Assembly: GCA_044892505.1 (NCBI GenBank)
Contig: CM097884.1
Span: forward strand, 141,298,001-141,362,000
Length of the DNA: 64,000 nucleotides
Direction: 5' to 3'
Origin: Schmidtea nova
Taxonomy: Eukaryota
How positions within the stretch are numbered: the stretch's first letter is position 1; every line of letters begins with the position of its first letter. A program made the translations under genes and the position numbers. Below the pieces are notes generated by a model that was not told the origin of the DNA, searched no databases, and saw only the letters and a list, made by a program, of their open reading frames with translations. Positions 1 through 64,000 of the stretch are shown here, piece after piece.

Positions 1-385
1 AAATTTGTGTTAAAAAAAAATTTGTGTTAAAAAAATTTGTGTCAAAAAAATGTGTTAAAAAAAATTTGTGTTAAAAAATTTGTGTTAAAAAATGTGTTAA
101 AAAAAATTTGTGTTAAAAAAATTTGTGTTAAAAAAATGTATGAAAAAAAAATTTGGGTTAAAAAAATTTGTGTTAAAAAAAATTTTGAAAAAAAAATTTT
201 GGAGCAAAAAAAATTTTTAAAAAAAAATTTTTGGCGCGAAAAAAAAAATTTGAAAAAAAATTTTTGGCGCGAAAAAAAAATTTGAAAAAAAAATTTTTGG
301 CGCGAAAAAAAATTTGAAAAAAAATTTTTGGCGCGAAAAAAAAATTTGAAAAAAAATTTTTGGCGCGAAAAAAAATTTGGCGCGA
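1..385. repeat. Tandem arrays (A6-8 TTTGTGTT)n, then (A-tract/T-tract TTGGCGCG)n; probably subterminal repeats of a Polinton-type end
   Basis: Repeat units are directly visible. The array is followed by C16/G15 (386-416) and a CTACT end at 504. Confidence 0.85.
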
Positions 386-477
386 CCCCCCCCCCCCCCC
401 CGGGGGGGGGGGGGGGCTCGGTAACTAAAAAGTCTTTGTTTGAATTTTTACGCCCACGCATTATGACTCATTTCTTT

Positions 478-504
478 GTGTTTGACTCCACACATCTACC
501 TACT
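478..504 (-). mobile_element. Putative Polinton/Maverick terminus (5'-AGTAGGTAGATGTG read on minus)
   Basis: In register with similar termini at 14185, 16040 and 18971 (AGTAG-NNN-GAT-K-TG). It follows tandem arrays. Confidence 0.5.
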
Positions 505-949
505 ATATCGTGCACAAAATGACGCCACAGTGAATGCATACATAATTTAGTAGAATTAAAAAACATATTTGAAAAATAAATAAAATAAATTATAAAACTA
601 AATTTCCTTCAAAATAAATAAATAATTCATTTATTGAAATAAATAATTTAAATATTAAAATAAATATATAAATTAAATTATAAATATTTTTATTAAATGA
701 ACAGAATGCGTAGACGTGACACAAAAAAGTATAAATAGACTCTGAAAAATCATAACTTTAATTTTGTGACAAGGCGTTATAAATTTTAATTCGACCAGCG
801 AGCACCAGTGACAGTCGAATTTATTCAGTGGAACGAATCGAACATGTATGTTTTGTGTTTTCTTTTTGCTAAGCTGTAATTTGAAATGGTTAATAAATAG
901 ATGAGTTGGAATTCTTTTGGTTATATATGTTCTCTCAAATGATTCTCGA

Positions 950-1560
950 TTAAACTGATTTTATGAAGAGTTCTATTAACTCACAGGCCACGAGTTCATG
1001 ATCAGTGGAGTTTCTTGAACTGAATACTCTGGTCGAGTCTTCTAACCATTGTTTTGTTAATTTATATAGATCCGTTAGGGTAAAGAGAAGTAAGAGGTGT
1101 AATTGGAAGGTGAAATAGAAGGAATAGACGCTGTGCTTTTCAAATAATTTTGGGAACAGATAAGCGTAGATGTTAAATATCAAAAAGCAATGTTTTAGAA
1201 AGTTAAGAGTTGGTAAATTGAAGAGAACCTTTAAATTAATAATGAGCGTAAATTAATTATCGACAGCAGGAACCCGTAAGAGAATACAATGAGTAGTTTT
1301 GGCAAACGAAGCTCACTCGCTCATTGAATTCTCGCATCACTCTGTACATTACCTACATAGATTACAAGAGAGCAACTACGGGTACACGAGTGAAGGAGGA
1401 TTAAACATTTTCATGATAGTATATGGGTTGAAGGAATCCCTAAAAACAACAAATTTTAACAACCCATTTACCAACAGTAAAAATAATTACAAATGTGCCT
1501 TTTATTGGCACAGAAATTTAATTGGTAGTTGCGGACCCTACGTGCATTAAGTGCGCTCAC
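950..1560 (+). repeat. Diverged dispersed repeat, inverted homologue of 27800-28280
   Basis: For example, GGGTACACGAGTGAAGGAG at about 1381 matches the reverse complement of CTACCTCACTCGTGTACCC at about 27806; flanking blocks are also similar. Confidence 0.55.
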
Positions 1561-2084
1561 TTCTGAAGTAGCTTTCGATCACAGACAAACAGTACAAACA
1601 TGGACGTGCCCAGTAAAGGTTTCACAGATATGTCTTGTGGATGACGATGGTGGAGTCGAGAGAATCTTATGTAATGACTGCTAAACAAAATTAATTTTCG
1701 TAGAAATTCAAGGCAGATACTCTTTCTTTTAAAAACGGTAATATGTTGTCTTTATCTTTTTAGAATACTTTATTTGAAAATTTCTTTTTAAGTTACTATT
1801 TTGTCTCGTGAGAGCCTTTGAAAGCTCCTTGTAGAATATAATCTGTTACAAATGTTGGCCGAGATCTATGTGAGCTGACACTTCACGTTTTTATAGTTAA
1901 TAACCAATTCCATTTATTTCAATAAATAACAAATTCTATATAAATAAACAATAATTTCTATTGTGTCCGCTGCTTAAACTGATTTGGAGGTTCTATCTAG
2001 AAAATAATAGTAACAATAAATACTAATAAAAATATAATAATAATGATAAATGTTTAATTAAAATTCGGTTAATAATTAGCAATA

Positions 2085-2392
2085 GGAATTTATCTTGCAT
2101 TCCACTTACTAGTGAAAAGTTGCTATTTCTTATGCTATACGTTGGTGGACTTAGAATACGGTTTATTGATTCATATCAGTTCGTAAATGACTCGTTAGCT
2201 ACAATGGTTAAGGTAATGATTGTTTATCATCAACAAAATCAGTATTCAATGGCACTAATGTCGACTCAAAAGGAACATTGCCATATAATTACGCCATCAG
2301 TCACTAGATTATGGAAACTAAATATCAACTACCTGCGATTTGGGAAAAAATGTAACACATTGTTGGACTATATTAAGGCGTATTTAAATTGA
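2085..2392 (+). pseudogene. Polinton protein-primed DNA polymerase B fragment
   Basis: SCIPLTSEK...LRIRFIDSYQFVNDSLA matches the pPolB copy at 46410-46865 (ISCIPSTTEKF...KFIDSYQFVNASLA). Confidence 0.7.
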
Positions 2393-2532
2393 ATGTTTAA
2401 GGACTCGTTGACTTTTTCAGCAATTCAAATCAAAATCAATGGTTCATAGCATATTAGAACCATTAAATCTCTTTATAATCCTTAGTATGTTATGGGCATC
2501 CACTCTAATGACATTAGAGAGATCTTGAGTAC

Positions 2533-3282
2533 AATATGGTTGTGTGTCACTAGGTAAAGACTTTTTGGAAAACGAGCTCCAAAGAAAATTCGGCTCAGAT
2601 TACAGGCTCTCTTGAGCCGACTTTGCCCCCCAAATTCAAAAAATTAAGGGGAATTGAAAGCCTATTTCTTCATAAGGATTTTGAACTACATTTATCTTAT
2701 TGACTACCTCTAAACTTATACTCCTCAATTTAAAAAAAAGTAAATACGTTTTTTTTATATCTTCAATGTAAGTTTTTCTTATATTTTTATCAATAAATAG
2801 AGAACAAAAATAATCAGATAAAAGATTTCATAGATATTATTTTAAGTTAAACAAATAATCTTCAAAGAACCAGCAAAATATTCGCGATTCCAATTATAAC
2901 ACAATTATAATATGGTTGTGTGTCACTAGGTAAAGACTTTTTGGAAAACGAGCTCCAAAGAAAATTCGGCTCAGATTACAGGCTCTCTTGAGCCGACTTT
3001 GCCCCCCAAATTCAAAAAATTAAGGGGAATTGAAAGCCTATTTCTTCATAAGGATTTTGAACTACATTTATCTTATTGACTACCTCTAAACTTATACTCC
3101 TCAATTTAAAAAAAAGTAAATACGTTTTTTTTATATCTTCAATGTAAGTTTTTCTTATATTTTTATCAATAAATAGAGAACAAAAATAATCAGATAAAAG
3201 ATTTCATAGATATTATTTTAAGTTAAACAAATAATCTTCAAAGAACCAGCAAAATATTCGCGATTCCAATTATAACACAATT
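2533..3282. repeat. Tandem duplication, 376-bp period
   Basis: 2533-2906 and 2909-3282 appear identical by eye. Confidence 0.95.
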
Positions 3283-6200
3283 TTCCACGAGGCAATTAAA
3301 ATCAATATTTATTTCGATGCCAATGTCAAGTGCAGAAACTCCCTAGCAACGAAAGATTGACATCCTTATGTGAAACGGAATGACAATAATGCTAAATTGT
3401 TTCTATTATTTTAAGCCACTGAGACGGGAAGCCGATTCGTTTATTGCTTTTGTCAACAGTATTCATTTATGGGCCAATGGCATTCTATGCGGGAATTGCT
3501 GACTAACTGATTACTTACTAATTTATAATTAATAAGTAATATAAACTTATAAACTGAAAAAATATAAAATTTAATAATTGACTTAAAAAAGATGAAGTTT
3601 AACTCTAAAGTTTTTTCATTTTTTTCATTCTTTTAGAATCTAAAAGAATGAAAAAAATTTAAATCTAAAATTTAGATCATGGCTTTTCAATCTGGATCGT
3701 TCCGTGAATAATTCCCTTCCAGTTGCCTATGTCAGGCATAATCCACAGACAATACTTACTCTCCTAAATGCCACACTTTTCTATTCTCCACTTTTTACGA
3801 GAACTGACTTTTGTCATAGTAATATTTCTATGATCCGCTACTTTTGTTTAAACAACACCTTAACAATTTCTAATAAATTATGGCTATAAGATTTTGTGAA
3901 GTAAGTCCACATTTAACAGACAAATTAGTAGACTAAATATTCACCTAAAAGTTTCAAAAGGAAATTTCCCGAAGATCTGTCCATGAGACACTTCAAAAGA
4001 CAAATCTCGATAGTAAAGTTAAGTGACGCAATTTAATTTTAAAGTATAAAGTTATAGATCAAGAACTCTTGACATAGGCCGATCCTCTTGAAACCAGTGA
4101 TACGAAACTTTATTAATTAATAAGGCTAATTACCATGGTATAGATGACTTTAAAGGGTCCATTAAGTGGCTTTTAAAATGTTCATAAAGACATAATGTGA
4201 AGGTTGCATGACGAGTCACATGCGACAACGCCTGTAGAAACCAATGAATATTTAAGTATACTCGTCATCTACAATTACTCTTTATGATCTAGACCTCGGG
4301 TGTCCACATTTTTAGTTCCGTACACCAAAAGGAAACACCAAAACTTTTCGAGATCTAATTTTCTTTGCTTTTATTAAAGTGTTCAGTTGCTCGGTTTTTA
4401 AATATTTGGTTAAAACTTTGTTTAGAGGCTTAAGATGATATTTATCTTAATTATTAATATATTAATTATAATAATATTTTGTCTTAACTGCAGCTTCCTT
4501 TGAATATTTATTGCAGTTTAAATAATAGAAATAAACCGTTTAAGTTTCAAATCTTAAATCAAATTTTAGGTTTATATTTTATCCTCTATTATTGCTTTAA
4601 TATGCGTACTGTATTAAATGAATATAATTTTACATTTTCATTTTTACTTGAAATTTAACAATTAAAAAACAAAATTATCAAGTTAAAATTTATTCAATTA
4701 AAATAATGAAACTGTTTGTTAGTTTCTAACAACATTTTAAAACAGGATCCAAATCACATGTAGCTACTCTCAAGTTTGCTTCCAAGTGTTCATCTGAAAA
4801 TCTCGATTGTGATCAGTCTATTGGGGTTGATATTAAAATCACGAAAATAGAAAGAAATAATATGAAAGCAAAAAAAATCGAAATAAATAAAAGTGAAAAA
4901 AAATTTATTAAAATTTAAAAATTAATATTCATCGGGGGAAATGGGTATGGTTGAACGCCAAATCAAGAGACAAATCTTAGAATAATAATAAAAATTTAGC
5001 GAGGGAAAGTTATATCGCAAAAACAAATTAATCAAAATTAATTAATCGCTCAATGAGAAGCCCCAAACAATGGGAAACCCGCGCGTTGAAGAAAACCGGA
5101 GCGCATTAGAAACTCGAGAGATCAAATGTGGGAGATTGCGCAAAGCAATCAAAGAAAAATCCACCCGGGCGCGAATAGGAGAGCAACATTATAATTTGTT
5201 GATGGGTCAATTAGGCAGACATTTGTTGATTTTTCTGTCGTTTAGGTTTAGATAATTACTGTAACTGTCAATTTTTATGTTAAATGTTGTTTTGGGCACA
5301 TAGTGACCACTTTTGTTGTCAATTACTTGTGATCAGGTATGTGTGGTGCATGCGTGTATTATCTTTTTATTGTATAACTAAATTATTATTATTACTAAGT
5401 TATTATTAAATTATTAGAAAAATTAAGAATTTAAAATAGGAATTTGAAATTGGAACAATAGAAATTACTATAGGAAATAGTAATAACTACAGAGACATAA
5501 TTTGGAATATTAAATTGAATGTTTAAAGAAATTGATTAAAAGTTAGAAAAGAAACAAATTTTTATGAACAAAAGAAATCACAAGTATAAGAAAAATCAGA
5601 ACAGGAAATAAGAAGAAACACTTTTATTATTACATTGCGAGTAGTCTTTAATTTCATTTACTTTGTATAAATAAAATTGTTATTAAAGTTATTATTTGTT
5701 TATTATTTGTTAGTGTAAAAACATATCAGCACGCATACAAGCACCCACTTTTATTACATAGCACTCACCCCAACAGTCCCGACAAATTTTTTACCAGAAA
5801 CTCTTCTTAACATCAAATAAAGAACACTATAAACATTTTAAAATATGTTACAAAACCAGACAACTACATAACTACAATACCACACTTACTTATATTCATC
5901 TTCAGTCATAACCACAAATAACAAATTACATAGAATTTCGCACTATTATTACAATTCTATTATTAACATAACTCCTCATTAACATTTACAATTACCATTC
6001 GAGAAATGTATAAAAGGACACCCAAAAAGAAAAAGGCAGCCAGTGGTCGAGAGGGAAAATTAGAAATATTTTCGCGGACTTCGAAATATAATAAAACGTA
6101 AATTATTGGTGTCAGTTGGTCAAATCGAAAGTAGTCGAGGAGAACAATATTATGTGGAGGTTTTTAAACTAAATTAAATTTGAATTGGAAATTGAATAAA

Positions 6201-7489
6201 ACAGATAGATAGAAAATTGTGATCAAGAACAAAACTGATGGCAAATGAAATTATGAAGGAAACAGAGTTAGGAAAGGGTACAGTTAGATTCGAAATGCAG
6301 AATGTGCAAATTTGATAAAAATTAATAGGTGGTTAATTTATCGAAATTGAATGTGGTAAACGGGACAGGAATAGATTAGCTAATGACGAAGAACATAGTT
6401 GATTAGGAATCGGTCAAAAAATAATTTTGAAATGGTCGAAAAGCATGCAAATGCATAAAAACAGAAAATTGTTAACTAATTAATTAATTGACTAATTGAA
6501 AACCCGAGCTAATGGAGAACCCGAGAGATGAAGAAAACCCGAGTTTGGCAAACAAGGAGAGTAAACAAAGTGGAATTTGGAAGGCCATTATCTCGACAGC
6601 ATGAGTAATGGGAATAACCATAATTGGTTTTTACGAAAGGATAACAAAAGAACGTAACTAATAATTATTAGTTCTCAAACGATATTCAAGAAAACCGATT
6701 GTCAAAGTATTGTCAAACAGAGGCGATTTGACCAAAAAACTAAATAATCAAAATAATTATTTTAGTACATAAGAAAAGTCAAAATAGAAAACAATTGGTA
6801 TTTTGGTTTAGTTAGGGAGAAGAAGCCAAGATTAGGTTAAAGGTATCATAGTTAGAAGGAATAGGAAAGCAAAGCGATTTACAAAGCGATCAAATAAAAG
6901 ACTAAAGAGAAAAAGAGTAAAGAAATTTATAAAGAGCTGAATCAAGAGAAAACTAAATTGTTAAAGAAAAAGAGTTCAATCCAGAGGAGCTAATATACAA
7001 GGTGATCTGTTATAAAGCCCACAAGTCAATACATCCAATGACGGAGATCGATCGAATAATTGGAACGTTATATCATTGTTGTGAATTGTAAAATGATTTT
7101 ATTAATTTAAAACAAATATATGTTGGGAGTGTTATTAGTTATTTATTTGTTTGAACACGATGAGTCAGACACCAACGATTATTAACTGGTTTAATTAAAA
7201 TCCAATAATTAAACAGATTAATTTGAGGAGTCTGAAAAGATAATGAAGAGTGCTGAGAAAATATTGAAATAAACTCTAGTCAAACAAAACGTACCAGAAG
7301 AGTCTATTACCCTTTGGGTTATACGACTTAACGTGAATCAAAGCGAGAACAGGAGAAAGTGCAAATTATTGAGTGTAAATTGTATTGATTAAAACAAGTT
7401 TACTTCAAAGTATTTTTATTTATTTATTTTAAATTACCACAGTAGATTTTCATCTGAATTTAGAACTATGAAACAATTAGTTAACAACA

Positions 7490-7810
7490 AAAACCATTCC
7501 AAATATTTCGAGAAAACCCTGCTCATCATCAGGTGCTTTTCAGTCAAACATTCAAACAAATTAATCACAATTTTGAAATATACAAAACATAGTAAAAGTT
7601 TTATTTTTTTAAATCATCAAAAATATTTTAAAAACGATATTATTTTTTTGAAATTTTAAATAATCTTATCTTAAAAATATCACTTAATAAAAATTATTTT
7701 CAAGAATATTTTAAAAATATTTTTATATTTAGAAACAACAGTATGATCACAAACAAAGCCAATCATCATCAAATTACAATGCTCTAAAACTCGAAACAGA
7801 AAAGACGGAC
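7490..7810 (+). repeat. Copy of a long-TIR repeat family (also 15640-16010 and 36371-38480)
   Basis: Shared blocks ATATTTCGAGAA..CATCAGGTGCT and AACAACAGTATGA..AAAGACGG. Confidence 0.6.
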
Positions 7811-7994
7811 AAATTTCTCTAATGTATTTGGCATTTTATCCAAGATATTTGAAAAGTTAATCAAGTATAAAATAAAAACTAAAAAAACATAAGTAGTAGA
7901 ATGTATTCTCGTCAAATACAGTATCACCCTCCGAAATTATTCAAAAAATTAACCTTTAACATATATACATAAAACAATTACATAATATTGTGTA

Positions 7995-8200
7995 ATAATC
8001 GGCACCGGTTACGCAGCATTTGACCCGGTTACATAACATTTGGCCCCAATTACATCATATTTGAACTCAATTACCGCATACTCGACCCCAATTAGATCAT
8101 ATTTATTCCCCAAATACTTCCTATTTGACATCAATTGACCTTTATTGCACCGTTTTTGACCTTTGATCCCAGTTGATCTTTACACCTTGACCTTTAGTTG
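7995..8200. repeat. Degenerate tandem repeat of about 20-21 bp (ATTTGACCCCAATTACATC-like)
   Basis: Six to eight visible units. Confidence 0.6.
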
Positions 8201-9464
8201 CCATGCGGTGACACGCGTACCAACTTACGCACACATGGTAACTCATTTACATAATAACTATCACCTCCAATAAAATTAAAATATGATTTCGAATTATTAA
8301 AATTATTTATTAATAATTTGAATTGCAAAATATAACAAATAATACATTTATTTAAAATTATTTATTTAGTAAACATTACATTAATTTACAATTTAAATAT
8401 AATTATTTAACATTTTAAACAATTCAAAGCATTAATAAAACAATTTTTATAAGAAGTGAAAATGATCACGATATAGGCATGAAATATTGTCAGGAAATTT
8501 TCGAGCTTCTTTTAATGTATATATTTGATTATTCTCAAATTTGGGAAATATTTTTTCAAAATAATAAGTTTATCATAATCACTGACATAGAAAATTGCAC
8601 TAGTATCTTTAATATCGTTCAAAATACACGTTGGACAATACTAATCTTCTTCCTCATACCATTCTAATCAATCAGGAAATTTAACTCCTGCCTAAAATGG
8701 TAAATCATTATATATCCAATACTTTGGGCTTAAAATATTATTTACATTCATAATACACAATTCGTTAATAATTAACCTACCTGCATTATCATTATAACCA
8801 TAAATATCAATAAAATAACAAGTCATTTTTTATAAAAAACATTTATTAAACAACACTGTTTATAGACATAACATAGAATTTAGCCATGCAAGACAATGTT
8901 GACCACAAGTAATTGTCAGTGGATTCTTATACCAAATTCTATTATATGCAATAAGTTTACCTATTGTTTGTATAACAAACAAAAAATTAGTAAAGCGCTC
9001 TTATTTTCTAACTTTGATAAGGCTCCTGAAATGTATTATGCAAAATAAATTCCACTCTTTATATCATTTGTTGACTTTAACGTCTCAATTCTTAGCTTCC
9101 AGTGATGTGTTTTATTACTTGTTGGATGTTTTTAGGTCTAACCTCATGAATTGATTTAAATTCAATCATAAATTATTTAAATAATATGCATAGATTTTTT
9201 CAATATAAAATAATCACTAACAAGAATTTCTTTTTTCATAGACATTTTTAAAAACAAATTTGCAACATTTACGTGCAAATATTTAAACAAGTCAGTTTCA
9301 TTTTAATAATATTAATATATTTTTAAATTTAAAATTTTATATTACTTTAATTATATTACTTTAATTACTTTCATTTTTTAAGGTCCTCATTATTTGTCAA
9401 CTTGAAAATTTATGATTATTTATAAAATGAAACAAGAAATATTTATTAAAAATTTGATTGATGG

Positions 9465-12273
9465 TAGGGTTCGGAATCCCGGGATCCCGAAATCCCGGGA
9501 TCCCGCAATTTTTAGCAATCCCGAAATCCCGGGATCGAGCACTTGATCCCGGGATTTGACTTTTTAAGCCTAAAAGGAAAAATACCTTACAGTTTCCTTA
9601 AAAATTCTTTAAAACAATCGTTTTTGGTTGAACATTTTCAAATTTAAATTTTTTCGGTTGAGATTTGAATTTTGTCATATAGAAAATACTTTTTTTTTGC
9701 ATTCAAATTCTTAAAATATATAAATTTTAAAAATCGAAATTCTTGGAACTTTTTTTTTTCAATATTCAATTTGTAATTATATTCTTAAAATTTTTTGTTG
9801 GCGCTCAGACGTAATTAGTATATAATTGTTTTCACGTGTTATTGTTTTTGATTATTTTAAAGTGTAGATTTAATTAAATTATCATTCGGACTATTTGAAC
9901 AACAAATTTTAAAAATATAATGGCTTCTTACATAGACCATGAAAAGAAAAGTAATTCTGCTGTTTGGAAACATTTTTTACGAGAAGAAAAAGGACAGACA
10001 GCGATGTGTAAGTATACCGACTGCAAAAAAATTCTAAAAATTGGGGGTGGGTCAACGAAAGGTCTCCATACGCATCTACTTTCCGTCCATAAAATTAACA
10101 TCACAACAGCTACTACTTCGGCTAACACATCAGATGAACCACCAACAAAAAAATCGAAAACGTTAACCAAGTATTTTCCGATGCTGGAACGAGAAGAAAA
10201 ATCACTTCCTGCTACACTTGCAAGGTTAACCGCACTTGATGGGATTTCATTTAACGTTATATGCCGTTCTTCTGATTTACTTGCAGGTCTTATAGCAACA
10301 GGATTCAAAAGTTTACCTACAACAGTCAACACAGTGCGCAAAATATTTGTAGATTACAGCAAAAAAATTAAGAATTCATTAATTACGGAAATAGATGGCA
10401 AATAAAACCCACAATTCGGTGTTGGTGAGAGATTTTCCTTATCGTTTGATGAATTAACATCACTACGTAACCGTTGGTACATGAATATTAATTTACATGC
10501 TCAAATTGTCAGTTCTGGAGCTTAGGCTTAATTCGAATAACAGGATCAATGCCTGCAGATAAATGTATTGAGCTCCTAGAACAAAAGCTCGCAGAATATG
10601 GACTTGATTTGCGAAAAGATATCGTCGAAATTATGACTGACGGAGCAAGTGTAATGAAAAAAGTTGGGAGATTATTACCTGTAAATCAACAATTATGTTT
10701 TGCCCATGGTGTGCAACTGGCCGTAATTGAAGTACTATATCAAAAGCAAAATATAGAAACAGATCAGCAATTCGACGAAGACGAACAATCAGAAGTAGAA
10801 CACGATTTTTCGGAGAGTAACGACGATGAAATTTTTTCTGACAACGAAGAATTGGTTGATCTCGATTCTGGTCATAGGCATGGAGGAAACCAAAGTGATG
10901 TTACTGAGATAAATTCCGCTCCAGTGATCAAAAAGGTACGAAAATTGATAGTAATGTTCAGACGATCGCCAACAAAAAACGATATCTTGCAGAAATATGT
11001 TGCGGCTGAATTTGGGAAGCAAATAACTCTAATAAAAGATTGCAAGACTAGGTGGAACAGCCTTTTGTCAATGCTTGAACGTATCTATTTATTAAAAAAT
11101 TGTATTCAAAAGGCATTGATAGACATAAGTCTACCTGAAGGTGAATCATTTGCTTTATCTAATGATGAGCTTAAAATGATATCTTCTATCATTAGTGCTC
11201 TAGTACCAGTAAAAGCAACAGTCGAGGCCCTTTGTCGTCGGGATGCTAGTCTGTTCACAGCCGATGTTGTTATAACTTTTATGTTAAAAAAACTTAAAGA
11301 TTCTAACAACGTTATATGTCAAAAATTGCATTCAGCTCTCATTCTTCGCATGCAACAAAGGCGGACAGATATCAGTGGTGTACTTCAGTATTTACATAAT
11401 GGTAGGACAAACGTTCAGTCCGAATCTGAAATAGCGCTCGTAACAGTTCCATCTGCCGTAAAATGTCGCAAAATAATAGTTGAGTTACTCGAAAGATTAG
11501 ATGCTGCAAATTCAGCTACAGCACTAACAGCTCATGAGTCCGAAGTTGAATCTTCTGTTTCAAATGAGGCACCTATCGAAATTGTTTCAGATTCTTCTGA
11601 TTCTCCATCTGAATCTCTTTCCTTTTCTCTTGAACAACCTTTAACTATTGCAGACGAGCTCAATAAAGCTATAAAACAAGCACATTTTCCGAGGATGCCA
11701 ATTCGATGTGAGATGCTGTCAGCGAAAATTCAAAAGGAAATGGTATTGTTTGAAAATGGAGGAACACGTGGTGATTTTTTGCAAAGAGCGTATGATTTTC
11801 TAATGACAATCAAACCAACCAGTGTAGAGTCCGAACGTGCCTTTTCTGCTGCCGGACTTTTTGCAACGAAAATAAGAAGTCGTATGGGCGATGAAACTTT
11901 GGATGCACTATGCTTTCTTAAAAGTTATTTGATGTATGAATTTGATGTATAATATTATAAAAACATTTATTTTCTTTATAATTTAATAAACTATTTTTTA
12001 TAAACTTATTTTTGAATGTGTCATTTTTTTTAAATACCTGTTCTTGAAATATATTAACGGGATTTTTAAATACCTGTTCTTGAAATATATTAACATATTA
12101 TTTTAACAAAATTAATCTCTTTCTTTTTCTATAAATTTGGTTAAAATAGTATGTTAATATATTTCAAGAACATGTATTTAAAAATCCCGGGACTAATCCC
12201 GGGATCCCGGGATTAGGAAAATGCAATCCCGAAATCCCGGGATTGAAAATATAGCACGGGATTGCCAACCCTA
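9465..12273 (+). mobile_element. Full-length hAT DNA transposon (2809 bp)
   Basis: TIRs TAGGGTTCGGAATCCCG and TAGGGTTGGCAATCCCG (15/17 identical). Perfect 8-bp TSD ATTGATGG at 9457-9464 and 12274-12281. ATCCCGGGAT subterminal arrays at both ends. Confidence 0.97.
9920..11952 (+). pseudogene. hAT transposase, disrupted by a TAA at 10403-10405 and a frameshift near 10510
   Basis: BED finger (VWKHF..C..C..LHTHL), FSLSFDE, TDGASVM, TRWNS and the PTSVESERAFS dimerisation motif. The segment between the two ORFs translates as ERFSLSFDELTSLRNRWYMNINLH. Confidence 0.92.
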
Positions 12274-12989
12274 ATTGATGGTCTCTTGTCTAAAGAAAAA
12301 GATGATGAAATCATATCAAGTTTACAAATCCTAGTGTCCGATGCCGAGAAAATATATTATTCCAATCCCATCGACTATTTATGGATTTTGAACCAAAAAC
12401 AAATACAAGTAAAAAACATGCATTTAAAAGCGTGTTTTACTTATTATTTGAGTCTGAAATGAAGTGGTAACATGTCATTGTGACGTTCATGTATATAAAA
12501 CAGATAATGGATAATTCGGGTTCAAATTATGAAAATTATTTTCAATGGTCAGTACAGGTATATTATTTTTATTTAATTATATTATTAATATTATTTTAGA
12601 TTATCCAAAGTGAAATATGTCCCTGGGTTCAAGAAAATGGACAATGGCAAAAACTACTAAAATTGACCGAAAATAGTAGGACTATTATGAAAACCCATGA
12701 AAAATATGTTGAAAATAACAATTGGACTCTGTAGTATTTATGCTATTGTAAATTTAATTTATCGAAAATAAATGTATTTCTGTTTAAGTATAATTGAGAT
12801 ATAAATGGAAAATACTGTATGAAGCTTTTACATATAAAAACCATCACCAAAGAGGTTCTGCGACCAATGTTCTGCTACTAATGTTCTATTAGGAAGGTTC
12901 TGTTACTTGAGATTATTGGTTATTATAATAATAGTTATTTTTTATTTGATTATTCATATATCATCTAATTAATTAAAATATTTTCTCAT

Positions 12990-13117
12990 GAATTAAGTAA
13001 TTCCGCCTTAAATAAAAATCTTTTCATATATGACCTATATTATTTAAATTAAATAAAGTATTTTCATATATGAACTAATTTGTCGTTGAATAGCATCATA
13101 TGTGACCTACTTTATTT

Positions 13118-13156
<39 letters not shown>

Positions 13157-14185
13157 CCTAGTTAAATTAAATAATTTTGCATATAAAGTATTTAATTAGC
13201 CTTTAATAAAAATTAAATTTTCATTTAAAAAGTACCTAATTTTAATTTAAATATTTTTCATATATTAAGTACTTAATTTTGCCGTAAATAAAAATATTTT
13301 CATATATGACCTATTTAATTTGATAATAAATATTTAATTTCTCTTAATATGACTTACTTTATTTGACCTTAAATTGTTCGTAAATTATAATTTTTCATAT
13401 ATGACCTACTTAATTCTGCCTTAAATAAAAATATAAAGTATTTAATTTTGCCTTACATAAAAATATTTTCATATATGACCTACTTTATTTAAATTAAATA
13501 AAAATAATTGCATATATAAGTACTTAATTTGACTTTAAATAAAAATATTTTTTTTGTATTAAATACTTAATTTTGCCTTAAATAATATCTAATTTTCATA
13601 TATGACCTACTTAATTTAACTTTAATAAAATATATTTTTCAAATATGTTCAAATAGTACCTAATTTTACTTTAAATTAAATATTTAAATATATGACCTAC
13701 TTAATTAAAAATATTTCATATATGACCTACTTAATTTAATTTAAATAATATCTAATTTTCATATAAAAAGTACCTAATTTTACTTTAAATTAAATATTTA
13801 AATATATGACCTACTTTATTTGACTTTAATAATATCTATTTTTCATACAAAAAGTACCTAATTTTAGTTTAAATTAAATGTTTAAATATATGGCATACTT
13901 TATTTGACCTTAAATTGTCCTTAAATTATAATATTTTAATTTTAAATATATGACCTACTTTATTTGACCTTAAATTCACATTAAAAATGACCCTAAAGTG
14001 TCCTTAAATCGACATTGACCTACTTTTTTGTCCTTAAAGTGTCCTAAAACCAAAATTTTGACCTTAATTTTACCTTAAGCGAAACATTTGACCTTAAAAT
14101 GACCTTAAATTGACCTACAAAAAAAAAGTTTTCTTGGGGGTTATGGGGATTTGACCTTTATATGACGGGGACACATCCTACTACT
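12990..14185 (-). mobile_element. Polinton/Maverick-type terminal repeat: ATATGACCTAC / TTTGACCTT arrays ending in CTACTACT
   Basis: Minus strand reads AGTAGTAGGATGTGTCCCC. AG/AGT terminal microrepeats and repeat-rich TIRs are established Polinton features. Confidence 0.7.
13122..13154. repeat. (TA)n microsatellite
   Basis: Directly visible. Confidence 0.95.
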
Positions 14186-14790
14186 GATATGGGAGCAATT
14201 CAATGATAAATATTTAGTTAAATCTTCAAGTTGTACTATATTCAAATCATTTGCAAATGTAAATGTTTCTTCAATTTTGGCATAATAAGATATTGTCATC
14301 TTAATATCTTTTTTCTAATAACTATTCCGTTCAAAAAACACGAACTTTAATTGATATTCTTTAAATGTACTTACAATTTAAAGTTGATTACTTTCCATCC
14401 GTTTTGCTTCTTCAATATATTCAAATGTAATTGCATATAGAGGAAAATCACAATTAATATTTAGACATCCATTGTTGAAATACATAATACAATGAGCATT
14501 CAAATTTTGGTTAGAAATAGTATAAATTCTTTCAAAATTGTTGATGATGAATAGACCACAACATATTTTTGATTCATTTCTTTTGTAATGAAATTATCAT
14601 TGACTATAAAATGGAAAAGTGTTGTACATAAACATGAAATCTTGCAATGCAACTTCCCAATTACCGTGTAAATAAATCGGATTTTGAAGATTGATTATAG
14701 ACTTGCTAGCCTGATTGTTGCAATGAATTATTGGACAACTATTAATTGGTTAAATAGTATAAAAATTAATTTTACTAGATTTTTTGCTGA
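14186..14790 (-). pseudogene. Polinton minor capsid (penton-like) protein, decayed
   Basis: FYTI*PINSC...LQNPIYLHGNWEVALQDFMF resembles the Polinton minor-capsid N-terminal motif. It lies directly downstream of the integrase fragment. Confidence 0.6.
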
Positions 14791-15295
14791 TATCCATGAT
14801 GGTTTTAATGTCAATGCCGCTTTAAATAGTATTGTTTATTCATACCCACCGTTTTTTCCCGTATTTTCTGAATTCTAAATACAGTTAGCGGGAGAATAAC
14901 TTGTAATTATTGCTCATAAAGTTTCCCATTGACTTCATTATTGTCAGAGTCAGAAATAACATACATGAAAGGATCTTGACTAGTATTAATTTTCGATATT
15001 TGAAATACCTCATCACTCCAATTACTATCAAAATTCTTTATGAATGGTAAAGCACTAATTTTACTAATTGGGACATGGTTTCTTTAATGTTTTTACTTGA
15101 CAAGACATCTTTCCAGTATTTTTCGCTGAAACATCAACCGGTCTCAATCCATTTATATTTAGATACGGAGAATGATTATAACTATGAATTATTTTCGGTA
15201 ATATTTTGACCCATGTTTTATTACCCTGGTACACAAAATACTTTTTGAGTCGATCTCGTAATGTTCGATTAAATCCTTCAACATAAGCTGCTTAA
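14790..15295 (-). pseudogene. Polinton integrase, C-terminal half
   Basis: KAAYVEGFNRTLRDRLKKYF..WVKILPKIIHSYNHS..NWSDEVFQI..EVNGKLYEQ, followed by a chromo-like tail. Confidence 0.85.
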
Positions 15296-15639
15296 ATTAA
15301 GAGAATACATAGTAATGATAGCATAACAACCACACCAATTAATTCACAAGAAACAGAATAAGAAAAACAATCATCACAAATGTTAATCTCGTTATTCAAT
15401 CAAAATATTGATTTGGCAAAATAAGACTTAAGACATTCATGAATATAAAAATTAAAATATTAAATTAAAATCAAATACATGGACAAGGTGGTTACACCTT
15501 TCAATCTTCAATTCTTTAATGCCGATCCAAATAATTGATATTAATCGAATTTCGAATCTCTTTAAATAAATATAATTAAATTAACTGATGTGGTTTTATG
15601 TGATTCTCATGTTTTCTTTATCTTTATTCGATACTCGTT

Positions 15640-16010
15640 GAGCTTATCATATGCCTTGTGCGAAATCCCACGTACTTTTGAAAAAACTGACCGTCTTTTC
15701 TGTTTCGAGTTTTAGAACATTGTCAATTTATGATGATGGGTTTTAGTTTTCAATCATACTATTGTTTGTAAATATAGAAGTATTTGTAAAATATTCTTGA
15801 AAATAATTTTTTTAAAGTATTGTTTTTAAGATAAATTTATTCAAAATTGTAAAAAATTATATCTTTTCTAAAATTTTTTTGATGATTTAAAAAAATAAAA
15901 CTTTACTATATTTTGTAGATTTCGAAATTATGATTAATTTGTTTAAATGAATCGATTTATTTGATCTAAATTGGAATGTTTGACTGAAAAACCATGTTTG
16001 TTGTATTATG
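15640..16010 (-). repeat. Copy of the long-TIR repeat family
   Basis: GACCGTCTTTTCTGT..CATACT(A/G)TTGTTT is shared with 38160-38250 and with the reverse complement of 7740-7810. Confidence 0.6.
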
Positions 16011-16157
16011 TATAACTCAATTAGCAATTAATCACTTTTAGTAGTGGGATTTGAGCCCATGTACCAAAGCTCCCCCCCAAAACTTGAAAATTTTGGTAAA
16101 AGTTTTTAGAAAACCCTATACAAAATGTCTTTTTCAAAGACTTCCTCTTATAAATTT

Positions 16158-16258
16158 TTTTACGGACACACCAAGACGCCACAAATATTCAAAAAATATT
16201 GTATAAAATTTATACAATATTTTTTGAATATTTGTGGCGTCTTGGTGTGTCCGTAAAA
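16158..16258. repeat. Perfect palindrome: 50-bp arms, 1-nt spacer
   Basis: Checked base by base around the centre at 16208. Confidence 0.97.
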
Positions 16259-16911
16259 TAGACAGCAGATTTAGATTAATGCTAAGTTCCGAAGATATAT
16301 GCAATGCTAAGAGGCAAATTTTAAAAACTATAAAAATTTTCAAAAATTTACAAATGGAGAGAGTAGAAGAAAATTTTATAAGAACAGAAATTTCTAGTTC
16401 TTCAGGAGAAGATGAGGATATTCTTGAACAAGTTTTAAAGAAGAAAGAAAAGTTTTCTCAAATTAATTCGTCAAATATAAATGCTACCTCTTCAATTGAT
16501 AGTTCAGTTAAAAATGAGATGACAATATACGAAAATTATCCAAGGCTGGCAAAAGAAAAAAATATTTTAGGATTTTGGGAGCAACATAAAATGGAAACAC
16601 CATTATTATATCAGGTAGCCCAGATCATCTTCGCAGTTCCTGCAACGCAAGTAAGCGTAGAAAGGGCTTTTTCAGCTTTGAAATTTATTTTATCACCACA
16701 AAGATCAAATTTAAAAGAAGAAAATTTAAAAAATATTTTAATTATTAAATTAAATGAAAATTTTTTTGAAAAATAAATAAATGATATTGTACTTTTTTTT
16801 CTAAATTTTGAATCCGAACCTGAACCCTGGACCGAACCTGAACCCAAACTTTTTATTTTGATTAACCCGAACCTGAACCCGAACCCAATTTTTTCAGGGT
16901 TTCAGTCCCTG
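16209..16911 (+). mobile_element. 5'-truncated hAT element: transposase C-terminus plus right end
   Basis: ORF 16234-16776 contains ILGFW..PLLYQVAQIIFAVPATQVSVERAFSAL. CCGAACCTGAACC subterminal repeats precede the end ...CAGTCCCTG. Confidence 0.85.
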
Positions 16912-19132
16912 GTATAAATGAATAAAAAATTATCATCATTAGTATTCAAAGCTGTCTTATATATTTAATTGAAAAACTAACACACCAATGCAAAATAAAT
17001 GAATCAAAAAACAAAATCCAGCTTACAGATAATTTCAAAATTACTTTTGAAAAATAGCGCCAATCATTTTTTATTTCGGATAAACTTCTAACATCATTTA
17101 AAGAATTTGATATCATCTTTCTTTCAAAATTATTTAAATCATTCAACAATAAATTAATTGAAAATTTTATTGATTTGTTCGGATATGAGAAATCCGAAAT
17201 TATCAAGTTTTATTGTGAATCTTAATGATTTAGATTCTACCATTTTCTGGTTGTGTATAAAATTTCGATTTGAAAAATAATGTAAATTTATTCGAAATTT
17301 CATTGTAAATGTGGTTGTTTTAAAATTAAAAGTCAACAAAAAATTACAAGAAACAAAACAAAGGTTTCTCGCATGTTCATCAGTTAACACCTGTAAAGTT
17401 CTTCATAACATTAATTAAGAAATAATTCATTTGGAAACCTTTATATTTTAATATTACAATTTCATAAAGTGATTTTTAGTCATACTCATTTAATCTAGGA
17501 GAGAAATATAAGTCCTTGTAGTGCCTCGGACTTTTCAATTTAATTATGACATTAATTTATTATTATATTAAATAAACTTTTTTTCCTTTTGTTTTAAATA
17601 AGCAAAAAACGGACTTTTTAACTTTCAAAAAAAAACCAACATGACGAACACGCTCCAAGAAGAATTTACAATTATCAAATAAAAATCGGAAATGAAATTT
17701 TTTCAAATCTAAACGTTACAAAGAATCAGAGATCTGTGGAAATACCGAGTGAAAAGAAGCTATCTGAATCCAATACTTATAAACATATGATTATGTCAGT
17801 AAAAATCATCAGTCATTGAATACGACAATTCTTTCATCTTCATCTCAGTGATGTAATCTCTGTGATCTCAGTGATGGAATAGCAAAGGCTCATTTACTCC
17901 AACAATTTCAAAACAATCATAATTATTTCTCTTTGCTAAACATTCCTAATGGCTCTTCGATTTTCAGTGGCTGCAATATGAGTCAGGTTAATGAGTTTCT
18001 CGATGTCGATCCAATGGATGACAATCAGACACAGCAATCGTTTATGCATAGTGAAAACAATAAAGAATTCAACCAAAAACCATTGAATCCCAAACACAAT
18101 ATGCGTAATGTGCAAACAATGCCGAATCCCAGCACAATCAATCAAAATCAACAAGTTATTCTGCCAAAAATTAGCGATTACGAAAACCAAGCAATTCATT
18201 CATCAACTATTGTAGATTGAAATATAATGTATAACGTTCTTAATCTTTTCCTTTTTCTACAGTCCTCTTACTGAATGAATATGATAATGATATCGAAAGA
18301 TACCCGATGGGTTGAATAATTCCAAACTGAATATTGAGTTGAAGAATCTTCGTTGCAGAAAATCCATCGAAATACAATTGTGAAAGATTTTTCGTCGGGA
18401 AATATGGACAAATATCATACAATAAATAGTTAATTGGAGTGATGTTGTACAAAATAAGTTTCTTGTATTTTAATATCAAATATCAAATTTACTATTCTTC
18501 CAACAATGTTGTTTGTTTTAATAATTACAATCGTTTTTTTTTATTTTTTCGAAATTAACACTTTGTATACATTTTTATGGTTTGTCTCTTTGTCCAACAT
18601 ATAATAAAGATTTCATTCATTGTTAACACGATGTTAAAATACAGTTGATTTTTTGTCTATTATATTATAGAAATTTATGACCGATTATATGACAGGCTGC
18701 ACTGTTTTTTATCAAACCTTTTAGTTTCATAATAATCAATAGTTTTACACGAGAAACATTTATCTTAATCGAACGAGCTACAAATTTTGTAAATCCATCA
18801 AAGAAAAGAAGGACAAATCAAGAAATGAAAAAAGATATGTAGAGAAAGTCATTGGCAAAATTTTTTGGGGGGTCTCTGAAAACACATTTTGCGGTGGGAT
18901 TCACTAAGATTTCACGTTTTCAGTTACCCTCCCCAGGAGAGTTTGGCCCGGCGGGCTCACATCCCCCTACTATCTTTATCTACAAAAATGTATTTTCCCT
19001 ATAATATGTCGTATCAGTTACTCGTAAATGAACTTTCTTCAATATGTCATGTTCAAAGGATTTTTCATTCATTAGTTTGAATTTTGATTTTACAGAGGTT
19101 AATTTCAAATTTAATAGTGCTTTACCTTAATT

Positions 19133-20220
19133 CAGTGGTTTCCAACCCGGGAGGCGCGGCCTATGGCTAAGGGAGGCGCCAAAACTTTTGAGTAAAAAAA
19201 TGATTTTCATACTATAATATCTACAAATAAATAAAACTTCATGTGGTGGGAGTTTTATTTTGTCCGACGGGCATGTCGAAGAGTGTGGGATGAAGAAATG
19301 ATTGGATTGTTGCAGATTGAATAATTATCATCTAGTCTTGTTGGAACATTCAGAGAAGCATTGGAATCTGATCGCTTTGGAAACTATAAACTATCTTATG
19401 ATCTTTATAACAGTTGCTTTCCAAAGAATCAATCGATGAAAATGACGAAAATACACTCATTAAGGAAACTGTGTAGATGGGCAGAATTGACGAAGTTTTT
19501 CGATGGCACGATTGACGAAACATTGATTTCACAGAATCTTAAACTCAGAACTTAAATGTTTGATAAAGATATTGGTTAAAGAAAAACTATTTCAGACTTA
19601 GACGAATTGTTGGAAAAATTAGTTTATATTTTATTGTTAAAAAAAGTACTTTTGGAAAATACTTTTTAGTTATGTTTTTATGGAAAATTTGTAAATTATG
19701 ATTTACTTTTTTAATTTGGTTTGTAAAAGGTTGTTTAAATATTCAAAAGGAAATTTTGTAAATTAGTTTTTCAAAATAATAAAGATTTGTGAATTAGCAT
19801 TTAATTATTATTTATTTTAAATTATATCAATAAAATATTTTTAGACAAATGGATAAATCTTTGAGTGGGTACAAGAGAAAAGTCGACAATAATGAAGATA
19901 GTGATGCTGGTACAAGTGGTAATAATAGCAAAAAAGAAGGAGGTAAAACTCCCAAGAAAAGACAATACTGTTCATCATATTTATCGTTAGGATTTACAAG
20001 TGTTGTTATAGATGGCTCGGAAAAACAATGTGTTTGTTGTGTTTGAAAGTCTTGGCTTCAGATAGTATGAGACCAGTAAAATTAAAACGGCACCATGAAA
20101 CTCTACACTCTGCATATGTTAACAAGCCCATTGAATTTTTTCAAAGAAAATTACACAAGATAAATATTCAAAAAGTAACGTTCAAAAAAATAGTTTCAGT
20201 CACACCAAACGCATTATAAG
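19133..20220 (+). mobile_element. 3'-truncated hAT (Buster/Charlie-like) element with BED-finger transposase start
   Basis: CAGTGGTTTCCAAC terminus. KRQYCSSYLSLGF..C..C.KVLASDSMRPVKLKRHHETLH..KPIEFFQRK, frameshifted. Confidence 0.8.
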
Positions 20221-20427
20221 GCTTAATTTAAATATTTCACTTTTATTCTTGAATTGTCTTTTCTTATTTTAAGACAATTGATCAAAAATATATTTTTTCT
20301 TATTTAGCACAAATTTTCGGCATTAAAATATATTTTAATATAAATTTTGATAAAAACTTAATTAATTGTTTATGATTTTTTCAGACCAAATTAATAATAT
20401 TTAAAAACTAACTTAATCAAATCAAAA

Positions 20428-20429
<2 letters not shown>

Positions 20430-20472
<43 letters not shown>
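20430..20472. repeat. (TA)n microsatellite
   Basis: Directly visible. Confidence 0.95.
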
Positions 20473-20482
<10 letters not shown>

Positions 20483-20729
20483 AATGTTACACTAATGAAT
20501 GTAAAACCTTATAAAGTGTTAACGAATAAATAATATAAGATATAAAAATAAAATAATATTGGCCATTAAGTGGGAATTTCGTTCCATTTAACTTCTTGAC
20601 TGTGTTCCGATTTTTAGTTAATTATTTAATATTTCTCCATTGCATTTATTAATTTGGAAAAAAAATAAGTGACATAATCAGCTGGAAAAAGTACGATTCT
20701 ATAAAAGCAAAATGGACATTTGACATACT

Positions 20730-23700
20730 TATCCGAGAGAAATTGCTGGAGGATCTGTTTCATTGCCTGCAAAAAAAATTTGAAATCTTATAACCAAAAT
20801 TTAGAAAAATCCTCACTGAATTGTCTGAATTTTCGACAAATTTCATTACAGTATTCTTCAACTGAATAACAAACAAAACTGTCATTTGTCCGATTAGTAG
20901 AAATAAATTTCTTTTACTTTGTTTTGAATGCTGACATTTGTTCCGGCATTTAGAAGGAGCTCAAATAATTTGTAGTGTCCATTGATGGCAGAGAGATGTA
21001 GTGCTGTGTTTCCTTCCTTGTCTTGGAGGTTAACGTTCGCTCCTAATTTTAACAGTTCCTTAGCTACATCAACATTGCCATTGTTTTTCAAACCCGCTAG
21101 AAAAAAAATAATTATTTACAATAATTCACCAATCAAAATCTTGTAAAAATAATACAATAATGTAAATATAAAATAAAATAAAAAATTGACTCTCGAAAGC
21201 TTTGACATTCGAGTGTCCATGATAATATGTCCTCAATAATAATATCTATTGCCTTTTTTAAATGTACATAAAAATAGTTTTTTATTTATCTGGATTATTC
21301 ATTCCAAACGTTTTCAATCTATATTTTAATAAATCTATATATTTAATAAAAACTTTAATAAACGTTTTTATTGTAAATTTTAAATTTGATTTTAAGTATT
21401 CTAATTATTAAAATCTTTACTGATAATTATTTTAATTTTAAACGAGATGTTTTCTTTTTTTTATTAAAATAATTTTATAAAAATCTTTAGTGTATTTTTA
21501 AACACACACATATATATATATAAAGATATTTATGAAATACCGAAAAAGGTAAGTCATTATAATTTTTATTTGACAATAAACGTTTTCCTTTTTCTTTATT
21601 TATTAGGCAGTTGTTTTCTGCCTCTTTTTTCTATAGTTAGAAAGCCAGTTTTTTCACTTTCACACTATGTTTTGGATACCTTTAGGTTCAAAATCTATTT
21701 AACACCAAAATTCTTGATAATCTTCACCGAATTCGACTACTTCTATTAATAATTTTATGTAATGTTCTGTATATCAGGAAGAGAAAACAAAGATGTTTGA
21801 TAAGAAAGTAATCTCAATTTTCTTCTTGCGTATCAGAAAGTGAGATTTCCTAGTGGGACACCTACCATTAGACTTAAGCGTGCAGATAAAGTTGTATAAC
21901 TTTGTGTAATTGAAATTGTGATAAATTTGAAAATAAAGATGATTGTGCTGAATTCAATTCATTATTGTTAGAGAAAAAACAGGAGTTAGAAAAATACCGA
22001 CTATTCATTAATAACCCAACAAAAGTAATTGATTATTTATTTTATTTTATGTTATAATTATTTATTTTATTTTCTTAAACCCTAACAATTAAAACATTTG
22101 GGATAGTAACATTTCCATTATTAGTCATAATATAAGACGTTATTTCCAAAATTATATTCTATTTAAAACTGTAATATTTAAACAAATATTAATCTAAATA
22201 TCGTCACTCTCCCCTTCTTTAAGAACTGTGATACTTTTTCAGCCATTCAATTCTTCTGCATCTTTTTCCACTTGGATATTCTAGTTCAACTTGGTGTTTC
22301 GTTGGGAAACCAAGAATCTTTACAGGACCTTCGAACAAATTACCATGCTTTGATCTCTTATGGGGATCCATTTTTACTAGAACTCTCTGACCAACCTCAA
22401 AATGCCGATGAATTTTCTTATCTGCATCTCTTGATCTCATTTTATCTGCCGCTACCTTAATATTATTCTGTGCTGTCAATAATACTTGTTCTCGATTAAG
22501 ATCTATAAATGAATTCTTTCCATGTATATTAACCTTTCTTCCAAATAGTATTTCCATTGGCGAAAATCCCGTAGAACTCTGTGTTGTTGAGTTTAGGGAA
22601 TATTCAATTTTTGGCATGATGTCATCCCAACACCCTCCAGTTTGCCCACCATTCAGAAACGTCACGATCATATCACGAACCGTTCGTATTACCCGTTCTG
22701 CTAAACCATTAGACTTATGATCATATGGTGAGGTAAATATCCATTCGATGTTAAAATTATCCATTAACCCTTTGATTTGACTTCCTTCGAAAACTTTACC
22801 TCTATCCGAAACAATGTAAGCTGGTTTACCGAATTTGTATATCCAATTGTGTAAAAGTACCCGATATATTGTCTTTTCATCTTGGTTCTGAGTAGGCGTT
22901 AAACTAACCATCTTGCTGAACTGATCAATTATTACTACCAAATAACGGTTACGGTTTCTGGTTTCTTTCATATGAGCAATATCGATTACGATTTGTTCCA
23001 TCGAACTCATTATTACCCTAGGAATTAAATACTCAGCTGTCTTACTTGTCAACACTTTCCTTCTCATGCATACATCACATTTTTTTATAATATCTCGTAT
23101 ATCGGTTACCATGTGTATCCAAAAAAAATAATCGTTCATATAATTTGTTGTTTTCTTAACTCCTAAATGACAGAGTTCTTTGTGCATATGCTGTACGACT
23201 TGTGACACCATTTTCTGCGGAATTATTATCTTCTGCTTATCATCATTTACTATTAATAACAGATTGTCTTTTACAAATATCTGATCCAGTCTTTTGGAAT
23301 AAGGTGAATCCCGAATCAAGTGAGGTATCTCGGGACTCGGGTTTAGTACATATTTCTTTATTGTAGACAGCAAATTATCTGTTTCCTGATTCTCAATATA
23401 TACCTGCATATTTAAATTACTTGAAGTAATCACGTTCAAAAATCTTATTCGGCTCTTCTCAAGTTTTCCTTCTTCGTGTTCGGTTTGACATTGTGAGCAA
23501 TAACTTAGTAATATCCTCGATAGTCCATCAGCGTTACTATGATTTTCACCTTTCCTATATTTTAAATCAAAATCATAACCTGACAACTCACTCAACCATG
23601 TTTGGAATTGTGGACTTATTGGTTTCGAAGTTGACTTTAAGAACTTTAAAGCCTTGTGATCCGTACGTATATCAAACTTTTTTCCATATAAATAATGCCG

Positions 23701-48300: not shown

Positions 48301-49169
48301 ATTTTTCATTATTTTATGACAATTCTTTTTGGGCTGGTGAAATCAAAAATAAATTTTGTGTGAATTTATCAAAAATTAATATATACAAAAGGGAACAACT
48401 TTAAAAACGCACAATAAAGCATTACGCAGTAGAATAACGCAAAAGAAAATAAAACAGTAAAGTACAATAGTGATCATACGAACCGCATTTTATAAGTCGG
48501 TAGAGATAGGGCTCAAACGATAGAAAATAGGCATCTCAAAAGAGAGCTCACAATTTGAGTGCAGGTCGCATTTACATACGAAGGACAGCACGAGAATTGA
48601 ATGGAGAAGATCATGATCGAAGAATAAAATTGATATCAGAATAAAGAAAATAATTTATTAAAAATTATGGAAAAAATCCCAATTGAAATATCGTAAAAAT
48701 AACAGGGATAGGAATAAAATAGAATCAAGTTAAATTTGATTGTTTTAATCAATCAATTAATATACAAAAACAATGGATAAACATATCATTTAACGGAATT
48801 AAAAAGAAATATTTTAGAAATAAATAAATTGAATTATAAAATTAAATTTACAAATAATAAATAAATAATCATTTATTAAAAACAATAAGTGAGATTAATT
48901 GTAAAAAAATTGATTGAATAATGATAACATGTGTAGGCGTCAGTAGATTTAATATAAATAGACGCAAAAATCACAATGAGTTAGTTAGTTTGTAGTCGCG
49001 TGGATGAGTAGATTTGTTTTGTAATTGGTAAAGAATATTGAATTTGACTATGTTTATTGTAAAGTTGTATATTTAAAATTGAAATTTTAGATTTTGGCTA
49101 TTTGCTGGTAAATCCTCATAAGCACCGGGTAAAAATCCATAAGTGCACATCCCGACAGTCTAACGACCC

Positions 49170-49900
49170 GACGGACGCTAAGTTAGATTCATATAACTAG
49201 TACTACAATTATAAATTTCAAAATCCTGAGAATATCTTTCACGATAATCAATTCCTTTCGATAAAGTTAATGATTTAACATTAAAGTGATCATATATAGA
49301 ATAAGTTTCTGTAAATGAACCAGTATGTCCTTTATTTCCTTCAAATTCAACAAGAATAAAGTTTGGTAAACGCCTATCACCAAATATTTGTTCCTTATAA
49401 AACGAGGAAGATCCAATCGGTAATGAAAATTCTACAACTTTGCTTCTTAAAGGATAAATTGCATTTATTGTACTAAGTCCAATTTGATGCCCTGCTAAAA
49501 CTGATGGTTAACACGAACTCTTCGAACTAATAATTTTGCGTCTAAAATTCAATTAAAGGTTCAATCTTTGTACACGTTAAACTATTAGTTGGGTTAGATC
49601 TTATCAACTTAATTTGAACACTGACATCAGGTAATAAATACTTTGGTTGTTCCATAAAATCGAAATGCAAAGGAGAACATAATGAAAAATTTTTTGATTT
49701 GGCAATCCACATTTTTCTTGTTTGTTTATGATTATTATACCCTAGTGTACTTAAAAAAGTATGTTTCGTGTCCTTATTAGTAGAAGGCTATGAGCCGACT
49801 GAACCACTTCCCCATGAGTTCATTACGTAATAGATCGGACTTTGTATATCACACATGCTTACATAATCATTACATAATATTCTGGTACCTGTTTTTACGT
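49170..49900 (-). pseudogene. Polinton major capsid protein (double jelly-roll), fragment
   Basis: KNFSLCSPLHFDFMEQPKYLLPDVSVQIKLIRS...LAGHQIGL..AIYPLRSKVVEFSLPIG..LPNFILV..HFNV. Confidence 0.8.
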
Positions 49901-50134
49901 AATATTTTTCGGCCTTTTGCATAACACAGAGTTATGATATCATATTTACGTATTCGAGGTCAAGGTCATTTAAAGGTCAAAGGTCAAGGTCACTTTTGTT
50001 TAAATATTTTGGCGCAATTTTCAAAAGTTTTAAAATTTTTAATAATATTTTTTATTAATAGTTTATAAGTATTATTTTATTTAAGATTATTTTTATTAAC
50101 TATTTTTACTAATATTTATTACTACTATTTTCCA

Positions 50135-50181
<47 letters not shown>

Positions 50182-50919
50182 TTTATATTATGTAACCATA
50201 GTTTCAAAGAATTATTACCAAGAATTATTTCCCAAATTATAAAAACAGACTGAAACTAATCTGTACAATATATAACTTAATAAATGAAAACAATAAAAAA
50301 CAAAGTTTTAACAACAAATTTTGTTCAATAAAACTGTTTCTTTTTCAGTTGGATTTTGAAATTGTTGATCTGTATTGATTCTTGGATCGGTATGTTGAAA
50401 TATAACCAAGTCACCTCCCATATAATGGCCATATGCCAAGCTTTTTTTTTGCTACCCATTTCCATTTATCATCTGCGTTTTTCAGTGTAGTGAGATTCAT
50501 AACCAAGGCATTTGACGTAATATTGTTTATTTTTACTTGCAGTTTTAGTTTTTAAAATATTTTCAATTCTAAAGACCAATAGTTGAGAAATAATTTGTAA
50601 TTGGCTCCTATTTATTCGCTATGTATTTTTTACTAAACGCTATGTATTTTATTAGTGCCTTTATGTATTTTTTCTAAGTAAATATTTATAAAATGCTAAG
50701 TATTATATTAATTATATAAGTAAAAAAATAGAATTCATTAGGTATTTAATTATTTTATTATAGGTAATGTTAAGTTTATCAAAAGAGATAGACATAATTT
50801 GAATTTTTATTTATTACAATTATCTACTTATATAAACAAATTTTACTTGTTTATATATATTTTAAATAAGTTTGGAATTAATTAACAAAATGAGTTAATT
50901 AAATCCAACATAACTCCCC

Positions 50920-52557
50920 TCAAAGATTGGGTTCCGGCTCTATTGTTGCTCGCAGTCGATCAGCAGACACGATTTTATTTTTGTCGTTTATTGATATTTT
51001 GAATGTCTTGAGGTCTGGCGATCTTTCCACTACTTTAAACGGACCATCATATGGAAGATCGAGCCCTTTGGTGATTGGCTTCTGTAACCACACCCTGGTG
51101 CATGTGGCCAGTTCTTTCTGTATGAAACTGTTTTGTTTTGAATCTATCTTCTTTTCTTTTGGTATGGGATTGTAGATGGTTGGGATATTGGATTCTTCTT
51201 CGTCAACTTCTGATGTTATGATCGATAAATCGCCAGGTAATCTGAGTTTCGTTCCAAACACGAGTTCAGCTGGTGATGGTGAGTTATCTGAGGTGCAACA
51301 GCTGCGTAAACCTAGTAGTACTGTCGGGAGATCATGAGCCCACGTTTTATTTGCGTCTGCCGCATGAGCCTTGAGCGAGTTCTTGAGACTTCTATGCCAT
51401 CTTTCTACCTTCCCATTGCATTGTGGATGGTATGCTGTGGTTCGTCTATGTTCAATGCCCATATTTCTGCAAAAATTGTTAAATAAGGTAGATTCAAATT
51501 GCAACCCTTGATCACTGATGATAACTTCAGGTACACCGTATCTACTTATCCATTCTCTATTCAGTATTGTTACCACGTTAGAACTTGAGATTTCGTTAAT
51601 TGGAATGGCTTCCCCCCACGACGTTGATCTATCAATCATTGTAAGCATGAATCTCTTATTGCTTACTGGGGGTAATGGTCCTACGAGATCAATGTGAATG
51701 GTTTTGAATCGCCCAGTTGTTGGAATATCCATGAGAGGGGTCTTAGTATGACGGCTTATCTTTGATTGTTGACATTTCTGACACTGACGATTCCAAGTTC
51801 TAATATCAGATCGCATTTTTGGCCAAACATATCTTGATGCTAATAATCGCATCATTGGTTTGTAACCAGGATGTGAGATGTTGTGTAGCCTTTGAAATTC
51901 CTGGAATCTGAGTGATGTAGGAAGGATGATTCTCGGCTTCACCAGACTGATATCTACAAGGATACCATCTTTAGATTCACATAGATCCAGTGAAGTCATC
52001 TTTAGGTTTGCTAATAACTTGTCGGACTTTTGTTCTGTTAGGAGCTTTGCATTATCAAAGGTATTGATTGCTTCAATCTGGATCATGTCTATCTCCATAG
52101 AATGTTGTCTTGATAGAAGGTCAGCAGTTGCATTCTCTTTACCTTTAATATATTCGATCTTGAAGGTAAACTGAGAGAGATGTTCAATGATTCTCCATTG
52201 TCTTGTAGATGGCTCTTTCATCGACATTATGTGAATGAGTGGCTTGTGGTCAGTATTTATTGTGAATGAAGAGGCTAGGAGATAGTGTTTGAAGTGTTTC
52301 GTTGCAAGTTGTATTGCCAGAAGTTCCCTGTCAAATGTCGAATATTTTATTTCGGATTTGGATAGCTTCTGAGAATAAAATGCGATTGGTATTAAACGAT
52401 TTTCTGTATCTGTTTGATTTAGGCTTGCTCCAACGGCTACTGATGATGCATCCGTGCATAGTGTGAATGGCCTGGATGGGTCTGGATATCCAGTAGGCAC
52501 TGCTCTGCATAGGGCTGCTTTAGCTTGTTCAAATGCTCTATCATGGATTTCGTTCCA
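50920..52557 (-). CDS. Gypsy RNase H-integrase open frame, with no ATG upstream of RNase H
   Basis: WNEIHDRAFEQAK, TDASSVAVG, TDHKPL, ADLLSR, HHCC, HIDLVGP, SDQG and NGKVERWHR. Confidence 0.9.
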   Translation of the reverse strand, partial: WNEIHDRAFEQAKAALCRAVPTGYPDPSRPFTLCTDASSVAVGASLNQTDTENRLIPIAFYSQKLSKSEIKYSTFDRELLAIQLATKHFKHYLLASSFTINTDHKPLIHIMSMKEPSTRQWRIIEHLSQFTFKIEYIKGKENATADLLSRQHSMEIDMIQIEAINTFDNAKLLTEQKSDKLLANLKMTSLDLCESKDGILVDISLVKPRIILPTSLRFQEFQRLHNISHPGYKPMMRLLASRYVWPKMRSDIRTWNRQCQKCQQSKISRHTKTPLMDIPTTGRFKTIHIDLVGPLPPVSNKRFMLTMIDRSTSWGEAIPINEISSSNVVTILNREWISRYGVPEVIISDQGLQFESTLFNNFCRNMGIEHRRTTAYHPQCNGKVERWHRSLKNSLKAHAADANKTWAHDLPTVLLGLRSCCTSDNSPSPAELVFGTKLRLPGDLSIITSEVDEEESNIPTIYNPIPKEKKIDSKQNSFIQKELATCTRVWLQKPITKGLDLPYDGPFKVVERSPDLKTFKISINDKNKIVSADRLRATIEPEPNL

Positions 52558-52637
52558 AACACGAGTTCAGCTGGTGATGGTGAGTTATCTGAGGTGCAAC
52601 AGCTGCGTAAACCTAGTAGTACTGTCGGGAGATCATG

Positions 52638-52655
52638 ATCCCACTTCTGACACCA
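52638..52655 (-). promoter_or_regulatory. Primer binding site for tRNA-Leu
   Basis: TGGTGTCAGAAGTGGGAT is complementary to the conserved eukaryotic tRNA-Leu(CAG/CAA) 3' end AUCCCACUUCUGACACCA. Confidence 0.88.
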
Positions 52656-52954
52656 TTGTTAAGTTTATCAAAAGAGATAGACATAATTTGAATTTTTATT
52701 TATTACAATTATCTACTTATATAAACAAATTTTACTTGTTTATATATATTTTAAATAAGTTTGGAATTAATTAACAAAATGAGTTAATTAAATCCAACAG
52801 GTAATATTTTTAATTTTTATAAGTATAAAAATACAAAAACTAAGTAAAACAATGAAAAATTCATAAGAATAAACAAAAAGTGACACAATAAAAAAATCCA
52901 TAAAAATAGAAAGACTATTTCACAAAGACTATTAAAAAAATATTTGAAATTATT

Positions 52955-53839
52955 GTTTTAAAAAGGCTTTTTTAGCTTTAGTTGGTCTTCCTCTTGGTAG
53001 TTTACTTCCAATAGAAGTATTCTTAGCTACTGCCAGTACTTTGCAATATTTAAATCTGATTGAAATGTCGACAACATGCTTGCAAATAAATTTTTTTTAA
53101 ATGCTGGACAATTGCACTGACCGTCGGCCCAATTGGCTTTATCTTTTGGTAAATTATTGCGCCAAACAGTAAAAGCTCGCTTCGTAAATTGATCGAATGT
53201 TGTCCAGCGCATTTTTTCAACTTTGTCAATGTCTTCTTGAGTTATAGTTGCGTCACTAGCTGAAACATAGTAGTTTGTCGACTGTTCTTGGGGCACTGAA
53301 AGAATTGCTTTGCTTTCTTTAGCCCATTGATAAGACTGTGTCCATAATGCTGTGTCGATTGATTGTTTTGTAATAAACTCCTTCAGACTTCGAGAATATG
53401 CTAGTGACCACTTTTTAACAATATCTAAAGCTTGTTTGCTAAATCTAGATAATGGCGTGCGCTCTCTAATAGTTTCTTCGTCTTTAAGAACTCGATTATT
53501 TGACTCTAGATTATTGTAAGTACTTGGCGTGAAGGGCATGTATCCTTCATACAAAGTATTGTGTGTCGTAAGCCACATCATATTCATATAGTCTAAAAAC
53601 TCAGTCGCTTTTTTTTGTCTCCATTTTTTAACAAATAGAGAACTTGCTTTTTCAAAAGAGTAACTCCATATCTTCTCTTCTTTAATTGCATTTTTTGCTT
53701 CTTCAGCCCTTTTAAATACTTTTTCATGAGTCCAAACTTTGGACACTTTTTTGGCTCGTGGTTTCTTTAAACTTGTAACTTCAACATAAAACTCAAGATC
53801 AGACTGATAATCTTCAACTTCTGCAAAATTATTAGCCAT
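52955..53839 (-). pseudogene. MULE transposase remnant with SWIM finger and RGRP tail; DDE core largely deleted
   Basis: PSTYNNLESNNRVLK, CNCPAFKKN then frameshifted CKHVV, and LPRGRPTKAKKA. Confidence 0.85.
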
Positions 53840-55379
53840 TATAAGTTCAGTATTTGTTTTAATTTTGTTTATAATAAATAAATATTTGGGCTTATAATTA
53901 TTCAGAAACTTGGATAATAAATTAAATCAGATCACATGAAAAAAAGACTTTAACAAAATGATTAGAGTTCTAAGACTTTACGTAAAAAAACATACCGCTT
54001 TATTGAAAGTTTGTAATAATTGTCGAAAAAAATAAGATCTAAGAACATCTTAGAAAAAATTAAGATTTATTGATGGATTTTATTAATTGACATATCGTTT
54101 ATTTTATTTTACTTATAACTTGTTTTCTTGACTTGGCATTTATTTATTTTACATAGTTTTTAATTAATTACTTAGCGAATGTATTAAATATCTAGAATTA
54201 ATTAATTAACATAGAAGTGTTTTACTCTACTGATACTGTGTATTTATCGACATAGAAAGTGTTTATAAAATACATAGCGTTTAGTAAAAAATACATAGCG
54301 AATAAATAGTTCTCTTTGTAATTCCTGTTTAAAGAATTTACCACTGATTTCGTTGTTTTCATAATCTTTAATAAAGTACATTAAAGGATTCTGTTTAATA
54401 TCAATCATCGCTCCAATTACTTTGGAAATTTTTATAAATGGAGAAGTACTAATTTGAACATGATCTTCTATTCTATATTTAGCTTTTTTAGATTTTTGGA
54501 CTTTACTCTTGATTTTGAAATTTTTCTATATCAACTGGTCTCAATCCATTTAATCCTCGAAGGGCGAATGATTGTAACTAAAAATAATTTTTGGTAAAAC
54601 ATTAATCCAAAGTTTTTTTCATTGATACCCAAAATATTTTTCAATAAATCTCTCAAATTACGATTAAATCTTTCTTCGTGTGCTGCTTTGTATTAAAAAA
54701 ATACCAAGTAATGATTCTTTAATTTTTTCTTTTACCTTACTATTATAAAATTCTTTACCTAAATTTTAATTAATTTATAAATTAAATAAAAAAATTTATC
54801 ATACCTAAATCGGTTTGTAAATATTTAGGACGACCATCGGCAAATAAAGAATCTATTGCTTCAGCCATTTCATCAGCAGATTTAGTTCTAGTTGGCACTG
54901 CACGTACATATCTACTAAAAACATCAATGCAAGTAAAGATATATTTATATCCTTTATTTATTTTAGAGTAAAGAATCATTTCCATCAAATCCATCTGCCA
55001 TAAATCATTGATACCAATTGTTTTGTATCTTCTTGTAGGAAATCTTTTCAACATTGGCTTATTTAAACTGTATGCCAATTGACTAGATAACAATTTTTTG
55101 GTTTCTTCCATTGAATTAGTTTTATCTTTTTGAAAGTTTTTCTTAAATCACCAAAACCATCTGGATCCTTTGGATTTGTCCATATTAAATTGAGATTTTT
55201 CTCTAATATTTTCTTTTTCAATATTTTCTTTATGGATAATTTACTTTTTTGATTAATGTTTCTTTCATTATTACAACAAGATGTTAGTATATTTAAGTCT
55301 AAATTATGTTTATCCGTTAATGAATTCTTGGTACCCATAAATAAGATACTGTTTTTAAAATACTTATGAATTTAATGAT

Positions 55380-55560
55380 GAAATTGCACTTATTGTCGAT
55401 GGAACTATTGGAAATAATGTACCAAGAAAGCCGCCATTTTGTTTATATATTATTTTTCGCATGAGATTTCGATTCTCCGAGTTAACTAATGATAAAAGAT
55501 ATCTCTTATGTTTGTTGGGCAAAAACTGAGGTTTGTTTAAATAGCGCTGTATTACAACCT
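55380..55560 (-). pseudogene. Small Polinton ORF with QxGGFL motif
   Basis: RNLMRKIIYKQNGGFLGTLFPIV upstream of the integrase. A similar LQKHGGL occurs at about 59320. Confidence 0.5.
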
Positions 55561-58500
55561 AGTAGAGAACGCGCAAGAAGTGGATTTGAAATTTTATGAA
55601 ATCCAAAAACACTAAGTACAACCCAGTAACAGCATAACACATGGAATAATCGATTAGAAACGTAGAAAAATCGAAACGAATAAAAGCGCGGTGAATGTAT
55701 ATGCGAAAAACACATGTATAGAGTGAAAATATCATTTGTGTAATAGAATAATACATTGGGAGAAATTAACGCGTTTTCTGAAGGAAAATTCTTTAATTTT
55801 AGTGTAAAAATTCAAAAAGTACGAAGGAAAATTTATTTAGTTAGCAATTATGATAAATCAATTAAATTAGGAAAGAATTGGATTAAAAATGGAATTTTAG
55901 ATAAAAAATAAATTATTTTGAGTTTATTTAAAATTTTTTGCAAAAATAATAATTCAATTTTGAGTAAAATTATTAAAATTAATTTTCAAGAATCGAAAAT
56001 TCCTTCTGGGACAATTTGTTTTAATACACCAAATAAAATACCAATTCAAGCAACTATATATACCGCCATCAAAATGGATTAGATCAGAATTTTGTTACTA
56101 CTAACTGGTGAAATTTTCTCTAAGCAGACATCTGCGAAAATTTCATTCGTAATCTTTACCAAGTCAAGAAGTTGCAAAAATATTTCTGCCGGACCAAGAA
56201 TTAGCAGGAATTCCTGAAATTTTCATACGAACAACAAATTCCTTCCGAGTTAAGTCGAATTATTTCCAAGGCGGAGCTTCACGAAGGAAGATACTTTATC
56301 ATCGGAATCAGACGAGTGCGCAAAAAAAAGTAGTAGTTTGGCCAAGCGCAAGGTTTGTTCAAAATAAAATTATTTATATTATAATATCGTAGTTTTTTTT
56401 TATTTATATATAAAATCTGACTCATAAATATTAAAATGTTGAACGCTAAAAGATGCTAGAAAACATGCAATTTTCGTAATTTCACCTTCGTCCTAATCAG
56501 TGCTTTTTCGTGTCGCTCACAAATGAATTTGTAAATCATCGGAAAACTACGATTGAAAATCGTGCTATCATCAACTACAAAAGAAATACTCAGAATATAT
56601 TAAACCACATCGAGTAAAAGTTGGAGGTCAAATTGAATTTTATATGATATAAAAAGAATTTTAAAAATGAAAATTTAGTTTTATTTCTAAACCTAATTTC
56701 GGGTATTCAAAGCGAAGCGTTCCAAAAAATTTACGTGCGCTTTTCTTGAAGAATTCGCGTACAAACGGGGTTTGGCTTACAAAGAATCTGTTTTTTGAAA
56801 ATATTAATTGCTAAAAGGTGTTGAAATTTGATTATATGATAATGAAGGAAATTTGGATTTCAGAAAATTTTAGTACTTTATAAATTTTATTGAATTATTC
56901 TTATATTGCAATTTTATTATAAATGTTATTGAATTATTCTTATTTTATAATTTTATTATAAATTTTATATCATGGATTTATTATAATTTTTATTGTGAAA
57001 ATTAGAAATTAAAATACGAAAATGTAAAAAATTAAATTTTAAGTTTTAAATATTACATACAATTTTGCTAAAAACTCAAAAATTGATTTCATATTAAACT
57101 AGAAATTAAATTATAAAAAGGTTCATAAAAATTCTAAAATATAGATATAAATCTATATAATCATAAAATTCGTAATTCATTACATCAAAATAACCAAAAT
57201 TAACCCACAAAATCCACTTTGCAAATCAAAACATCCATTTCATTCATTAGTAACATCCATATATAATACCATACAAAAATTCATTCAAACATCAACACAC
57301 ATACTATATTGTTTCACCTATCTGCATCAAACGCCCATAAAATACACACCCAAAATTCATTTAATAACACGTGTCTGCATCATACATCCAGAATTCATAC
57401 AGGCACTCACTTAATCACATCCATATCTACCTCGTTTAATTCATCTAACAATCCATTCAACATACAATCACACGAAATTATAACAATAGTGTCCGTCTCA
57501 AACTTACAATAACATATAAATCCTGAAAAATTTATAATATATGCATCAAAGCAAACATACATGCCACCACACAATAATTACATTTTACATCATTAATCCA
57601 TCACAAGACGTAACAATCCCTATTGTAAGCGATTTCCCATCCAAATATAAATTCGCATGAAACCCACCTAGTAATATGACCCAAAATTCTCACCCACCCT
57701 GATAACTTACCCCATGTGCAAATGGAAATTTTTAGAATGGAAAGCGGAACTCAATTTAATTTCAAAAGGAGATATAATCTATCTGATAAGTAATGAAGGA
57801 GCGGATAATTTATTAAACCATATACTTATCTTGGTGATGAAATTGTGATCCTTCGAAAACGTTCTGCGAAAAGGGTTTAACACGCAAAACGCCTTATCGT
57901 ATTGATTAAAGGGTAGTTTTAACCATCTGATTACTTTCACGATTCACAAAATTCATTAATTTTTCTAAATTAGGTGCAAAACCAAATTAAAATGTAAGAG
58001 ATACATAATGAGTTAAGAAAACACCGAATAAATATTATTTACTAACGTAATAATAAAATACGAGTTAACAAGTTTCAGCAAAATATAAATAATAAGTCTT
58101 AACAAGTTTTACTAAAATAAAACCGAACTAAAGAGTTCGTTTGGGTAGTTAGGTAATGACGAAATTTACTTTTGCAGAAAATCAGAAAGGAAGATTGAAA
58201 TGAGGAAGCATGAAATATCCATGGAGAAATTCGCATAGTAGTAAATTTCCAAGAATTGATATATTGATAATAACAACGAATGTCCACCGAAAAGTTTCAC
58301 AAAAAATTGATAGTTGAGTATTTCCTTCGTCTGTGATAGTGGTAGAATCGTCGAGGATACCGGAAATAGGTTTACTAAAGGGAATTCCGAGTTAATTTTT
58401 TTCCAAAAATAGAAATGCAAAATCGATAATCTGATTATAGGAAATAAAATCAGTGTATTATGAACGGACCAATTAAAAGTAGTGAATCTTGAAACCCGTT

Positions 58501-59019
58501 TATATAGATTTCCTTTGCAGAGCTTGTAGTTAATGAAATATTGTCGGGAAACGTTGAGGTTCGATTTCCTAATTTGCAATTTATTCTAAAATCTGAAAAC
58601 AACATTAAATTCTTAATCGTAAATAAACTTTTTAAGCTAAAATTAACATAATATTGGAAAAATCCACACAGTTACCTGTTGTTAGGGACGTGGCAAGAAT
58701 TTAAAAGCTATAATAATTAAATTTTTATAAGAGTTATATCACAAAGTTAGAGCAAGTTAGACATTAGGTATAGGGGATAAATGGAGTTTAATTAAATTTA
58801 CGAACACAAAATTATAGAAAATTAAAAACATCAGGAGTATAATAGTAGTTTAGTCAAAAACAATAAAATTTAAATACCCCAAGTATAGGTGATGATAAAA
58901 GATTATTCGATCCCCGAATTGAGTTGCGATGATATGTTTGAGTATGAGCTTGTGAATATTCTTGTGTATTTGGATAATACCGTGTATAATGATTAATTGG
59001 GACAAATTAATAAATTTTT

Positions 59020-59330
59020 ATCGATGAAATTATTTCATTTTGCTAATTTAAAATAGATATCTGCAGTTAAATTGTGTAAGAAGGGACAAAATGGGCATTA
59101 AACCTTCTATCGGTAGCCCTTGGACACCAGGAGATATTCGCTCAATCATAGTTTCGAATTTTCGACGCTCAGTGATTGCGAATACCCACCCATTTGTAGC
59201 ATTACCAACGTTACATTGTGACGGGCAACAAGATGGTTAATCTAATGTTTTGTATGTTGAGTTGTTGATGTGAGTCATAGTAACGTCAAGGTCATATTGA
59301 CGATCAACAACCCACCATGTTTTTGTAATA
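59020..59330 (-). pseudogene. Unassigned Polinton-associated ORF (homologues at 42870-43130 and 40980-41120)
   Basis: VGNATNGWVFAITERRKFETMIERI versus VGTVTNGCKFA..ETIIDRM. Confidence 0.5.
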
Positions 59331-59708
59331 CAAGTTTTTTAGTTTTATTTATATTTACATTTCTACGAACGACATTAGCAATAACTTCAAGTTAATCATC
59401 AATAACATATGAAGGAAAAGCTTGTAAAATATTCATTCTTTGATTATTAGATGTTTTCATTAAATCATTAAGATATGGAAAACTACGATCTAATCTAATT
59501 TTCATTATTATTTTTCAAAATTTACATTGTTTATAATTTGATACAATTATTTGTAGTTTTTAATAAGTTTTATTTTTCTTTTCAAATTTTACTTTACTTT
59601 TATGTGCATTTTTCTTTGTAAAATTATTCTTTGAAACCTTTTTTCGTTGCATTAAAACTTTTTTAAAAGCCATTTTAATTAATAAATTTAGTTATTTTAA
59701 CTTTGTTT

Positions 59709-60325
59709 TTAAACTGATACACCTTTCTCATTGAAAATATCTGATCTAATCCGTAAATCATCAGGACATTGTTGAGTAAAATCAAAAAAGGTATATATGG
59801 GGAGATTTTGTTGCATCTTGAAATGAATCTAATAAAAATTTTCTATCGTTAAGATAAGCTTGCCTTGCAAGAAAATTAAATATTGTTGCATTTCTAGTAT
59901 TTTTAAAAATAATCAAGTATTGAACATTCAAACTACGGGTTTGATGGTTTCCACGTTGATGAAATAAATTTTGTGTTATAAAAATAACTGTAACTCCAAG
60001 ATGTCTACTAATCTTTGTAAATAAATTGTTAAAATCATTTTCTTAATTTGCTTCTTGATACAAATCATCAATAATTATAATATCACCTTTAGATAATCTA
60101 GATGAACATTTTTTATCGAATTCATTTATAACTGGCATTTTTAATTTACACATTTTTTCTTGAGTATGACCCTGATCTTCATATGCTACTCTAATTCAAT
60201 ATAGTTTGTTGAATTTAAATTTAAACATGTTTGATTGCAATAAATTACAAAAAAATAAAGTTTTCCCTCTACCACTAGGTCCCACTACTTAATATACTGC
60301 ATCATTTCTTAATTCAATTTAAATT
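59709..60325 (-). pseudogene. Polinton packaging ATPase (A32/FtsK-like)
   Basis: Walker A VVGPSGRGKT, Walker B IIIIDDL, LFTKISRH, IFITQNLF and RSLNVQYLIIFKN. Confidence 0.93.
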
Positions 60326-60367
60326 TGTTACTTTAGTTAATCCATTTGTTTATATTTGTTAATTAAA

Positions 60368-60715
60368 ATGTTGAGAAATATCAATTGTAAAGGAAGATGT
60401 TCAGTCGATGAGATGAAATTTCCGATTGGAAAACCAAAACAAATAATTGATAGAAGTGGAAAATATCCAATTTTATTTTTCAAATCTGGAAAATGCAGAA
60501 TAATGGGGTGTAAAACACCACTCCAAAAAGAAGATTTAAAATTTACAAATTCAATAAATTACTGTGACTTGGTGGATTTTATAATTTATATAATTTACCA
60601 TGTAAAGTTGAATGCATATTTGAGCATGAAATATTTCCTGCGTTACGAATTCAAAAATATGATTCATTATTTTTTTTCTAGTGATTAAGTTGTGATACTT
60701 GGAATAAAACTTTAA
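60368..60715 (+). pseudogene. TBP-like (TATA-binding protein fold) gene with two repeats; second repeat frameshifted
   Basis: Repeat 1: LRNI..YPILFFKSGKCRIMGCK. Repeat 2, across frameshifts: IQ*ITVT..FEHEIFPALRI..FFSSD*VVILGIK. Confidence 0.7.
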
Positions 60716-61681
60716 ATTACGAAGAATTTGTAGAAAAAAATAAAGTTGAAATAATAAAATAAAAAGATAATTATGAAATAAAAATGTTATTAAAAATTAA
60801 ATTTTTATTTTATTAAATTTTTATTAAATTTTTATTATTATTATTATAAATAGGGTACATAATAACTGTAAGAATCACTATATGATACTACATAATAACT
60901 GCATGAAACAATGCTACATTGCGTAATAAATGTATAAATCAATATACAATATTCCATAATAAATTTATATTAATGTTAGATCATAAATATATAGATTTAT
61001 AAAAATCTTATACAATTTCTATATATTTATGTGAAAATTATATAATAAAAGGATAATTATGTAATTTTCCAAAGTTTTTATAAAATTACGTAATTTCCAT
61101 GCATAAATTGCATCATTTTCAAAAAAAGGATTAGAGGGGATTAGTAAGTAGACCTTTGTACTTTAACTTACCTTAAAATAAAAATATAATAATGACGTTA
61201 TCGCCTGTGTATGTGCAAAAAAATAAGATAGGGGCTATCGCAAGAAAAAAGAAATGAGGTACCTCAAAAAAAGAGAGGTCCCCTAGGGGGTCACTAGATT
61301 TTGAATGGTTATGACTCATCAATTTCGTTATTTCCTTTGTTCCCGGTCCACACTTCTCCCTACTAAATAAGTTAATTACAGTCCATCTACAACTTTAGAT
61401 TTATATATAATATCAACTAAATGATGTTTCAATTCGTCGGATTTATTTGTTATATCTATTACGCATTTTCATCATATTAATTGATAACCCCGGATTTTTT
61501 TACTCAGATTTGGACATGTTACAAATGCGCAGAGGGAGGTCTAAAGGGTAAAAATTAAGATCGTCAAGATTATATGATTTTGTTCTGTTTCTGTTACCCG
61601 TAACTTCATTATATTTCAAAATAGCTAAAATGCTATAAGTGAAACAAAGATTGTCACATTTAAATATGTTGACATTTAAAT

Positions 61682-61980
61682 ATGTTGGGTTATTGAGTGG
61701 TTGGGGAAATCAAATTTCTGACTCTAAATGCGTACTTTATCAATCAAAAGAATAACAATTACAACAGGAATCTTTATTGATATCACAAATTGTTTCACAT
61801 TTACACTGGTACAACTAATCAATATTATGAGACAATCATACATACTTATTACGAAACTTATGTGAAGAATAGCACTTGTGTATAATATAACCGTCTAACA
61901 ACCACTAGCTGCTCATTCCGATTCAACAATGGGTAACCAACTAATTACTTTCTATTCTTTGACTTGAAATTCGACTCAAC
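61682..61980 (-). repeat. Solo-LTR-like repeat, copy 2
   Basis: See the 29903 entry. Confidence 0.65.
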
Positions 61981-62238
61981 TTTTCTCTTTAAATTTTTCA
62001 ATAATCAATTTCTCAATCAATGTCTCAATAATACTCTCTCGATAAGTTTCTCTCAAAAATTCTTGTAACAAAGCATCTGTCAGAAAATTGATGTCTCTTC
62101 TTTTTCTCAATTTCCTAACACTCATTATAATTAATTTTTTCCCATTCCTGCCACTGGCATTTCCCGTTTTATTTTTCAGCTCCCGTGTTACATATACAAC
62201 TCGGTACTTGATATAATTAGTTTTTTCCCCTTATGCCT

Positions 62239-62240
<2 letters not shown>

Positions 62241-62287
<47 letters not shown>
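62241..62287. repeat. (GTT)n microsatellite
   Basis: Directly visible. Confidence 0.95.
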
Positions 62288-63536
62288 CATTTCAATCTCA
62301 ATTAATTTACCTTATTTAATTGTCAATCGTAACCAGTGAGAATAGTAACCATTCTAGAATTCAGCAAAAGAAATTACTATAAATACCACATATTTCTTTC
62401 TTACAAATTTCTTTTATCATATTCTTAATTATTTCAACTTTTTAATTCATGTTTAATTATCTCTTTTATTACAACGTTTATTAAAATAATAATATTACAG
62501 TATAAATATTTTTTTCTTAAATTGATTTCTTTTTAAAATTTATATTTATAATTCATATTTAATTATTTCTATTACTGTAAATTTCTATTATTTTTTTTAA
62601 AATAATACTATTATATAAATAATTTCTATTAATTATATTTTTCATTTAAATGATTTCCTATTAATATTTATATTTGTAATTTTTATTTGAATATTTCTTT
62701 ATTAATTTTTAGTACAAAATTTTAATACAAAATTATTACTATGTAAATAATTTCTACTAAATTGATTGCTTTTAATTTTAATAATTATTTTATTAAAAAT
62801 TATGGTAATAAAATTTCAATTTGCTTTAATTTTTAAATATTCAAATTTTTATAATTTTAAAATGTAATTTTTATGCAATCCCCTTAAAGTTTCAGATGAT
62901 GACGAAGTTAAAGAAGTTTTTTATTTTTAGTCTTTTAATCATGACTTGAACTTTATGTTTTTCTTTGAGTTAAAATTTACAGCTTTTTATTCGAGAACTG
63001 TTATTTTAAGCTTTTCCCTTGTAAATTTGTTTTTAGGTTTTTTAAATTATAAATAGTTTTAAACTTTTTCAAATAGTTACATTAGGTTTTCATTTACAGT
63101 GATATTCTATTTGAAATTCTATTTAACGTTTGTAGTTTAGGGAATTGTGGGAGTGAGCATTTTTAAAATAGTATTTGACAGAAATCTGAAACCTGGTCCT
63201 TTTTTGATTAATAATTTTCATGTGTGAATCTTTGAAGTTTTTAGATAGTCAATTATTTTTGCTTGGCATTTATCCCCATTATTTTTTCACAGAAAAAAAT
63301 TCTGTTTCTATTTCCTGATAATTTCTTTCTCCTGAATTTTGATATAATATTAATTATTAAAACAAATTAAGATTTATTCTTGAGATAGATTAAATAAAAT
63401 TAAAATTTTTTAAAAATTATTTGATAAATTAAAATTTTTTTATTTATTAATTTTCAATAATTAGAGCGTTCTTTGTTAAGAAAAATCTTATAGAGAATCA
63501 AAGTCTTTTCATTAATAAAATGCTCTTTTATAATTA

Positions 63537-64000
63537 TGTTGGGTTATTGGGTTGTTGGTGACTTTATAATTAACAAATTATTACCCTAACTCCAAACGTG
63601 CTCTTAATTGACCCACAATAACAACTGACAGCAGGAAATTTTATTGATCATCACAAATAATTTCAATATACAATGAACTGACCAAATTCAAAACTACAAC
63701 TGATTATACAGTGCTTATTACGACATTATAGTGAAGAATAGCACTAGTGTATAATCGATATTCGAAATCACTCACTACTGGGGAGTATAACAATTGGTAA
63801 CTTGGCTGGTTGTTTTCTTAGTTTGAGTTGGATTTACCCGCTGAATTTTACTAGCTTTATTTTCTCAAACTCTTGAATGAGCTCCTGCTGCTTATCCCTT
63901 AGTTTCTGGTTTCAATTGTTGGATTCTCCTGTTGACTCTTCTTTAACTTTCTCTGGACGTTTTCTGCTTCAAATTTCTCCTGTTTTCCCCTGACTTCAGT
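63537..64000 (-). repeat. Solo-LTR-like repeat, copy 3 (runs to the window edge)
   Basis: See the 29903 entry. Confidence 0.65.

What the first reader, a model, noticed from the sequence alone, without database searches (positions are those of the whole stretch)
54759..54804. Host-sized spliceosomal intron inside the Polinton integrase TDxG-EF motif
Seen: a 46-nt AT-rich GTATGA...TTTAG segment whose removal gives LQTDLG^KEFYNSKVK. The unspliced frame stops immediately. Its size matches the 45-56-nt FANK1 introns, and both junctions share the 9-mer ATTTAGGTA. Inference: a virus-like element acquired a host-type intron, possibly by duplication or insertion at an AG|GT proto-splice site. That would make integration depend on host splicing and could be a regulatory switch.
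Basis: partly seen in the sequence, partly recalled or inferred. Interest (0 to 1): 0.7.

Follow-up and report, generated by a model that had tools for sequence, protein, structure and literature searches.

The report
Spliced integrase in an amplified Polinton
A virus-like jumping element with more than 10,000 copies in this animal genome has its integrase gene split by a tiny AT-rich segment that is likely an ordinary intron, so the element likely depends on the host's splicing machinery, although such elements are described in the papers read as intron-free.

Summary
The 46-nt GT..AG segment is real and is not a quirk of this decayed copy. In the host genome 10,501 Polinton integrase copies carry an insert at this codon, 10,220 of them with GT..AG ends; 164 lack it. 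Sampled inserts are 39-47 nt, mostly not a multiple of three. The splice ends are fixed while the interior is free, and both exons are under purifying selection (dN/dS 0.15 and 0.11), so splicing is strongly implied. No RNA reads were obtained. Intron-bearing integrases form one clade (100/99). The intronless family and 39 of 39 scorable metagenomic or viral relatives lie outside it or lack the insert, which points to a single gain. The protease gene has an older intron just after its ATG (7,373 copies), shared with six metagenomic elements. The 9-mer is explained by codons plus splice consensus, and a duplication test was negative. Nothing supports a regulatory switch. The papers read call Maverick core genes intronless, but this scan has already noted intron-bearing Polintons in other genomes. 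Verdict: new variant of a known kind.

The parts
54759..54804 (-). 46-nt GT..AG phase-1 intron in the Gly codon two residues after the second catalytic Asp of the integrase
   Evidence: the motif aligns to HSDQG of a solved integrase core, 3dlr
54805..55203 (-). Integrase exon 1 remnant holding the first two catalytic Asp; one frame break near 55120
   Evidence: PF00665 E 7.5e-9; tblastn pieces
54316..54758 (-). Integrase exon 2 remnant, broken by stops and frame breaks (open for only 30 codons)
50608..54309 (.). Inserted element with 45-nt perfect inverted ends that separates the integrase tail from the rest; holds a gypsy-type pol fragment (50920-52566)
   Evidence: inverted repeat I1; Pfam RT_RNaseH, Integrase_H2C2 and rve
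50493..50603 (-). Integrase C-terminal remnant
   Evidence: tblastn E 2e-8
59700..60318 (-). Packaging ATPase remnant
   Evidence: 68-72% to a natural copy; that family hits Pox_A32 PF04665
55424..55516 (-). 3' piece of a protein X/mu-like ORF (5' piece at 59317-59487)
   Evidence: PF05829 on a related copy
60368..60669 (+). TBP-like ORF remnant
   Evidence: PF00352 E 8e-17 on a related copy
49166..49778 (-). Major-capsid-like remnant
   Evidence: Atlas look-alikes at 0.97, PF21738 DJR-like in 14-15% of cluster members
44572..48321 (-). Protein-primed PolB remnant, many breaks
   Evidence: Atlas PF03175 clusters at 0.97 for a related copy
35434..35478 (-). Candidate 45-nt host intron used for size comparison (others: 35277-35358, 82 nt; 39858-39908, 51 nt)
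   Evidence: picked by eye from GT..AG candidates that keep the frame

Best explanation
The segment is likely an ordinary, constitutively spliced U2-type intron that was likely gained once by the ancestor of this genome's dominant Polinton integrase clade and then copied with the element, so active elements would need the host spliceosome to join the two catalytic aspartates (exon 1) to the catalytic glutamate and the C-terminal part (exon 2). Shown: the insert, its position, fixed ends, free interior, copy number, selection on both exons and clade pattern. Inferred: actual splicing, single gain, transcription by host RNA polymerase II in the nucleus. It is likely the younger of at least two intron gains in the lineage; the protease intron is shared more widely. 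The window's copy is a fossil that inherited the intron.
For: (1) 10,501 copies have a 32-60-nt insert at this codon, 10,220 (97.3%) with GT..AG; 164 lack it; controls 0. (2) Among 39 distinct inserts from 60 copies: GT 39/39, +3A 38/39, +5G 28/39, -5T 39/39, TAG 39/39, GC 8.6%. The interior was above shuffle level in only 1 of 21 family pairs, the two closest. (3) In 30 position-ordered copies 26 inserts are not a multiple of three and only 2 are in frame without a stop. Of 20 with both exons fully open, 19 cannot be read through. (4) Median dN/dS between intron-bearing families is 0.15 (exon 1) and 0.11 (exon 2), 35 pairs each (9 representatives; 1 of 36 pairs dropped as near-identical), with dS often above 1. 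No Met precedes the catalytic Glu in exon 2 in 9 of 9. (5) Ten intron-bearing copies plus two outside proteins that end just after QTDLG form one clade at 100/99 (18+2 rows at SH-aLRT 97). The intronless family of the same genome lies outside it. (6) The motif is unbroken in 120 of 120 listed homologous proteins and in 39 of 39 scorable of 44 metagenomic or viral loci. (7) A second intron follows ATG+2 nt in the protease: 7,373 copies, 30 of 30 fetched, 6 metagenomic elements; absent in 2 more distant ones.
Against: No RNA read across the junction was seen, so splicing is not shown directly. No spliced protein close to the intron clade was among the 120 listed hits (best identity 85% on exon 1 and 75% on exon 2). 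The 120 proteins are biased to open frames. The DNA of the two outside proteins that end after QTDLG was not seen, and the intron pattern found 0 matches in metagenome and viral contigs. The inserts are shorter than 13 of 14 sampled host short introns. 8 of 29 best protein-search copies have a 42- or 45-nt stop-free insert that could be read through. The outgroup was not one side of a branch in either tree.
Confidence: 0.8

Rival explanations
1. The intron is a regulated switch, like P-element IVS3: spliced in some cells and retained in others, where a truncated integrase or no protein results.
For: It sits inside the catalytic core, so retention would remove the catalytic Glu. It is at or below the low edge of host short-intron sizes. 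Somatic repression of IVS3 splicing is the precedent (search listing and start of abstract of PMC4647562).
Against: Splice signals are near consensus and the interior is unconserved. The first stop after retention falls anywhere from codon 3 to 20 or is absent, so no retained-intron product is conserved.
Confidence: 0.1
2. The intron was kept or favoured because spliced transcripts escape host surveillance of intronless RNA, which helped this clade amplify.
For: 10,501 intron-bearing against 164 intronless integrase sites. Introns counteract HUSH repression of transgenes in the human system (abstract of PMC8770142).
Against: This is one contrast of one clade against one family, so there is no replication. 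The intronless family lacks a polymerase ORF in the copy examined and still has the protease intron. Such a pathway was not looked for in this host, and the intron is tiny.
Confidence: 0.12
3. On origin only: the intron arose by tandem duplication of a stretch holding AG|GT, and the shared 9-mer is its trace.
For: 9-mer at both junctions. Nine or ten shared nt in 6 of 19 scorable copies of the window's subfamily and its sister. AG|GT at this site in 8 of 39 intronless relatives.
Against: The 9-mer is what Asp-Leu-Gly-Lys codons give beside the TTTAG and GTA consensus. 41 of 60 copies share only 2 nt. The interior matches the flanking exons no better than shuffles in 12 of 12 copies (mean z -0.39, lowest p 0.30). 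Saturation (dS above 1) could have erased a true signal.
Confidence: 0.2
4. The insert is not spliced: a chance insertion into dead or non-autonomous copies that borrow integrase from the intronless family, or a recoding event.
For: The window's copy is dead, an intronless family exists in the same genome, and no RNA evidence is in hand.
Against: Both exons are under purifying selection across families, GT/AG are fixed while length varies over all three frames, and there is no internal start. In the window's old subfamily, where selection has ended, the ends decay (12 of 19 intact).
Confidence: 0.03

Closest known systems
Polinton/Maverick elements of vertebrates and nematodes (PMC8097293; bioRxiv 10.1101/2022.07.12.499685)
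   Same: Integrase, pPolB, packaging ATPase, adenovirus-like protease and capsid-like genes, terminal inverted repeats and a 6-bp target-site duplication.
   Different: Those papers state that the core genes are intronless (passages); introns were seen only in cargo genes. Here the integrase and protease, and probably the PolB 5' end, carry short GT-AG introns. The elements also carry a TBP-like ORF.
Ginger1 DNA transposons (PMC2836005)
   Same: An integrase-type DDE gene interrupted by 1-4 mostly GT-AG introns (passages).
   Different: Ginger elements are small cut-and-paste elements; this integrase sits among polymerase and capsid genes.
Introners inside maverick-polinton-like proviruses of dinoflagellates (PMC11957031)
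   Same: Intron-like inserts inside Polinton-like elements (passages).
   Different: Those are mobile repeats, mostly acquired after integration. Here one position is inherited through a clade with a diverged interior; an introner origin was not shown.
Drosophila P element IVS3
   Same: A transposase made only after an intron is removed (search listing).
   Different: IVS3 splicing is regulated by a silencer; no sign of regulation was found here.
Nuclear DNA viruses with spliced genes: adenoviruses (PMC11304566) and mirusviruses (PMC12768974)
   Same: Viral core genes spliced by the host spliceosome, read as a sign of nuclear transcription (passages).
   Different: Different virus groups; adenoviruses have no integrase (recalled), and the introns here are single and very short.

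Membership tests
Polinton/Maverick | Retroviral-like DDE integrase | tested here: met
   PF00665; alignment to solved integrase cores
Polinton/Maverick | Protein-primed family B polymerase | tested here: met
   Atlas clusters with PF03175 at 0.96-0.97 for a related copy; weak PF03175 (E 0.005) and broken remnants in the window
Polinton/Maverick | Packaging ATPase and adenovirus-like protease | tested here: met
   PF04665 and PF00770 on related copies; ATPase remnant in the window, no protease remnant beside this integrase
Polinton/Maverick | Double jelly-roll major capsid protein | tested here: inconclusive
   No Pfam or PDB sequence hit; Atlas look-alikes at 0.97 with PF21738 in only 14-15% of members; not folded
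Polinton/Maverick | [quoted passage not shown] | tested here: met
   Seen for one broken intron-bearing element of about 18 kb and one palindromic element, both with AG..CT ends; not found for two other copies tried or for the window's copy
Polinton/Maverick | Intronless core genes (a described trait, not a formal criterion) | tested here: not met
   against the passages
U2 spliceosomal intron | GT..AG ends with donor and acceptor consensus | tested here: met
   97.3% genome-wide
U2 spliceosomal intron | Flanking exons in frame and under selection, interior free | tested here: met
U2 spliceosomal intron | Removed from the RNA | not tested
Introner (intron-generating transposon) | Same sequence repeated at unrelated gene positions, with terminal repeats or target duplication | tested here: inconclusive
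   Interior unconserved and junction repeat family-specific; no genome-wide search for the insert alone was run
P-element-type regulated intron | Tissue-specific retention with a conserved truncated product or silencer | tested here: inconclusive
   No conserved truncated product or interior motif; retention itself needs RNA

The most novel reading that the evidence does not exclude
A Polinton lineage has been domesticating itself to the host nucleus by stepwise intron gain (protease first, then integrase and the polymerase leader). The integrase intron is adaptive: it either marks the transcript as self and so enabled amplification beyond 10,000 copies, or gives the host a splicing handle on integration. 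The intronless palindromic family in the same genome would be a natural control.
Probability: 0.2. Interest if true: 0.85.

Novelty: new variant of a known kind. Interest (0 to 1): 0.52.

Why it matters
Papers read here treat Polinton/Maverick core genes as intronless and count only intronless ORFs as intact. If this holds, intron-blind screens would score whole active lineages as broken; here that would be about 98% of the integrase sites matched. It also gives an ordered series of intron gains with an intronless sister in the same genome. That makes two open questions testable: how virus-like elements gain introns, and whether splicing licenses or restrains them. Introns also imply nuclear, host-polymerase transcription of the integrase and protease.

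Tried and rejected
RNA evidence: no sequencing runs or reads were obtained, so splicing and retention remain open. The intron-junction pattern gave 0 matches in metagenome and viral contigs. A single-protein scan of viral contigs gave nothing, and an alignment scan gave one distant intronless locus. The first host-intron script returned nothing because of a bad option (redone). The intron-free protease pattern was wrongly designed and is uninformative. Redone it gave 9 matches against 5 for the control, and none of the 6 fetched matched the protease. Tandem-duplication origin: not supported. My interim reading that the 9-mer is unique to the window's copy (1 of 60) was corrected: it is shared within the subfamily. 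Trans-complementation by the intronless family was rejected on dN/dS. No terminal repeats were found for the window's copy. Kapitonov and Jurka 2006 was not held, so its statement is second-hand through PMC8097293; Pritham 2007 and Repbase entries were not seen and may annotate spliced Polinton genes. Passages of PMC8502044, bioRxiv 2023.08.22.554363, PMC6431247, PMC5718144, PMC12220804, PMC11296320, 10.64898/2026.07.28.741278 and 10.64898/2025.12.11.693146 held nothing on spliceosomal introns in Polinton core genes; no supplements were read. A search for Polinton with TBP was uninformative. The host taxon was not established by any search.

Full report
Observation. The segment is there as described: 46 nt, GTATGA..TTTAG, window 54759-54804 on the minus strand, after the first base of the Gly in QTDLG-KEF, with a 9-mer at both junctions. 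The unspliced frame stops after 7 codons. The upstream piece is an rve integrase core. In an intronless relative the motif aligns with HSDQG of a solved integrase core and VERFN with VERKN. The insert thus falls two residues after the second catalytic Asp and separates it from the catalytic Glu (the catalytic roles are recalled).

The window's copy. It is a fossil. Remnants follow the order seen in better-kept copies: TBP-like ORF, ATPase, protein X-like ORF, integrase, capsid-like gene, PolB. That all belong to one insertion is inferred from the order. Exon 2 is open for only 30 codons, and a 3.7-kb element with perfect 45-nt inverted ends sits in the integrase tail. Its nearest relatives are 83-90% identical and also broken; among 19 scorable copies of this group and its sister family, 12 keep both GT and AG.

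The family. The window lies in G000, a 1.25-Gb animal genome with 17,065 first-look candidates for this integrase. All 30 fetched protein hits, the window's own included, carry an insert at the same place. A pattern with the ends left free finds 10,501 sites, with GT..AG forced 10,220, and with no insert 164; reversed controls find 0. These are exact-pattern counts, so lower bounds. In 30 position-ordered copies the lengths are 40 (7), 41 (3), 42 (3), 43 (11), 44 (5) and 45 (1); 26 are not multiples of three and 2 are in frame without a stop. Twenty of the 30 have both exons fully open, and 19 of those cannot be read through. Against this, 8 of the 29 other top protein hits have a stop-free 42- or 45-nt insert, a set biased toward long open frames.

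Why it is likely spliced. Among 39 distinct inserts from 60 copies, GT, TAG and -5 T are invariant, +3 A is in 38 and +5 G in 28. The interiors are no more alike than shuffles in 20 of 21 family pairs. Between nine intron-bearing representatives, median dN/dS is 0.15 for exon 1 and 0.11 for exon 2 (35 pairs each; one near-identical pair dropped), with dS often above 1. Exon 2 has no Met before the catalytic Glu in 9 of 9. Exon 2 was therefore translated for a long time in families where only removal of the insert puts it in frame. No RNA reads were obtained, so this is inference. Fourteen short host myosin introns, found among AT-rich 34-120-nt candidates with ends possibly a few nt off, are 44-58 nt, median 51.5. 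Candidates in the window's ankyrin-repeat gene are 45, 51 and 82 nt. The Polinton intron is host-like but short.

Gain, not loss. The motif is unbroken in 120 of 120 listed homologues out of 2,584 (biased to open frames). It is also unbroken in all 39 of 44 metagenomic or viral loci that show it. In trees that did not use the insert, intron-bearing copies form one clade (SH-aLRT 97; 100/99), and the intronless G000 family lies outside. The outgroup was not cleanly one side of a branch, and four rows were under half filled. Two outside proteins, P0121 and P0122, end one to four residues after QTDLG and nest in that clade. This suggests the intron exists in other data sets, but their DNA was not seen and the intron pattern found nothing in the contig collections.

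Origin. The 9-mer is not good evidence of duplication. It is what Asp-Leu-Gly-Lys codons give next to the acceptor and donor consensus. It reaches 9-10 nt in 6 of 19 copies of the window's group but only 2 nt in 41 of 60 others, and the interior matches the flanks no better than shuffles in 12 of 12 copies. AG|GT occurs at this site in 8 of 39 intronless relatives, so insertion at a proto-splice site is possible; saturation prevents a verdict.

More introns. The protease gene has a 37-47-nt intron after ATG plus two bases. It was seen in 7 G000 loci (one with a decayed donor), including the family without the integrase intron, and in 6 metagenomic elements; two more distant elements start the protease directly. 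It is in 30 of 30 fetched copies of one family and at 7,373 sites genome-wide, while an intron-free pattern is at control level. On the integrase tree all elements known to have it fall inside a 32-row clade (100/99) and the two without it fall outside, so it is likely older than the integrase intron. One copy shows three phase-1 candidates (49, 47 and 189 nt) at the PolB 5' end with open pieces. A second family appears by eye to share the last position; this is weaker.

Mechanism. Likely: host RNA polymerase II transcribes the element in the nucleus and the major spliceosome removes the intron constitutively, giving a full DDE integrase; retention would give a dead fragment. A regulated switch is not excluded but has no support. 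The signals are strong, the interior is free, and the first stop after retention lies at codon 3 to 20 or is absent. A benefit through escape from surveillance of intronless RNA is a hypothesis from the human system (abstract of PMC8770142) resting on one unreplicated contrast.

What is known. [quoted passage not shown] The nematode Maverick preprint calls the core genes intronless and places introns in cargo. Introns are known in Ginger transposases, as introners in dinoflagellate proviruses, and in adenovirus and mirusvirus genes. Six searches listed no paper on inherited spliceosomal introns in Polinton core genes. The library lacks most subscription journals and Repbase, and no supplements were read. 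This scan holds eight earlier unchecked notes of intron-bearing Polintons in other genomes and none on this genome. Membership as a Polinton is met on integrase, PolB, ATPase, protease, inverted ends and 6-bp duplication, and is inconclusive on the capsid fold.

Verdict. Real, family-wide, a new variant of a known kind. What this case adds is scale, evidence of selection, an ordered pair of gains and an intronless sister in the same genome. Interest 0.52.

Noticed in passing
L081:7517 to L083:1752 (G000:C1, about 14.2 kb); many inverted pairs about 7,245 bp apart: The intronless-integrase family is a giant palindrome: ATPase, protein X-like ORF, integrase and capsid-like genes mirrored around a central protease. 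The arms are 99-100% identical, with AG..CT ends, a 6-bp target duplication and no polymerase ORF seen.
   Followed up: partly
L041, L045, L050, L082, L098, L103, L104, L109, L113, L116 (protease 5' end): Conserved short intron right after ATG plus two bases in the adenovirus-like protease, shared with metagenomic elements; 7,373 sites in G000.
   Followed up: yes
window 60368-60669; L042:1669-2187; L098, L103, L129: A TBP-like ORF (PF00352, E about 1e-17) travels with these Polintons, also in metagenomic relatives. One literature search on it was uninformative.
   Followed up: partly
L045:4394-4979; L050:5000-6480: Candidate phase-1 introns at the PolB 5' end, and a possible 5'-UTR intron in one family.
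   Followed up: partly
L006, L007, L014, L025, L026, L028-L030, L052, L058: Copies whose insert is 42 or 45 nt without a stop, so an unspliced message would give a 14-15-residue insertion beside the active site.
   Followed up: no
window 50608-54309: Young-looking element with 45-nt perfect inverted ends inside the integrase tail. It carries a gypsy pol fragment and a 299-aa frame (53027-53926) with no convincing Pfam hit.
   Followed up: partly
window 8410-8973, 13962-15291, 43693-44403, 2075-2519, 61379-61673: Fragments of further Polinton copies (integrase exon 2, minor-capsid-like, protease, PolB and a terminal repeat) scattered through the window.
   Followed up: no
L103:225-722; L104:2-1260: Metagenomic relatives have extra ORFs beside the core module that look by eye like a ubiquitin-conjugating enzyme, a dual-specificity phosphatase and an MraY-like membrane protein (labels recalled, not tested).
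   Followed up: no
window 35277-35478 and 39674-40087: Exons of an ankyrin-repeat host gene with 45-, 51- and 82-nt candidate introns; the name FANK1 was not tested.
   Followed up: partly
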